Source: Nitrospiraceae bacterium (lineage in GTDB: Bacteria > Nitrospirota > Nitrospiria > Nitrospirales > Nitrospiraceae). From it: DNA of 64,000 nt. Shown piece by piece: positions 1 through 64,000 of this stretch. The position numbers and the translations under genes are program-made. Where the stretch lies: contig JBFWWG010000005.1 of NCBI GenBank assembly GCA_050246315.1, positions 64,001 to 128,000 on the forward strand, given 5' to 3'. The notes beneath the pieces are model-generated. The model was not told the origin of the DNA. It did no database searches and saw only the letters and a program-made list of their open reading frames with translations. Position 1 is the first letter of the stretch. Each line of letters starts with the position of its first letter.

Positions 1-278
1 GGCCGCGATGTTGGCGCCAGTAGTTCTTGCTCCATCTCTGCGCGAGCTACCCTCTCCAGGGCCGCTTGAATCGACCACCCATCCCGCCGCGAGTCACTGA
101 TCCTGCGAGAATGATTTTCGTACCTCGGTCACTTATGACCTCATCGCTCAGCCAACGACTCCAACTCTCCACCTGGGAAAATACGGGTATTTCCGCTCGC
201 GAGTAGATTGACAGGCTCCTGACTAGGAAGTAGCCTGTCACCATTCCGCGCCAGAAATCTAAGGCTCCACTTGTCAAA

Positions 279-3167
279 ATGTTGCCCGCGAAGACGCAGC
301 CGAAGTTCCTTCTCTTTCTGAGCCATGCCGGCACAGATACGGACGCGGCCCGGACCCTCAAGAAGCGTATCGAGGCGGCGCCGGCCGCGATCGAGGCTGG
401 TCTCAAGGTGTGGTTCGATAAGGATGATCTGCAACCTGGACAGGAATGGCAAGTGCAGCTTGAAGAGACCATCGAGAAGCGTGCGACCGCCTTCGCGGTC
501 TATGTCGGGTCGCGTGGGCTGGTGAATTGGGTTGAGCAGGAAGTACGGCTGGCCGTATCGCGGGCGACGACGAGCGGTGGTCAATTCCCATTCATCCCGA
601 TCCTTGCGGCGCAAGCAGAGGCGTCTGCTGCGCTGCCTGGCTTTGTTCGACAGTTCCAGGGCGTGCGTGATGTCGAGAACCGTTCGGATGAGTTTCAAAA
701 GCTGCTGGCCGCAGTAGTAGGAAGAGCCGGGGCAGGCAACCTCCAAGTAGAAGCTGAGCCGTTCTTCGGCTTGAACGCCATCGATGAAACGCGCAATCAC
801 CTGTTCTTCGGTCGTGAAAAGGCTACTCAGGAGTTGCTTGCGCGGCTCCGAAAGGGACGCCTCGTGATGGTGACGGGCGATAGCGGGTGCGGCAAGTCCT
901 CATTGGTCCGCGCCGGCTTGGTTCCCCGCTGGCGTGGCGGGGCGTTGGCTGAACAAGAAGGTCGTCGCCCGGATGGAGAGAGTTGGCATGTGGTCGGAAT
1001 GCGCCCCACCGCGAATCCTCGTCGCGCGCTTGGCGATGCGGTATTCAGCGCCGCTTCACAGCTGGGGTGCAGCGCCGAGGATCGTGGGATCTATAAGGCA
1101 TGGGCCATGGGTGATGACCCAGAGAAGCGACGGGATGGTCTGCGGTGCGGCCTCGACGCACGCACCACCCGCACCTTGCTCATCGTGGACCAGTTCGAGG
1201 AGCTCTTCACACTGACCCCCGCGGTGCAACGGGCGTCATTTGTGACGCTGCTGCTCGATCTTGCAGATCCGTTGGATCGTCGCTTCGCGGTGGTGCTGAC
1301 GATGCGGCGGGACTACTACAATCTGTGCTCGGAATTTCCGGGGCTCTACAACACTCTCGAGGCTGATGACCGGGCAGCCCGCTACCTGCTCGATCGGATG
1401 CAACCCGAAGAGTTGCATCGTGCCGTCACCGAGCCGCTGAAGCTTGCCGGCGTCGTGGAGGGGGACCGCGAGGCGCTGGCGAAGAGCGTGCTGCAGGACG
1501 TCGGCGACCGAGCTGGCGATCTTGCACTCGTGGAGTTCGCGTTAACCGAAGCATGGCGGCGACGAGGAGAATACGGGGATGATTTACTGCGTGCCTATAC
1601 CGCGGTGGGGCGTGTGGAAGGCGCGCTCGCGAGGGCCGCTGAGCGGGTGTACCTCGAGGAGCTTGGCGGTGAGGCGCATGACGACGTGATCCAAGCGGCC
1701 TTCATCAGGTTAGTGCGGCTGGGTGATACCGGCGGGGCGACACGGCGTGTGGCTCGGCGCGGTGAGTTCGATGACGGGCGATGGGTCTTGCTCCAGATGT
1801 TGGCCAGTGAGAAGGGCAATCGTCTCGTCTTAATCAGCGGGGGCGAAAACGCGGAGGCCGCCGAAATTGCGCATGAGGCGCTGGTCACGCAGTGGCCACG
1901 GTTTCAACGGTGGCTACAAGACTCGGCGCCCGAAAAGCGCACCTTGGACGCACTGATCGAACGAGCAGCAGGATGGAGCAAGGTGGCTGACGGCAACGAG
2001 AAGAGCGGCTGGCTTGCAGCAGGCGTCGAACGGGAGACGTTCGCGCAGCTCTTGAAGAACCATCGAGGATGGCTTTCTCCCACTGAATGTACGTTTGTCG
2101 ATGCAAGCATTGAAGCGGAAGTCAAGCGCGTTCAGCGGGAACAAGAGATCCAGCGACAAGAACTCCTCCAGGCAAGGCGGCTGGCGGAGGAAGCGGCCAA
2201 GCGGGAAGAAGCGGAACGGGCGCGGGCTGCCGCGGCAGAACAGGCACGCCAGGCGGCAGAGAAGGCGCGGCAAGCGGAGCAAGCCAGAGCGCAAGAAGCG
2301 GAGCGGGCACGTGAAGCAGCGCAGCGAGCTCAGCGACGACAATGGTACCTCAATCTGGCGCTCCTGATCCTCTTTCTCGGGTCCGGGTTGGTTATGTGGC
2401 TGTGGAAGGAGGGAGTGAACGTTCAATATGCCGGATCGATTGCGCTGGCTCGGTTGCATCTTGTGCAGGTCTCTGAACCGGAGATGGTCGAGATTCCAGG
2501 AGGAACGTATCGGCCAGGCGAGGTCCGCAATCCGGCTGAGGGTGAGAAATCGTCGCCAGTCACCGTCAAGAACTTCAAGATCGGCAAGTATGAAGTGACG
2601 TTTCACGAGTATGACCGGTATGTGGCCTTGACTGGTGGTCGACTCCCAAACGATGAAGGCTGGGGTCGTGACAGACGACCTGTGATCAACGTCTCGTGGG
2701 AGGACGCGACGGCCTATGCGAAGTGGCTGTCGGAAGCGACCGGTAAGCGCTATCGCTTGCCGACGGCAGCGGAGTGGGAATATGCCGCTCGGAGCATAGC
2801 CAAGGGCAAGGACGACATCTGGGCGGGGACATCCAAGGAGGCGCAACTGAAAGAGTATGCGGTGTACGAGGCACAACGCACGGAGCCGGTTGGGAGCAAG
2901 GAGGCCAACAGTCTCGGCCTGTATGACATGAGCGGCAATGTCTGGGAGTGGGTTGAGGACTGCTGGCATGAGAATTATCAAGGAGCGCCGACGGATGGCT
3001 CCGCTTGGCTCGAAGCAGGCGGTGCGGATTGCGGCCGGCGCGTGCGCCGGGGCGGGTCCTGGAACAGCGAACCGGGGACCCTGCGTGCATCGTACCGGTA
3101 CGGGGGCGACCCGGTGTACCGGAACTTCGACATCGGCTTCCGTCTGGTCCAGGACATTTCCGAATAA
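279..3167 (+). CDS. DGR target: TIR domain + nSTAND1-like P-loop NTPase + coiled coil + TM helix + FGE-sulfatase (CLec-fold) domain
   Basis: N-terminal TIR motifs FLSHAGTD, VWFDKDDL, WVEQE; PFFGL..FFGRE; Walker A GDSGCGKSS; Walker B LLIVDQFEE; AHEAL; Ala/Glu/Arg-rich coil; hydrophobic WYLNLALLILFLGSGLVMWLW; FGE motifs RLPTAAEWEYAAR, GLYDMSGNVWEW, RGGSW...GFRL. Confidence 0.92.
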   Translation: MLPAKTQPKFLLFLSHAGTDTDAARTLKKRIEAAPAAIEAGLKVWFDKDDLQPGQEWQVQLEETIEKRATAFAVYVGSRGLVNWVEQEVRLAVSRATTSGGQFPFIPILAAQAEASAALPGFVRQFQGVRDVENRSDEFQKLLAAVVGRAGAGNLQVEAEPFFGLNAIDETRNHLFFGREKATQELLARLRKGRLVMVTGDSGCGKSSLVRAGLVPRWRGGALAEQEGRRPDGESWHVVGMRPTANPRRALGDAVFSAASQLGCSAEDRGIYKAWAMGDDPEKRRDGLRCGLDARTTRTLLIVDQFEELFTLTPAVQRASFVTLLLDLADPLDRRFAVVLTMRRDYYNLCSEFPGLYNTLEADDRAARYLLDRMQPEELHRAVTEPLKLAGVVEGDREALAKSVLQDVGDRAGDLALVEFALTEAWRRRGEYGDDLLRAYTAVGRVEGALARAAERVYLEELGGEAHDDVIQAAFIRLVRLGDTGGATRRVARRGEFDDGRWVLLQMLASEKGNRLVLISGGENAEAAEIAHEALVTQWPRFQRWLQDSAPEKRTLDALIERAAGWSKVADGNEKSGWLAAGVERETFAQLLKNHRGWLSPTECTFVDASIEAEVKRVQREQEIQRQELLQARRLAEEAAKREEAERARAAAAEQARQAAEKARQAEQARAQEAERAREAAQRAQRRQWYLNLALLILFLGSGLVMWLWKEGVNVQYAGSIALARLHLVQVSEPEMVEIPGGTYRPGEVRNPAEGEKSSPVTVKNFKIGKYEVTFHEYDRYVALTGGRLPNDEGWGRDRRPVINVSWEDATAYAKWLSEATGKRYRLPTAAEWEYAARSIAKGKDDIWAGTSKEAQLKEYAVYEAQRTEPVGSKEANSLGLYDMSGNVWEWVEDCWHENYQGAPTDGSAWLEAGGADCGRRVRRGGSWNSEPGTLRASYRYGGDPVYRNFDIGFRLVQDISE
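3033..3152 (+). repeat. DGR variable repeat (VR)
   Basis: Gap-free 120-nt alignment to 4719-4838; 18 mismatches at TR adenines, 8 elsewhere; lies at the 3' end of the target CDS. Confidence 0.93.
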
Positions 3168-3202
3168 CCCTTTGTCCTTTGTCCTTTGACCCTTTACCCT
3201 TC
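3168..3202 (+). repeat. Pyrimidine-rich ~7-mer tandem array directly after the target stop codon
   Basis: ccctttg tcctttg tcctttg acccttt acccttc. Confidence 0.8.
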
Positions 3203-3224
3203 CGAAATAGCTCTTCCGAAACAC

Positions 3225-3261
3225 CCGGCCCTCGCCCGATGTCGAATCGGGCGAGGGCCGG
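3225..3261. promoter_or_regulatory. Perfect 16-bp hairpin downstream of VR; putative DGR target-recognition cruciform
   Basis: ccggccctcgcccgat-gtcga-atcgggcgagggccgg; no U-tract follows. Confidence 0.8.
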
Positions 3262-3295
3262 CTCAGAGAATTCTGATAGCTCAGGTTGATGACAC

Positions 3296-3652
3296 ATGAC
3301 GACCAGCCTTCCCCAGGCGGTGCAATCCTGTCACGAGTTACTGCTCTGGCTGATACCCCAGCTCGACAAGTTCCCGCACTCGCGCCGGTTCACTCTGGGC
3401 GAGCGATTGGAAGCCGGACTCCTGACGGTCTTGGAGCTGTTGGTCGAGGCGGCCTATACCCACAATAAAGCGGTTTTCCTGCACCGCGCGAACCTGCGAT
3501 TGGAGGTCGTCCGCCACCTGTGGCGGCTGGCGCATGAACTCAAAGTGATGGCGACCCGGCAGTACGAGCATGGCGCGAAGCTGATCGATGGCCTTGGGCG
3601 GCAGATCGGTGGCTGGCTCCGCAGCCAGCCGCCGCCGGAGCCGCGCTCATGA
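3296..3652 (+). CDS. avd: DGR accessory variability determinant (Avd, four-helix bundle)
   Basis: 118 aa with KFPHSRRFTLGERL and GRQIGGWLRS motifs typical of Avd; stop overlaps the RT start (ATGA). Confidence 0.92.
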   Translation: MTTSLPQAVQSCHELLLWLIPQLDKFPHSRRFTLGERLEAGLLTVLELLVEAAYTHNKAVFLHRANLRLEVVRHLWRLAHELKVMATRQYEHGAKLIDGLGRQIGGWLRSQPPPEPRS

Positions 3653-4731
3653 CCAGACTCGATGACATGTGGCTGCGAGTCGTGAGTTTCGAGAACCTGC
3701 TCGCCGCCTATCGGAAGGCGCGGCGGGGCAAAGGTAGCAATCGGCCCGTTGCCGAGTTCGGCCTGCACCTCGAACGCGAGCTGTTCCTGCTCCAGCGCGA
3801 GCTTGAAGACGGCACCTATCGACCTGGAGCCTATCGCCTGTTCACAATCTACGAGCGCAAGCCGCGCGTCATCGCCGCGGCGCCGTTCCGCGACCGAGTC
3901 GTGCACCATGCGATCATGAACGTGATCGAATCGCCGATCGACCGGACATTCATTGCCGACTCCTACGCCTGCCGGCCGGGCAAGGGGGTCCATGCGGCGG
4001 TGGATCGCTATCAAGCCTGGGCGCAAACGTATCGCTATGTCTTGAAAATGGACGTGCGCCACTACTTCCTCTCCATCGACCACGAGTTGCTCAAGGCGAA
4101 GCTCCGGCGACGGATCACTGACTGCCGCACGCTGGACTTGTTGGATCGCATTATCGAGAGCTCTCCGAGCGGAGAGTCAGGCCCCCGCTACTTTCCCGGT
4201 GACGATCTCTTCACCCCGTTGGAACGGCGTGCGGGCATTCCCGTCGGCAACCTGACGAGTCAGTTCTTCGCCAATCTCTATCTCGACGATCTGGATCACC
4301 ACATGAAGCAGGTCCTGCGGGTCCGGCCGTACCTCCGCTACGTGGACGATATGGTAGTGCTGGACCATGACAAAGCCAGGCTGGCCGACGTTCGCGAGGC
4401 TATCCGTGAGCGGCTTGCGGCCGACCGACTCAGGCTTCATCCTGACAAGGCGCATGTGACGCGAACGGCCGACGGACTGAACCTTCTCGGCTATGTGGTC
4501 TATCCGGGTCGGCGGCGATTGCGAAACGATAACGGTCACCGCTTTGCTCGCAAGCTCCGAGCGATGGCGCAGGCCTATCGATCGGGGCGTCTGGAATGGG
4601 CTAAGGTTGTGGCCTCGACGCAAAGTTGGGTCGGCCACGCTCAGCATGCGGATACGGAGGGGCTGCGCCGAGCCATCTTCTCCCAGGCTGTGTTTGCAAG
4701 GGGAACAGGCCACAAGACGGCCAGCGTGTGA
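3649..4731 (+). CDS. DGR reverse transcriptase
   Basis: [26 protein letters not shown]-type [17 protein letters not shown], catalytic LRYVDD; 360 aa, no maturase or endonuclease domain. Confidence 0.95.
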
Positions 4732-4838
4732 TCCGGGGCGGGGCCTGGAACAACAAACCGGAGAACCTGCGTGCTTCAAACCGGAACAGGAACAACCCGG
4801 ATAACCGGAACAACAACATTGGTTTCCGTCTCGTCCAG
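4719..4838 (+). ncRNA. DGR template repeat (TR)
   Basis: AAC-rich copy of VR (11 AAC codons, 33 adenines in 120 nt); overlaps the last 13 nt of RT. Confidence 0.92.
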
Positions 4839-5011
4839 TCCGCCCGCACGGTACGCGACAGCGTGCCGGCCCGGAGCCGGACGGTCCACGGACCGGCCGG
4901 GTGAGGCAGCGGGTGTCCATGAGCCCGTTTCCCGGCCTCCCGCTGACGCGGTAACGCCAAAGAGAGGGCCTGGGGTGAGGCGATCGTGGCCGGTCGGCTA
5001 GGCCGCCGGCC
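4839..5011 (+). ncRNA. Structured spacer 3' of TR; putative part of the DGR RNA
   Basis: Stem-loops at 4877-4900 (cggtc-cacg-gaccg inside ccgg/ccgg) and 4988-5011 (ggccgg-t-cggc-tag-gccg-ccggcc). Confidence 0.5.
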
Positions 5012-5384
5012 CCGCCGCTGCGCTGCTGGGAGTGCTGACTGCTGTGATGAACCAACCGTGATGAATCATGGGGGTAGCCTTCGTCATTCGTCAAGGGTCG
5101 CACGTGGAAGAGCGTTGAGGTCTCTCCGCATCGGTACGTGTTTCGATTGACGATTGGCGCATGTCGCAGGCCGGGCTCCGCTCCCAATATTTTGGGAGGG
5201 TCCCAATAATTTAGGAATCCCTTCGTCTCCTCCGCTCTGTATCTCGCCCCGACCTCCAAGCCGAAGTCCTTCAATCCGCGCGTACTTAGACAGTTCCAGA
5301 TCGATTCACCGACCTGTGGCATTGCGGTTGCTGTATCCCCCTGCGTCACGAGGATCGGCGAAGCATCTGGCGGTTGACAGGGCG

Positions 5385-5666
5385 ATGTTCAGAATCACAA
5401 GCAAGACGACAGACCGGAGGGCGCTGGTGGTCCTCGAAGGAAGGCTGGTTGGCGAATGGGTTCAGGTGCTCAACGAGGAGTGCACGGCGCTGATGAAGAC
5501 GGGACGGGCGCTCTCCCTGAATCTCTCGGACTTAGCGTTTGCGGATCAAGACGGAATCGAACTCTTGAGACAACTCGACCGACTCAACGTGCCATTCATT
5601 CAGTGCCCGGCATTCATCGCGGCACTCTGTAAAACGAAGGGGGACGGCCATGCTCACGCTCATTAA
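5385..5666 (+). CDS. STAS-domain / anti-sigma-antagonist-like protein
   Basis: VVLEGRLVGEW...LNLSDLAFADQDG; ATG at 5385 in frame with ORF 5154-5666. Confidence 0.7.
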   Translation: MFRITSKTTDRRALVVLEGRLVGEWVQVLNEECTALMKTGRALSLNLSDLAFADQDGIELLRQLDRLNVPFIQCPAFIAALCKTKGDGHAHAH

Positions 5667-6462
5667 GGAAACGGCGGCTCAAGGTTTTGGATACGCGGTG
5701 GAGAGGAAGGCAAGTACGCCGGAACGTTCTCCGAAAAGCCGGACGAATTATCCGGACGACTCCGGCCCCGCTTCCTCGCACGGCTTGCCGGAAGAGTGGG
5801 AACTGGTCTCGGCCTTGGCCGCCGGTGAAGAGGCCGCTTTCGCAAAGCTCGTCCATCAATACCAGAAGCCCTTGTTTCGCCAGGCCTTGGCCTATGTGTC
5901 GAGCGAAGCGGTAGCCGAAGAGGTCGTCCAGGAGACCTGGCTCGCGGTCATGGACAGCATCAAGCGATTTGAAGGCCGGTCCTCGTTCAAGACCTGGCTC
6001 TATCAGATTTTGATCCACAAGGCCAAATCGGCGGGCGTCAAGGAATCTCGCCAGATCCCGTTCTCCGCGATGGCCGATCAGGATGAGGAGTCGGACGGAA
6101 TGCCCTCCGAAGCACGGGGAAGCGAGGCCGTCGCTCGCGAGGCCGGCGGTTCCTGGACGATGGGCGTGGCGGACGAGGACACACCAGAGGATCAAATGTT
6201 GGCCGAGGAGTGCCGCCGTGAGATCACGCGGGCCATGAGGGCCTTGCCGACTGTCCAGCGACGGGTGATGGAACTCTATCATTTTGAGGAATTGACGTCC
6301 GAAGAAGTCTGCCGGCGACTGAAGATCAGCGAAAGCAATAAGCACGTGTTGCTGCATCGAGGCAAGAATCAGGTCAAGAAAGCCGTGGACGGGTACTTTG
6401 CGGGAGACCGATGTCGTCACAATACCGTCCGGCAAGTTTACAGGCTGGGGTTGGCGGCCTAG
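5650..6462 (+). CDS. ECF sigma-70 factor
   Basis: AEEVVQETWL, FEGRSSFKTWLYQI, region-4 HTH (LPTVQRRV...VLLHRGK). Confidence 0.88.
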   Translation: MLTLIKETAAQGFGYAVERKASTPERSPKSRTNYPDDSGPASSHGLPEEWELVSALAAGEEAAFAKLVHQYQKPLFRQALAYVSSEAVAEEVVQETWLAVMDSIKRFEGRSSFKTWLYQILIHKAKSAGVKESRQIPFSAMADQDEESDGMPSEARGSEAVAREAGGSWTMGVADEDTPEDQMLAEECRREITRAMRALPTVQRRVMELYHFEELTSEEVCRRLKISESNKHVLLHRGKNQVKKAVDGYFAGDRCRHNTVRQVYRLGLAA

Positions 6463-6544
6463 CCCGTCCATGTGATTGGTGGGGTAAGGAATCAGGGGGA
6501 TTGAAGACCATTCAGAAAAGACGATGCAGGCAGGAGGTTCGATC

Positions 6545-7648
6545 ATGAAAGCCGTCGCTGTGATCCCAGGACAACCGAACTCCCTCCATCTGGCTGATTT
6601 GCCGAAACCGTCGGTCCACGACATCCCGCACGGGCGCGGGGTGTTGGTGCAGGTCCTACGGGTCGGCGTGGATGGAACGGACAAGGAGATCAACGCCGCG
6701 GAATACGGGCAGGCGCCTCCGGGCGATGAATTCTTGGTGATCGGGCACGAATGTTTTGGCCGGGTCGTGGAGGTCGGGATGAACGTATCGGAATTGACGC
6801 CGGGAGATTACGTCGTTCCGACCGTGCGGCGTCCCGGATTGAGCCTCTACGATCAGATCGGCCAGTACGATATGACGACCGATAATATCTATTACGAGAG
6901 GGGCATCAATCTTCGCCATGGCTACTTGACGGAATACTTCGCGGAGGATCCGGAGTATCTCGTCAAGGTTCCCAAGGGACTCAAGGACGTAGCCGTGCTC
7001 TTGGAGCCGACGTCGATCGTCGAGAAGGGCATCCTTCAGGCCTACGAGACGCAACGCCGGTTGAAAATTTGGCGGCCAAAGCGTGCCGCGGTGCTTGGAG
7101 CCGGCACGGTGGGACTCTTGGCGGCCCTGTCGCTAAGGATGAAGGGACTTCAAGTGACCGCGTTTGGCCGGTCGAAGGCGCCGAATCGCAACACGGAATT
7201 ACTGGAGGAGATTGGCGTGCGGTATGTCTCCACCCAAGATCAATCGATCAGAGCGGCTGCGGAACAGTATGGTCCGTTCGATCTCATGTTCGAGGCGACC
7301 GGAGCGGCGCCGATCGTCTTCGAGGCCATGGAATGTCTCGGCAAAAACGGCGTATTGATTCTGGCAAGTGTCACGGGCGGATCGAAGAAGATCGAGATTC
7401 CGGCCGACATGATCAACCTGGGCTTCGTACTGGGAAACAAGGTGGCGATCGGGACTGTGAACGCCAATCGGGAGTACTTCGAAGCCGGCGTCTATGATTT
7501 CTCACGGGCCGAGCTCGAATATCCAGGGTGGCTTTCCAAGCTGCTGACCCATCCGGTAGAGGGGTTGGACCAGTACCGCCGGATGATGAAGCTGCTCACC
7601 GAGGAGAAAGGCGCGATCAAGGTGTATGTGAACGTGGCCGGCCAGTGA
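6545..7648 (+). CDS. Zn-dependent glucose 1-dehydrogenase (MDR family)
   Basis: GVDGTD, GHE, PTVRRP, GAGTVG, VLGNKVAIGTVNAN. Confidence 0.85.
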   Translation: MKAVAVIPGQPNSLHLADLPKPSVHDIPHGRGVLVQVLRVGVDGTDKEINAAEYGQAPPGDEFLVIGHECFGRVVEVGMNVSELTPGDYVVPTVRRPGLSLYDQIGQYDMTTDNIYYERGINLRHGYLTEYFAEDPEYLVKVPKGLKDVAVLLEPTSIVEKGILQAYETQRRLKIWRPKRAAVLGAGTVGLLAALSLRMKGLQVTAFGRSKAPNRNTELLEEIGVRYVSTQDQSIRAAAEQYGPFDLMFEATGAAPIVFEAMECLGKNGVLILASVTGGSKKIEIPADMINLGFVLGNKVAIGTVNANREYFEAGVYDFSRAELEYPGWLSKLLTHPVEGLDQYRRMMKLLTEEKGAIKVYVNVAGQ

Positions 7649-7895
7649 AGGAAGCAATTCATTGGTCATCAGTCATCGGTCAATCTCGTGAGGGCAAAGT
7701 ACTCCGGCCGGGTTCCTCCATAAGTACCGCCTGATGTCCAAGGGATGGTACGGACGGAGAATGTCCTTCAGCATAGAGCTTCTTCGGGGGAGATCCATCG
7801 CACCCGGAGGACCCGCAATGGGTGCCCCAATACAACGAGCGGGCTTTTACAGCATCGTGCCAGTTTGGCGATTGACACTTCACGGAGGAGCCACC

Positions 7896-8642
7896 ATGAT
7901 ACGGGAAGACACCATGACCAATGTGCCGGCGCAGCCGACGACCTCCACGTCCTCCGCTCAACCCTCCAGTTCGGGAAGGATGATCCTGTTGCTGCTGATT
8001 GCGGCGGGCATCGGCGCCTTTTTCTACTTTGATTTGGGACGGTTCCTGTCGTTGGACGCACTCAAAGCCAATCGTGATCACCTGCTGGCGTTTACAGAGG
8101 CCAACGCCGGAATTGCGGCGGCCTTGTTTGTGGTGATCTATGTGGTCGTGACGGGCCTGTCGCTTCCGGGCGCGGTGATTTTGACCCTGGCCGGTGGGTT
8201 CCTCTTCGGAAGCCTCTTCGGGACCATGCTGGTGAACATCGGCGCCACCACCGGCGCCACTCTGGCCTTCCTGACGGCTCGGTACCTGTTGCGGGATTGG
8301 GTCGAACAGAAGTTCGGGAGCAAGCTCGGTTCCATCCAAGAGGGGTTCGCGAACAACGCGTTCAGCTACCTGATGACGTTACGCTTGATCCCGCTCTTTC
8401 CGTTTTTTCTCGTGAATATGGTCTCGGGCCTGACTAGGGTCAGCGTCGGCACCTACGTGGCGGCCACAGCCATGGGGATCATTCCCGGAAGCTTCGTCTA
8501 TGCCTATGCCGGCCGGCAGTTGGGCACGATCAACTCGCTCAAAGAGATCGCCTCGCCGAACGTGCTGCTCGCCTTCACCTTGCTGGGAATCCTGGCGATG
8601 GTGCCGGTCCTGTACAAGAAGTTTACGGCCAAGCGGGCGTAA
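7896..8642 (+). CDS. TVP38/TMEM64 (VTT/DedA-like) membrane protein
   Basis: LSLPGAVILTLAGGFLFG, LRLIPLFPFFLVN; RBS ggagg before 7896. Confidence 0.88.
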   Translation: MIREDTMTNVPAQPTTSTSSAQPSSSGRMILLLLIAAGIGAFFYFDLGRFLSLDALKANRDHLLAFTEANAGIAAALFVVIYVVVTGLSLPGAVILTLAGGFLFGSLFGTMLVNIGATTGATLAFLTARYLLRDWVEQKFGSKLGSIQEGFANNAFSYLMTLRLIPLFPFFLVNMVSGLTRVSVGTYVAATAMGIIPGSFVYAYAGRQLGTINSLKEIASPNVLLAFTLLGILAMVPVLYKKFTAKRA

Positions 8643-8666
8643 GCCGACCGGATCGACAACGGCCTG

Positions 8667-10280
8667 ATGCAATTGACAAGACGTGCTATGAGGCCCAGTA
8701 TGCAGACCTTACTGATGAATACTCCCGAAACCAACCAGGAGCGAGTCACTGTTCAACCGATGGATGAGCATAACATCGCGTTGGTCAACAACGTGCATCC
8801 GTCGGACTGGGTCAACCCGCAGCCTGAGGGGAAGTACAACGTCGTCGTCATCGGCGCCGGCACCGCCGGGCTCGTGACCGCGGTGATTGCCGCCGGGGTC
8901 GGGGCCAAGGTGGCCTTGATCGAACGGCACCTGATGGGCGGAGACTGTTTGAACGTGGGATGTGTGCCCTCCAAGGGAATCATCCGTGCCGCAACGGCCT
9001 GGACCGACGTGAAGCGTGCCGAGGAATTCGGCCTGCATATACCCCCCGGCATCAAGTACGACTTCGGCGCGGCAATGGCGCGAATGCGCAAGTTGCGGGC
9101 CAGAATCAGCCGCACGGACTCCGCCCATCGCTACAAGAGTCTGGGCGTGGATGTGTATGTCGGGGACGCTAAGTTTCTGGGAGCGGACCGTATTGCAGTC
9201 ACTGGACGGGCGGGAAATCGGACCGTGCAGTTCGTCAAGGCGGCGATCTGCACTGGCGCCAGGGCTTCCGACCCTCCGGTTCCCGGGTTGCGCGAGGCCG
9301 GGTACTTGACGAATGAAACCGTGTTTACGTTGACGGAGCTGCCCTCGCGGCTGGGCGTGATCGGGGCCGGTCCGATCGGGTGCGAGCTGGCGCAGGCCTT
9401 CGCGCGGTTCGGCAGCCAGGTCTATCTGGTCGAAGCGATGCACGGCATCATGCCCAATGAAGACCGGGATGCCGCGGAGATCGTGCTCAAGTCCATGCAG
9501 CGCGACGGGGTCACATTGCTCTGCTGCGGGAAGGATCTCAAGGTGGGCAAGACCGGTGCGGGGAAGCGTTTGATGGTGGATTCGCACGGACAGCAGTACA
9601 TTGTGACGGTGGATGAAATCCTGGTCGGCGTGGGCCGAACGCCGAACGTCGAGGGGCTTGGCCTCGAAGCGGTCGGGGTCGAGTACGACAAGGCCGGCGT
9701 CAAGGTGAACGACCGCCTCCAGACGACCAACCCGCGCATCTATGCCGCAGGCGACATCTGTTCGCGGTACAAGTTCACCCATGCGGCTGATGCCATGGCT
9801 CAGATCGTGATCCAGAATGCGCTGTTTCCCCATCCGTTCGGGATGGGCTATGCGAGCGTGGATTCGCTCACCATGCCCTGGTGTACCTTTACTGAGCCGG
9901 AGGTGGCGCACGTCGGGCTCTATGAGGAAGAGGCGAAGAAGAAGGGCATCGAGATCGAAACCTATACCTACAAATTGGACGAGGTGGACCGGGCGATTCT
10001 TGATGGTGAGGATGAAGGATTCGCGCGTGTGCACATTCAGAAAGGCTCGGATAAGATCCTGGGCGCGACGATCGTGGCGGCCCACGCCGGAGACATGATC
10101 GGCGAGTTTTCAGTGCTCATGAAAGCCGGTGCCGGTGCCAAGACCCTGGCCTCGACCATCCATCCCTATCCGACCCAGGCCGAGGTCAACAAGAAGGCGG
10201 TGAATCTGTGGCGCAAGGCCCACTTCACGCCTCGGACCAAGGCCCTGCTCATGAAGCTGTTTGCTTGGATGCGGCGGTAG
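8667..10280 (+). CDS. FAD-dependent pyridine nucleotide-disulfide oxidoreductase (mercuric-reductase-like)
   Basis: GAGTAG, GGDCLNVGCVPSK, GAGPIG, IHPYPT; no C-terminal CC pair of true MerA; start uncertain. Confidence 0.88.
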   Translation: MQLTRRAMRPSMQTLLMNTPETNQERVTVQPMDEHNIALVNNVHPSDWVNPQPEGKYNVVVIGAGTAGLVTAVIAAGVGAKVALIERHLMGGDCLNVGCVPSKGIIRAATAWTDVKRAEEFGLHIPPGIKYDFGAAMARMRKLRARISRTDSAHRYKSLGVDVYVGDAKFLGADRIAVTGRAGNRTVQFVKAAICTGARASDPPVPGLREAGYLTNETVFTLTELPSRLGVIGAGPIGCELAQAFARFGSQVYLVEAMHGIMPNEDRDAAEIVLKSMQRDGVTLLCCGKDLKVGKTGAGKRLMVDSHGQQYIVTVDEILVGVGRTPNVEGLGLEAVGVEYDKAGVKVNDRLQTTNPRIYAAGDICSRYKFTHAADAMAQIVIQNALFPHPFGMGYASVDSLTMPWCTFTEPEVAHVGLYEEEAKKKGIEIETYTYKLDEVDRAILDGEDEGFARVHIQKGSDKILGATIVAAHAGDMIGEFSVLMKAGAGAKTLASTIHPYPTQAEVNKKAVNLWRKAHFTPRTKALLMKLFAWMRR

Positions 10281-10290
10281 CGAGGCTGGC

Positions 10291-11040
10291 ATGAGCGTGA
10301 GGTGGCCCATTGTTTCTGCCGCCCTGCTCAGCCTTGCAGCGACGGTCTCAGCTCAGTCTCCGGCCATGCTGGAGGTCGGCCTGTTTTCGCGGGCTGCTTC
10401 AAGTGATGGGCTGCCTGCCGGATGGAAACCCCTCACGTTTAAGAATGTCCCCAAGCCCACTCGATATCAATTGGTGAAGGACGGCGAGACCCTCGTGGTT
10501 AAGGCTGTCTCGGAGGCCGCGGCCAGCGGCCTGATCAGGGAAATCAAGATCGATCCAAAGGAGTATCCGATCGTGCAGTGGCGCTGGAAGGTGGCCAACG
10601 TGCTGAAAAAGGGCGACGTGACGAAGAAAAGCGGCGACGACTATCCGGCGCGCCTATACATCACGTTTGAATATGATCCGGAGCGGGCCGGTCTTTTTGA
10701 GAAGGCGAAGTTTCAGGCAGCGAAGGCCATCTTCGGTCCCGATGTGCCGTTTCGCGCGCTGAACTATATCTGGGAAAGCAAAGCGGCGAAGGGCAGCATC
10801 ATCCCCAATCCCTACACTGACTGGACGATGATGGTCGTCGTGGAAAGCGGGACGGCCGGTCTCAATGAATGGATCACCGAAGAGCGGAATCTCGCCGAGG
10901 ATTTCAAGAAGGCCTTCAACGAGCCTCCCTTGATGGTCTCGGGCGTGGCCATCATGACCGATACGGACAATACCCAAGAGCAGGCCACGGCCTACTACGG
11001 CGACATCACCTTCAAAAAAGCGCCGTCAGGCTCTCCGTAA
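10291..11040 (+). CDS. DUF3047 secreted protein
   Basis: Signal peptide; KSGDDYPARLY, ALNYIW, AIMTDTDNT. Confidence 0.85.
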   Translation: MSVRWPIVSAALLSLAATVSAQSPAMLEVGLFSRAASSDGLPAGWKPLTFKNVPKPTRYQLVKDGETLVVKAVSEAAASGLIREIKIDPKEYPIVQWRWKVANVLKKGDVTKKSGDDYPARLYITFEYDPERAGLFEKAKFQAAKAIFGPDVPFRALNYIWESKAAKGSIIPNPYTDWTMMVVVESGTAGLNEWITEERNLAEDFKKAFNEPPLMVSGVAIMTDTDNTQEQATAYYGDITFKKAPSGSP

Positions 11041-11098
11041 GAAGTCTCCGCGCGATCAGACCAATCGATGAAACGGTGGTCTTCATGGGGGAGGGTGC

Positions 11099-12313
11099 GT
11101 GTCTCGTCGATCGGCCAGCATCGTGCTGCTCTGTTGGGGGATGGCGGTCCTGCCGGGCTGCCTCTCGCCCATCGCCATGCACAGGGCGGTGATCGAGTAC
11201 GATCGCACGGTCAGTTACGTCGAAGCGGATTTGCTGTTGTTGAACATCGCCAGGGCTCGTTATCATCGACCAGTACATTTCACTGCGGTATCGAGCGTGG
11301 CGGCCACGTTCGACTTCCGCACCAACGCGGGGATCAGCGGCGGATTCGGCCCTGCTCCGGAAGCTGCAGAGCGGGCGATCAATCTCGAATACAGCTCGAG
11401 TGTCGCTGAGAACCCCACGATCACGATCGTGCCGATCACCGGCGAAGAATTCACCAAACGCGTGTTGCGACCGCTCGACGAGGACAAGTTCGAATTTCTC
11501 GTCCATCAGGGGTACGACATCAACATGGTGCTGCGGCTCATGGCTCGCGGCATCGCGGTGGAGACCGAAGAAGGCTCACGTGTGTTGTTCAACCAACCCT
11601 CGCAGGGGGAAGGGTACGTCGAATTTCGGCGTCGTCTCTTGCATTTGGCCGGACTGGACGCAGAGCGAAAGCTGTTCGTTGAACCGATCCTCTTTGAAGA
11701 GTCGCAGACCGTCAGAACGAACCGTCCGCCGAATCCCGACGAAGTCGTCGGCGCGCTGGAAAAAGGGTTTCGCTGGGAGGGCGACCAAGATGGGAAGATC
11801 CACACGGTGCGCCGCAAGGCGGTCGGCAGGTTGCTCATCGCCAACTACGATACCAAGCGGCTGTCCAACGAGGAACGGCGCAGGCTGCACGAAGAAGCCC
11901 AACGATACCCGCCGGACTATATGATGGTGGACATCCGGCAAGGCTTTCCGGGAGGCGACTATCCATTGCACGGATCGATTTTGCTCCGCAGCATGAATGC
12001 GATCATCGGGTTCGTGGCTCGCAGCATCGAGGAGGAGCCGGAAATGATGGTGCCGCCCGACTCGCGCACCAGAACGGTCGTGCGCAATCCGGCCAGAACA
12101 CTCGAAATCGATGAATCCACGTCGAAGCCAGGCGATTACGAGTTCTCCGTGTCCTTTGACGGACGCTACTACTCGATTCGCAAATTCCCCGTCAGCGAAG
12201 GGATGTCGCCGAGTTGGAATCAGGAGGCCTTTGCGGTACTGTCCAATCTATTTCAAATGACGGTGACGGATTTGACCCGCTATCCGACCCCAGCCATCGC
12301 GATCGCGAAATAG
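11099..12313 (+). CDS. Hypothetical lipoprotein
   Basis: Lipobox-like LPGC; 404-aa ORF in operon orientation. Confidence 0.7.
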   Translation: MSRRSASIVLLCWGMAVLPGCLSPIAMHRAVIEYDRTVSYVEADLLLLNIARARYHRPVHFTAVSSVAATFDFRTNAGISGGFGPAPEAAERAINLEYSSSVAENPTITIVPITGEEFTKRVLRPLDEDKFEFLVHQGYDINMVLRLMARGIAVETEEGSRVLFNQPSQGEGYVEFRRRLLHLAGLDAERKLFVEPILFEESQTVRTNRPPNPDEVVGALEKGFRWEGDQDGKIHTVRRKAVGRLLIANYDTKRLSNEERRRLHEEAQRYPPDYMMVDIRQGFPGGDYPLHGSILLRSMNAIIGFVARSIEEEPEMMVPPDSRTRTVVRNPARTLEIDESTSKPGDYEFSVSFDGRYYSIRKFPVSEGMSPSWNQEAFAVLSNLFQMTVTDLTRYPTPAIAIAK

Positions 12314-12400
12314 CACATGCTTCTACAAAAGCAAGCCGGGCGGTGCATCCTCAGGCAACCTGAGGGCTGAAATTCGTCAGGAGGGAGACCGAAACTGCCC

Positions 12401-13774
12401 ATGGGAAGCGCGCTCGTATACGACCGGTTGCAATTCGCCTTTACGGCGACGTTTCACTATTTGTTTCCCCAGCTCACGATGGGGCTGGCGCTGTTGCTTG
12501 TGTACTTCAGGACCAAGGCCGTGCAGAGCGGCGCATCGCACGATCGTGCGGTCGCTCGGTTCTGGACCAAAATCTTCGCCTTGAGCTTTGCCTTCGGGGT
12601 TGTGACCGGCATCCCGCTCGAATTTCAGTTCGGCACGAACTGGGCGAGATTCTCCACCTATGCCGGCGGAGTGATCGGTCAAACCTTAGCCATGGAAGGC
12701 CTGTTCGCCTTCTTCCTGGAATCGTCGTTTCTCGGGGTCCTCCTGTTCGGAGAAGGCCGATTCAGCGAGCGGCTCCAGTGGCTGGCGGCCCTATTGCTGT
12801 TCATCGGGTCGTGGCTCTCGGGGTTCTTCATTCTCGCGACCAATTCCTGGATGCAGCATCCGGTGGCCTACACCACCGGGGTCGACGGCCGCGTGCATGT
12901 GGAGAGCCTCCTGGGCCTCCTGACGAATCCATGGCTGCTCTGGCAGTACACGCACAACATGACGGCGGCGGTTGTGACGGCGTCCCTGGCGATGGCCGCC
13001 GTCGGTGCGTTTTATCTGTTGTCCGGTCGCGAGATCGCCTATGGGCGGACGTTCGTGAAGACGGGCGTGGTCGCCGGGGCCATCGCCTCCTGCCTCATGG
13101 TCTTTCCGACCGGTCACGGTAATGCCAAGCAGGTGTTCGAACACCAACCGGTGAAGGGCGCTGCGATGGAGGGCCTGTTCCGAACCGAGCGGGGCGCCGG
13201 TCTGTTGCTGGTCGGACAGCCGAATATGGAAGCGATGACCATCGACAACCCGCTGGAAATCCCAAGTGGGCTCAGCTTTCTGGTTTATGACGAACTCTAT
13301 GCGCAGGTAAAGGGGCTCGATGCCTTCCCTCGCGAGGTCTGGCCCGACAATATTCCGTTGCTCTATTACTCATACCACGTGATGGTCGGACTCGGGACGA
13401 TCTTCATCGCGGTCATGGGAGGATCGCTGCTGATGCTTTGGCGGGGAGCGCTCTACGAGGCGCGATGGTTGTTGTGGAGCATGATGCTCCTCGCGCCGTT
13501 TCCCTGGATTGCGACTACCGCCGGGTGGATGACGGCTGAGCTTGGACGACAGCCTTGGCTCGTCTACGGCTTGATGCGAACCGCCGACGGATCGTCGCCG
13601 TTGGTGCACTCAGGCAATGCGCTCTTCACGCTGCTAGGATTCATGGGGCTCTACCTGCTTCTCGGCCTCTTGTTCGCCTTCCTGTTCCTCGAAACCATCT
13701 GGCATGGGCCTGGTCATCAGGCGCCGCAACAGGAGCCGGTGCGATCGCCCACTCCCCAGGGTAGCGGGACATAA
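12401..13774 (+). CDS. cydA: Cytochrome bd ubiquinol oxidase subunit I
   Basis: RLQFAFTATFHYLF, GVVTG..EFQFGTNW, QPVKGAAMEG, ELGRQPW. Confidence 0.95.
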   Translation: MGSALVYDRLQFAFTATFHYLFPQLTMGLALLLVYFRTKAVQSGASHDRAVARFWTKIFALSFAFGVVTGIPLEFQFGTNWARFSTYAGGVIGQTLAMEGLFAFFLESSFLGVLLFGEGRFSERLQWLAALLLFIGSWLSGFFILATNSWMQHPVAYTTGVDGRVHVESLLGLLTNPWLLWQYTHNMTAAVVTASLAMAAVGAFYLLSGREIAYGRTFVKTGVVAGAIASCLMVFPTGHGNAKQVFEHQPVKGAAMEGLFRTERGAGLLLVGQPNMEAMTIDNPLEIPSGLSFLVYDELYAQVKGLDAFPREVWPDNIPLLYYSYHVMVGLGTIFIAVMGGSLLMLWRGALYEARWLLWSMMLLAPFPWIATTAGWMTAELGRQPWLVYGLMRTADGSSPLVHSGNALFTLLGFMGLYLLLGLLFAFLFLETIWHGPGHQAPQQEPVRSPTPQGSGT

Positions 13775-13776
13775 AC

Positions 13777-14841
13777 ATGGAAACATTATGGTTTGTCCTG
13801 TTGGCGTTCATGCTGACCGTCTACGTCGTCCTTGACGGGTTCGACTTCGGGACGGGCATCGTCTACCTGTTGGTCGCAAAGGAAGAAGCAGAACGAAGGG
13901 CGATCCTCGCAGCCATCGGTCCGGTGTGGAACGGGAACGAGGTCTGGCTGATCGCGTCGGGAGGGCTGATGTTTTTCGCCTTCCCTCGCGCCTATGCCGC
14001 GGGTTTCAGCGGCTTCTATCTGGCGCTGATCATCGTCCTATGGTTGTTCATTCTGCGAGGATTGTCGCTTGAACTCCGCTCACACTTCGACCAACCCCTC
14101 TGGACCGGCTTCTGGGACGCCGGCTTCGCCGTGGCCAGCCTGTTGCTGGCGATCGTGTTCGGTGCAGCCTTGGGCAACCTCATCCGGGGTGTTCCGCTCA
14201 ATGCCGAGGGATACTTCTTTACGCCTTTCTGGACGGATTTTCTCCCTGGGCCGGAGCCCGGCATCCTGGACTGGTTTACCGTGCTCATGGCGCTGACCAC
14301 GACGTCGATTCTCACCCTCCATGGGGCGAACTATGTCGTGATGAAAACCAGCGGAGACACAGCCCGCCGGGCAGCGAGCCTGGCCGGGGTGGCCGGGCGG
14401 TTGGTCGTCGTCCAGACGCTTGTCGCATTGATCGCGGTGCCGTTCGTGCAGCCGACCATCCATGACAACTATGACGCCCACCCCCTCGGCTGGATCTTTC
14501 CACTCCTCGCCGTCGGCAGCCTCATCCTGGTGATCTGGTCTTCTCGTCACGGGCATGAGGTCGCCGCCTTCGGCGGGTCATCGTTGTTGATCGTTGGCCT
14601 CCTTGCCGCGACCGCCTGGGGCCTCTATCCTAATTTGCTGGTGACGACCGGTGGGGATTCGGGGAACAGTATGACGATCCACAATGCCGCCGCGTCGCCC
14701 CATGGCTTGGCCATCGGGATCTGGTGGTTTTGCCTGGGGATCGCCCTGGTCGCACTGTATTCGGTATCCGTCCATCGTCTGTTCTGGGGGAAAGTCTCGG
14801 AGCAGGCTCGCCGGGAGTTCGCAGGGGACGGCAACGTATGA
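13777..14841 (+). CDS. cydB: Cytochrome bd ubiquinol oxidase subunit II
   Basis: VLDGFDFG, GPVWNGNEVWL; directly follows cydA. Confidence 0.95.
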   Translation: METLWFVLLAFMLTVYVVLDGFDFGTGIVYLLVAKEEAERRAILAAIGPVWNGNEVWLIASGGLMFFAFPRAYAAGFSGFYLALIIVLWLFILRGLSLELRSHFDQPLWTGFWDAGFAVASLLLAIVFGAALGNLIRGVPLNAEGYFFTPFWTDFLPGPEPGILDWFTVLMALTTTSILTLHGANYVVMKTSGDTARRAASLAGVAGRLVVVQTLVALIAVPFVQPTIHDNYDAHPLGWIFPLLAVGSLILVIWSSRHGHEVAAFGGSSLLIVGLLAATAWGLYPNLLVTTGGDSGNSMTIHNAAASPHGLAIGIWWFCLGIALVALYSVSVHRLFWGKVSEQARREFAGDGNV

Positions 14842-14863
14842 ATCCCTCTCTATAGTCGAAACG

Positions 14864-14896
14864 CGAAGGGCCGGCCTGTGTGTGGCCGGCCCTTCG
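14864..14896. terminator. GC-rich hairpin between convergent genes
   Basis: cgaagggccggcc-tgtgtgt-ggccggcccttcg, 13-bp stem; no clear U-tract. Confidence 0.6.
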
Positions 14897-14925
14897 ACTC
14901 TAACGGGCGGAGCGTGGAGGGGAGG

Positions 14926-15231
14926 TTATTGAATCGAGTTCGCGTGATGGCCTGCAGTGATCTCGGCCCGGATCGAGTCGCCCGGCTTCTTGGAGCCTTT
15001 GAGGTGCTTGGTGTCCTTACTGACCAACATCTGAACCTCGTTGCCCTCATAGTCCTCAACGACGTAGAGATTGCCCTCGACCTTCGTGAGTTTCCCTTGA
15101 ACCGTGCGATGGGCCTTCCCCGGCTTACTGTCGAATTTCCGCTGGTTCTTCTTTTCGGCCGCTTCGGCATGAAGAGCCAGGGTGAACCCCGCGACCAGTA
15201 CCACCGCGATCATGGATTTCGTGAGCCGCAT
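14926..15231 (-). CDS. Small secreted hypothetical protein
   Basis: Signal peptide MRLTKSMIAVVLVAGFTLALHAEA; RBS aaggagg upstream. Confidence 0.7.
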   Translation of the reverse strand: MRLTKSMIAVVLVAGFTLALHAEAAEKKNQRKFDSKPGKAHRTVQGKLTKVEGNLYVVEDYEGNEVQMLVSKDTKHLKGSKKPGDSIRAEITAGHHANSIQ

Positions 15232-15489
15232 TGCCTTACCTCCTTCTCTTGGCGTCCGCAGCCAATCTGTCAATCGCCGCGGGAATCAGGATTTCCATAG
15301 CAGTGGCGCGACTTCGCAAGGCCTATGCCGGTAGGAGATACAACGCGTTCAAGCTGTTTCAGCCGCATTATCAGGAGGTTAGCCTGGAAGCTCTATTGGA
15401 GGAGAGACCGGCAGACGAAAGCGAAGGGAAAAAATGGACCTGTCCGTCCAAATGTGATCGGGTCGTTGAAACCGGAGTCTCGGTAGTGT

Positions 15490-16335
15490 ATGTCGGAACC
15501 CTTGCAGAAATCTGACGGGCGTGGCGAGATGACCTGGTTTGGAATCATGACGGTGATCCTGCTCGGGTTTGCCGGCGGCTGCTCCACGGTGCCCGCCACG
15601 TTTCACCCCAATCCGGCCATTCCGCCGCGCGCCTTCTCGCATCACCTCTGGGACGAGGTATTGAAGGCCCATGTGGCGGATGGGCAGGTGGATTATCAGG
15701 GAGTGGCCAAGGACAAACGGTTTGCGGAGTACCTGGCCACCCTCAACCAGATCGATCCAAATGAGCTGCCGACGCGAGCCGACCGGCTCGCGTTTTGGAT
15801 CAATGCCTATAACGCCTTTGCCGTTAAGGGTATCATCGACGGCTATTCACCCCGTTCCCTCTGGAGGCGTTACCGATTTTTCATCGCGCGTGATTATCGT
15901 GTCGGTGGGGAGACGATCAATCTCTACGATCTCGAGCGGTCGTTGCTGGTTCCCGGTTTCAAGGAGCCGCGCATTCATTTTGCGATCGTCTGCGCGTCGG
16001 CCTCCTGTCCCAAGCTGCGCTCGTCAGCTTACCTCGGAGAAGAACTCGACCGACAATTGGATGAAGCCGCCAGAGCTTTCATCAACGATCCCTCCAAGAA
16101 CCGGTTCGACCGGGAGAATCATGTCGCGCAGCTCTCCATGATCTTCAATTGGTTTACCGATGACTTCGTTGCCCACTCCGGTTCGGTGATGCAGTACGTC
16201 ATGCACTATGTGAACGATTCGACGCTGATCCATGAGCTCGGACAGTCCCCCTACACCATCGAATTCCTCGACTACGACTGGAGCCTGAACGGAACGCCGC
16301 CACGGAGCGTCGACGATGATCGTTCTGCCGGATGA
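15490..16335 (+). CDS. DUF547 lipoprotein
   Basis: LAFWINAYNA, EPRIHFAIVCASASCP, YDWSLN. Confidence 0.88.
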   Translation: MSEPLQKSDGRGEMTWFGIMTVILLGFAGGCSTVPATFHPNPAIPPRAFSHHLWDEVLKAHVADGQVDYQGVAKDKRFAEYLATLNQIDPNELPTRADRLAFWINAYNAFAVKGIIDGYSPRSLWRRYRFFIARDYRVGGETINLYDLERSLLVPGFKEPRIHFAIVCASASCPKLRSSAYLGEELDRQLDEAARAFINDPSKNRFDRENHVAQLSMIFNWFTDDFVAHSGSVMQYVMHYVNDSTLIHELGQSPYTIEFLDYDWSLNGTPPRSVDDDRSAG

Positions 16336-16951
16336 ACGTGAACCTGTTGCGCAGTTGCTGGGATTTCTCGAATACGGTGAACGGATAGCGCAGGCGTGTG
16401 CGACGGCGCAGGCCGCGCTTGTGACGGATCCCGACCATCGCCGGTTCTTACTCGGGCAAGCCAGACAGGAGGCGGTTCATGCGACTGTCCTTCGTGGCGC
16501 GATCGCTTGGTTGGCCCCGAGGCGGCTTGGCGCAACGCCGCTCTTATCGCCCCTAGAGAGCTATCGAGAATTACTGGAGGATGCGATCAACCGACGCGAT
16601 CTGCATGAAACGTTGATGGCGGAACAGCTCATCCTCGAAGGGTTGGGAGAGGCCATCTTGAGCCGGATCGAAGCCGGCCTGGTGAAGCGCGGCGCTCCCT
16701 TCGGGCGATTGAGGCGAATCCTGTTGCATCAAGAGGAAGCGCACCATGCGTTCGGGAGACGATTGCTCGATCGCGCAAGAGCGGAAGGGACGTTCCAACC
16801 CGATCGGTTCTGCGGCCGGGGCGAGGAGTACCTCGGCCTGGCGCATGACATGGTGTTGACACTCGCCTCGATATTTTCAACGATCGACGAGGACGCCTCG
16901 GCCTGGGCTGCCGATGTCCGACACTATGTGCCGGATTGGTGCTTTGGATGA
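16316..16951 (+). CDS. Ferritin-like di-iron protein
   Basis: E-x-G-E, QEAVH, ILEG, QEEAHH motifs. Confidence 0.7.
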   Translation: MIVLPDEREPVAQLLGFLEYGERIAQACATAQAALVTDPDHRRFLLGQARQEAVHATVLRGAIAWLAPRRLGATPLLSPLESYRELLEDAINRRDLHETLMAEQLILEGLGEAILSRIEAGLVKRGAPFGRLRRILLHQEEAHHAFGRRLLDRARAEGTFQPDRFCGRGEEYLGLAHDMVLTLASIFSTIDEDASAWAADVRHYVPDWCFG

Positions 16952-17625
16952 TCTCCGTCGTGATGCCGGTCTATCAGGAGGAACGGGCGCTCCCCGCGAC
17001 CCTGCGTTCGCTGCTTGGCCAAGAGGGTGACTATGAAGTCCTGGTCGTGGACGGTGGTAGCACGGATCGGACCTGCGAGTTGGTGTGTGCCGAACCCCGA
17101 GCGCGGCTTCTTAGGGCGGCCAAAGGCCGGGCGTCCCAAATGAACGAGGGGGCTGTGCATGCACGGGGGGAGTGGCTGTTATTCCTCCACGCCGATACCG
17201 TGCTACCGCCGGGGGCGCTTAGGCGCCTGAACGACATGGAAGCCGACTCGTCTGTGCAGGCCGGCGGGTTCTTCCACCGGTTCTCGGGTGACGATTGGCG
17301 CCTGCGTCTGATTTCGTTCCTGGACAATGTTCGCTGCGGCCGGAGCAAGATCATCTATGGAGATCAGGCCCTCTTTGTCCGGCGGTCTCTGTTCGAACGG
17401 CTCGGAGGATTCCCGCTACGGCCGATTCTCGAAGATGTCGCTTTCTGCGAACGCCTTCTCAGGGTGACGAATCCCGTCCTTCTCTCTTCGCCCGTCGTGA
17501 CCGATGCGAGAAAATTCGTGCGGATGGGCATCTGGCGAAGCTTTTTCCGGGTGCTGCTGATTATCCTTCACGTGGAATTCCGCCTGCCGGTCTTGCCGCG
17601 CGCGTTTTTTCAGGACATTCGCTGA
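16948..17625 (+). CDS. Family-2 glycosyltransferase (TIGR04283-like)
   Basis: VVDGGSTD, GRASQMN, LFLHAD, YGDQALF, ILED. Confidence 0.88.
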   Translation: MISVVMPVYQEERALPATLRSLLGQEGDYEVLVVDGGSTDRTCELVCAEPRARLLRAAKGRASQMNEGAVHARGEWLLFLHADTVLPPGALRRLNDMEADSSVQAGGFFHRFSGDDWRLRLISFLDNVRCGRSKIIYGDQALFVRRSLFERLGGFPLRPILEDVAFCERLLRVTNPVLLSSPVVTDARKFVRMGIWRSFFRVLLIILHVEFRLPVLPRAFFQDIR

Positions 17626-17699
17626 CCCGTTCCGGCTCTCCGTCGCCTCAGCCCGTGGCCCCCGTACCTCGTTTCCCAGAATATTGCTAGAATGCCCGC

Positions 17700-20417
17700 G
17701 TGGATCTGATTACTACCCATTCGCAAGCCGACCTGGATGGGCTCGCCTCGATGGTGGCGGCCAGAAAGCTCTATCCAGGGGCCAAGCTGGTGCTGGCGGG
17801 CGGAGCCCAAGATAGCGTACGTCGCTTTCTTGAGGATCACGACCTTGATATCGCCCGTCTTCGCGATTTGAATTTAGAGGAGGTACAGCGAGTCATCCTC
17901 GTCGATACCCAGGACCTGTACCGCATCGAGCAATTGCGGCCGCTCTGGACCAAGCCCGATCTGGTGCTGCACATCTACGATCACCATGTCGATCATCAGG
18001 GGGAGGCGAGGTCGGAGACCTCCGAGGGCCAGCGTCCGCCTGGGCCGAAGGTCGAACGGCTGGTACTGGAACCGGTCGGGGCAACCGTGACGGTGTTGAT
18101 CGAAGCGATTCGAGCCGGTGGCCTGTCGCTTACGCCGTTCGAGGCGACGATACTGGCTGTGGGCCTGTACGAGGAAACCGGATCGTTCACCTACGGTTCG
18201 ACGGGCCCTCGCGATGTCGAGGCGCTCGCGCACCTGTTGCGTGCCGGGACCGACCTCAACATCGTGGCCGCAACCTTGCGTCGCCACCTGGAGCCCGAGC
18301 AGATCGCCATGCTCAACGATCTGCTGAACTCAAGCGAGACGTACTATCTCGAGGGGCGAAAGATCATGCTGGCCGCCAGCGCGAAAGAGGACTATCGCGG
18401 CAACTATCCCAGCGTTGTTGAGCAGTTGATGCAGATCGAAGGGCTGGATGCCGTGATCGCCGCTTTTGTCATGGACAGCAAGGTGATGATCGTGGGACGC
18501 AGCCGTCTCCCCGATATCATCGATGTGGCCTGGATTGCGGGCGAATTCGGCGGCGGCGGCCATGCTGCGGCCGCCGCCGCGACCGTGAAGGGGCAAACCC
18601 TCGTCGAGGTCCGGGAGCGACTGGTCAAGCTCCTGACCGAGCGATACCGGCCGACGCTGATGGCGAAGGATGTGATGACGAGACCGGTGAAAGCGATAGC
18701 GGGTGATGCCAGCCTGGAGGAGGCGGGCCGGCTCATGACGACCTACGGCGTCAATGTCCTGCCCGTGCTCGACAAGCGAGGGGCCTATCAGGGATTGATC
18801 TCGCGCGAGACGATCCAGAAGGCGACGTTTCACAATTTGGAAAAGGCCTCCTGCCGGGAATTCATGCAGACCGATTCGTATGTCGCCGAGCCGGACACAT
18901 CGTTCCATGAAATCGAGCGCCATATGATCGAGCTGAACCAGCGGTTCGTCCCGATTCTGGCAGGAGTCAAAGTGGTCGGGGTGATCACGCGCACGGACCT
19001 GCTGCGGACGCTCCATGAAGACGTGCTCGCGGTCGCTCGAGCCAGGGCCAAGGCCAGGCCCGGCGAGGACCCGGCGGTTCAATTCAGGCGCCGCAATATC
19101 GCGGGGGTGCTCAAGGATCGTCTGCCGGCTCGCGTGGTCGCGCTGATGCAGGAGGCCGGTGAGTTGGCGGATCGTCTGGAAGTCGGGCTCTACGTCGTGG
19201 GCGGCATTGTCCGAGACCTGTTGCTCAGGATCGACAACCTTGATCTTGACCTCGTGGTGGAAGGGGACGGGCTGGCTTTTGCCAAGGTATTTGCCCGCGT
19301 ACAAGGGGGGCAGGTGAAGGTCCATGAGCGATTCGGCACGGCACGGGTGATCTTGGCCGACGGGTTCAAAGTGGATGTCGCCACGGCTCGAGCTGAATAC
19401 TACGAATATCCGACCGCCCTTCCGACGGTCGAGCAGGGTTCCGTGAAAAAGGATCTGTATCGGCGGGATTTCACGATCAACACATTGGCCATACGGCTGA
19501 ACCGGCGGCAGTTCGGAGAGCTGATCGATTTCTTTGGTGGCGAACGAGACCTAAAGGGCCGGACCATCCGTGTCTTGCACAGCTTGAGTTTTGTCGAGGA
19601 CCCGACCAGGGTCTTTCGCGCCATCCGGTTCGCCGTCCGGTTTGATTTCGCTCTGAGCCGGGAGACGCGCGCGCTGATCCAGGGCGTCGCCAGGATGGGC
19701 CTTCTGCGGCGTCTCTCCAAACATCGGCTGACGGACGAACTGCGATTGGTCCTGTCCCAACGGGAGCCGCGCAAGGCCATCGTTCTGATGGATGAGTTGA
19801 ATGTTCTCTCCTGTCTCCATCCGGATCTGAAGCTCACGTCGCGACTGAATACCTTGCTGAAGGCGGTGGAAGCGGCTCTGGATTGGTATCGGCTGCTGTA
19901 TCTCGACCGGCCGATGGACAGTTGGCTGGTGTGTTTGATGGCGATGATTGAGGTGATTCCTCTTCCTGCCAGAAGTCAGGTACTCAAGCGACTTGAACTC
20001 ACAGGGCGTGAGGCGCGCATCATACAGGATGGGAGAATGACCGGATATAGGACCCTTGTGCACCTGGCCAAGACACCACCTCCGACTCCAGCAGAGGTAT
20101 ATCGCGTCCTCAGCAAGAGGGAGGATGATGCGCTGCTGGTTTTTTGGGTGGCCAAGAGCGAGTCAGAGTCCGTCAGACAGCATATCTCAGCATTTTTGAC
20201 CACCTATCAAAAAGCGAGAGCCTCGTTGACGGGAGACGACCTCAAGCGGATGGGCATCAAGCCCGGCCCCCTGTACCGTCGCATTCTCTCGAAACTCTTG
20301 GAAGCTCGTCTCAATGGGGTGGTGAATAATGAGGAGGACGAGCGGAGCTTGGTCCTGTCCTTCATCGGACGGCGAAGGTCTGCGCCGAATCAGCCCAATC
20401 TCTCACCAACGGGCTAG
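17700..20417 (+). CDS. DHH/CBS-domain tRNA nucleotidyltransferase (CCA/A-adding)
   Basis: DLDG, DHH, GGGGH, CBS pair, VGGIVRD, DLDLVV, DLYRRDFTIN, EDPTRVFR. Confidence 0.9.
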   Translation: MDLITTHSQADLDGLASMVAARKLYPGAKLVLAGGAQDSVRRFLEDHDLDIARLRDLNLEEVQRVILVDTQDLYRIEQLRPLWTKPDLVLHIYDHHVDHQGEARSETSEGQRPPGPKVERLVLEPVGATVTVLIEAIRAGGLSLTPFEATILAVGLYEETGSFTYGSTGPRDVEALAHLLRAGTDLNIVAATLRRHLEPEQIAMLNDLLNSSETYYLEGRKIMLAASAKEDYRGNYPSVVEQLMQIEGLDAVIAAFVMDSKVMIVGRSRLPDIIDVAWIAGEFGGGGHAAAAAATVKGQTLVEVRERLVKLLTERYRPTLMAKDVMTRPVKAIAGDASLEEAGRLMTTYGVNVLPVLDKRGAYQGLISRETIQKATFHNLEKASCREFMQTDSYVAEPDTSFHEIERHMIELNQRFVPILAGVKVVGVITRTDLLRTLHEDVLAVARARAKARPGEDPAVQFRRRNIAGVLKDRLPARVVALMQEAGELADRLEVGLYVVGGIVRDLLLRIDNLDLDLVVEGDGLAFAKVFARVQGGQVKVHERFGTARVILADGFKVDVATARAEYYEYPTALPTVEQGSVKKDLYRRDFTINTLAIRLNRRQFGELIDFFGGERDLKGRTIRVLHSLSFVEDPTRVFRAIRFAVRFDFALSRETRALIQGVARMGLLRRLSKHRLTDELRLVLSQREPRKAIVLMDELNVLSCLHPDLKLTSRLNTLLKAVEAALDWYRLLYLDRPMDSWLVCLMAMIEVIPLPARSQVLKRLELTGREARIIQDGRMTGYRTLVHLAKTPPPTPAEVYRVLSKREDDALLVFWVAKSESESVRQHISAFLTTYQKARASLTGDDLKRMGIKPGPLYRRILSKLLEARLNGVVNNEEDERSLVLSFIGRRRSAPNQPNLSPTG

Positions 20418-21037
20418 AGTTCGTTCAACGGCCTATCACCCTCCAACTTCCCAAACAGGTCGCCCAACGCCGAGTGAACCGCTTGGTTGACCGGCGCCTT
20501 ATCGTCGTCCGTGCCGGTTCGCCGGACCACGCCGACGGATTTGCCGAAGCCGGAGTACTCCCGCATGACTCGACCTGTCACGGCGTCGCTGAGCGTGCCG
20601 GTGGCACGGGCGACATAAATGGTGTTGAATTTAAATCCCAGGCTCGGATCGATGTAGATCAGCATCCGAATCGCGAGGCGAACGTTGGAAGGGCCCTGGT
20701 TGACCACCAGGGTGCGAAACGTGCCGCGCGAGGCCACATAATCTATCAGGGCCTGTTCCCAGGCCTCCTTATCGTTGGTGAGGGTCGGCACCGGTGCGGT
20801 GATCCGATTCTGCAGGTTGGGGTCGGGGGACATCGTTGCGCCCGGTTGAACGAGAAACGCCCCGATCGTGGTCAACTCCACCGTGGCCGCGTAAGGAAGC
20901 GAGGTCTTGGTCGGGACGACTGTGGCCGGTGCGAAGGGAATCTTATTGCAGGCCGTGACCGTGGCGATGAGGAGAATGAGACCGGACAGCAGGAACTGGC
21001 CCTGAGGGCCGGCTCGTGAATGAGGAGCGCAATTCAT
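20414..21037 (-). CDS. Hypothetical lipoprotein
   Basis: Hydrophobic leader ending VTAC. Confidence 0.65.
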   Translation of the reverse strand: MNCAPHSRAGPQGQFLLSGLILLIATVTACNKIPFAPATVVPTKTSLPYAATVELTTIGAFLVQPGATMSPDPNLQNRITAPVPTLTNDKEAWEQALIDYVASRGTFRTLVVNQGPSNVRLAIRMLIYIDPSLGFKFNTIYVARATGTLSDAVTGRVMREYSGFGKSVGVVRRTGTDDDKAPVNQAVHSALGDLFGKLEGDRPLNEL

Positions 21038-21205
21038 GCGAGGCCTCCACTGGGCGTTACGGAGAGCAGGCGGTCGATGCCGCGCTGTGTGTTTATGATC
21101 AGTCTACCGACGGCGGACCATGGCTGGCAAGGGAGCGAGGAAGCTGGAAGCAGATGTCGGGGATGCCGGCGGCGAGGAGGCGTGGGCGGATCCGGCTTTC
21201 TCTCG

Positions 21206-24124
21206 CTATCGATGCGGTGGAGACCAGGGCGGAGGTGTCCATAATGGATGATGGTCGGCACTGGCCGGGAGATTGACAAGGAATGTTGTGCCCTTACCGA
21301 TCTCGCTTTTGACTTCGATGTGCCCACAATGCTCATGCACGATCTGATGCACGATCGTGAGACCTAAGCCGGTCCCCTCATGCTCACCGCTGGCATGCTT
21401 GGTCGTGAAGAACGGATCAAAAATATGGTCCAGGTTCTCCGGCGCAATGCCCTTGCCTGTGTCTGTAATCTCGATTTGGATCCAAGAGGCGTGATGCGGC
21501 TTCCTGAGCAAATGGGTCTTGACGGACAAACATCCGCCCTGTTGCGCCATCGCATCCATGGCGTTGATGAACAGATTGAGCAGGACCTGCTTGATCTGCT
21601 GACGGTCGAGCGTCACCAGCGGTAAGTCGGAGGCGAAGTCCCGCTCGATCCTGATGGATTTGGCTGACGCCTTCACTTGGATGAAATAGAGACAGGAGGC
21701 CACGATATCATTGAGATTCTCTTCCGTGAGTTTCGGCTCCATGTAGCGGGCATAATCCAGGATCTCCTGAATGAGCCGCTCGATACGCCGGACGTCTTCC
21801 ACGACGATTTCGCTGAACTTCTCCACGAAGTCCTGATCGTCCCGCCGGTCGGGAACCAATTGGATGAAGGTCTTGATGGAGGTCAGCGGGTTGCGGATCT
21901 CATGCGCGAACCCTCCGGCGATGGTCTCCAGCGAGCGGAGCCGGTCGGTCCGTCTCATGAGGGTCTGCGAGTGCTTAAGAGCCTCATAGAGCAATGAATT
22001 GTCCAGTGCGATCGCGGCATGTTGGCCGAGGGTCATCAGCAGACTCAGGTCATGGTCGCTATAGCTCCGCTGACTCTCCTTGGTGCCCAGGTTACAGAAT
22101 CCGACGAGGCGCTCCTTGTTGATTAAGGGCACGCATATTTCGGCGGCCAAGAGCTCCATGGTGTCGAGAAGCGTGGGCGTCGTGGCTTCGACCGGGCCAT
22201 CCTCCAACTCTCCGCGCACCAATGCGTTGTTGAACCGCACGAGCGCGACCGGAAACGCTTCGTCAGCTTTCATGCTGATCGGCAGCGAAATCGATGGCGG
22301 CAGTCCGTGCGAGGCGGCTGGGCCGTACACCTGCCTCTCACTATCCAGCACGTACAATGATGCAGTCGTGATCTTCATGACCTTGGTGATGGTCACCACC
22401 ATCTCTTTCGTGAGCGACTGCAGGTCGACGATCGATACCAAGGAACGGGAAAACTGAACCAGGGTGTCATACGCGTCATACCGAGCGGGGAAAAGTCGAT
22501 GCCCGATCAGATCCTCGAGCCTACTCTGAAGGTTCGCCAAGAGCCCGGAGAGCGCGACAAATACCCCCAAGAGAACGCCGGCCATCAGAAATTGCGAGGT
22601 GCCGGTAAACAGCCAAACAATCGTCAACGTGGCAGCATAGGCCGGAATCAGCACCAAGAATTGCGACGCGAGGACCACATAGCCTTGCGGTGACGGCAAG
22701 GTGATGTTCATGAGATCGTGCTTGACGATCGTGTACGAGACAAGGGCGATCCAGAGTCCTGTCGTGAGGTATCCAATCGGATAGAACTCAACCCCGTAGC
22801 TTTGAATGAAATCAGCCGATCCCAGGAAGGCGATTACAAACGCCCATAAGGTGAGCTGCATCCTGACGACCAGGTCTTGCGGTCGAAATGGGCTCGGGCG
22901 GGCCGCGCGATACAAATGGGCTAAGCCAAGGGCACAGATGACATAAAAATAGACGAGAAACAGCGGATGCAACGGGCCGGCCTGCCCGTAATAGCCCCAA
23001 TAGTAGCGGTAGGTTCCGCTGATCAGCGATGAGGTTGGCAAGAGAGTCACAAACGCGGTACTGATGCCATAGTTCACGGACACAAGTCGGTCCCGTCGAT
23101 CTGGGGAGACCAATCGCAAACAAAAATGATAGAAGGTGGCCGGAATGAACACGACGGCGATATGGATGGCTTTGCTCCACCAGAGCGCCGCGGCCGCATC
23201 CGCCGAGGTGTACATCATGACGCAGCCAATCAGCCATGAGGCCACTCCGAGGGAGAGCAGGCCGAAGCTCACATTGGTGGAGCGTCGAGGCTGATCAAGA
23301 AAAACCAAACTGCCACAGGCCAGCACTAAAAACGAGACCGCCAGAGGCGGCACCGAATATGCGGTGATGCGCTGGCTGAGCAACGCGGCGACCGACGACG
23401 CCAGCAACACTCCTGAGAGGACAACGAAATAGGCGACACCTTTGTTGATGACGACGTTGAGATCCATGAGTCGGTAGCGGACGATCGCGTACGACATAAG
23501 GATCGGATACAGCGGAACCGTGAAGTTGAGATACGGGTAGATATCGATGCCGAAGACGGGGAGGAAGCAGGTTCCTCCTCCCGCAAAGCCTACCGCGGTG
23601 GCCAGAAAGAAATACTTGATTTGGTCTTTCTTGATCCCCGACGCCTCTCGATAGATTGTCCAGAGTTCGTAATGTCCATAGGCGATCACGGAGAAAAAGA
23701 ACACGACAAAGTAGGGGTACACCGGTCCCGGAGGTGAATCATAATAAAAAGAAGAAAACACGAAGCGCATATGTCGGATCAGCAGATCGGTGAAAAGATT
23801 CATAAGCAGGATCGAGAATCCGACTAAGTAGATAAGGATGAGGGGAAGGGTGCGTTTGATGTTCAGGAAGGCAAAGACAAAGTGCGCAAACAGCACCGGA
23901 ATCAGGATGACACCCACATGGGTGACCTTCCACCACCAGTGTGCAGCGGCTTCGTCGGTCGTGAGAGCGATCTTGTAGGATCCGAATCCCCACAGGGCCA
24001 CCGCCATGGCAAACAGTGCCCACAGTCGATGCGGTCCCCTAGAGGGTTTCTTGAGGTATACCAGAGTGCCAAGCACGCTGCTTGTGACGCAGGTCAACAG
24101 GCCGGACAGGGCGAACGCGTTCAT
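21206..24124 (-). CDS. Sensor histidine kinase with two tandem HisKA_7TM-like membrane domains + GAF + HisKA/HATPase
   Basis: Two similar multi-TM units ([13 protein letters not shown] / [23 protein letters not shown] / [10 protein letters not shown]); H-box [34 protein letters not shown]. Confidence 0.9.
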
Positions 24125-24343
24125 ACGAAGCGGGTCGTCCGATGGAGAGACAAAGAATGACGCATGATCGGATGAGTGGCGGTGTATAACGTCATCCCCG
24201 TCGGTTGGTTCCTCAGCTACGAGCGGATGTAAGGAACGTGGCCGACCGGGAACCACAAGGTGGAGGGATTGTGAACGCAAATGAGGCTGATGTGCAAGAG
24301 ACAGTACAGGCCACGCGTCGGGAAAGACCGATCGAAGCGGGTA

Positions 24344-26125
24344 CTACGCGCAGGCATGTTCGGAAGGGCGGGCGTCGCTCGCCGATTTCCGACCATACTT
24401 GAGGTGTGCACGGGCGAATGTGCCATTTGCGACACGCGCGCAAATCGCCAGCTCTCCAGCCAAGACCGAGGCCGCGACGATCTCTGCGAATTTCTTCGCC
24501 TTCCCCTGCCCTGCACATCCCATGAGTTGCAGGCATTCGCGTTGGGTAGCCAAGCCTGTGCCGCCCCCGACCGTGCCGACGAGAAGGCTGGGGAGTTTCA
24601 CGCTGACATAGAGGGCTCCCTCCTCGGTCACTTCGAAGTTGGTTACGCCGACGTGCGAATCCACGACGCACGCGATGTCTTGGCCGCACGCCGTATAAAT
24701 GGCAGTCAGCATATTGGCCGTGTGTCCATTGATGCCGACCATGCCGACGTGAGCCGCGCAGAGTCTGACGGTGTGATAGAAGTCGACCACATCGGAGGGG
24801 TTGACGTGAAATGAGCGTCGGATCAAACCTGCGGGAATCATCGCTTCGGCTAGCACAGTCTTCCCGAATCCTCTGACGAAGTGGTGCGCCGTCACTTTCT
24901 TGATGGAAGAAAAATTAGGTTGGAGATAGAAGCGTCGAGGCTTAACTGCATCCGTGATGAATCGACAAGCCTTCTCGGTCGCAAACGTCACCATATTGAT
25001 GCCCATGGCATCGCCGGTGTCGTAGGAGAACTTCACCACGACATTGCGGTCGAGCAGATGAGGTTCCAACGTCATGAGCTTGGCGTGCCGCGTCGTGCTT
25101 TCGGCATGCTCCTTGATGAGGGGAAAATTCGCATGAAGCCACTCGCAGAATTGCCGAGCGGCCCCTAAGGTGCCGAACGAGAAGATCGGAGAAATATCCA
25201 GTTGATCGTTAAGGATGCTGGTGGTAGCGCCTCCCGCCAACGAAACCAGGAGCATGCCCTCCGTACAGGTATAGGTCAGGGTGCCTTCCGTCGTCGCGAT
25301 CGGCACATAATAAGTGCCTTGTGCGTGTTGCCCATTCACAATCAATGGCCCGGCGATCCCGATTGGGATCTGTGCGGAACCAATGAAGTGTTCGATGTGT
25401 CCTCGCAGGTTATCGGGATTCTCCGAATATCGGCCGATATGGGGCAACTCCGTTTCGCACTTCTTGGAAAGCCAGGCTCGGCGGATATCCGCTGCCTCCG
25501 ACGTATAGTCGTATCGCTTGATCTTGGGAAGCAGATCACTGGTAGACAGGACTGACGTTGCAGAGGGGGCTGCGATCCGGGGTTCGCGTTCATCCGTTGC
25601 AGAAGGCGTCCCTTCAGCCGCTGCCTCTTCGTGAACGGCGGCATCCTTCGTGACATACAAATTTAGAAAGGATTGTCTGCGTGCTCGATCGCCGCGGATT
25701 TCCTGAAGAGCTGAAGCCAGGATTTCTCGTTCACATTCTCCCAGGGCTGTAAACTTGATGCGGGTGCGATGATAAGGCACCCCCCTGATCGTCTTGGGGG
25801 ACGAATGGGTTACTCGACCGGCGAAGTTAAGATGGCACACGTTTCCAAAGGTACAGCGAAGAGGCAGGGAGTTTCGTCCGCCAAGACCGATTGCCGTGTT
25901 CAGGTGGAGGCCCGCAGGGGTGAAGTGATCAGCATGTCCGATGATCTGTTGGTCGTCAACATGGATCAGTACGGGTATCCCAAGACGTACCCGGCCAAAA
26001 GGTCGCACGGGTATGAGTTTACCGGGCCGGAAGCGAGTGTTGGGATTGGTGAGAGGAATCGGCTTGGCACTGGAGGACACGCTTGGTAGGACAGAGGTGG
26101 CAAAGGGCATCACAGCACGCTCCAT
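24344..26125 (-). CDS. Class-I HMG-CoA-reductase-like enzyme with N-terminal PilZ-like domain
   Basis: EHFIG, TTEG, GDAMGINM, GQD, GTVGGGT, C-terminal His; N-terminal RPFGR and DHFTPAG. Confidence 0.8.
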   Translation of the reverse strand: MERAVMPFATSVLPSVSSSAKPIPLTNPNTRFRPGKLIPVRPFGRVRLGIPVLIHVDDQQIIGHADHFTPAGLHLNTAIGLGGRNSLPLRCTFGNVCHLNFAGRVTHSSPKTIRGVPYHRTRIKFTALGECEREILASALQEIRGDRARRQSFLNLYVTKDAAVHEEAAAEGTPSATDEREPRIAAPSATSVLSTSDLLPKIKRYDYTSEAADIRRAWLSKKCETELPHIGRYSENPDNLRGHIEHFIGSAQIPIGIAGPLIVNGQHAQGTYYVPIATTEGTLTYTCTEGMLLVSLAGGATTSILNDQLDISPIFSFGTLGAARQFCEWLHANFPLIKEHAESTTRHAKLMTLEPHLLDRNVVVKFSYDTGDAMGINMVTFATEKACRFITDAVKPRRFYLQPNFSSIKKVTAHHFVRGFGKTVLAEAMIPAGLIRRSFHVNPSDVVDFYHTVRLCAAHVGMVGINGHTANMLTAIYTACGQDIACVVDSHVGVTNFEVTEEGALYVSVKLPSLLVGTVGGGTGLATQRECLQLMGCAGQGKAKKFAEIVAASVLAGELAICARVANGTFARAHLKYGRKSASDARPSEHACA

Positions 26126-26378
26126 TCCTGGCCGCCGTCATCCGGAAGGGGGACGACGGGCCTGCAATCAATGGCCTGGCTTGGTGGATTTCCAGAACAT
26201 GTGCGTTGGCATGGATCCTCAGCAGGGAGAATGTCCGACAGGAAATGCGAATGGTTTTCAGGGTCTTGTTGTGTCGAATCTGAACGTGTTCCGAGTTCTT
26301 GTCAATTGATTCGTCGCTCTTGTCAAGAGACCGATGGGTCTTGGATATGTGGGGGAGGCGGGAAGTTGCTCAGAGGAG

Positions 26379-27077
26379 TTAGTCTTCCTTCGGATTACTC
26401 AACAGGGCGGAGAGTTCTCGGGGCAAGAGGAGGGTGATGAAGGTTGTGGCGTTGGGGCTCTGGTGAAACGCGGCCAGCAATAGCCGCGGTCGTGGGACGG
26501 TGTCGGGAGGAAAGGTCAACAGGGCCGGTACATCGATGACGGACTTGTTCGCTGGAGCGCCCATCAGGCGCAAACGAAGTGCAAGAAGAATATCTCGAAC
26601 ACGGGCTGCGTGTTCCGATTCGGGCACGCTGGCGGAGGCAGTCACCATGGCGTCCCAGGCTGGCTGTGTTATGCCCACGGCGAAGGGGACGCCGAGGTTT
26701 CTCGCCATCGACGTGATTTCAATCCACTCGCCGACATGGAGCACTTGTTCGTGCGGCAGGGCGACATGTGATTGGTCTTCGGCCGTGGATGATTCGGAGA
26801 ATGTTGGACCAAACGAATGACTGCGCTCCTGCCGGCTTGCCAAAAAGGACTCGCCTATTCCGAAGTCTGACCCCTCGTCCCTTGTGGCATGGGGCATTCC
26901 GGAAGTAGGGATGGAAGCCGGATTGAGTTGTTCCGTGTCGGGCGCGAGCGCCTGCCTGATGCCGTTGTAGACGGCGCGGGCGGCTGCCGACCATCTAGGC
27001 TCGAATGGCCGGCCGGCAAATGCCGCCTCGGCCGCGAGCTTTTCATCGAAGCTCAATGTGCGTGGTGTAGTGGTCAT
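26379..27077 (-). CDS. Hypothetical protein
   Basis: Long ORF, no recognised motif. Confidence 0.6.
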   Translation of the reverse strand: MTTTPRTLSFDEKLAAEAAFAGRPFEPRWSAAARAVYNGIRQALAPDTEQLNPASIPTSGMPHATRDEGSDFGIGESFLASRQERSHSFGPTFSESSTAEDQSHVALPHEQVLHVGEWIEITSMARNLGVPFAVGITQPAWDAMVTASASVPESEHAARVRDILLALRLRLMGAPANKSVIDVPALLTFPPDTVPRPRLLLAAFHQSPNATTFITLLLPRELSALLSNPKED

Positions 27078-27227
27078 GGTACTGATAATGAATAGCTCTG
27101 AATCGGACGGTGTCAAGTTTCTGCGGGGCCTTCCGGACGAGACGATTTGCAACCTGCCGTTTACCTTGCGGAATCGGTGCCGGCATTCGATGGAAATGAA
27201 TCCATGCGCTTCAGCCGCGTCTCGTCA

Positions 27228-28520
27228 TCAAGGCGGCAACGGGCGTCCCTTGGTTTCAGGTGCGAACGGCAAGACCAACAGGCCAACCAGATAAATGAGT
27301 CCGACTGCGCTGGCCGCACTGCCCACCTGACCGAACATTGCGACGAGCGAACCGGTGAGAAACGGACCGCCCGACGCCAGCACGCGCCCCGCATTGAAGC
27401 AGAAGCCGGCTCCCGTGGCGCGTATGCGCGTCGGATAGAGCTCGGGTAAATAGATCGGGAAACCGCTGAAGATGCCGTTGTTGAAAAAACCAAGGACTGG
27501 AAGGCACAGCAACAGGTAACGGTAGGATTCCACATACAGGAAGGTGACCGGCAGCATGACCACACTGCCGAGACACATCAATCCAAATACAGGACGGCGT
27601 CCCCAACGATCCGCGAGGAGACCGAAGCTGAGATAGCCGAATAGAGCGCCGGCATTGAGGCACATGATGGCGTAGCTGACGAAGGGTGCGATCTCAGACT
27701 TGGTCAATCCCTGCATGTCCGAGAACGAGTGGATCAAGGTCGGGGTCCAGTTAGTCGCCCCCCAGAGGCCAAACACGGCCACAAAGGCCAGGATTGATCC
27801 GACCAAAGTGGATCGTAGGAATCTCGGCTGAAACAATTCGCCGAGGCGAGAGAAGACGCCGTCCCGTTGCTGCGCCAGTTCCTCGGAATGGACACGGGTC
27901 CAGCGTTCCGGTTCCTTGACCCACCACCGCACCAAGAAGGCGACCAGGGCGGGGGCCACGCCGGCCACAAAGAGCCAGCGCCAGCCGTATCCCTTTAACA
28001 GGAGATTCAACAGCGCCGCGAGAAAAAATCCGACGGCCCAGGCCGACTGTAAGATCCCGGCGGCCTTGGCGCGTTTCTCTTCCGGCCAGACCTCGGCGAC
28101 GATCGCGGCGCCGGCAGCCCATTCTCCGCCGATACCCAGGGCCGTGAGAAAACGAAAGATTGCCAACTGCCACCATTCTTGCGCGAGCGCGGCCAACCCC
28201 GTAAAACCGGCGTATATCAGAATCGTTGCGATGAGCGTCCTGGTGCGGCCGAATCGATCCGCCAGGATGCCGAAAATGATTCCCCCGGCTGCCCACCCGA
28301 TCAGGAAGACCGAGAAGATGATGCCGCCGTACCAACTGATGCTTTCCGCATCGGCGACGATGACGGTCCGTCCCACCAACAGTTCTTCCAGCGCCGGGTG
28401 TAGCACAATCGCGTAAATCGTGGCGTCCATGGCGTCGAACACCCATCCGAGCCAGGCCACGAGGAGCACCATCCATTGATAGCGTGTAACGGATCGGAAC
28501 CAGGACGGCATGAAGTGCAT
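27228..28520 (-). CDS. MFS transporter
   Basis: GILADRFGR, GIGGEW, YLPELYPTRIRATG; ~12 TM helices. Confidence 0.92.
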   Translation of the reverse strand: MHFMPSWFRSVTRYQWMVLLVAWLGWVFDAMDATIYAIVLHPALEELLVGRTVIVADAESISWYGGIIFSVFLIGWAAGGIIFGILADRFGRTRTLIATILIYAGFTGLAALAQEWWQLAIFRFLTALGIGGEWAAGAAIVAEVWPEEKRAKAAGILQSAWAVGFFLAALLNLLLKGYGWRWLFVAGVAPALVAFLVRWWVKEPERWTRVHSEELAQQRDGVFSRLGELFQPRFLRSTLVGSILAFVAVFGLWGATNWTPTLIHSFSDMQGLTKSEIAPFVSYAIMCLNAGALFGYLSFGLLADRWGRRPVFGLMCLGSVVMLPVTFLYVESYRYLLLCLPVLGFFNNGIFSGFPIYLPELYPTRIRATGAGFCFNAGRVLASGGPFLTGSLVAMFGQVGSAASAVGLIYLVGLLVLPFAPETKGRPLPP

Positions 28521-28649
28521 TCCGTGATCGAACGTTGCGCCAGGCTAGGGATCGCGCGATGCCCTGTCAAGTGATCTGCGGTAGCGCCGTGATTTGCCGC
28601 CCCGAAAAACCGGATGGTATAGTCGATTCCGAACAGGCGCGGATGGCGA

Positions 28650-29285
28650 ATGCGGATCGACTATTATGAGGTGCTCGGTGTCCGGCGTGACGCGTCGGAC
28701 GAAGAGATCAAAAGGGCGTACCGGAAGCTCGTGTTCCAGTATCACCCCGATCGCAACCCGGACAACGCCGAGGCGGAGGTCAAGATTCGGGAGCTCAACG
28801 CGGCCTATGCGGTGTTGGGCGATCAGGACGCGAGGAAGTCGTACGAACGGCTGCGTTGGGGTGCTGAGCCTCAGGACACGGGACCGGACCTGGATGTGGT
28901 CCTCGCCAGTATGTTCGGAAAGCTAGAGGACGAGGGTCGCAAAGAAATCTTCGCCCTCTGGATCAAGGAGGTCGGTCGGATCAAAGTGGAGCTGGCCATC
29001 ATTCGAGAACGGACGGTGGCGGTGCAGGGCTACGACACGTTTCGAGACGATATTGTGCTGACCCGCGGCCGGGAGATCTTGGAGGAGTTCATCACGGCCG
29101 AAATGGACCAACGCAAGGATCGCCTGCTGGACGTCGCGATGCAAATGATGAAATCGCAGCGAGTCATCGATGCCACCGATGAGCGCCAGGCGCAGGAACT
29201 GCGCGCACGGTTCGATGAGCGGCTTCGAGCCGGACGGCTCAACGGGTTGGCCGCGGCCTTAGAGCTGTTCTACCAACGGCGGTGA
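28650..29285 (+). CDS. DnaJ-domain protein
   Basis: [15 protein letters not shown]. Confidence 0.88.
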
Positions 29286-29375
29286 TCGGTGCCGTCATGC
29301 GTCAATCGTCGCCGGTCATTCGCCGATCGTGAAAACGACGGCGAGGCTTGTCGATTGACGCAAGACGTTTGACGA

Positions 29376-30587
29376 CTAACGATCTCCCGCCAAGGGGCCG
29401 CTGACCAGGCGTCCCTGCAGCATGACTCCGGCCAGGCGTTTTCGATCCCGCAACAGGCCGATCCGCTTGAGCGGATTGCCTTCTACAAGAATCAAGTCGG
29501 CCTGTTTGCCCGGGTGAATCGTTCCAATCTGGTCATCGAGGTCGAGCAGGGCTGCGGCGTGTGCTGTCGCCGCGAGGATCGCTTCCATGGGACTCATGCC
29601 CAGAGCGACCATCCGTTCCAATTCCTGCGCATTGTCGCCATGAAAATTCATGGGTGTGCCGGCGTCGGTCCCCATCGCGATGCGCACACCCAACCGATAC
29701 GCTGTCTTGAAACTTTTCTCGTGACGGGCCGACAGGTCTTTGGCCTTCCGGACAGCCGACACCGGCACTCCGGCTCCCAGCGGACAGCCGGCGGTTGTCG
29801 CCAAGGCCGAGAGGGTCGGGACCATGAAGACCCCGTGCCGGATCAAGGCCGCCGCCGCTTCATCGTCCATGAGAGTGGCATGTTCGATGGATCGGACCCC
29901 CGCGGCCACAGCCTGCTTGATGCCGGCTGCCCCATGGGCATGGGCGGCCACTCGTTTCCCGGCGCGTTGCGCCTCCTGGACGGCGCTCCGGATTTCTTCA
30001 AGGCTGAACTGTGCCTGGTCGGGTGAGGTGCCGGGCGTCAACACGCCGCCGGAAGCGATGATTTTGATGAGGTCCGCTCCGGCGGCTACCTGTTCTCGTA
30101 CCGCACGGACGATCTCGATGGGGCCGTCTGCTTCACGACCGATGAAGCGGGCATGCCCGCCCGTCATGCAGATGGCCTGGCCTGCCGCCAAGACGCGAGG
30201 TCCTGGCACCAGACCAGCGGCGATTGCCTGCCGTAAGGCAAAAATGCCGTGACCGTTGTACCCGACGTCGCGAACTGTGGTGATGCCTGCGTCAATTGTC
30301 TGTTGAGCATAATGGGCGGCTTTGAAGAGTGTCATCCCGGGAGGATCGGCCTCGACGACCGCGACCACATCCGGTTCTCCGCCTAATCCGAGATGGACAT
30401 GGCAGTCGATTAGGCCGGGAAGCACGGTCATGCCGCGCACGTCCAATTCGACCGACCCGCGGGGCACCTTGGTCGTGCGACTCAGCCCCGCAGCGAGAAT
30501 CCGGTCGTCCTTAATCACGACGGTGGCTCGTTCCAGTACCGATCCCAGGCCGTCGATCAGGCGGACATGACGGAGCGCAACGATCAT
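29376..30587 (-). CDS. Metal-dependent amidohydrolase (Xaa-Pro dipeptidase-like)
   Basis: PGLIDCHVH, AAHAHG, IEHA, GTDAG. Confidence 0.88.
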   Translation of the reverse strand: MIVALRHVRLIDGLGSVLERATVVIKDDRILAAGLSRTTKVPRGSVELDVRGMTVLPGLIDCHVHLGLGGEPDVVAVVEADPPGMTLFKAAHYAQQTIDAGITTVRDVGYNGHGIFALRQAIAAGLVPGPRVLAAGQAICMTGGHARFIGREADGPIEIVRAVREQVAAGADLIKIIASGGVLTPGTSPDQAQFSLEEIRSAVQEAQRAGKRVAAHAHGAAGIKQAVAAGVRSIEHATLMDDEAAAALIRHGVFMVPTLSALATTAGCPLGAGVPVSAVRKAKDLSARHEKSFKTAYRLGVRIAMGTDAGTPMNFHGDNAQELERMVALGMSPMEAILAATAHAAALLDLDDQIGTIHPGKQADLILVEGNPLKRIGLLRDRKRLAGVMLQGRLVSGPLAGDR

Positions 30588-30591
30588 CCGG

Positions 30592-31182
30592 TCAATCCTC
30601 AAGCGGAATCGAGATAATGAGGCCGCCCATGACATCGTTGAGCTTGAAATCACGCCGGGGGCTGTTGGGGTGGGTGTTGTGACAACTCACACAGGACTGT
30701 GAGACCGCGCGGTCGGCGTAGACGGCCTTCAAGAATCGTCCTTTGGCGGTTCTGACATAGCCGGTGAAGGGGCGATCCGGATTTTTCGCGATCGTTTCCA
30801 ATCCCTTCCGCTCAAGGTCTGAATTGGGGCCGTTCCATACATAGATAGGCGTGAGGCTCGCCAGTCGATAGGACAGTTGCAGATCTTTCTGCGCGACCAG
30901 CCGCCCATTGTCCATCAAGAATTGGGCGGGGAGCGGAAGCCCCTTCTCCTGTTTCCAATGTTCGGTGGCGTGGATAATATCCTGGTCCTGCAACCGGTTG
31001 ACGATGCTTTCCGCATAATTGGTGCGAACCGCTTCAATGACAGCATGAAGATATTCCGCTGTGCGCTCGGGCGTGACCATTGTGGGCTGGGCCTGCGAGC
31101 TTCGCCAGAGGCCAAAGCCTGCCCAGGACCCGAGAAGACCGAGCAACAGGCCGGCCACAAACCAACGTAGCGTGATCCTCAT
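30592..31182 (-). CDS. DUF3365/Tll0287-like c-type heme protein
   Basis: Signal peptide; LPLPAQF; CVSCH heme motif. Confidence 0.8.
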   Translation of the reverse strand: MRITLRWFVAGLLLGLLGSWAGFGLWRSSQAQPTMVTPERTAEYLHAVIEAVRTNYAESIVNRLQDQDIIHATEHWKQEKGLPLPAQFLMDNGRLVAQKDLQLSYRLASLTPIYVWNGPNSDLERKGLETIAKNPDRPFTGYVRTAKGRFLKAVYADRAVSQSCVSCHNTHPNSPRRDFKLNDVMGGLIISIPLED

Positions 31183-32393
31183 GGGATGACTCCGTCAGCC
31201 ATCTCGGTTTTGGCGTAGATTGCAGCGGCTGCCGCGGGCGCTGCTTCCGGTCGCTCCGTCCAACGGCGTCGGGACAGGATCGCGCCCAGCGCGTTCAGAA
31301 GCATGAGCACGTTGCCGGCGGTTGCCGACTCGCCCATGAGGCCGATCCGCCAGACCCGTCCCTTCAGCACCCCTAGGCCTCCGCCGATCTCAATCCCGAA
31401 CCGATCCAACAACTCGGTACGCACTGCGGTCTCATCGATCTCAGGAGGGACAGACACACAGTTGAGCATGGGGAGTCTCACGTCAGGGGCCGGCAACGGC
31501 CTGATGGCGAGAGCCTCCAGCCCGGCCAGCAACGCACGGCTGTGAAGCTCATGTCGAGCCACCCGCGCGGGTAGGCCTTCCTCTAGGACCAGCCGCAACG
31601 ATTCCCTCAAGGCATAGATCATGGAGATGGGGGCCGTGTGGTGATAGAGGCGTTGCTGCTCCTCCCAATAGCCGGCGATCAACGAAAAATCGAGATACCA
31701 ACTCCGGCAGGCTGTGCGTCGTCGTCGAATAACAGACAGCGTGCGCTCGCTCAGCGTGACTGGCGAAAGGCCGGGCGGGCAACTCAAACATTTCTGCGTA
31801 CCGCTGTAACAGGCGTCGATCTGCCAGTTATCGACCTCCAGCGGTATGCCCGCCAATGACGTGACGGCATCGACGATAAAGAGCGCGCCGGCCTCGCGGC
31901 ACAGCCGGCCGATCGGTTCAAGATCCTGCCGGACGCCGGTGGAGGTTTCCGCGTGAACGACGGCAACCGCCTTGACTGGCGCGGAGCGACTCATCACCTC
32001 CCGAAGGACTTGAAGGTCGATCGGATGACCCCAGGGAGCTTCGATAAGCAAGGGCTTGCCGCCGCAGCGCTCGACCATGGTGACCAACCGCGTTCCGAAC
32101 AGCCCGTTTACACCGACGACAACGACATCACCCGGCTCGATCACATTCACCAAGACGGCTTCCATCCCAGCCGAGCCGGTACCGGATAGGGCGAACGTGT
32201 ACCGATTGTTTGTGTGGAAAACCCGTCGAAGCAGGACCTGTGTTTCGTCGAGCAGGGTCAAGAACGCAGGATCGAGATGGCCGATGATCGGCATGGACAG
32301 GGCACGAAGAACCCGTGGATGGACCAGGCTTGGCCCGGGGCCGAGCAGGACGCGCGGCGGAGGAATGAGGTTCCCGATGGATGTGGATGCCAT
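31179..32393 (-). CDS. Alanine-glyoxylate / serine-pyruvate aminotransferase (class V PLP)
   Basis: LLGPGPS, VHAETSTG, DAVTS, SGTQKCL. Confidence 0.92.
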   Translation of the reverse strand: MASTSIGNLIPPPRVLLGPGPSLVHPRVLRALSMPIIGHLDPAFLTLLDETQVLLRRVFHTNNRYTFALSGTGSAGMEAVLVNVIEPGDVVVVGVNGLFGTRLVTMVERCGGKPLLIEAPWGHPIDLQVLREVMSRSAPVKAVAVVHAETSTGVRQDLEPIGRLCREAGALFIVDAVTSLAGIPLEVDNWQIDACYSGTQKCLSCPPGLSPVTLSERTLSVIRRRRTACRSWYLDFSLIAGYWEEQQRLYHHTAPISMIYALRESLRLVLEEGLPARVARHELHSRALLAGLEALAIRPLPAPDVRLPMLNCVSVPPEIDETAVRTELLDRFGIEIGGGLGVLKGRVWRIGLMGESATAGNVLMLLNALGAILSRRRWTERPEAAPAAAAAIYAKTEMADGVIP

Positions 32394-32565
32394 GCCGTTC
32401 AGCCTTTGGAGTGGGATGCTGGGTGTGATGTGTCCTTCCGGGCCCAGGACAAATGCCTCTGCGAATAAGGGGGCGTAGTATAACGAAGACGAGGCTGCGC
32501 GTCACGGGTGGGCTACAGCTATGATTTTCGAAGAGAAAGCCACATGTTATACTGACTAGGCGCTT

Positions 32566-34089
32566 ATGACCTTCGACCCTCCCGCGACGGCTGCTTCGAT
32601 TCAACCGGAGCTTGATTCCTCTCAGAAGGAGTCGGAGGCTTGCGTGACGGGGCGTCACGTTGCGCCCGGCTCCTGGCAGTACCAACCTCGCTTCTCCTGG
32701 ATTGTTACAACGCTCGCAGCCCTGGTGCTGGTTGCCAGCGTCGGCACCGTTGCCTACATCGCGTTGACCATGGACGGCTTGGAGCGTGTGCCGTGGCCGG
32801 AACGAGCGCTGAGCCACATGGTCGGCCGAACGATGGATTTGGAGGAGGCCACCAGGCGGACGTGGGAATGGGAACAGATGCTGAACCGTTGGCTGACCGG
32901 GAGCGAGCAGACGGCTCATTTGGAGGCCATTCAATGGTATCGCGAGTTGGCCGCCGTCTCGGACGATCCGCTCGTCAGTTTCCAGCTTGCAGTTCTTGAA
33001 GCGGAATTCGGAGAGCTCTCGAAAATCAAAGACAGGACCGTCCAATGGGCTCAACAGTCCGATCCCTATCGGTGGTTCGGCAAAGCCCTCGCCGTGGCCT
33101 ATTTGAAGGAGCCGGCTGATCATGAAGCAGTCATGGAGCTTCAGGCCGAGGTGGCCGACTTGTTGCCGGCCGGATGGTTCTACGATCGGCTGGCGTCTCG
33201 GCTGGCAGAACAGGCAGGAGATCCCATGCTTCCGAGGTCGCTGGAGCAGGCGGCGGCCGATCGATCTAACGAGTTGTTTGTCTGGTCGCGATGGCTGACA
33301 GCCATTGAGCTGGCAGCCATGGTCGGGGGGGCAGTAGTGCTCATCATGGTCTGGAGGCGGAGGAACACGGAACCACACTGGCTCCGCTACGGGCACTCGA
33401 CCTTGCCGCCTCCTTGGCCCGGCAGCTTTGGCGCGCACGTGCTCCTGCGGGGAGGGGCGATTGGCGCCGTCCTGATGTTGAGCTTTATCTTTCTCAGCGC
33501 CGAACATGCGGCCTTGCGGATGATTGCCGTTCCGCTCACAAACCTGCCGCTGTTGATGCTGGCGCAACGACATCTCTTGCAACCGGCCGGGTTGACGTTC
33601 AACGAGGGGTTCGGGTTGAGACCCCTACCGGGTCGAGCGTCACGACTCTCGTTGGCGGTTCCGGCGATCGTCGCAGCCGGACTGTTCGGCGAATGGATCT
33701 TGGGACGGATCGCAGAGCCGCTGAACCTGTCCAGCCATTGGACCGAATGGTTCGACGCCGACCTCGTGTGGGCTCCTGCGCCGATCTTGTCGCTCAGCTT
33801 GCTGGAGTATGTCGTGTTTGCCCCCGTCTTCGAAGAGATTGCCTTTCGCGGTCTGCTGTTCGGGCTGTTGCGTCGACGGTTCCCTCTAGCGCCGGCCGCT
33901 ATCCTCAGTGCCGGGATCTTCGCTCTCGCGCATGGGTACGGCATCCTCGGGTTTGCCAGCGTGTTTTGGAGCGGGCTCGTCTGGGCTTGGGCCTATGAAA
34001 AGACCGGGTCGCTCGTGCCGGGCATGGTCGCCCATGGCATCAATAATCTCCTGGTCTGTCTTGCGGTGATCGCGCTGCTCCGGTCGTAG
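32566..34089 (+). CDS. CPBP (CAAX/Abi) intramembrane metalloprotease
   Basis: FEEIAFRG, FALAH, HGINN. Confidence 0.88.
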   Translation: MTFDPPATAASIQPELDSSQKESEACVTGRHVAPGSWQYQPRFSWIVTTLAALVLVASVGTVAYIALTMDGLERVPWPERALSHMVGRTMDLEEATRRTWEWEQMLNRWLTGSEQTAHLEAIQWYRELAAVSDDPLVSFQLAVLEAEFGELSKIKDRTVQWAQQSDPYRWFGKALAVAYLKEPADHEAVMELQAEVADLLPAGWFYDRLASRLAEQAGDPMLPRSLEQAAADRSNELFVWSRWLTAIELAAMVGGAVVLIMVWRRRNTEPHWLRYGHSTLPPPWPGSFGAHVLLRGGAIGAVLMLSFIFLSAEHAALRMIAVPLTNLPLLMLAQRHLLQPAGLTFNEGFGLRPLPGRASRLSLAVPAIVAAGLFGEWILGRIAEPLNLSSHWTEWFDADLVWAPAPILSLSLLEYVVFAPVFEEIAFRGLLFGLLRRRFPLAPAAILSAGIFALAHGYGILGFASVFWSGLVWAWAYEKTGSLVPGMVAHGINNLLVCLAVIALLRS

Positions 34090-34422
34090 GACCTCTCCAA
34101 CAGTGATCTTTCTGCTGTGGCGAACGATCTGCGGCCATCTGCGTCGTTCTCGGGCGGCAAGAATACTCAACGTATTCCAATGGGAAGAGGTGTGTCTCGG
34201 CGTACCTGGGGTTGGGCGGATGAGCTGGTTACGCTTCCGGTTTGTCCGGGCCTGCGGCCTCGCAACTGACCGGGTACCCATTGCCTGGCGCCGTGCAATG
34301 GGTGAAACCTTCGCCTCGTCACGAACTGCAATGTCGGACTGGCTCCTAGCCCGCTCCTCATCAATGTGCAATGCCGCACCATGCACACCGTGCGAAAAGT
34401 GATCACGCTGCTCCGGTCGTAG
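34066..34422 (+). repeat. 24-bp direct repeat duplicating the CPBP gene 3' end (34066-34089 and 34399-34422)
   Basis: gtgatc(g/a)cgctgctccggtcgtag, 23/24 identical. Confidence 0.85.
34087..34349. mobile_element. MITE-like element, family A, degenerate longer copy
   Basis: Shares ggcgaacgatctgc, tctgcgtcgttctc, ctcaacgtatt, gcctgcggcct, ccttcgcctcgtcacgaa and the ggctcctag end with 47106-47292. Confidence 0.75.
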
Positions 34423-34668
34423 CCCACTCCCCATCCACACGCTTCGTTCATCGACCGGCACACAGATGAATGCACCTAGGCGTATCCGTGTGGATATTGA
34501 TGCTCTGCGGTCTGATGCAGACCGGCCTGGCCGATTGAGTACTTACGTCGCGCACAAGGAGATCCTGGCCCATCAGACCAAGACCTAGCCCGTCTCGGCA
34601 TCGCGCTTGCCTTGAGAGAAGACCTTGGGCCAACTCCCCACCCTTCCAGGCACAATATGGAGGCTGCC

Positions 34669-36165
34669 ATGGTGCACCGGAGTCCTCGAATGATAGCCGG
34701 TTTCAGTGGATTGGTTCTCGGCGCATGGCTTGCCGCCTGCAGCGGAGACAATGGCGGAGTCCCTCCGGAGACGACCGGAGGCGGAGGAGAAACGACCCCG
34801 GCCACCAGACTGGTCTACCTGGCGGATCAGGAGATCGATGGAGTCTACGAAATCTATGAGGCCGGCTCCGGCATCAAGCTGAATCCCTCTCTGTCGGCCG
34901 GGCGCCAGGTCTTCGATGATTACCAGATCCTGCCCGATCGCTCCGGTGTGGTGTATCGGGCAGTTCAGGATAACGACAATCTCACGAATCTGTATCTAGC
35001 GAAATTCGACGAGCCCGGCGTCAGCATCAAGCTGAATCCATCGCTGACCGGGGCGCAGGACGTAATAGGGTTTAGTTTCGTCCCCGACGGTTCAGGAGTG
35101 GTGTACCGCGCGGATCAGCAGACGGATGACGTCTTTGAGTTGTATTGGGTCAGGTTTTCCAACCCTGGCACGAGTACCAAGCTGAATGGACCGTTGGTCG
35201 CCGGGGGGGATGTCTCGATGTTCGTGGCCCTTCCAGACAGTACAGGCGTGGTCTATGTGGCCGACCAAAACATTGACCAGAAGGATGAACTCTTCCTCGT
35301 GTCGTTCACGGCGCAACCTACGAGCCAGAAACTCAATTCACCGCTGGCAGACGATAAGGGCGTGTACGGCCCACAGGTCCTTCCAGACAGCAGGGGGGTG
35401 GTCTACCTTGCCAAGGAGACGAGTCTCTCGTCGTATGAGTTGTACCGCGTGCTGTTCAACGCGCCCGGGAGCAGTACGAAGCTCAACGGGCGCTTTGCTT
35501 CATCGTCCTATGACTATGTGTTGGCGCCCGCCGTCACACCGGACGGGTCTGGCGTCGTATTTCTGGGACCGGGAGATCCCGGTCTCGGCCACGAAATCTA
35601 CCGTGTGACGTTCGCGAAGCCCGGAGTCAACGTCAAATTGAATAGCCCGTTGGCTGCGGGACTTACTGCCGTCATCAGCTTTGAGCTGCTCCCCGATAGC
35701 ACAGGGCTCATCTATTTTACAAATCAAGACATGGGTGATGGGATTGATCTCTATCGGGCAAATTTTGCGACTCCCGGTACCTCCGTCAAGGTTAGCGGCT
35801 CTCCCTTTGATCCGGATAGGGTGGTCAGACCCCGGTTCACGGTGACGCCGGACTCGCAAAGCGTGGTCTACGTGGTCGTGACCAGTTTTCCTCGAACAGA
35901 ACTCTGGTACGTCGACCTCGAAATGCCAGGTCTAGCCACTCTGCTGAAGGGCCCGCCGCTCACCTTTTTCTATGACCAGTTAGGGCCTGTCTTGAGTGTT
36001 AGGATGGAGGTGACACCGGACAGCAAAGGGCTTCTCTATGTAGGGTCTGAAACCGCCGGCGTGGATGAATTGTTCCAAGTCAATTTTGCCACACCCGCCA
36101 CCGCGGTGAAGCAGAACGGCGCGTTGGTGACTAATGGGAATGTGAAGAACTTTGCCGTTCGCTAG
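34669..36165 (+). CDS. Repeat-rich beta-propeller lipoprotein
   Basis: Lipobox LAAC; about nine ~50-aa repeats KLN.PL....V.PD..GVVY.ADQ..D...ELY. Confidence 0.78.
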   Translation: MVHRSPRMIAGFSGLVLGAWLAACSGDNGGVPPETTGGGGETTPATRLVYLADQEIDGVYEIYEAGSGIKLNPSLSAGRQVFDDYQILPDRSGVVYRAVQDNDNLTNLYLAKFDEPGVSIKLNPSLTGAQDVIGFSFVPDGSGVVYRADQQTDDVFELYWVRFSNPGTSTKLNGPLVAGGDVSMFVALPDSTGVVYVADQNIDQKDELFLVSFTAQPTSQKLNSPLADDKGVYGPQVLPDSRGVVYLAKETSLSSYELYRVLFNAPGSSTKLNGRFASSSYDYVLAPAVTPDGSGVVFLGPGDPGLGHEIYRVTFAKPGVNVKLNSPLAAGLTAVISFELLPDSTGLIYFTNQDMGDGIDLYRANFATPGTSVKVSGSPFDPDRVVRPRFTVTPDSQSVVYVVVTSFPRTELWYVDLEMPGLATLLKGPPLTFFYDQLGPVLSVRMEVTPDSKGLLYVGSETAGVDELFQVNFATPATAVKQNGALVTNGNVKNFAVR

Positions 36166-37021
36166 TGTCAGCCGGGTCTCTTGACAGGGAATACGGCTGA
36201 TCAGGCTGGTTTCGAGGGGCAGTAAGCTGGGCCAATGCCGCGAAGAAGTCGGGATGCCGGAACCGGTATCCGATCTGATCGCGTAGTTTTCTGATCGCAA
36301 TGCACTTGCCGGGGCGTTGATCCAATGGCGTCCTGTGAGCCGTCACACCCCAACATTCGATCGCCGCTCGACAGATGTCCTCCCAAGTCCGCGGGATTCC
36401 GTCGCTGACGTTGTAGACCTCGCCGGGGATCCCCCGCTCCAGCGCCGCCAGACAGATGGCGGCGAGATCCTCTACATGAATCAGGTTCACATACTTGCGT
36501 GAGAGACCGACCTTGCCACTGCTGATCCAGTTCAGCGGGTTGCGTCCCGGACCGTAAATCCCTGCCACGCGCAACAGGATCGCGCCACAGTTCTGTCGTA
36601 AGAATTCTTCGCCCTGTACGCGCGGGCTGCTCATATCGATGGGAGCAGTTTCGTCCATCCAGGGGGGCGGATAGTCGGTCGATGTGCGAGCGACGTCGTA
36701 GGCAGAGGTGCTGCCTAGCACGACCAATCTTCGAACTCGCGGTCTCAGGTATTCGGCGAACCGTTGAACCGATTCAATCGGTTGGGCGGGAAAGCACCAG
36801 ACGATATCGGCGCGGTCAGGCAAATTGGACCATTGCGCTGGGTTATCCAAGGCAAAGGGAAGACGAAAACGATCAGGAACAAACTCAAGATTTGCCAAGG
36901 GGTTGCGGCTCGTGGCGAGTAGGGAATGGCCTCTCTGCGACAGCAGCGCGTATAGATGCCGACCGGTATATCCGGCCCCGAGGATCACAATCGGTAAATG
37001 AGACGTCACTTCCTGCGCCAT
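36131..37021 (-). CDS. NAD-dependent epimerase / atypical SDR
   Basis: GAGYTG, LRVAGIYGPGR, IHVEDLA, YNVSD. Confidence 0.82.
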   Translation of the reverse strand: MAQEVTSHLPIVILGAGYTGRHLYALLSQRGHSLLATSRNPLANLEFVPDRFRLPFALDNPAQWSNLPDRADIVWCFPAQPIESVQRFAEYLRPRVRRLVVLGSTSAYDVARTSTDYPPPWMDETAPIDMSSPRVQGEEFLRQNCGAILLRVAGIYGPGRNPLNWISSGKVGLSRKYVNLIHVEDLAAICLAALERGIPGEVYNVSDGIPRTWEDICRAAIECWGVTAHRTPLDQRPGKCIAIRKLRDQIGYRFRHPDFFAALAQLTAPRNQPDQPYSLSRDPADTSERQSSSHSH

Positions 37022-37267
37022 GAAATCGAGCCAGTGTATTCCAGCGACGCCCCGGCCGCCAAGAACCATGTTGCAGAAAGAAAATTCTCCATGTTAGGGT
37101 ATCTCCTCAACCCAGTCCAAGATGAGCAGATCTTCGAGGGGAGACCGGTAGCGATGACCGCCCCTCTTCCATAGCTCATTCCTCTGCAGCGCGCCTATCG
37201 AGAGGCACGGGTACCCTCACACTCCGCGAGAGCCAGCACACGAGGCCGATCGCCGTAAAGGTCATGT

Positions 37268-37516
37268 ATGGCATTGCACCAACACACCTTGCCTCAAGAC
37301 GAACTGTCAGGCCGCTCCGACGATGCGCCATGGTCGCTCGACGATCGAACTCAGCAACTGGAGCAGATGCTGGATGTCCACTGTCCAAAATGTGGGGGCG
37401 CTTGTGCGAGGAGCCGCCGCCGCGGCCTGCGCGATTGGCTACTGCGGTTCATGGCGCTTCATCCATGGCGTTGTCAGACATGCCGTGTTCGGTTCTACAT
37501 CCGGCGCCGCCGATAA
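37268..37516 (+). CDS. Small zinc-ribbon protein
   Basis: CPKC...WRCQTC. Confidence 0.55.
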   Translation: MALHQHTLPQDELSGRSDDAPWSLDDRTQQLEQMLDVHCPKCGGACARSRRRGLRDWLLRFMALHPWRCQTCRVRFYIRRRR

Positions 37517-37652
37517 GAGTAGGGCTGCCCCATTCACGCCAGCCACCTCGCGCGTATCCCGTGTCAACCATGGAGCTCAAGGTTCCTTGTCCGCATCGCT
37601 GCCGTGCTCTCGGTGTCCATCGGTTCCTTCCGCGTGGTAGGATTTTCCGCTC

Positions 37653-40600
37653 ATGCCGCTCTCTTCCTTTCATCCCATTATCTCAGAGTGGTTTCGGATG
37701 CGATTCGGCGCGCCGACCGATGTCCAGGAGCTGGCTTGGCCGGCGATTCGATCCGGCTCCGATACACTGATCGCCGCACCGACCGGGTCCGGTAAGACGC
37801 TGGCGGCCTTTCTCACCTGCATCGACAGCCTCTTCACACAGGCCCTGGATCGTGAACTGGAGGACCGCACCCAAGTTCTCTACGTGTCTCCCTTGAAGGC
37901 TCTCAGTAACGACGTCCAGAAGAATCTCCAGCAACCGTTGAACGAGATCGGCCAGGCGGCCCTGACGCAGGGATTGTTGCTGCCGGAGCTGCGCGTGCTC
38001 GTCCGGACCGGCGACACCCCGATGGCCGAGCGGCAGCGAATGCTGCGCCGCCCGCCTCATATTCTGATTACAACTCCGGAGTCGCTGTTCATCCTGCTCA
38101 CGGCGGAAAAGAGCCGGGCGCTGCTACGTACGGTGCGCACCGTGATCGTCGATGAGATCCATGCGGTCGCGGCGACGAAGCGCGGCGCGCATGTGGCCCT
38201 TTCACTGGAACGGCTCGAGGTCTTGACAGACATGAAGCCGGTGCGAATCGGCCTCTCGGCCACGCAGCGGCCGATCGAGACGGTGGCGCGGTTCCTCGTT
38301 GGCGATCGCCCGTGCCCGCGAATTGTCGATGTCGGACATCGCCGTACGATGGATCTCGCGGTGGAGGTGCCGAAGGATGAACTCAGCGCCGTGGCCACCA
38401 ATGCCATCTGGGGCGACATCTATGACCGGATAGCCGACCTGGTCCGGGCGCACCGGTCCACCCTGGTGTTCGTGAACACGCGCCGCCTGGCAGAGCGCGT
38501 CGCGCATCATCTGGAGGAACGGCTTCAGGATCTGGGCGCCGATGCCGTGGCTGCACACCACGGGAGCCTCTCCCGGCAGATTCGCCTGTCGGCGGAGGAG
38601 CGGCTTAAGTCGGGTCGGACCCGCGTGGTGGTGGCCACGGCCTCGTTGGAATTGGGCATTGATGTCGGGACGGTGGACCTCGTCTGTCAGATCGGCTCGC
38701 CGAGAGCCATCGCGACCTGCTTGCAGCGGGTCGGGCGTGCGGGCCATTGGGTTAAGGCCATCCCGAAGGGCCGTCTCTTCGCCGCAACGCGGGACGAGTT
38801 GATCGAATGCGCCGCCTTGATCCGTGCGATTCGAAGCGGCTTGCTCGATCGGATTGCAGTCCCTCCGGCCCCGCTCGATATTCTCGCCCAGCAACTCGTG
38901 GCCGCAGCTGCCACGCAGGCCTGGAGCGAAGATGATCTCTATGCCTTGAGCCGCCGGGCCTACCCCTATCGCGAGTTGGATCGGGCGAGGTTCGATGAAG
39001 TCTTGCGGATGCTGGCGGAAGGGATCGCGACCTCGCGCGGACGGGGGCAGGCCTACCTTCACCATGATCGCATCAACCGTCGCGTGCGAGGCCGACGCGG
39101 AGCGAGGCTGGCGGCCATCACCTCTGGCGGAGCCATTCCCGACAACGCCAACTATGTGGTGGTGGCGGAGCCGGAAGGCACGGTCGTCGGGTCTGTCGAT
39201 GAAGATTTCGCGGTCGAGAGTCTGGTGGGCGACATCATGCTGTTGGGTAATACCTCTTGGCGGATCAAAGGGATCGAAATGGGAAAGGTCCGTGTCGAAG
39301 ACGCCCAGGGTGCGCCGCCCAATATTCCGTTCTGGCGGGGAGAAGCGCCTGCCCGCACGGCTGAACTCTCAGCGGAGGTGGCTTGGGTGCGAAGGGAGAT
39401 CGACCGGTTGGTCGATCCACAGAGCGGGGAATCAGCCTTGCGTTGGCTCAAGGAGGAATGTGGTTTACCGGAACGAGGAGCCCAACAGGCGGTGGAGTAT
39501 GTCTTGGCTGGAAAGGCCGTCCTTGGGACGGTGCCGACGCAGGAGACCGTCGTCGCTGAGCGGTTCTTCGATGAGAGTGGAGGGATGCAGTTGGTCATCC
39601 ATGCTCCCTTCGGAGGAAGGGTCAACAAGGCCTGGGGGCTCGCGCTCAGAAAGCGGTTCTGCGTAACCTTCGATTTCGAATTGCAGGCGGCCGCGACCGA
39701 TGAAGGTCTGGTGATCTCCCTCGGCGAAAAGCACAGTTTTCCGCTGGAGACGGTGTTCAGCTTTCTCCAGGCCACGACTGTCCGCGACGTGCTGGTCCAG
39801 GCGGTGCTGGCTGCGCCGATGTTCACGACACGGTGGCGCTGGAATGTCTCGCGCGCGCTGGCGCTGCTGCGGTTTGCCAAGGGTAAGAAAGTGCCGCCGC
39901 AGATACAACGGATGAAGGCAGAGGACCTTCTGGCGGCGGTCTTCCCAGACGCCATCGCCTGTCAGGAGAATTTGCGCGGCGATGGGATTGGCGGCGTCGA
40001 ACGGCGGATTCCCGACCATCCGCTGGTGGAGGAAACGTTGCGTGATTGCCTGACCGAAGCGATGGACGTGGAGGGGCTGATCACATTGTTGCGCCGGCTG
40101 GAAGAGGGGACGATTCGTGCCGTGGCAGTGGAGACCCCCATGCCCTCCCCCTTCAGCCATGAGATCCTCAACGCCAACCCCTATGCGTACCTGGACGACG
40201 CCCCGTTGGAGGAGCGTCGGGCTCGCGCCGTGGACATGCGGCGCACGCTGCCCCCTGAACTGGCGGGGCAGTTCGGAGCCTTGGACCAGGCCGCCATTGC
40301 CGAAGTCGCCCAGGAGTCCTGGCCGGTCGTACGGAATGCCGACGAGCTGCACGATGCCTTGCTCACGCTCGTGTGGGTGCCGCAAGCGGAAGCGCCAAAT
40401 TGGGAAGCCTATCTGTCGGAGCTGGTGACGGCGCAGCGAGCCTGCGTGCTCAATGTGCCGCAGGAAGAAGCGGCTGGTGATGGTCATCCCGATCAAATCA
40501 CACCTCGGATTTCTGGAACCCCTGTCAACCTCACCGGCTGGGTGGCCACGGAACAGGTCCCGCTGGCTCTTGCCCTCTTTCCTTCTGTATCGCTTGAGGA

Positions 40601-42152
40601 TCTGATCCACATGCCTGCCGGCATGCTGTCCGCCCCGGTCGATCGGGAAGAGGCGGTGGAGACGATGGTGCTGGGATGGATGGAGAGCACAGGGCCGACG
40701 ACTGTTGCCGAATTGGCCGGACGACTCGGGTTTCCTGAAGGCGACATCCACCAAGCGCTGTTGCGCCTGGAGACGAGAGGGCAGATTCTGCGCGGCCAAT
40801 TCCGGCCTCACTCGGTGGCCGCTGTTCGTGACTCGGCACTCAGCACCCAGCACTCAGCACTGTCTGGCGCCCATGCGCCCGAGTGGTGTCACCGCCGGCT
40901 GCTCGCCCGCATCCATCGCCTCACGATCGGGTCGTTGCGCCGGGAGATCGAGCCGGTCTCCGCCGCCGAGTTCATGGGTTTTCTCTTCCGTTGGCAGCAC
41001 GTGGCTCCGGGCTCTCGCCTGCATGGCGAGCGGGGCTTGCTAGAGATCATCACGCAATTGGCCGGATTTGAAACGGCTGCTTCCGCCTGGGAATCGGGAC
41101 TGCTTCGGGCGCGCCTATCGAAATATGGTCCCGAACTATTGGATCGCCTCTGCTTCGGCGGCTCGGTGGTATGGGGCCGGCTCTCGCCATATGAGCCGGT
41201 GACCAGGGAGGTTTCGACCGGGCGTGGACGCCGAGTGGTGCCGACCAGCCTGGCGCCGATCAGTTTGTTCCCTCGGGAAGACGCCGACTGGTTGCTGGCG
41301 CAGGGACACCAGAGCGCACAGGCCGGATCGACCGTTTCTCCGACCCCACAGATGTCGTTGAGTGTAATAGCCCAGAATGTACGGCAAGTGCTATCGAACA
41401 GGGGCGCGAGTTTCTTCTCGGAGCTCCTTCAAACCACCGGTCACCTGCCGTCGGAGATCGAGCAGGCCTTGTGGGAGTTGGTGGCGGCCGGCCTGGTCAC
41501 CGCCGACGGATTTGACAGTTTGCGAGCCCTCATGGACCCCAGACGGCGCCGAGGCGAGGGGCGGAGCCGGACTCAACGGCCTCGCCACAGTGCCGGCCGT
41601 TGGTCGTTGCTGCGGCGATCTGGGCCGTCAAACGTCCATATTCCGCCGTCAGTGGCGCCGCACTCCTCATCCGCCGCTGGACCCTCAGCACCCAGCCCTG
41701 AGCCCTCAGCCCTTCCCCTCGAATCGCTCGCGCGGCAACTGTTGGCTCGTTACGGCGTTGTCTTCCGTGATCTGCTCGGGCGGGAATCTGACGCGATCGT
41801 GTGGCGCGATCTGCTGGTCCAGTACCGTCGCATGGAATTGAGGGGCGAGATTCGCGGCGGACGCTTTGTCGGCGGGTTCACGGGCGATCAGTTCGCCTTA
41901 CCGGAGGCGGTGGAGACATTGCGTGCCTTGCGTAAGGGAGGCGGATCAGACTCGGTGGCCTCTCAGGAGCTCCGTCTCTCCGCCTGCGATCCGTTGAATC
42001 TCGTGGGCGTGATTCTTCCTGGACCCAGGATTCCCGCATTGCCGACCAATTTCGTGCTGTTCCGTAACGGCATGCCGGTCGCATCCTCGGTCGAGAAACG
42101 GCATCACCATACAGGGAGGGTGCTCTCGACGGCTATGGCGCGGCCGGGTTAG
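37653..42152 (+). CDS. lhr: Lhr-family ATP-dependent DEAD/DEAH helicase
   Basis: APTGSGKT, DEIH, LSAT, HHGSL, QRVGRAGH, C-terminal RYGVVFRD/EIRGGRF. Confidence 0.92.
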   Translation: MPLSSFHPIISEWFRMRFGAPTDVQELAWPAIRSGSDTLIAAPTGSGKTLAAFLTCIDSLFTQALDRELEDRTQVLYVSPLKALSNDVQKNLQQPLNEIGQAALTQGLLLPELRVLVRTGDTPMAERQRMLRRPPHILITTPESLFILLTAEKSRALLRTVRTVIVDEIHAVAATKRGAHVALSLERLEVLTDMKPVRIGLSATQRPIETVARFLVGDRPCPRIVDVGHRRTMDLAVEVPKDELSAVATNAIWGDIYDRIADLVRAHRSTLVFVNTRRLAERVAHHLEERLQDLGADAVAAHHGSLSRQIRLSAEERLKSGRTRVVVATASLELGIDVGTVDLVCQIGSPRAIATCLQRVGRAGHWVKAIPKGRLFAATRDELIECAALIRAIRSGLLDRIAVPPAPLDILAQQLVAAAATQAWSEDDLYALSRRAYPYRELDRARFDEVLRMLAEGIATSRGRGQAYLHHDRINRRVRGRRGARLAAITSGGAIPDNANYVVVAEPEGTVVGSVDEDFAVESLVGDIMLLGNTSWRIKGIEMGKVRVEDAQGAPPNIPFWRGEAPARTAELSAEVAWVRREIDRLVDPQSGESALRWLKEECGLPERGAQQAVEYVLAGKAVLGTVPTQETVVAERFFDESGGMQLVIHAPFGGRVNKAWGLALRKRFCVTFDFELQAAATDEGLVISLGEKHSFPLETVFSFLQATTVRDVLVQAVLAAPMFTTRWRWNVSRALALLRFAKGKKVPPQIQRMKAEDLLAAVFPDAIACQENLRGDGIGGVERRIPDHPLVEETLRDCLTEAMDVEGLITLLRRLEEGTIRAVAVETPMPSPFSHEILNANPYAYLDDAPLEERRARAVDMRRTLPPELAGQFGALDQAAIAEVAQESWPVVRNADELHDALLTLVWVPQAEAPNWEAYLSELVTAQRACVLNVPQEEAAGDGHPDQITPRISGTPVNLTGWVATEQVPLALALFPSVSLEDLIHMPAGMLSAPVDREEAVETMVLGWMESTGPTTVAELAGRLGFPEGDIHQALLRLETRGQILRGQFRPHSVAAVRDSALSTQHSALSGAHAPEWCHRRLLARIHRLTIGSLRREIEPVSAAEFMGFLFRWQHVAPGSRLHGERGLLEIITQLAGFETAASAWESGLLRARLSKYGPELLDRLCFGGSVVWGRLSPYEPVTREVSTGRGRRVVPTSLAPISLFPREDADWLLAQGHQSAQAGSTVSPTPQMSLSVIAQNVRQVLSNRGASFFSELLQTTGHLPSEIEQALWELVAAGLVTADGFDSLRALMDPRRRRGEGRSRTQRPRHSAGRWSLLRRSGPSNVHIPPSVAPHSSSAAGPSAPSPEPSALPLESLARQLLARYGVVFRDLLGRESDAIVWRDLLVQYRRMELRGEIRGGRFVGGFTGDQFALPEAVETLRALRKGGGSDSVASQELRLSACDPLNLVGVILPGPRIPALPTNFVLFRNGMPVASSVEKRHHHTGRVLSTAMARPG

Positions 42153-43000
42153 GAGGACGGAACGGCCAGCACCGGGCACCGGGCTTCATGCACAACCCGT
42201 TCGGTGGTGCTTCCCCTCAGGGCGTCGGTCCAACTGTGGTGTCCTTCCATGGTCATGACGATCAGATCCACGTCGTATTCGGCCCCCATGCCGATGATCC
42301 AATCCACCACGTTGCCCTGGCAGTGGGTTTGGTGCCAGGTCCATCCTTCGCGTTCGTGCAGGCGGAACGCCGGCATTTGATTGCCGCCGACATGCACGAG
42401 CTGCATGTCGAGCGCCATGCTTCCGAGCGCTTCGGCCGTCACGGTAGCCGCGTCAATGGCGCGTTGCGCGCTCTCGGAGCCTTCCACCGGGATCAGGATG
42501 CGTCGTAGTTTGGTTGAGCCGTCCTCGGCCGCGACGCAGCCTTCCACATGTGACGGAACGAAGAGGGTGGGGAGGTGGGCGCCCCGGGCGATCGGCTCGG
42601 CCACCGGTCGATGCAACCAGCGGTCCAATCCCGTCCGCTGTTCGGTCGAAAGCACCAGGAGATCGGCCGGGTGAAATGCCAGGTGGTCGAGAAAGGCCTG
42701 TGCCGGATTATCTCCCACAGCTCTGATTTTCTTGATCTGAATCCCCAGCGACGTGACAGATTCCTTCGAACAGTCGTTCGGGAGCAGACCCCACCGGGTC
42801 AGGATGGGCCGGACCCTCGGAAAATCCTCGAAATGTTCCTGGGCCACGTCCGGATCGACGTGCATGATCGAGAGCCTGGTTTGTAGAACCAAGGCCAGCT
42901 TGAGGGCATGGACGAACGCTGCCTGGCTGGCCTGGGTGAAATCGGTCGGATGGAAAATGTGGCGGTGCAGAAACGGCAGGGCCGTGGCTAATCCTGGCAT
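42149..43000 (-). CDS. Universal stress protein (tandem USP)
   Basis: HPTDFT, ILIPV, GSTTERVVHEARCPVL. Confidence 0.88.
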   Translation of the reverse strand: MPGLATALPFLHRHIFHPTDFTQASQAAFVHALKLALVLQTRLSIMHVDPDVAQEHFEDFPRVRPILTRWGLLPNDCSKESVTSLGIQIKKIRAVGDNPAQAFLDHLAFHPADLLVLSTEQRTGLDRWLHRPVAEPIARGAHLPTLFVPSHVEGCVAAEDGSTKLRRILIPVEGSESAQRAIDAATVTAEALGSMALDMQLVHVGGNQMPAFRLHEREGWTWHQTHCQGNVVDWIIGMGAEYDVDLIVMTMEGHHSWTDALRGSTTERVVHEARCPVLAVPSS

Positions 43001-43631
43001 GGTGATCCTAAACCGGCAATGACGGCCTATGATGCCTTGGGCTGTCTCAACACGCAAGCCCTCTCAATGGATTGGAAGAGGGCCAGGGCACTGCGGTCAT
43101 CACAGCGCGGGTCTGTGATGAGGGGTACTCTACCGCCCGGAGCGTTTGACGCGCTGGGGTGGTTCATTCGAGGTGGGGATATAGATAAGCCTGGCCGGGA
43201 AGCCGTTGGGACTGGTCAGAAGCAGGTACACAAGGGAGTCCGCCTCTTCCCGGCGTACCGTATTTTGGGCCCCGACCCAGCGGCGGAACACATGATCTTG
43301 CATGTCCGGGCAGGTGCGAGGGCCTTCTTGGAGGGCCAGCTCTCCAATATCGATTTGGTTCGGGACGGTGGTCGGCCGTGATTCCGAGTCGGGTTGTCGC
43401 TCGTCGTCCACCATGGGGCTCCCTCCCGCGGTCCTGATGGTCTGGCTTGTCGCTGTTCTCCATTGGTATACCGCAAGTCTGAGAATCCGTCTCTTTTAAA
43501 TTGGAATGTCTGTGCGAGAGATCGCTCGGCGACTGGGAGGGGGCAGCCCTGAAGGGGTCATGCTCTGCTCTGGGGGTGTGACGACAGCCCCCGGCGGACC
43601 TCGACAACCTCGGAACAACCAATGCTCCACG

Positions 43632-44865
43632 CTAATTCTTCCAGAGCCGTTCATACCAAGGCCGGTTCTGGTCAGGGGCTCCTCCCTCCAGCTTCATCTC
43701 AAGCCGGATCGACCCAAGGTCCCACCCGGTGAGGGACGCCAAGGTCTGGGCTTCGCGCTCGTATCGCTGCCGCAATCGATCACGGTACTCCCTGGCTGCC
43801 GGGCAGTCGTCGGAGCCCTGCCAGGCATGGCGCAGGATATACCGAGCCTGGAAATTCGACCGGTCGGCCATTTCCTGAAACGACAGGTCCTCGGGAACAT
43901 GCGCGGCGTCGTACCGGAGGTGCAGCCTGGTCACGTAGGCATTCTGTCCCTGCCTGATGGACTGTGGCCGGTGGTCCTCCAGCCAGAAGACTCCTAGCTC
44001 ACGAAGTTCTTCGGGCGAGAGCGGGTTGCTGGCGCAAGGATCGCACCAGGCCATATCCCAGGCATACTCCAGAAAGACTCCCTGCTGTCGTTCCCGTTTG
44101 ACCTGTTGGGAGAAGAGGTCTCGGTAGAAATCGCCGCACTTGTCCTTTACGTAAACCGGAATGTACTGTGCTTCCGGAAGCTTGACGGTGCGGTAGTTGG
44201 TGGCTTCAACGCGCCCACGCCGCGTGATGGCGTAGAGGAACAGCTCCTGAGGCCCGTCGACGTTGACCGTCCCCAGCCGAATCGGCAGCATGAACTTCGG
44301 AGATTCAAAGGCAATCTGGAGCGGCCGCAACGAGGCATGGCCGAGCTTGCTGTGTTCGGCGAGGTTTACTTTGGCGACGAAGAACTTCAAATTCTGTTTC
44401 AGATAACTCTGGAGTACGGCCGAAGCGCCGTTCGGGATGCGGTAGCCGTTCTCCTTGAGACAGGTTTCCAAGCCGGCGCCATGTTCTTCATGGCGTCCAG
44501 GCTCCGGCATTCCATCAGTTCGTACTGCCGGCAGGGATTCGGATCGTAGTATTCAACCAGACGAGGCGCCGTATAGGCGGCCAGATGCTTCAGGAGCGCC
44601 GGATTACCCACGTGGATCTGTTCCCGAGTCAGCATCGCCGGGACCGGGATGAGCATGGCGAATTCTTTGGCGGGACCGCGAAAGTCGTTGGCCATCGTGA
44701 TCACGGTCTTGTCGTTGTGTCGCACCATCACGACCTCGGAGGCCTTGTTGAACAACTTGGTGTCGGCCTTCGCCACACAAAAAAGCCGCAGAAGGCGAAG
44801 GCGGAGCCGCTCCAGAGCATCAGGCCGGTGATACAGATCGAGGCGACCACCAGTGTGTGAGCCAT
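43632..44865 (-). pseudogene. DUF2330 secreted protein, frameshifted
   Basis: AFCGFFV | AKADTKLFNKASEVV..TAPRLVEYYD | LETCLKENGY..PIRLG..WCDPC spread over three ORFs; extra GT near 44775. Confidence 0.8.
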
Positions 44866-45744
44866 CACAACCTCCCTTGCTGGTGAATGGGCCGGAACCC
44901 CTAGTGATGTGGAGACATGACCGGTCGAAGGACGAGACCAATCGTACCGGGCGCCGGGAAAGAATCGATCGACCAATGGGACGAGGGGAGAACAAGCGAT
45001 CAAGGCCCAGAGTGGACCGTTGGGACGAGACAGGCCGAACTGTACGTAGAGGGCGGCGAGCGCGACCAAGAGGGCGAAGGCCAGGCGACCGGTTCGGGAA
45101 TCCGGCGTGGTCTTAGGGTCGGAGATCATGAAGAAGGCGAAGATCAGTAGCGCGCCGGTTTCGAGCTGATGCAACGGGATCGACAGCGGATCGCCCAGCC
45201 AGAGCGTGCGCGCGAAGAGTAGCCCGATATAGCAAGCCAAAAAACCGAGCGTCACGTCGGTGCGCCGCCCGGGTCACGACCAACCCGCCAAGGCAGACGA
45301 TCAGGAAGCCGAACCAGGCGACGTGCCCCCATTGGTCCGGCGAGATCCAGCGGAGCCCGCCTGCGAGCATCATCACCAGCGCCAGGTTCGTCGAATTGAA
45401 CAAATGTTTGCCGTTCCACCGGATGATGAACTTGCTGGCGATTGTCATGAACGAGGCCAACGCCGCGGTGGCCGGATCGTTCGTGCGGAGCAGCAGGCAG
45501 AGGGAGAGAGTCGAGTCAAGGGACTGCGGGGATCGAAGGCCGGTAGAGTAAAAAGTTTCGTCCCGGCATATTGGGTCAGGAGCGCGGTTCCGAGCGTGAC
45601 CACGATTTCGAGAGGAAGGAGTTCAAAATCCAGCCAGAATAGGCCGTAGATCAGCAGGGTGCCGAGGCTGGCGATTTGGTAGAGGCGGGGATCGAAGGAG
45701 GAGAACCGGGCGTTGACACGTTCGCTCAGACGATCTGGATTCAT
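44862..45744 (-). pseudogene. RnfD/NqrB-like membrane protein, frameshifted
   Basis: DPRLYQIA | ASKF..KHLFN | FFMISDPKTTP split over ORFs 45445-45744, 45113-45460 and 44728-45255. Confidence 0.75.
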
Positions 45745-46214
45745 CGGCCACCTCGCGAGGGTTCCTGCCGCGCACTTGGCGGAGGCGCGCGATCTCTACC
45801 CACGGTATGGCGCGATGGGGAAAATCCTTTCAGGGAAAAGGAAGGACACCCCTGCTAGTCCTATGCTCCCGGAGGCCGCGGGGGAGGATGTGAGAGGCGG
45901 TGGGTATGGTCTCGGTGCTCGCAGAGGGCGCATGAGGAGGGGGTGGAAGGGTGGCCTGTTGATCTCCTGTGCTCGCGCAACGCGCACGCAAGACTATTGA
46001 GATTGTCATATTGCGGGAGGGCGAGGATGAGGTCATAGGTGGCGCCGTCTGGTACCCCGACCTGTTCTCAAACGTGATCGTGCTGTGCAGCACGGCCTAG
46101 CCGTCGGGTGCAAGGTCCAAGGTTCAAAGCATGAGCGCGAGACTGACGGCCCAATACCGCTTCTGAACCGGCGCATGTTTCATGATTCGTCTCTTCCTTT
46201 GCGTGATCGAGCTG

Positions 46215-46646
46215 TCACTCTTGCGGCAATTTCTCTGCGAAGCGCCGAATGTGATCCAAGTAGACAGGGATCTGGCGGACTGCGACAGGCAAGGCCTCGT
46301 ATACTCGATCGGGATCGATGTCGTCGTACTCATGCACGATTCGGTTGCGGAGCCCGGCGGCCATCGCCATCTCTTTGGCCAAATCGACCGGCATGACACC
46401 GAGGGTGCCAAGCAATATGAAGGATTCGTGATAGTCCCTGGGCGGCGCATGGCTGGACTCAATGATAAGGTGGAAGTTCACGTCGATCATGCGGCCGATG
46501 GTTCGTTCCAGATACCGCTCGGCCAAGGTCTCGTGCACCGGATCGGCGAGATACTGTTCCTGTGAGAGCCGAGCCAGTTCGGTGAGCTTCGGCAGATCCT
46601 GCAAGATCAGGGTCATTTTCCTGGTCACCAAGGCGTGATCAATCAT
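46215..46646 (-). CDS. hepT: HEPN (DUF86) RNase toxin
   Basis: Rx4HxY motif RNRIVHEY; overlaps the upstream MNT gene. Confidence 0.88.
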   Translation of the reverse strand: MIDHALVTRKMTLILQDLPKLTELARLSQEQYLADPVHETLAERYLERTIGRMIDVNFHLIIESSHAPPRDYHESFILLGTLGVMPVDLAKEMAMAAGLRNRIVHEYDDIDPDRVYEALPVAVRQIPVYLDHIRRFAEKLPQE

Positions 46647-47074
46647 GGGCGTGAGGGCGCTGCCGCCAGTGCCGCCAGTCGCCGGGCGACGTACTGGCGT
46701 TCCAAATCCAAGTAGGGCCTAAAATCTTGATAGGCCTTGAACGCGTAGAGACGCAGGCGGGCGAGGTCTTCAGGAGTGCCGAACAGCAGGCGGCAGGATT
46801 CGACGATTTTTTTCAGAAAGAGCGGATCGGCCCGATTCAGGATCGCCAGGTCCACGTCGTGTCCTGAGAACAACGTCTGCAACGCGTCCTGAATTTCCAA
46901 GACGGTCTGTAACGACACGTCCGGGGTGTCGAGCTGAATCGCCAGATCCAGGTCGCTGCGGTCGTGGATCGTTCCTGTGACCGTTGATCCGAACTGGAGA
47001 ATCAACCGGATCCCGAAGCGTTGAGCGATCGTTCGCAGCCCCGGCACGGTGTCTAGGATAGCTAGTCGATCCAT
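46643..47074 (-). CDS. mntA: Minimal nucleotidyltransferase antitoxin
   Basis: FGSTVTG....SDLDLA, VDL. Confidence 0.88.
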   Translation of the reverse strand: MDRLAILDTVPGLRTIAQRFGIRLILQFGSTVTGTIHDRSDLDLAIQLDTPDVSLQTVLEIQDALQTLFSGHDVDLAILNRADPLFLKKIVESCRLLFGTPEDLARLRLYAFKAYQDFRPYLDLERQYVARRLAALAAAPSRP

Positions 47075-47105
47075 GTATTCACTCAGGGGTTCAGAATAGC
47101 AGGCG

Positions 47106-47292
47106 TAGGAGCCTGTCCGAGTAATGCCATTCTACTGCGGCGAACGATCTGCAGATATCTGCGTCGTTCTCAGCCCGAAATAATCCTCAACGTATTTCAG
47201 CGAATACGCCTCCGGTTTTTTCGAGCCTGCGGCCTTGCATCTGCCTACCCCTCCTTCGCCTCGTCACGAAGGATTACTCGAACAGGCTCCTA
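47106..47292. mobile_element. MITE-like element, family A, 20-bp terminal inverted repeats
   Basis: taggagcctgtccgagtaat ... attactcgaacaggctccta (19/20 complementary); non-coding. Confidence 0.8.
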
Positions 47293-47612
47293 GCCTAACT
47301 GAGACCACCATCCCTTGTAAAATCACCGATGATTGTTCGTTCCCCTCGGTTCGTCTGGATCACACGATCTGCCGCATCAGCCGGCCTCACCAACATAGCC
47401 GCACACGCCGCGGAGGGTGTCACGTCGTTGTCGCACAGAAAGGTCTCGGTCGCGCAGCGACTCGTGAGCCCTGTGGCAATATGGTATATAAGCCTGACCC
47501 CAGATCACTATTGGTGCGATGAACCCGTTCACCTTGTCTGTTTGCCTCGCATATCAGAAAGAGCCTGCAGGTATGTACTCCGGGATGCGAAGACCGAAAT
47601 CGAGCGTTGAAA

Positions 47613-47945
47613 ATGTTTGAACTGAAGACCGTCATACTGTTTGTCGTCACCGCCGTCGCCGAGATTGTCGGCTGTTACTTGCCTTACCTGTGGCTGAAGA
47701 AAGAAGGCTCGATTTGGCTGCTGGGGCCGGCTGCGGTGAGTCTCGCGCTCTTCGCCTGGTTGCTGACCCTCCATCCTACCGCTGCCGGGCGAGTCTATGC
47801 GGCCTACGGCGGTGTGTATGTCTCGGTGGCGATTCTTTGGCTCTGGGCTGTCGATGGTATCCGTCCGTCGGCGTGGGATTGGTTGGGAGTCCTGGTCTGC
47901 CTTTCCGGCATGGCCATCATTATGTTCGCGCCACGCTCCGTCTAG
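47613..47945 (+). CDS. ynfA: YnfA/UPF0060 small membrane protein
   Basis: [18 protein letters not shown]. Confidence 0.9.
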
Positions 47946-48042
47946 CAGGATGTTGAAGGAGTCCTCAATGGGTGCAACGTCACGAACCGTCATGAATGAT
48001 GGGGGCCGAACCAGAGGCTTGAGATCCGGGGAAAGATTTGGA

Positions 48043-49397
48043 CTATCGGCCGATCTGAATTGACACAACGATTTGAGCGGAGGCTGATCGATCTTGGCTG
48101 ACAACGTAGACGGCCTGCTCTTCTCGATCGGTAGGTCCGGCAGCGGAGACTGATTCGGTGAGGAGAGGGGGAGAGGGGTACCCCGGTGATATAGCCTCCT
48201 GCTCCCTGCCTGCCTCGAACGGTTCTCGGGACAATCGAACGGTGGGGATGATCCGGCGTTCACCATCGCCTGGTGGGAGCGGAATGTCGATTCGATTGCC
48301 GCCGATCAATCGGAAGAACGGTCGTGCGGTTTCTCCTGCAGGAAAGAAGAGCTGCGGCACCAGTGAACCGGTCGGCCTCAGAATCTGGAGGTCTCCGTCC
48401 TGATTGCATTCCACAGTCAGCCGGGCTTGCCCGCCGCTGTGTGCCGCCGTCACTGCATCCACCTCGTGGTCCTGCCCGTCACGTCCTTTCACGAGGAAAC
48501 CGTAACGCAATCCAAGCGGCTGAAACTGTCTGGCCTCCGGCCGATCCGTCAAGCCGGTGTCTGAAGACGGTTTCATCACGGCTTCGGGCCGGGCCCCTGC
48601 AGGGGTATCATCTGCTGATCTCAACCTCCGTTCTTTGGCCAAGGCCTGTCGTTCCCGACGGCTCGGCGCATCGGCATAGAAGAGGGCACGGGCATCTCTG
48701 CGGTCCGCTCGAATCTCAGATTGCGGAGCTGCGGCGGATGGCATCATCGGCTTTGGCTTCGCGACTCCGGGTGTCGGTGCGGGAGTGGATCGACGCATCT
48801 CCTCTTTCATGGCGGTCGGTGATTGCGGTTCTCTTGTGACTTTCTGCGATGTCGGTGGCTCTTGCGGGTCCTTCGCGGTGGTTGTCTTGTCGCTTAGCGC
48901 CTCATTCTTCGCCATGCCGATCTTCGGATGAGCCTTCTCCTTGTTCTTCTGCTCCTCCTCAGTGATGGAGGGCAGGGGTGGAGGCGATGCGGGAGTTGAT
49001 CGAGGTGCCGGCCCTGGTGCTTCGGCTGGAACCATTTGATCGATCTCACGCAAATTGCTCTCCTCCCGCAGACTGTCTTGATAGATCTTGGTGCCCAAGA
49101 CCACGGCGAGTGCAGCCGTGACGATTCCCCCGCCCAGGCCAGCCTCGCTGGCCTCAGTAACCATCCCAACCAGGACGATCCGCCTCCAGAGGCGGCGTGC
49201 CTCTCCTTGAGCACTTGCAGCAACCTGCGGCGCACAGCCGGATCCGTCAGCAGCTCTTTCAACGCCTGCTCATCGGCCAGCGCATTGAACAATTGCTGGT
49301 CACGCAGTGCGGCCGTGAAGAGCGCCTGCCGCTCCTCCGCCGTGAGCGTGTCAGTGGCGAACCCACCGAGCAGTTTTCCCAGATCCGATTCAGCCAT
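48043..49397 (-). pseudogene. Anti-sigma-like membrane protein with a frameshift in a G-tract near 49130
   Basis: MAESDLGKLLGGFATDTL..LAWAG continues in another frame as GIVTAALAVVLGTK; follows an ECF sigma gene. Confidence 0.6.
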
Positions 49398-49437
49398 ATC
49401 GACTAGCGAACACGAATCACTTCGCACTCAGCACCTC

Positions 49438-49866
49438 TTACTCCCACCTGCCTCCCATCAACCGTTGGATCTGTGGAAAAGTCTTGCCCTCCAACTGCCA
49501 CCTGAACAGCTCGCGGCAGCGCTCGCCCAGTTGGGCCATCGCCTTGAGGAGACGATCCACCGTCTGCTTCCGTTCGAGCTCACGGGCTGGATCGGCGGCC
49601 ATGTCGGCAAGCGGGAAGTCGTCAATCGATGCTTGATGATACTCTCCGCGCCGGAGTGCCTTCCGATGCGCGTCAGCCATCTTGTATCGCAGAATCTGGA
49701 ACGCAAGGGGCACCAGCTCTGTCACCTCCACAACCTGGGGATACTTGTCATGCAGCACAACCAACACCTCTTGCGCGAGATCCTCCGCCAGATCCCTCGA
49801 TACTCGTGATGTCGAAAAAGCGACGATCCGTTCACGCGGGGTGATCAGGATCTGGTCACGGTCCAT
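49438..49866 (-). pseudogene. ECF sigma factor, apparently C-terminally truncated
   Basis: AEDLAQEV and LGERCRELF present; ORF ends inside the region-4 HTH. Confidence 0.6.
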
Positions 49867-49908
49867 CGGGCCACAAGTCGAAACGGCTCAGTCGGTCTGC
49901 CTGGGCCG

Positions 49909-50880
49909 TCAACGGGGTACAGTCAAGATGTCGCCGAGCGAGCCAAACCGCAGCCCCAATTCGTGACACACGCGGTATTGCCGATCGAAACGATTCTTGG
50001 TGGCAAGGATGGTGCGCATCGCCTTGAAACCAACCCGTCCCCATGCCGGCACGTGAAACACGGAGAGCGGATAGTCGGTGCCGAACAAAAGCCGCTCCTG
50101 CAATTCCGGATGGCGGCGAAGGTGGAGCAACATCTTCATGCGGTTGGGCAGGGTCAGCGCGGAGATGTCGGCGTAGAAATTCGAATAGCGCTGGGCCAAC
50201 TCCTGAAACGTCGGCAGAAACTTTTCATAGAGCATCAAGCCGTAGCTACAGGCATGCGCAGCGATGACGGTAGCCCCCTCATCGAGCGGCACTCGAAGCC
50301 TTGCCGGATCGCCGACCGATTGGTCCTTGCCGATCAGGCTGAACTCGTAACCCACATGACTGAGGAGCGGCAACTTGCGCCCGGCTAGTGCCCGATAAAA
50401 GGTCTTGTATCGGTGATTGCCAGGATCGAACTGTTGGGCATTGGGCAGGACCTTGACCAGCACCGCCCCGGCCTCCGCGCAACGATGGACCTCCTCCACG
50501 GCGTCCTGCCGTTGGGGGTTGATGGAGACGCCGGGAAGAAACAGGTCCGGGTGCTGCCTTGCGATGTCGAGGACATAGTGGTTGCTGATCAGAAACTCGG
50601 TGTGGGTTTGATCGAGCTGGCCGTTTGACCCGTAGGCGCCGTCCATGGCCAGCAGCACCGCCTGCTTCACGAATTGCGAGGTCTGCAACTCCTTCCGGAG
50701 GTCCTCGATGTATTTGTGATTGGCTTCCTGGGGCCGGGCCAGCGGTAGGCTGTGTTTCCACAGCAGAAAACGAAACAGCGGGCTAGCGAGCATCTTCTTG
50801 GAAATAAAGCAGCCATTGCTGCCGGCCGGCAATGCGGCGAGATGCACGTGGCAGTCGATTAGCCTTTGGCCTGTCGTCAT
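49909..50880 (-). CDS. Amidohydrolase-2 family protein
   Basis: IDCHVH, IAAHA, YADISA, LFGTDYP. Confidence 0.85.
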   Translation of the reverse strand: MTTGQRLIDCHVHLAALPAGSNGCFISKKMLASPLFRFLLWKHSLPLARPQEANHKYIEDLRKELQTSQFVKQAVLLAMDGAYGSNGQLDQTHTEFLISNHYVLDIARQHPDLFLPGVSINPQRQDAVEEVHRCAEAGAVLVKVLPNAQQFDPGNHRYKTFYRALAGRKLPLLSHVGYEFSLIGKDQSVGDPARLRVPLDEGATVIAAHACSYGLMLYEKFLPTFQELAQRYSNFYADISALTLPNRMKMLLHLRRHPELQERLLFGTDYPLSVFHVPAWGRVGFKAMRTILATKNRFDRQYRVCHELGLRFGSLGDILTVPR

Positions 50881-50971
50881 GCGTCAGCCGTCAATCGTCA
50901 TGCGTCAACCGTCATTCCCGGACGAGGAATGCCTTTCATCGATCGGACCTGCTCAGCCGGCGCACTCAGCA

Positions 50972-53900
50972 CTACTTCACCCCTCGAAGCCTCTCCGTGG
51001 CCAGTCGTTTCAATTCGCGGAGGTCCAACTTACCGGTTCCTAGAATAGGAAGCCTCTCCACTTTGACGAAGGCGTCCCTTCGGGGAATGAACAGATTGGA
51101 GAGTCCGCTGTCGGCCAGCTTGTCCAACACCAACGGGATCTGCTTGTCATCCAGCGTGTGCAGGACCGCGAGCTGTTCTCCCTTTTTCTCGTCCGGTACG
51201 CCGGTGACGGCAAAGACCATCGTCTCGGCGCCAGCCGCCTCATGCAGCGCCTCCTCCACGCGACCGTGCGGCACCATTTCGCCTCCGATTTTGGAGAAAC
51301 GAGATAGCCGGTCGGTGATGAACAAAAAGCCGTCTTCGTCTACATACGCAATATCGCCTGTGACGTACCACCCGTCGCGTATCACGGAAGCGGTGAGATC
51401 CGGTTTGCCGAGATAGCCGCTCATCACGTTCGGGCCTTTCACCAGCAACATGCCGGGCGCGGCGGCCGGGAGGGGCTGGTACGAATCAGGGTCCACGATA
51501 CGGAGAGACACCCCGGGCAACGGCTGGCCGACCGAGCCGCGCCGCGAGGCCGGCTGAAAAAATCCGGCAGCGCGAAAATCCGGACAGTTGACGGAGATGA
51601 CCGGCGCGCATTCCGTGGTGCCGTAGCCTTCGAGCGGCCGGATGCCGAAGCGGTCCTCAAATGTCTGCGCCAGTCGGTCGGTGAGTTTCTCGGCGCCGGT
51701 CAGCACCACGCGCAACGAACCGAACTGTTCGGGTGTGCAGCGGCGCAGATACAACTGCAAGAATGTCGGCGTCGCGACAAAAACCGTGAGCCGGTAGCGG
51801 TGGATCAGCTCGCCGATCCCGACGGCGTCAAGCGGCGACGGATGATACGCGACCGCGTTTCCGTTGATGGTCGAGAGCCAGAGGACGAGCAGATAGCCGA
51901 AGGAATGGAAGAACGGCAAAATGCCGAGCAGGCGATCGCGAGCATCCAGATGAAAGACTTGCAAAGCGGCGTCGATGTTCGAATCGATGTTGAAGTGAGA
52001 GAGCATCACCCCTTTCGGTTCGCCGGTGCTGCCCGAGCTGAAGATGATCGTGACGATATCGTCCATCGTGGCGGATTTGCCGGCGCCGCAGGCTCGTTCG
52101 AGCCAACGCAGCGGGGCGACCAGACCGAGAACCATCGCAAGGAGCCGTTGAGGCGCGCCGATCCCCTGGGCCAGGTCATCGAGCCAGAGGACCGTGATGT
52201 TGGTCGGCAGATCCAGCTTGGCCTTCTCGACAAATAGATGGCTGGTGACGACGGTCTTGAGCGAGGCCTGTTGAATCGCGGATTCCAAACCGCTGCGGCC
52301 GACCGTGTAGTTGAGATTGACGGCGGTGTGGCCGGCCGTCGTGGCGGCAATGTTCACCAGTGCGCCGGCCACGCTGGGCGGCAGCATGATCCCGACCGTA
52401 TCCTGCCCTTGCCAATGAGGTCGTAACAGCCGGGCCAGTACGACCGTGCCGGTGAGTGCCTCCCAACAGCGCACGTGTGGTCTTGTGGCATCCGCCATGG
52501 CCAGGCGAAGCGGATGACGGCGCATGGAGCGAATCGCCGCTCGGTGCAGCGGGATGCGGTCCTGCTTGCGAAGGTGCCAAGCTCTCTCGCCCAGTTCCTG
52601 CACCGCGCGGCGCACATCCGAGACCGGCGTTGCGGGGCCGAGCGGTGCGCCGAACGAGATCGTGACCGGAAACGGGATGCGCGACGGCCACTTCGTGAGA
52701 AACCGGCCGCCGACGAAACTGAAGAGGCTGCCCCAAATCCGATCCAAGTGAACCGGGATGATGGGCACGGCGCGATCCCGTATGATGCGCTCAAATCCGC
52801 GTCGAAACGGCAACAGCCCGCCGGTTCTCGTGATCTGGCCTTCCGGAAAGATACACACCACCTCGCCGCCGTCGAGTGCGCGGCCGGCCTCGCGCAGCGC
52901 GTGGAGGATGGCGCGCGGACCACCGGTCGAGGCGATCGGAATGGCGCCGGCCAGTTTCATAAACGGCTTGAGTGCCGGGGACTCGAAATATTGGGCGTCC
53001 ACCAGGAAGCGGATCGGCCGGTCCACGCAGGTGATCAATAGGACGGCGTCGAGGAACGAGATGTGATTGGGGACGAGCAGCGCGCCGCCCTCTGTCGGCA
53101 GGTGTTGGGGGTTGACCACGCGCACGCGGTAGAGGCTGTTGGCAGCGAGTAAGAGGAGCGCCCGGAGAAAGGATTCGGGCAACAGACGCAGCGCGCCGAT
53201 CGCTCCGACCACGGCGCCGGCTCCGGCAATCAAAAAGATCGCCGAGGCATGAAGGCCGAGCTGTGCGAGAAGGCCGGCCCCGAGAGAACCCAGAAGCACG
53301 CCGGAGAACACGGCGGTGTTTTGCATCGCGATGACGGCACCGCGACGGTCGCTCGGGGCGCGCCATTGGATCAGCGCGTTCACCGGTACAACGAACAATC
53401 CGCTGAAGAGGCCCAGGACCGTCAGCAGGGCCATCGTACCGGGTAGCTCGGGAGACCAGAGACCTTGCAACAAGAGGAGGGCGGCCATGCCGATGACGCC
53501 GAGGGGGATCAATCCGACTTCCACTTTGGACGACGACAGACGGCCCGCGAGGAGTGCCCCGATGCCGATGCCGGCCGCCAAAATGGTCATGGGCAGACCG
53601 GCCATCGCATCCGAAAGCTGAAGTACGCTCTTGCCGTAGATCAAAATGGTCTGTCCGACCAAACTGGCGAGGGTCCAGAAGAAGATGTTGCTGCTGATCG
53701 CGAGCCGCAACACTCGGTCGGCGTACAAGGCGGACCAGGCTCCGCGGAGGGTGTCACGCAGCCCGCCTTCTGACCGCGCGGGAGGTACGGGAGGGACCAG
53801 CCAGGAGGCAACGAAGCCCAGCGCGGCCAAGACCGTCAGTGCGGCGCCGGCCTGCCAGTGAAAGGGATCGGAAAGATCCAGCAACAGTCCGGCCGCGGCC

Positions 53901-54400
53901 GTGCCGGTGATGATGGCCATGAAGGTCCATAGTTCCAGCAGGCCGTTTCCTCTAGACAAACGCTCGTGAGACAACAGCTCCGGCAGGATGCCGTATTTCG
54001 CCGGGCTGAACAGCGCGCTGTGGACGCCCATCAACCCGAGCACGACCAGCGGGAGCGTCTGTCCGGTAGGATCGAACCATAGGGAGGCGGTGCCGAGCGC
54101 CATCAGCAGCACTTCGACCGATTTCATCGAGATAATGACCGTCCGTTTGCTGACTCGATCAGCCAGCAGACCTGCGAACGTCGAACAGGCGACGAGGGGG
54201 AGCGTAAAGACCACGAATGCGATGGTGGTTCGAGCCTGGATCGCCGATTCGAGATCGCCGATTCCGGTTGATTGGGAGTCGGCGACGACGCGGCGGATCG
54301 CCAACAACGCGACCATCAATTTCCACGCGTTGTCATTGAACGCCCCGCAGAATTGGGCGATCAGGAGGCCGCGGAGGGGATGTGAGGGGGATGCGTGCAT
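50972..54400 (-). CDS. aas: MFS-acyltransferase-acyl-ACP synthetase fusion (Aas-like)
   Basis: GAFNDN (LplT-like MFS), NHISFLD, FPEG, FSSGSTGEPKG, EGYGTTE. Confidence 0.88.
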   Translation of the reverse strand: MHASPSHPLRGLLIAQFCGAFNDNAWKLMVALLAIRRVVADSQSTGIGDLESAIQARTTIAFVVFTLPLVACSTFAGLLADRVSKRTVIISMKSVEVLLMALGTASLWFDPTGQTLPLVVLGLMGVHSALFSPAKYGILPELLSHERLSRGNGLLELWTFMAIITGTAAAGLLLDLSDPFHWQAGAALTVLAALGFVASWLVPPVPPARSEGGLRDTLRGAWSALYADRVLRLAISSNIFFWTLASLVGQTILIYGKSVLQLSDAMAGLPMTILAAGIGIGALLAGRLSSSKVEVGLIPLGVIGMAALLLLQGLWSPELPGTMALLTVLGLFSGLFVVPVNALIQWRAPSDRRGAVIAMQNTAVFSGVLLGSLGAGLLAQLGLHASAIFLIAGAGAVVGAIGALRLLPESFLRALLLLAANSLYRVRVVNPQHLPTEGGALLVPNHISFLDAVLLITCVDRPIRFLVDAQYFESPALKPFMKLAGAIPIASTGGPRAILHALREAGRALDGGEVVCIFPEGQITRTGGLLPFRRGFERIIRDRAVPIIPVHLDRIWGSLFSFVGGRFLTKWPSRIPFPVTISFGAPLGPATPVSDVRRAVQELGERAWHLRKQDRIPLHRAAIRSMRRHPLRLAMADATRPHVRCWEALTGTVVLARLLRPHWQGQDTVGIMLPPSVAGALVNIAATTAGHTAVNLNYTVGRSGLESAIQQASLKTVVTSHLFVEKAKLDLPTNITVLWLDDLAQGIGAPQRLLAMVLGLVAPLRWLERACGAGKSATMDDIVTIIFSSGSTGEPKGVMLSHFNIDSNIDAALQVFHLDARDRLLGILPFFHSFGYLLVLWLSTINGNAVAYHPSPLDAVGIGELIHRYRLTVFVATPTFLQLYLRRCTPEQFGSLRVVLTGAEKLTDRLAQTFEDRFGIRPLEGYGTTECAPVISVNCPDFRAAGFFQPASRRGSVGQPLPGVSLRIVDPDSYQPLPAAAPGMLLVKGPNVMSGYLGKPDLTASVIRDGWYVTGDIAYVDEDGFLFITDRLSRFSKIGGEMVPHGRVEEALHEAAGAETMVFAVTGVPDEKKGEQLAVLHTLDDKQIPLVLDKLADSGLSNLFIPRRDAFVKVERLPILGTGKLDLRELKRLATERLRGVK

Positions 54401-54431
54401 GCTCCGAAGGGCTTCATCGTCGCATTCAACG

Positions 54432-54935
54432 CTATTTTGAGGACAAGATCAAGAGTGGCACCCAGACCGGCGCCGTGATGATGCCGACCGCCAGCACGGC
54501 AATGGTGGGATAGACGACGACGGCGGCGGGGATTTCCCAGAACAGGTTGGCGCAGGAGTGGCGTTTCTCGCTGGTCCACGAATCTGACAGCGGCGAGAAC
54601 AGCGGTTTACAGGTGCCGCTCTCCGGCGCGATGTCATATGGGCGCAGGTCCCAGTCTCCAGCCACCTTCTTGGCCTTCCCGAGGTTCGTGACCTTGCCGG
54701 TGGGACACAGGACACGCACCACGTCTTCGCGCGGAAGGCCGCGGGCGATTTCAGGCTCAGCACAGGTGATGTCAAGGACGGTGCCGTCCTGTTCGATACG
54801 AAGGATCCTGCCGGATTGGGTTTCGTAATACCGCCCGTTCTGGTCCTCGTGAAAAAAAGCCCGGGGCGGAAGGTCTGTTGCACAGCCGGTAATTAACGAG
54901 AGCAGGGCCATGACGACACGAGCAGCGAGATTCAC
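54432..54935 (-). CDS. Hypothetical lipoprotein
   Basis: ITGC lipobox and C-terminal hydrophobic segment. Confidence 0.6.
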   Translation of the reverse strand: MNLAARVVMALLSLITGCATDLPPRAFFHEDQNGRYYETQSGRILRIEQDGTVLDITCAEPEIARGLPREDVVRVLCPTGKVTNLGKAKKVAGDWDLRPYDIAPESGTCKPLFSPLSDSWTSEKRHSCANLFWEIPAAVVVYPTIAVLAVGIITAPVWVPLLILSSK

Positions 54936-55118
54936 CGAAACTGCCTCCCCATTGCGGTTGATCGATTTGTTACGGAGGCATCTTGTCCTAACGCCGAAGA
55001 AAGATCAAATGGAAGGCCGCTTCGATCATGCGCCTCCATGCGAGCGCGGCACCGCCGCGGCGTGCCCACGACGAACTGCAAGACGACACTCGGGACAGAC
55101 GGCTCTATCCGAACAGTT

Positions 55119-55289
55119 CTATCGCACCTTATTCATGACGGTTCGAGACGTTCCACCCGTTGCATCTCCAGAGAAACCGGTACCCGAGGACGGTACGCGT
55201 GGGACCCATTCCATGCGCGATCTGTCTCCCCATGCAGCAACAGGTCGAACTGCGGGTGCGGTGGAAGCGATCATGATAATGCGGGATAG
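55119..55289 (-). mobile_element. MITE-like element, family B, inverted degenerate copy
   Basis: ttattcatgacggttcgagacgttccacccgt is near reverse-complement of 55501-55532; ends atcatgataatgcgggatag. Confidence 0.65.
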
Positions 55290-55390
55290 GGAAGTGCAGT
55301 GGAGAATGGAGAGGCGCGCTCCATCATGCAAAAGGGTGGTTCATCTGTTCGGGATGCTGTGCTACGGTGGCACACGCTTTTTCATCGGCT

Positions 55391-55542
55391 CTAGCCTGTA
55401 TTATTCATGAACGCTTCTGCTGCTCAGGCCCATCGCTCTTCTCCACGGCAATGGGTCCAACGCCTGGCGACTTCCGCGTACCCGTTGCGCTTTGACGACC
55501 ACGGGTGGAACGCGACGAACCGTCATGAATAATGCGGGCTAG
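55391..55542 (+). mobile_element. MITE-like element, family B
   Basis: Ends ctagcctgtattattcatga ... tcatgaataatgcgggctag. Confidence 0.75.
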
Positions 55543-55604
55543 CCCCATCGTGCTCGGTGATCCCAGTATTGCAACTCACCCCATATTGAATGAAGAGAGG
55601 ACAC

Positions 55605-57074
55605 ATGATGAACATCTCCCGCAACAAGCTGCCACTTGCCGCCTTGGGCGTGATCATGATCGGGATCGGCGCTTGTAGCAGCGGGGGAGACTCGGGAGCA
55701 CCGGCCCCAAGCGGCGGTGGAGGCACGGTGACGCCGCCTCCGTCGCCCGGCGGTGCCAACGTGGTGTTCGGTCGCACGAGCGCTGGAAACAGCGATCTCT
55801 TCCTGATCAGAAACGACGGCAACGGACTGGTGCCGCTTGCGACCGCGCCTGAGAACGAGGTCTTTGCGAGAGCCGCGGGTGCTCGTGTGCTGTATCACAA
55901 GCGTGCGAGTCCGTCATCGCAGCGAGATGTTTGGAGTGTCGCGACGGATGGAACAGGAGGAGCCGCCTTGCTGAACAGTCCGGCAGACGAATATGTGGTC
56001 GGGGTAGACGGTAGCCGCGTGATCGTGGAGACGGCCGCGGCATTGGGATCTCCGCGGGATCTCCTCAGTATCGGCCTGGACGGAACCGGCCAAGTGCCGT
56101 TGGCGAACAGCCCCGACGACGAATATTTCCGGGGGGTTATCGGCAACCGGGTTGTGTATGAACGGAACGTCGGAGGCAAGCCGGATGTGTACAGCGTCAA
56201 TCTTGATGGGTCCGATCCCAAGCCGCTTGCCGCAGACCCGGGATTCGAGGAATTTGTCGTCGGCAATGTCGGTGCACAGGTAATCGTTATGACTCGAGCG
56301 GACAGCACATCTCCGGCGAACCTCGTGGCTATAAACGCCAATGGCACCGGCACGCCGATCCTGTTGGGAGGCAGCCCCAACAACGAAGTGCTGGGGGCGG
56401 TGGTCGGCAACCGGGTGGTCTTCATGCGGTCGGTGAATTCGCAGTTCGATATTTTTAGCGTCAACATCGACGGCTCGGATGAGAGGCCGCTCAGCGTGAA
56501 TTCCGATAATGAAATGGTCGAAGAGATCGCGGGAACGCGGGTGGTCTACACCCGTAACGTCGGCGGCCAGACCGATTTGTACAGCGTCAATGTCGACGGG
56601 ACGGGCGAGGCTGCGTTGGCGACGTCTCAGACGAGTGAGGAGCATGCTGCCGGCGTAGTCGGCACCCGCGTCATTTTCCGGCGCACGATCGGAGTTCAGG
56701 ATGATCTCTTCAGCATCAATGCGGACGGGACCGGTGGCGAAGTCGCTCTGGCCACGGCTCCGCAGGATGAGGATTTTGCCGGTCAAGTCGGAAATCGCGT
56801 CTTCTTCCATCGTAACATCGGAGGCGGGCCATTCGGACCGGCCGATCTCTACAGCGTCAACGCCGACGGCACGGGGCTCGTGGCCCTGACAACCAGCAAC
56901 GACCACGAGGAATTTGCCGGGGCGGCCGGTGACCGCGCTGTCTATGAACGAAAGGCCGGCAATGCACTGAGCGGCGGCCCCCGAGACCTGTTCAGCGTCG
57001 TTCCTGACGGCAGTGCACCGGCGGTTCCCCTGGGGCAGACGGCGAACGACGAGTATTTTTCCTATAGCTTCTGA
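55605..57074 (+). CDS. Repeat-rich beta-propeller lipoprotein (TolB-like)
   Basis: Lipobox IGAC; about ten ~42-aa repeats G.RVVY.RNVGG..DLYSVN.DGTG..PLA. Confidence 0.8.
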   Translation: MMNISRNKLPLAALGVIMIGIGACSSGGDSGAPAPSGGGGTVTPPPSPGGANVVFGRTSAGNSDLFLIRNDGNGLVPLATAPENEVFARAAGARVLYHKRASPSSQRDVWSVATDGTGGAALLNSPADEYVVGVDGSRVIVETAAALGSPRDLLSIGLDGTGQVPLANSPDDEYFRGVIGNRVVYERNVGGKPDVYSVNLDGSDPKPLAADPGFEEFVVGNVGAQVIVMTRADSTSPANLVAINANGTGTPILLGGSPNNEVLGAVVGNRVVFMRSVNSQFDIFSVNIDGSDERPLSVNSDNEMVEEIAGTRVVYTRNVGGQTDLYSVNVDGTGEAALATSQTSEEHAAGVVGTRVIFRRTIGVQDDLFSINADGTGGEVALATAPQDEDFAGQVGNRVFFHRNIGGGPFGPADLYSVNADGTGLVALTTSNDHEEFAGAAGDRAVYERKAGNALSGGPRDLFSVVPDGSAPAVPLGQTANDEYFSYSF

Positions 57075-58993
57075 TCCTGCGACGACGCAGAGGGGGTGCC
57101 AGGTTTTCTTCGCTCAGATTCGGGCGGCAGGGTCATGGAGGAGACCGGGAGGCCTTCCATTGCCATGATCCGCAGCGCATTGGTGGTGGGACAGGGGCCC
57201 GGCCGGAGCACATAGTCGAACGACAAGGCGCCGTCCTCGATCGTTTCCTGGAAATGGACGTTGCGGAGGGTGGAGATCACCGTCTCCAACTCGGCGAGTT
57301 CGAGGTCGTGCGTGGTGACCAGACCGAAGCCGTTGTGTGACGCGAGCGCTTGAATATAGGCCCGGCTACCGATCAGCCGCTCCCGATTGTTGGTGCCCCG
57401 GAAGATTTCGTCGATCAGGAACAGGATCGGAGCAGCGGATCGATCGCGGGCTGCCTCAAGGATCAGCTTCAGCCGTTTGACCTCCGCATAGAAATGTGAC
57501 AGGCCTTGCTCGATCGAGTCCTCTACCCTGATACAACAGTACAGCCGCACCCAGCTCCATCCGAACCGTTCAGCACAGACGGGCGCGCCGGCCTGTGCCA
57601 GACACACGTTGATCCCGATCGTTCTCAAGAAGGTGCTCTTGCCTGACATATTCGATCCGGTGACGAGCCACAGTTCGCCTCGGCCCTGCAGCGTCGCATC
57701 ATTGCTCATTCGCTGGTTCGCAGGAATAAGCGGATGGCCCAATCGTATGGCTTCCAATGTCGGTCCTGGTTCATGTTCGCCGGCAGCGAGGGTCGGCCAG
57801 GTATAGCTGGGATGTAGGTAGGCAAAGCTGGCGCAGGCGCTGGTGGCTTCGACCTCGGCCAGGATGTCCAACCATTTCGGAAGATGATCTGCAATGCGAG
57901 TCTGCAACCGTTGCAACCGCCAGATGAAGTACAAGTCCCAGGGGCCGGGAAGATTCACAAAAATATGGGCCAGGGGGTTGGATCGCACACTGAGCCCCGA
58001 GACGATGCGAGCCGCCTGGCGAAGATGCCGAGAGGGGCTCCGGTCGGCCCGTATCAGGGAGGCGCAGAGTTCGCCTAGGGCCGAGGACTTGTCGCGCGCA
58101 CGGCGTTCGAGATACGCCAAGACGGCGCCGAGCTTGTCGAGTTCCACCTGGAGGGAGAGGGCATGTTCAAACGCCTGTTGGCTCCGTTCGATCGAGAGGA
58201 AGAGAAACGCATAGAGGCCGAAGGTCAGCAGCCAATAGCCGGGTAGCCAACCGGCTAAGGAAGCTGCCAATAGCCCGATCGTGCCGACAGAGAGCATCGC
58301 CTGGATTGTTAGGAGCACCGGCAGGGTCGGCCAGCCCGCCGGGGTTAGCAATATGGCCTGGAGACGTCGTCCGTCGATCTCCTGTTCCCCGACCAGCAAC
58401 CCTTCCAGCACCAACCGATCACGGTAGAGCGTCAGGCGGCTCAGTTCCCTGGCCAGGCGTTGCCGGGTGGCCCATCGAGACCGGTCCTGAGACGGAGCTA
58501 GCAACCAGGACGTCAGACGTTCGCGTCCGTTGGATGACACGGTCGTGTCGAGGAGGTGCAGCAGGGAATGCGCGCCCAGGAGGTCGAGGTCCTTGGCGTA
58601 GGGGTGGTCGGCGGGGGGCTCATGCTCCTTCCTCGGAATCGCCGACCAATCCAAATGCAGGCGGGCGAGGTGAGTCCGTTTGATCGCGCGCCAGAGGCGC
58701 CACCGGTGCATCCGCTGTTCGAGCCTGTTATGATAGGCAGCCACGGCGATGAATCCCAGCACTAACAGAGCGAGCGCCGTGTTCCCGGCCAGGTACCAGC
58801 CGAGCTTGAACAGCGTCACACAGAGCGCGATCCCGGCCAAGAAAAGGATGAAGCGAGCGGTCGTGAGCTTTCGACTCAGCTCTTGACGGCCGGTGATTTG
58901 CCGGTCCGCCGCAGCAATCAACCGCCGGAGGGTCCGCTCGCGTCCGGACGGAGAGTGGCTGGCGACGGGTTGGATGGACTGGTTCTCTCGCAT
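57062..58993 (-). CDS. Membrane-associated MutS-family (domain V) ATPase
   Basis: TM segments; GSNMSGKSTFLR, SHFYAE, IDEIFRGTN, TTHDLEL. Confidence 0.88.
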   Translation of the reverse strand: MRENQSIQPVASHSPSGRERTLRRLIAAADRQITGRQELSRKLTTARFILFLAGIALCVTLFKLGWYLAGNTALALLVLGFIAVAAYHNRLEQRMHRWRLWRAIKRTHLARLHLDWSAIPRKEHEPPADHPYAKDLDLLGAHSLLHLLDTTVSSNGRERLTSWLLAPSQDRSRWATRQRLARELSRLTLYRDRLVLEGLLVGEQEIDGRRLQAILLTPAGWPTLPVLLTIQAMLSVGTIGLLAASLAGWLPGYWLLTFGLYAFLFLSIERSQQAFEHALSLQVELDKLGAVLAYLERRARDKSSALGELCASLIRADRSPSRHLRQAARIVSGLSVRSNPLAHIFVNLPGPWDLYFIWRLQRLQTRIADHLPKWLDILAEVEATSACASFAYLHPSYTWPTLAAGEHEPGPTLEAIRLGHPLIPANQRMSNDATLQGRGELWLVTGSNMSGKSTFLRTIGINVCLAQAGAPVCAERFGWSWVRLYCCIRVEDSIEQGLSHFYAEVKRLKLILEAARDRSAAPILFLIDEIFRGTNNRERLIGSRAYIQALASHNGFGLVTTHDLELAELETVISTLRNVHFQETIEDGALSFDYVLRPGPCPTTNALRIMAMEGLPVSSMTLPPESERRKPGTPSASSQDQKL

Positions 58994-59033
58994 GTGGTGG
59001 GCAGACCTTACTGAGTTCCATCCGAGGGCGTCA

Positions 59034-59930
59034 ATGGGAACGACGAGACAAACCGGTTGGATCGATGTTCAGGTTCGAACCAACCTCGATGCAGGGGAAC
59101 TCATCGGCGCCTTGCACGATCCGTCCGTTTCCGGCGCCTGGCAGGATCACGACGGGACGGTCCATATCTACTGGCCGGCGGGCGATTGGAACGATCAGCA
59201 ACTGACCAGGCTGCGGACGGTACTGCTTCAGCTCGGTGATGGCCCGGCGGGTGATTCACTGGCGATCCGGGAAGAACCGGCGCAGGACTGGAACCGGTTC
59301 TGGGCGCAATCGGTGACGCCGCTGCGGATCGGTCGGCGGGTGCTCATCCGGCCGAGCTGGGAGCCTCCTGCCGGTGAGCCGGGAACCATCGAACTCGTCA
59401 TCGATCCAAAATTGGCCTTCGGGACCGGGCACCATCCGACGACCAGCATGCTGATCGAATGGATTGAAGATTTGACGGAACAGGACATGTCGGTGTTGGA
59501 TGTCGGGACTGGCACCGGGATCTTGGCCATGGTGACGCTGCGTTGCGGGGCCAGGCGGGCGGTCGGCCTCGATTGCGATCCCCAGGCAGTCGACTATGCC
59601 AAGGGCTATGCCGTGGAGAACGGTTTCGACGAGGCGGCATTGAGTTTCGTCGTGGGCACGGTCAGCGAGGAGTTCATGGATGCGGGGCATCCTTGGCATC
59701 TGGTCTTGGCGAACCTGGATGGTCGCACGCTCCTTGAAAACAGAGAGCCTCTGGCCAGGCTGGTGCATCAGGGAGCGACCCTTCTCCTCTCCGGCATTTT
59801 GATCGACCAGAAGGAGGAGATCGGCCGCGCCTATGCTGAAACGGGAGTCTATGTGTCAGGCGTGAAACAACGGGAAGGCTGGGTTGCTTTACGGATGAAT
59901 GCTTCCGAGTCTTGTGATGTACCATCATGA
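59034..59930 (+). CDS. prmA: Ribosomal protein L11 methyltransferase
   Basis: IDPKLAFGTGHHPTT, LDVGTGTGIL, LSGIL. Confidence 0.9.
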   Translation: MGTTRQTGWIDVQVRTNLDAGELIGALHDPSVSGAWQDHDGTVHIYWPAGDWNDQQLTRLRTVLLQLGDGPAGDSLAIREEPAQDWNRFWAQSVTPLRIGRRVLIRPSWEPPAGEPGTIELVIDPKLAFGTGHHPTTSMLIEWIEDLTEQDMSVLDVGTGTGILAMVTLRCGARRAVGLDCDPQAVDYAKGYAVENGFDEAALSFVVGTVSEEFMDAGHPWHLVLANLDGRTLLENREPLARLVHQGATLLLSGILIDQKEEIGRAYAETGVYVSGVKQREGWVALRMNASESCDVPS

Positions 59931-60499
59931 AGCCTTCCATCGGATACAGAATGTGCAAGGAGGAATATGGCAGCGAAGAACAAATGGGCCAGTCCAAACA
60001 GGTCTCTGAAGGACGGCTGTGGCAAATCAACATTTCCAATGGAGGCGTGCCGAAACGGCCCGTGTCTGAGGCGGTGATCACCCTGGACGGAGTGACCGGC
60101 GACCGGCAACGTAACCGTTCGATTCACGGAGGCCGAGACCGTGCGGTGTGCCTGTTTGCGCTCGAACGGATCGAATCGCTGCGACGGGAGGGCCATGACA
60201 TCTACCCCGGTGCCTCAGGTGAAAATCTCACGCTGGCCGGATTGGATTGGGATGCGGTCGGGCCGGGAGACCGCCTCCGAATCGGCGAAGAGGTCGAATT
60301 GGAGCTGACGAGCTTCACAACGCCCTGCCGGCACAATGCATGCTGGTTCCGGGGAAATGACTACCGGCGTATTTCCCACCAAAGCCATCCCGGCTGGAGC
60401 CGGGTCTATGCGAGGGTCTGCCGAGAGGGGCCCGTCCGTCAGGGGGATCGCGTGGTCTGGATGAGAAGGTGCCGACCTGGCCAGGAGACGATCGCATGA
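59927..60499 (+). CDS. MOSC-domain protein
   Basis: GGVPK, HGGRDRAVC, GENLT, TPC; start uncertain. Confidence 0.85.
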   Translation: MKPSIGYRMCKEEYGSEEQMGQSKQVSEGRLWQINISNGGVPKRPVSEAVITLDGVTGDRQRNRSIHGGRDRAVCLFALERIESLRREGHDIYPGASGENLTLAGLDWDAVGPGDRLRIGEEVELELTSFTTPCRHNACWFRGNDYRRISHQSHPGWSRVYARVCREGPVRQGDRVVWMRRCRPGQETIA

Positions 60500-61158
60500 T
60501 GGAGCGCACACTCGAAGCGGAGCTCATGGACGATCCCGAGCAGGCGGCGGCCTATGCGCGTGCTAACTTTGAGTCGGAAAATCAGGGATTCGTCGATCGG
60601 TTCCGCGAATATTTTCCGGACTTCGAAGGGGGACAGGTATTCGATCTTGGGTGCGGGCCAGGCGACATCCCCATTCGCTTTGTGCGCGCCTATCCGGGCT
60701 GCCGGGTGATTGGGGTGGATGCGTCGCGGCCCATGCTGGACCTTGCGGAACGGGCGGTGGCCGCTGCCGGATTGTCCGAACGGGTCCAACTCCACCACGA
60801 ACGAGTTCAGTCATTTCGCCCGGCAGAGCAGGCCGATGCGATTATCTCGAACAGTTTGCTGCATCATCTTCCCCATCCGCTCCAGTTTTGGCACACCCTC
60901 CGGCGGCTGGTGAAGCCGGGCGGCGCCGTCCTGGTGATGGACTTAATCCGGCCCGATTCGCCCGAAGCGGCACAGGCGATCGTCGAGACCTACGCCTCCA
61001 ACGAAGCGCCGATTCTGAAGCGGGATTTCTACCAGTCCCTATTGGCCGCTCTCACCGAAGACGAAGTGGCGGCCCAGCTCACCCAGATGAACCTGACGCG
61101 GCTGCTGATCGATGTGGTCGATGATCGGCATTGGATTGTCGGCGGCCGTGTCTTCTAG
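60496..61158 (+). CDS. Class I SAM-dependent methyltransferase
   Basis: DLGCGPG, SNSLLHH. Confidence 0.88.
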   Translation: MMERTLEAELMDDPEQAAAYARANFESENQGFVDRFREYFPDFEGGQVFDLGCGPGDIPIRFVRAYPGCRVIGVDASRPMLDLAERAVAAAGLSERVQLHHERVQSFRPAEQADAIISNSLLHHLPHPLQFWHTLRRLVKPGGAVLVMDLIRPDSPEAAQAIVETYASNEAPILKRDFYQSLLAALTEDEVAAQLTQMNLTRLLIDVVDDRHWIVGGRVF

Positions 61159-61353
61159 TCCGCAATATTCATGAACGCTTCTGCTGCAATCGCGGATTCG
61201 CTGCTGCGACATGCCGACATCTGAAGTCGAAGGCCAAGTACCTCTCCGCGCGAGGTGATCGAACGCGGCGGTTCAAGCGTAGCTTGGTATGGCGGGCGGT
61301 CTCGCGGCGCGACTTCGCAATTTCGCGACAAATCGTCATGTACAATGCGGGCT
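61155..61353 (+). mobile_element. MITE-like element, family B, degenerate
   Basis: ctagtccgcaatattcatgaacgcttctgctg ... cgtcatgtacaatgcgggct. Confidence 0.6.
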
Positions 61354-61400
61354 TCCAGGGGGAATAAGCGGGAAGGTCTATCATCTTGATAGGTAGAGCG

Positions 61401-62240
61401 ATGACGCCAAATCTGGGTCCGATATGGAGCACGGTCGTGGCGCTGGCGCTGCTGGTCGTTGTGATTATGGCCGCGTCGGCCGAGGCGCAGCTCGATCGGC
61501 TACGGAAGTTCCGGTCCGAGCCGGGACCGACGCAGCCTCTGGATCAGCCGATGGTCACGATCCAGGCCGGCTCCTTTTGGATGGGGCGAGACGGAACAGA
61601 AGCGTTGGAGGACGAGCGGCCTCGGCACGAAGTCTGGCTCGACGAGTTCTCGATCGACTTGCATGAGGTCACCACGGAAGGCTATGCACGGTTTCTTGCG
61701 GACACACAACGGCAATCCCCGGCGTTTTGGGAGCAGGTGAATCTGGTGCAGCACGGCACGAGACCGGTTGTGGGCGTCTCCTGGGAGGATGCCGCCGCCT
61801 ACTGTGCATGGCGAGGGGCGCGGTTGCCGACGGAGGCCGAGTGGGAAAAGGCTGCGAGAGGGACGGACGAACGCCGCTACCCATGGGGCAATCAGAAGCC
61901 GACTTCGGATCTGGCCAATTTTGCGCTCGGCGCCCGCTTCAGTTACGAGCAGGTCTTGCTCCCGGTCGGTCAGTTTCCGAAAGGGAAGAGTCCCTACGGT
62001 GTGCAGGACATGGCGGGAAACGTGTGGGAATGGGTCTCCGATTGGTATGTAGGGAACTATTATGAAGTGAGTCCCGCGAGGAATCCGCAGGGACCCGACC
62101 AGGGACAGTTCAAAGGGCTGCGCGGAGGGTCCTGGTCCGATCTGCCGAAGTATCTGCTGACGTACGGCCGATTCAAACTGTTGCCCACCACTCGCAACAG
62201 TTTCACCGGATTTCGTTGCGCGAAATCCACCGCGCCGTAA
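61401..62240 (+). CDS. Secreted FGE-sulfatase (SUMF1-like) protein
   Basis: Signal peptide; RLPTEAEWEKAARG, DMAGNVWEW, RGGSW..GFRC. Confidence 0.9.
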   Translation: MTPNLGPIWSTVVALALLVVVIMAASAEAQLDRLRKFRSEPGPTQPLDQPMVTIQAGSFWMGRDGTEALEDERPRHEVWLDEFSIDLHEVTTEGYARFLADTQRQSPAFWEQVNLVQHGTRPVVGVSWEDAAAYCAWRGARLPTEAEWEKAARGTDERRYPWGNQKPTSDLANFALGARFSYEQVLLPVGQFPKGKSPYGVQDMAGNVWEWVSDWYVGNYYEVSPARNPQGPDQGQFKGLRGGSWSDLPKYLLTYGRFKLLPTTRNSFTGFRCAKSTAP

Positions 62241-62382
62241 CCCGCATTATTGATGACGGTCGTGACGAATCCGCTCGGACGCCAAGCGTTGAACCCATTG
62301 CATGTGCGACTCGTTGGATGACGCAGTCCGCAACGGGTCGCACGGCGGTTGCTGTGGAAGCGTTCATGAGTAATGCGGGTTA
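62238..62382 (-). mobile_element. MITE-like element, family B, inverted
   Basis: taacccgcattattgatga ... tcatgagtaatgcgggtta; internal ccaagcgttgaacccattgc matches the reverse complement of the 55391 copy. Confidence 0.72.
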
Positions 62383-62421
62383 GGCCGTCGAACGTTGGAT
62401 CTCGACCAGCCCCGCCAGTTC

Positions 62422-63261
62422 TCAATAAAGCGTCTTGCTGACTTCTGAGGAGAGGCTGCTCTCGTTTCCTGAGAGGTCGTAAGCCGAGATGGCGAAAAAA
62501 TAGGTCTGACCTTTCGGCAAGGTGTTCAAGATGTAGGCAGTGGAGTCGCCGGTCACGAATGGGGAGCCGGCATAGCCATAGGAACCTGACGAGGTACCGA
62601 CGTAGATCTTGTAGCCGGCGAGGTCCGGCTCTCGATTGGCCTGCCAGGTCAGGGTGACGGAGCCGACGGCAATCGACGGCGGTCCTGAGGGGAGGGACGG
62701 ACTTGGTACGGGATTCGGTGTGGGACCTGGCGGAGCGACGGCCAGTGAGGGCGCGATGTCGGGAAAGCGTTTCATGAGCCCGGTCACGCCGCGAGAGGAG
62801 CCCGGTGGGGTCGGCCCTGCCCCGCCTGTCCCCGTCGAATTGCCGGTCGATGCGCCGGCGGAGGGGGAGGCGAGAAGACCGGGGGTGGGCTTGAGCGGCT
62901 GGCTGTTCGACGATGCCGGGCCGGCAGTTGCACCGCCAGTTCCTGTTTCTCTCTGCTGCGGCCCGACCGGTTCGGTCGAAGCCCGTTCGTGTGTTGTTTC
63001 ATCCGAGGCCGGTCTCTTGATGAGACTGTTCGACTGGGGTTGAATCGATGTGGCTGGGGACTCGTGAGGTGGAGTCGTCGTCTCTTGCTGCTTCCGATGC
63101 GGACGAATGAGACTGGGCCGGGAGGGCGCGCTGTCAACGGAAGGCGACACGTGCACCTGCGATTGATCCGCTGCAGGGACCGTCTGAGGGCCAAGCCAGC
63201 AGCAGAGGGTCAGGACGCCCAATGCGATGACTCCGATACCGGACCGATGTCTCGATTCCAT
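62422..63261 (-). CDS. Secreted protein with low-complexity linker and C-terminal fibronectin type III domain
   Basis: VTLTWQANREPDLAGYKIY..YFFAISAYD..NES..S.EV. Confidence 0.8.
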   Translation of the reverse strand: MESRHRSGIGVIALGVLTLCCWLGPQTVPAADQSQVHVSPSVDSAPSRPSLIRPHRKQQETTTPPHESPATSIQPQSNSLIKRPASDETTHERASTEPVGPQQRETGTGGATAGPASSNSQPLKPTPGLLASPSAGASTGNSTGTGGAGPTPPGSSRGVTGLMKRFPDIAPSLAVAPPGPTPNPVPSPSLPSGPPSIAVGSVTLTWQANREPDLAGYKIYVGTSSGSYGYAGSPFVTGDSTAYILNTLPKGQTYFFAISAYDLSGNESSLSSEVSKTLY

Positions 63262-63447
63262 GGACTGACTCCCAGGACAAGTTGCGTGGGTGAATGATCC
63301 GGCACAATCGGGAAGCGGTTGCGGTACGGCCTCCGACCATCCGGTAGCGTGACTGAGCCGCAGTCTAGCGAAGAACCTTCGGGTTGACCACTGATTGAGG
63401 AAATCGAGGCGGGACGAGAAGAGCCGCACGGACCGCCCTCTGCTCAA

Positions 63448-64000
63448 TTAGGCGAGGTGCGTGACCATCCATTCGGTGATCGCGTGCGTCATCTGGTTGA
63501 AGTGGTCTCCGACCGTGAACCCATGGTCGGCGCCCGGCACCACCAGTAACTGCTTGATGCCTTGCAACGAATCGAGTAATCGTTCGCTCTGTGCAAGCGG
63601 CACCAATCGATCCTGGTCGCCGTGAACGATCAAGGAAGGCAAGGCAATGTTTGAAGCGGCCATGTAGCCGTCATACCCCAGGCACTCCTCATAGAAGCGA
63701 TACTTAAGCCTGATGCGGCCGGGGTTGCCCGTTACGTCGGGGATCGTTTGGTTCCGCCGCCATTCGTCCATTCCGTTTTCACCAAACTCCAGCCGTAGCA
63801 TGGCGGGCAAGTCCGACACCGGACACTTCAGGGCGAGACAACGCAAGGTGGATGTGCGCGAGGCGCTTTGAGAAGCGGCAAGCAAGGCGATCAGCCCGCC
63901 AAAACTGGACCCCACCAGGCCGAGATCACGAAAGCCATGGGCCGAGGCCCAAGCCAGGGCGGACTGAGCCTGATCGAGCGCCAGGCCCACGGTGATGTTT
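63448..64000 (-). CDS. Alpha/beta hydrolase (5' end outside window)
   Basis: GSSFGG, HGDQD, GADH. Confidence 0.85.
   Translation of the reverse strand, partial: NITVGLALDQAQSALAWASAHGFRDLGLVGSSFGGLIALLAASQSASRTSTLRCLALKCPVSDLPAMLRLEFGENGMDEWRRNQTIPDVTGNPGRIRLKYRFYEECLGYDGYMAASNIALPSLIVHGDQDRLVPLAQSERLLDSLQGIKQLLVVPGADHGFTVGDHFNQMTHAITEWMVTHLA

Follow-up and report, generated by a model that had tools for sequence, protein, structure and literature searches.

The window, that is, the whole stretch of 64,000 nucleotides that was analysed, very likely carries a bona fide chromosomal diversity-generating retroelement (DGR) of a cellular lineage, which diversifies the sensors of STAND-NTPase conflict systems within a network of two cassettes and multiple receptors. 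The host is a Nitrospirota bacterium, known from a metagenome-derived assembly of 30 contigs, and the closest reverse transcriptases (RTs) come from Nitrospirales and Nitrospiraceae MAGs. The locus is chromosomal and runs in the order target (with its variable repeat, VR), hairpin, avd, RT and template repeat (TR); the frames of the target (279-3167), avd (3296-3652) and RT (3649-4731) are open and all lie on the plus strand. An initial annotation had read 279..5011 as a complete DGR on one strand with intact frames, and target, VR, 16-bp hairpin, avd, RT and TR were all found where it had placed them. The features are as follows.

279..3167, plus strand: target gene, 962 aa, an open frame in which Pfam TIR_2, nSTAND1 and FGE-sulfatase each score above the curated cut-off.
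315..707, plus strand: TIR domain, residues 13-143 (Pfam TIR_2, 52.6 bits, cut-off 28).
759..1982, plus strand: nSTAND1 NTPase, residues 161-568 (Pfam PF20703, 4e-89, 300 bits).
2343..2405, plus strand: predicted single transmembrane (TM) helix, residues 689-709 (Kyte-Doolittle peak 2.04 over 19 residues).
2475..3149, plus strand: FGE-sulfatase / C-type-lectin-fold sensor domain, residues 733-957 (Pfam, 1.5e-51, 176 bits).
3032..3152, plus strand: VR1, variable repeat, residues 919-958 (direct repeat, TR substitution pattern, inter-strain differences).
3225..3261, plus strand: GC-rich hairpin, perfect over 16 bp, with a 5-nt loop (inverted repeat, arms 3225-3240 and 3246-3261).
3296..3652, plus strand: avd, accessory variability determinant, 118 aa (NCBIfam DivGenRetAVD, 95.4 bits, cut-off 80).
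3649..4731, plus strand: DGR reverse transcriptase, 360 aa (best solved structure 8ub7_A).
4718..4838, plus strand: TR1, template repeat (direct repeat of VR1, A-biased mismatches).
4839..5022, plus strand: conserved structured RNA domain 3' of the TR (20-locus alignment, RNAalifold).
5082..5166, plus strand: right copy of an 85-nt direct repeat that bounds a 5.3-kb island, 83.5% identical to the left copy.
-282..-199 relative to the window, outside it (G000:C5:63718-63801): left copy of the 85-nt direct repeat (repeat comparison).

VR1 ends 15 nt upstream of the target stop codon, and the first 14 nt of TR1 overlap the 3' end of the RT gene. The two form a direct repeat of 121 nt with 79% identity. 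TR1 contains 11 AAC codons and 33 adenines, 31 of which are at codon positions 1 or 2 in the VR frame. Over the 121 nt, 18 of the 33 adenines were changed in VR1, versus 8 of 88 non-adenines (Fisher one-sided p = 4e-7), which reproduces the earlier count over 120 nt (18/33 versus 8/87). The eight changed non-adenine sites (six at T, one at G, one at C) comprise five internal and three 3'-terminal positions, the latter in the last 23 nt, and five of the eight are synonymous third positions.

The avd product also matched Pfam bAvd (60.8 bits) and PHROG 3206, 'Avd protein of DGR', and its stop overlaps the RT start by 4 nt. The RT contains the GNLTSQ and YVDD motifs. Its best match among solved structures was 8ub7_A (3.3e-48, 168 bits), whereas the best group II RT reached 6.8e-20 and 75 bits; 8ub7_A is a bRT of which stretches occur verbatim in the genome of Bordetella phage BMP-1, and two RT segments, of 18 and 11 residues, align with it. 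In a 29-row tree, the window RT was split at 100/100 from four annotated group II ltrA proteins, the outgroup. The other 25 rows were the window RT itself, BMP-1 brt, an Acaryochloris RT beside an annotated avd, the RT of a second DGR of the genome (contig C3), and the RTs of 21 related loci, of which 20 have an A-biased TR/VR pair. The RT therefore groups with DGR RTs, as first annotated. That it is instead a group II intron, retron or Abi/DRT enzyme next to a fortuitous repeat has a negligible probability. The top NCBIfam model was indeed group_II_RT_mat, because the library holds no DGR-RT model, and homologues are annotated 'retron-type' in several phage records. However, the scores stayed below the cut-offs for group_II_RT_mat (141, cut-off 300), retron (57, cut-off 235) and AbiA (24, cut-off 250), the retron and Abi identities being judged by these cut-offs only; a maturase was not found, Rfam gave no match for an intron RNA, and an avd, an A-specific TR/VR pair and natural variation at A sites are all present. 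Within the reach of these tools, a group II, retron or Abi identity was rejected on the sub-cut-off scores, the bRT match and the split from ltrA.

Natural variation was inspected by comparison between strains in Logan contigs, which are consensus sequences; heterogeneity inside a sample was not seen in them. Contigs of X3, X5 and X8, from three independent studies, cover window positions 1-3207 with 18 differences, all within 3066-3130 in VR1, on TR-adenine sites and at codon position 1 or 2; the chance of 18 out of 18 on adenine sites is (33/121)^18 = 7e-11. The target gene outside the VR showed no difference from the contigs of these three studies. Protein P0002 is identical to the target at 949 of 962 residues, its 13 changes all being in residues 930-951; since it derives from these Logan contigs too, it is no independent observation. 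VR1 is rewritten in nature, strain alleles differing at TR-adenine sites only, and the absence of substitutions across about 2.8 kb of flanking gene implies that the rewriting was very recent. The polymorphism at TR-adenine positions by which the initial annotation would have judged activity is thus seen in 18/18 inter-strain VR1 differences. Since X3, X5 and X8 have one alternative allele in common, diversification is not fast enough for every population to differ. A contig from an RNA library (X15) carries a third VR1 allele, with 23 differences.

The eight non-adenine mismatches between TR1 and VR1 are constant across strains, and their number is high for the RT family: of 50 related loci, 30 have an A-biased TR/VR pair, with a range of 0-7 such mismatches, mostly 0-3. 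In the loci nearest to the window RT, the TR is just 3' of the RT and the VR about 1.6-1.8 kb upstream. The perfect partner of TR1 is the VR of a remote paralogous TIR-nSTAND1-TM-FGE gene (C4:22137..22024), where 14/32 adenines and 0/82 non-adenines are changed. Because of its eight mismatches, TR1 is not cognate to VR1, and the present VR1 allele, in the genome as assembled, does not appear to have been templated by it. The proposal that this DGR is aimed at the neighbouring receptor consequently holds in one part, the diversification of VR1 in nature, and fails in the other, the origin of the present VR1 from TR1. It is conceivable that the locus is decoupled or frozen, VR1 being a relic of an earlier TR and the cassette now serving only the C4 receptor, or none. 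The single allele shared unchanged by three studies would fit, as would the mismatch counts, above all the three in the last 23 nt, the VR 3' end being the site of homing initiation. We nevertheless consider it rather doubtful, since VR1 differs at TR-adenine sites only between otherwise identical strains and has been rewritten very recently, non-adenine mismatches alone do not block homing, and every frame as well as the RNA element is intact.

The hairpin starts 73 nt past VR1 and is not followed by a T-run. An identical stem is found 60-73 nt past the VRs on C3 (with the loop in reverse complement) and C4, but not at C14a and C14b. In the strain of X5, X8 and X15, 48 other letters replace positions 3208-3294, hairpin included. 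Further downstream (3295-4766), the common strain shows 73 differences and 16 gap letters relative to the window, and identity resumes at 5151-5298. As the cassette is about 5% diverged between strains with an identical target gene, the avd-RT-TR segment (about 3208-5150) has been exchanged between strains by recombination. The RT of the other strain ends in ...TASA, versus ...TASV in the window, which implies that position 10 of its TR is not T but C, the base present in VR1. That TR is readable to position 14, which covers one of the eight non-adenine sites; on this one site, the common strain's TR may be the cognate of VR1. A false mosaic, in which the contig fuses the target of one strain with the cassette of another and the TR1/VR1 mismatch is likewise an assembly artefact, seems improbable. 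The genome is metagenome-derived, and the identity break falls exactly at the hairpin region repeated in three loci. Yet 0.99 of 484 sampled 31-mers (279-5011, both junctions included) were present in two possible source runs (X1, X2), other NCBI assemblies also have contigs with window-type RT fragments (P0004, P0005), and TR1 is perfectly matched by the C4 VR of the same genome.

The DGR on C3 is complete, and besides it and the window DGR the genome holds at least four further FGE targets, linked to TIR, SIR2 or DUF4062. The SIR2 module of a paralogous target is ThsA-like (80.7 bits in PADLOC); relatives use caspase. Together, the two cassettes serve at least six FGE targets, which form one family. 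Because TR1 fits the C4 VR and not VR1, and because the cassette was exchanged between strains, the locus is not a closed cis unit but a single node in a network of two cassettes and multiple receptors; the initial picture of a stand-alone element is not supported.

The 5.3-kb unit is an island between the 85-nt direct repeats, which exist in two copies only genome-wide; it has no associated transposases. Two congeners (G002 and G003) have a single repeat copy between the same flanking genes and lack the DGR there, so that the site is empty in both. No phage gene was detected among 35 flanking ORFs scanned, in agreement with the first description of the element as chromosomal and away from phage genes. 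The neighbouring genes are regulators, a sigma-54 activator and an ECF sigma factor.

Alignment of the region 3' of the TR from 20 loci of several phyla revealed 25 invariant columns. Of the 31 pairs that RNAalifold predicted, 18 show compensatory changes, with as many as 9 double changes for a single pair in the stem at alignment columns 74-97. In the window the domain contains a stem of 10 bp capped by a CACG tetraloop (4877-4900); it matched no Rfam family. Its position fits the Avd-binding stem-loop that the preprint of Handa et al. (bioRxiv 10.1101/2023.10.23.563531) describes just downstream of the TR, and by this analogy it may have the same role.

The receptor consists of a TIR domain, an nSTAND1 NTPase, a long coiled coil rich in Glu, Ala, Arg and Gln, one TM helix and an FGE-sulfatase domain of C-type-lectin fold; the annotation as a transmembrane TIR-STAND protein with an FGE sensor agrees with the three Pfam matches and the one predicted TM stretch. 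TIR Glu88, which we take to be the catalytic glutamate, lies four residues past Trp84 and is conserved in all but one of the 11 TIRs aligned from the receptor family; its region aligns weakly with NWTEYE of TIR chain 7uxr_A (E = 0.11). This conservation suggests that the TIR may be an enzyme. The nSTAND1 translation contains Walker A (GDSGCGKS, 200-207) and Walker B (LLIVDQFEE, 300-308) motifs. The hydrophobic stretch of 21 residues between STAND and FGE is the sole such Kyte-Doolittle peak in the protein, and since RAQRRQ precedes it, the positive-inside rule predicts a cytoplasmic TIR-STAND part; from hydropathy and charge, the FGE domain would be periplasmic. By sequence, the FGE domain matched PvdO (9e-38) and the Treponema variable protein TvpA (2y3c, 2e-19) in the PDB. 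Foldseek with its AlphaFold model (pLDDT 82.9) returned PvdO (TMq 0.80), FGEs and, at rank 5, TvpA (TMq 0.72).

Established DGR biology suggests how such a system would work. The TR and its 3' structured RNA would be transcribed, RT-Avd would bind the stem-loop just 3' of the TR, and the TR would be copied into cDNA with misincorporation opposite adenines. Replacement of a VR by this cDNA could recode up to 19 codons for the C-terminal ligand-binding face of the FGE/C-type-lectin domain, which amounts to about 2e18 protein variants. Ligand binding outside the cell would likely trigger NTP-dependent oligomerisation inside, and this may activate the TIR, through NAD+ cleavage or signalling, so that the sensing cell stops growing or dies.

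We infer an immune function for the receptor. Alternatively, rather than sensing phage, it could serve an aggregate-forming bacterium in signalling or kin/self-recognition, with the TIR as a signalling or scaffolding module; such regulatory tuning has been proposed for cyanobacterial DGR targets (PMC7517822). PADLOC gave no system-level match for the whole protein (best matches TIR-only, at most 29 bits, and no Avs or bNACHT model), the predicted location of the sensor is the periplasm, where cell-cell or environmental ligands occur, and the sigma-54 activator and ECF sigma factor are neighbours. This reading is unlikely, however, because paralogues join the same sensor to SIR2 (ThsA-like), TIR and DUF4062, and relatives to caspase, a repertoire typical of abortive-infection effectors, and because Glu88 suggests an enzyme.

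A conflict-system receptor of this design has precedents. Kaur et al. (2020, PMC7159879) predicted DGR-diversified STAND-NTPase antigen sensors, and Doré et al. (2024, PMC10907252) described TIR-bearing nSTAND1/NACHT-CLec proteins as DGR targets, targets in trans that agree with a TR at every non-A site, and CLec domains located in the periplasm. The adaptive-like repertoire initially proposed stands insofar as the VR varies between strains, but that reading was already in print in these two papers; the system is a further example of a kind described in 2020-2024, and the kind itself is not new. Judged from described features, it resembles the cellular clade 5 DGRs (PMC10907252), for instance DGRs 1, 3 and 6 of Thiohalocapsa PB-PSB1 and those of clade 5D. 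According to Doré et al., these have a C-terminal FGE/CLec VR, a central nSTAND1 and an N-terminal effector, TIR in some; several loci per genome, some incomplete, with remote VRs that agree with a TR at every non-A site; some CLec domains made periplasmic by TM segments; VRs that vary in natural populations; and aggregate-forming hosts. The present system differs from them (PMC10907252) in its host phylum, Nitrospirota, which the main text of Doré et al. names in one cited title only, in a TR that disagrees with its cis VR but agrees with a remote one, in the evidence of cassette exchange between strains with identical targets, and in being, as a whole unit, an island bounded by 85-nt repeats without transposases.

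Comparison with the Bordetella phage BPP-1/BMP-1 DGR (mtd-avd-TR-brt) reveals an Avd and a homologous RT (35.8% identity by tblastn) with the same motifs, adenine-specific mutagenesis mostly in AAC codons, a VR at the 3' end of a CLec-fold target, and a structured RNA beside the TR, required by RT-Avd. BPP-1 is phage-borne, diversifies a tail-fibre receptor-binding protein and has its TR between avd and brt, whereas the present DGR is chromosomal, ordered target-avd-RT-TR, and acts on an FGE-type domain of a signalling receptor. The BPP-1 hairpin is close to the VR end, unlike that of the window, 73 nt past it. Treponema denticola TvpA is likewise an FGE-type C-type-lectin DGR variable protein, its 2e-19 match extending across the VR-bearing half. 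TvpA is a stand-alone lipoprotein, whereas the FGE domain of the window is the sensor of a TIR-STAND receptor. With the antiviral STAND NTPases (Avs / bNACHT) and TIR-STAND proteins, finally, the receptor shares an N-terminal effector (TIR), a central STAND NTPase and a C-terminal sensor. In those proteins the sensor is a cytoplasmic domain, of repeat or other type, that is encoded in the germline, whereas that of the window is rewritten somatically by a retroelement and predicted to be extracytoplasmic.

The DGR parts listed in the initial annotation (receptor gene, VR, 16-bp hairpin, avd, RT and TR) were all found where it had placed them, on one strand and with open frames.

Features of the DGR in the window
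279–3167, + strand, receptor gene (DGR target), open frame of 962 aa
3032–3152, + strand, VR1, one copy of a 121-nt direct repeat, 79% identical to TR1
3225–3240 and 3246–3261, + strand, arms of a perfect 16-bp hairpin, 73 nt 3' of VR1
3296–3652, + strand, avd ORF, 118 aa (NCBIfam NF033474, 95.4 bits versus a cut-off of 80; Pfam bAvd; PHROG 3206)
3649–4731, + strand, RT ORF, 360 aa (Pfam RVT_1), its start overlapping the avd stop
4718–4838, + strand, TR1, the second copy of the direct repeat

The RT carries both DGR-type motifs, GNLTSQ (motif 4, [LIV]GxxxSQ) and YVDD (Y[MV]DD). Its best match among solved structures was 8ub7_A (3.3e-48, 168 bits), to which two stretches of 18 and 11 residues align; the best group II intron RT reached 75 bits and a retron-type RT reached 42 bits. 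Three stretches of 8ub7_A occur verbatim in the genome of Bordetella phage BMP-1, by its annotated VR1, and 8ub7_A is therefore a BPP-1-type bRT. A group II intron, retron or AbiA identity was considered and rejected: the RT scored below the curated NCBIfam cut-offs for group II (141.2 versus 300), retron St85 (57.1 versus 235) and AbiA (23.9 versus 250), as for every DRT model, and Rfam gave no intron or retron RNA. In a maximum-likelihood tree of 29 rows, with no retron or Abi sequences among them, four annotated group II ltrA proteins were split from the other 25 with support 100/100. These 25 comprised the window RT, the brt of BMP-1, an RT of Acaryochloris whose neighbour is annotated as avd, the RT of a second DGR on contig C3 of the same genome, and 21 RTs from related loci; for 20 of the 21, the TR/VR pair is A-biased. 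The phylogeny thus sets the window RT with the BMP-1 and avd-linked RTs, away from ltrA, and within a Nitrospirota clade of seven (100/99). By motifs, scores and tree, the window RT is a DGR RT. The genome holds only two RVT_1 genes, both of them DGR RTs.

Domains of the receptor were as follows.

Domains of the 962-aa receptor
residues 13–143, TIR_2 (Pfam, 52.6 bits versus a cut-off of 28)
residues 161–568, nSTAND1 (Pfam PF20703, 300.3 bits versus a cut-off of 27.1)
residues 689–709, predicted TM helix between STAND and FGE, preceded by RAQRRQ; the sole hydrophobic stretch
residues 733–957, FGE-sulfatase (Pfam)

In the translated nSTAND1 region, Walker A (GDSGCGKS) and Walker B (LLIVDQFEE) are both intact; judged by profile and Walker motifs, the receptor is a member of the nSTAND1 STAND NTPase family. 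PADLOC gave it no system-level assignment. Glu88 of the TIR domain, the putative catalytic glutamate, is kept in 10 of the 11 aligned TIRs of the receptor family, and aligned weakly (E = 0.11) with the WxxxE of the TIR chain 7uxr_A. VR1 encodes residues 919–958 and is thus C-terminal, in the FGE fold. By sequence, the C-terminal 238 residues were closest to PvdO (9e-38), and TvpA, a Treponema DGR variable protein, matched across the VR-bearing half (2e-19). An AlphaFold model of the sensor domain, built with 25 homologues as input (pLDDT 82.9), matches PvdO (TMq 0.80), formylglycine-generating enzymes and TvpA (rank 5, TMq 0.72). Randomisation of all TR adenines would recode 19 VR1 codons, computed to give about 2e18 proteins. 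Directly N-terminal of the TM helix, residues 617–687 (window 2127–2339) form a coiled-coil-like segment of about 70 residues rich in Glu, Ala, Arg and Gln, which is missing from an 869-aa paralogue on contig C4. Read depth over window 2127–2339 was inflated in the public DNA run X3, probably because of low complexity.

In DGRs, RT and Avd copy the TR RNA into an adenine-mutagenised cDNA, which replaces the VR. With the downstream repeat copy taken as template, 18 of 33 adenines were changed between TR1 and VR1 versus 8 of the 88 non-adenines (six at T, one each at G and C; Fisher p = 4e-7), so that the adenine bias first reported for this pair holds over the 121-nt alignment. Almost all TR1 adenines (31/33) occupy first or second codon positions in the receptor frame, and 11 codons are AAC.

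Variation in nature was followed in public sequencing runs. The stretch was found in 20 runs from 9 studies; 12 runs, from 6 studies, shared 0.74–0.75 of its words, and the presumed source runs 0.99. Contigs from X3, X5 and X8 (DNA, three studies) and from X15 (an RNA library) were compared over window 1–5400 as consensus sequences, which carry no within-sample frequencies and give no rate. Those of X3, X5 and X8 each span window 1–3207 and hold the same alternative VR1 allele, with 18 differences, every one located in 3066–3130; one contig covering window 70–2430 had none. All 18 sites are TR1 adenines in codon position 1 or 2, for which the chance expectation is (33/121)^18 = 7e-11. The polymorphism over the VR therefore sits where the initial annotation had proposed to look for it, and strains that are otherwise identical differ in the sensor tip of the receptor through rewriting at TR adenines. 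A third allele, on an X15 contig, has 23 differences; 8 of these were examined and all 8 lie at TR-A sites. The X15 contigs cover window 424–4077 and parts farther on, which was not counted as proof of transcription because DNA carry-over is possible. The alternative allele is also present in a protein collection (P0002; 949/962 residues identical to the receptor, all 13 changes in residues 930–951), as an entry that derives from the same Logan contigs and so is not independent of the contig comparison. A search of metagenome contigs with a 28-nt exact anchor just 5' of VR1 gave a single locus (L065), 77% identical, a relative and not a strain. A hybrid contig in X5 and X8, joining TR-like sequence to the 3' end of VR1, was considered as a retrohoming intermediate and rejected, as it matches a TR-like remnant on contig C14.

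Rewriting of VR1 raises the question of its template. Further TR/VR copies were located by a genome-wide search, and the five pairs were compared.

Changes between TR and VR in five pairs
TR1 / VR1 (adjacent, window): A changed 18/33, non-A changed 8/88
TR1 / VR on C4 (22137..22024): A changed 14/32, non-A changed 0/82
TR1 / VR on C18: A changed 15/32, non-A changed 4/83
TR2 / VR2 (second DGR, C3): A changed 17/32, non-A changed 0/89
TR2 / remote VR on C14 (locus C14a): A changed 18/32, non-A changed 0/89

The identity at non-A sites that marks a cognate pair is present for TR1 with the C4 VR, for TR2 with VR2 and for TR2 with the C14a VR, whereas it is absent for the adjacent TR1/VR1 pair. 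The eight non-A mismatches of the latter are constant among strains, and two of them (3089 and 3116) fall within the span rewritten between strains. Five are synonymous third positions, as would be expected if coding constraint had acted while two TR-VR systems diverged; random decay of an untranslated TR would not be expected to give this pattern. By these counts, the window TR1 is not the template of VR1, and the initial reading of TR1 as driver of its neighbour is not supported for the present allele; TR1 fits the remote C4 VR. The loci involved are the following.

Other DGR loci of the genome (G000)
L009, G000:C3:244824-249286, - strand, second complete DGR: SIR2_2 gene, nSTAND1-TM-FGE target, avd, RT and TR2
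L010, G000:C4:22009-24618, C4 target, 869 aa, TIR-nSTAND1-TM-FGE; own cassette reduced to an 82-nt RT fragment
L012, G000:C14:41773-43185, C14a target, 470 aa, TIR-TM-FGE, without avd or RT
L011, G000:C18:27817-30534, C18 target, DUF4062-nSTAND1-FGE, without TM
L013, G000:C14:18766-20001, C14b target, TIR-FGE, degenerate; VR decayed, avd reduced to a 31-aa remnant

In amino-acid sequence, the avd and RT of the C3 DGR are 83% and 79% identical, respectively, to those of the window. Its SIR2_2 gene (295 aa, ThsA-like by PADLOC) overlaps the 639-aa nSTAND1-TM-FGE target. The C14a target is followed 3' by a TR-like remnant (28 adenines) and a 3' RNA domain, and its TIR has Ala where the family has a conserved Glu. 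TR-VR relations in this genome are partly in trans, and the pairing is fluid.

Outside its VR1 allele, the common strain among the compared runs has the window sequence up to 3207, and identity is back at 5151–5298. In between, 48 different letters stand in place of window 3208–3294 with its hairpin. Over window 3295–4766, the alignment has 73 differences and 16 gap letters, among them a 12-nt insertion at 4173. The hairpin-avd-RT-TR segment (3208–5150) thus differs by about 5% between strains with an identical target gene and, as read from this alignment, is a module-sized recombination tract. The common-strain RT (P0006, 364 aa) is 93% identical to the window RT and ends in TASA, versus TASV in the window. 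The underlying GTG to GCG change puts at position 10 of the common-strain TR a C, the same base as VR1 has at 3041; read via this last RT codon, position 10 was the sole testable one of the 8 mismatch sites. The result favours the common-strain TR as the cognate of VR1, the window cassette (hairpin, avd, RT, TR and 3' RNA) having been swapped in. Two observations argue against an assembly chimera at the junction: window-type RT fragments also turn up in further NCBI assemblies (P0004, P0005), and the presumed source runs share 0.99 of the words. Among four species genomes of the genus, no closer cassette was found above 86% identity.

The 190 nt downstream of TR (4839–5022) are conserved: over 20 loci from different phyla, 25 alignment columns do not vary. 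RNAalifold gave this 3' RNA domain, over the 20 loci, 31 pairs, of which 18 show compensatory changes; Rfam had no match for it. Its best-supported element is a covarying 10-bp stem with a 4-nt loop (YAYG/YAAG-type tetraloop) at window 4877–4900. In the sections of Handa et al. (bioRxiv 10.1101/2023.10.23.563531) drawn on here, an Avd-binding stem-loop is described just downstream of TR in 207 of 278 Avd-type DGRs, and the predicted stem-loop at 4877–4900 fits this description. At the other end of the cassette, the 16-bp palindromic stem recurs 60–73 nt 3' of the C3 and C4 VRs, and so stands behind three VRs in the genome; it is missing at C14a, where VR and TR2 match at every non-A site, and at the VR1 flank of the common strain. 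With no T-run behind it, the hairpin is not a classic intrinsic terminator, and a promoter and terminator scan of window 1–5700 gave no match on the + strand. Candidate roles are target recognition, a recombination breakpoint and mRNA stability. Three TR1/VR1 differences in the last 23 nt could represent the IMH/IMH* distinction. The loop of the C3 hairpin is the reverse complement of the window loop, as an inversion of the hairpin would produce. The sequence between the stop codon and the hairpin (3168–3224) is rich in C and T, and the unit CCTTTG(T/A) occurs in it repeatedly.

The borders of the locus were inspected on both sides.

Features at the borders
5082–5166 (window) and G000:C5:63718-63801 (window -282..-199), 85-nt direct repeats, 83.5% identical (L081, L082)
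5650–6462, ECF-type sigma-70 factor (Sigma70_r2/r4_2), directly downstream of the island

The genome has no copies of the 85-nt repeat besides these two. Both contain an inverted repeat, and together they bound a 5.3-kb unit (window -199..5082) that contains only target, avd, RT and TR. Among the three other species of the genus, G002 and G003 lack the DGR: the two flanking genes are direct neighbours there, with one repeat copy. The G002 flanks are 97% and 93% identical to those of the window. In the third species (G001), this site is occupied by a DGR, at 77% identity. From these alignments, the whole unit behaves as an insertion/deletion island. An apparent joint from 5163 to 1 in X5 and X8 was considered as a circle junction and rejected, being explained by the left repeat copy upstream of the window. 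Neither tRNAs nor Rfam matches (E <= 0.1) were found at the borders, giving no sign of a tRNA-type att site or of a catalogued RNA. A GAF-sigma54 activator directly adjoins the island upstream, and farther downstream lie, among others, a dehydrogenase, cytochrome bd, HMG-CoA reductase and an Lhr helicase. As first reported, phage genes are absent from the neighbourhood: housekeeping and regulatory genes account for the 35 ORFs scanned in the window and the 8 kb before it. At 61386–62240, the window encodes another FGE-sulfatase protein (284 aa, Pfam 1.9e-57), in which a TR-like match is absent.

For the working of the receptor, we infer a topology in which the FGE sensor domain would face the periplasm. 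Once a ligand is bound, the TM helix and coiled coil might transmit the signal to nSTAND1, whose oligomerisation would activate the TIR domain; NAD+ depletion or signalling could then arrest the sensing cell. A wider proposal, which we put forward tentatively and consider rather improbable as a whole, is that the cassette works as an interchangeable module, able to pass from one member of a receptor family to another. Here recombination would have placed next to the TIR-STAND receptor a cassette with a TR for the remote C4 receptor, and two cassettes would serve at least four live sensors coupled to TIR, SIR2 or DUF4062 effectors. The TM-anchored ones would read antigens outside the cytoplasm, such as phage particles that have not yet injected their genome, and a STAND-TIR death switch would receive the signal through the membrane. 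If so, a nitrifier microcolony would hold a combinatorial, somatically diversifying, surface-exposed receptor repertoire. Should the periplasmic topology and TIR activation prove true, this five-part system of about 5.3 kb could serve to test an anticipatory, extracellular-facing repertoire in bacteria.

Relatives were collected through the RT (50 loci). The nearest are in Nitrospirales and Nitrospiraceae MAGs (71–80% amino-acid identity), followed by Methylococcales, other Gammaproteobacteria and Thiomargarita, and also Competibacteraceae. A TR/VR pair with A-biased mismatches was present in 30 of the 50 loci, with 0 to 7 non-A mismatches, mostly 0–3; in the loci closest to the window RT, TR lies just 3' of the RT and VR about 1.6–1.8 kb upstream.

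Architectures of 20 VR-bearing proteins from RT-related loci
TIR-nSTAND1-FGE: 4/20
DUF4062-nSTAND1-FGE: 3/20
DUF4062-NACHT-FGE: 1/20
nSTAND1-FGE: 3/20
TIR-FGE: 3/20
caspase-FGE: 3/20
AAA_35-FGE: 1/20
FGE only: 2/20

The window architecture, with four of 20, is therefore recurrent. The locus is a well-resolved natural example of the DGR-diversified STAND/TIR sensors proposed in recent years, in Nitrospirota of landfill, wastewater and bioreactor samples. A full-text literature search found no paper on such a system in Nitrospira, and in the DiGReF survey Nitrospirae made up 0.6% of the DGR hits. In the sections consulted of Kaur et al. 2020 (PMC7159879), DGR-diversified FGS domains are tied to NTPase conflict systems. 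Those of Doré et al. 2024 (PMC10907252) describe clade 5 DGRs in aggregate-forming bacteria, with several loci per genome, nSTAND1/NACHT-CLec targets (with TIR in some) and periplasmic CLec domains; there, trans targets are identical to TR at every non-A site, natural diversification is reported, and an "antigen sensor / adaptive immunity" hypothesis is put forward. The adaptive-like receptor system proposed in the initial annotation is thus, on the sections of both papers used here, not a new concept, and the locus has its value as a test case and not as the discovery of a kind. In architecture, the window receptor resembles clade 5D as outlined in those sections of Doré et al. (a single CLec VR and a central STAND NTPase). 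What the locus genuinely adds to this literature is a cis pair that mismatches while a trans pair fits perfectly, the exchange of the cassette between strains, and an island bounded by direct repeats.
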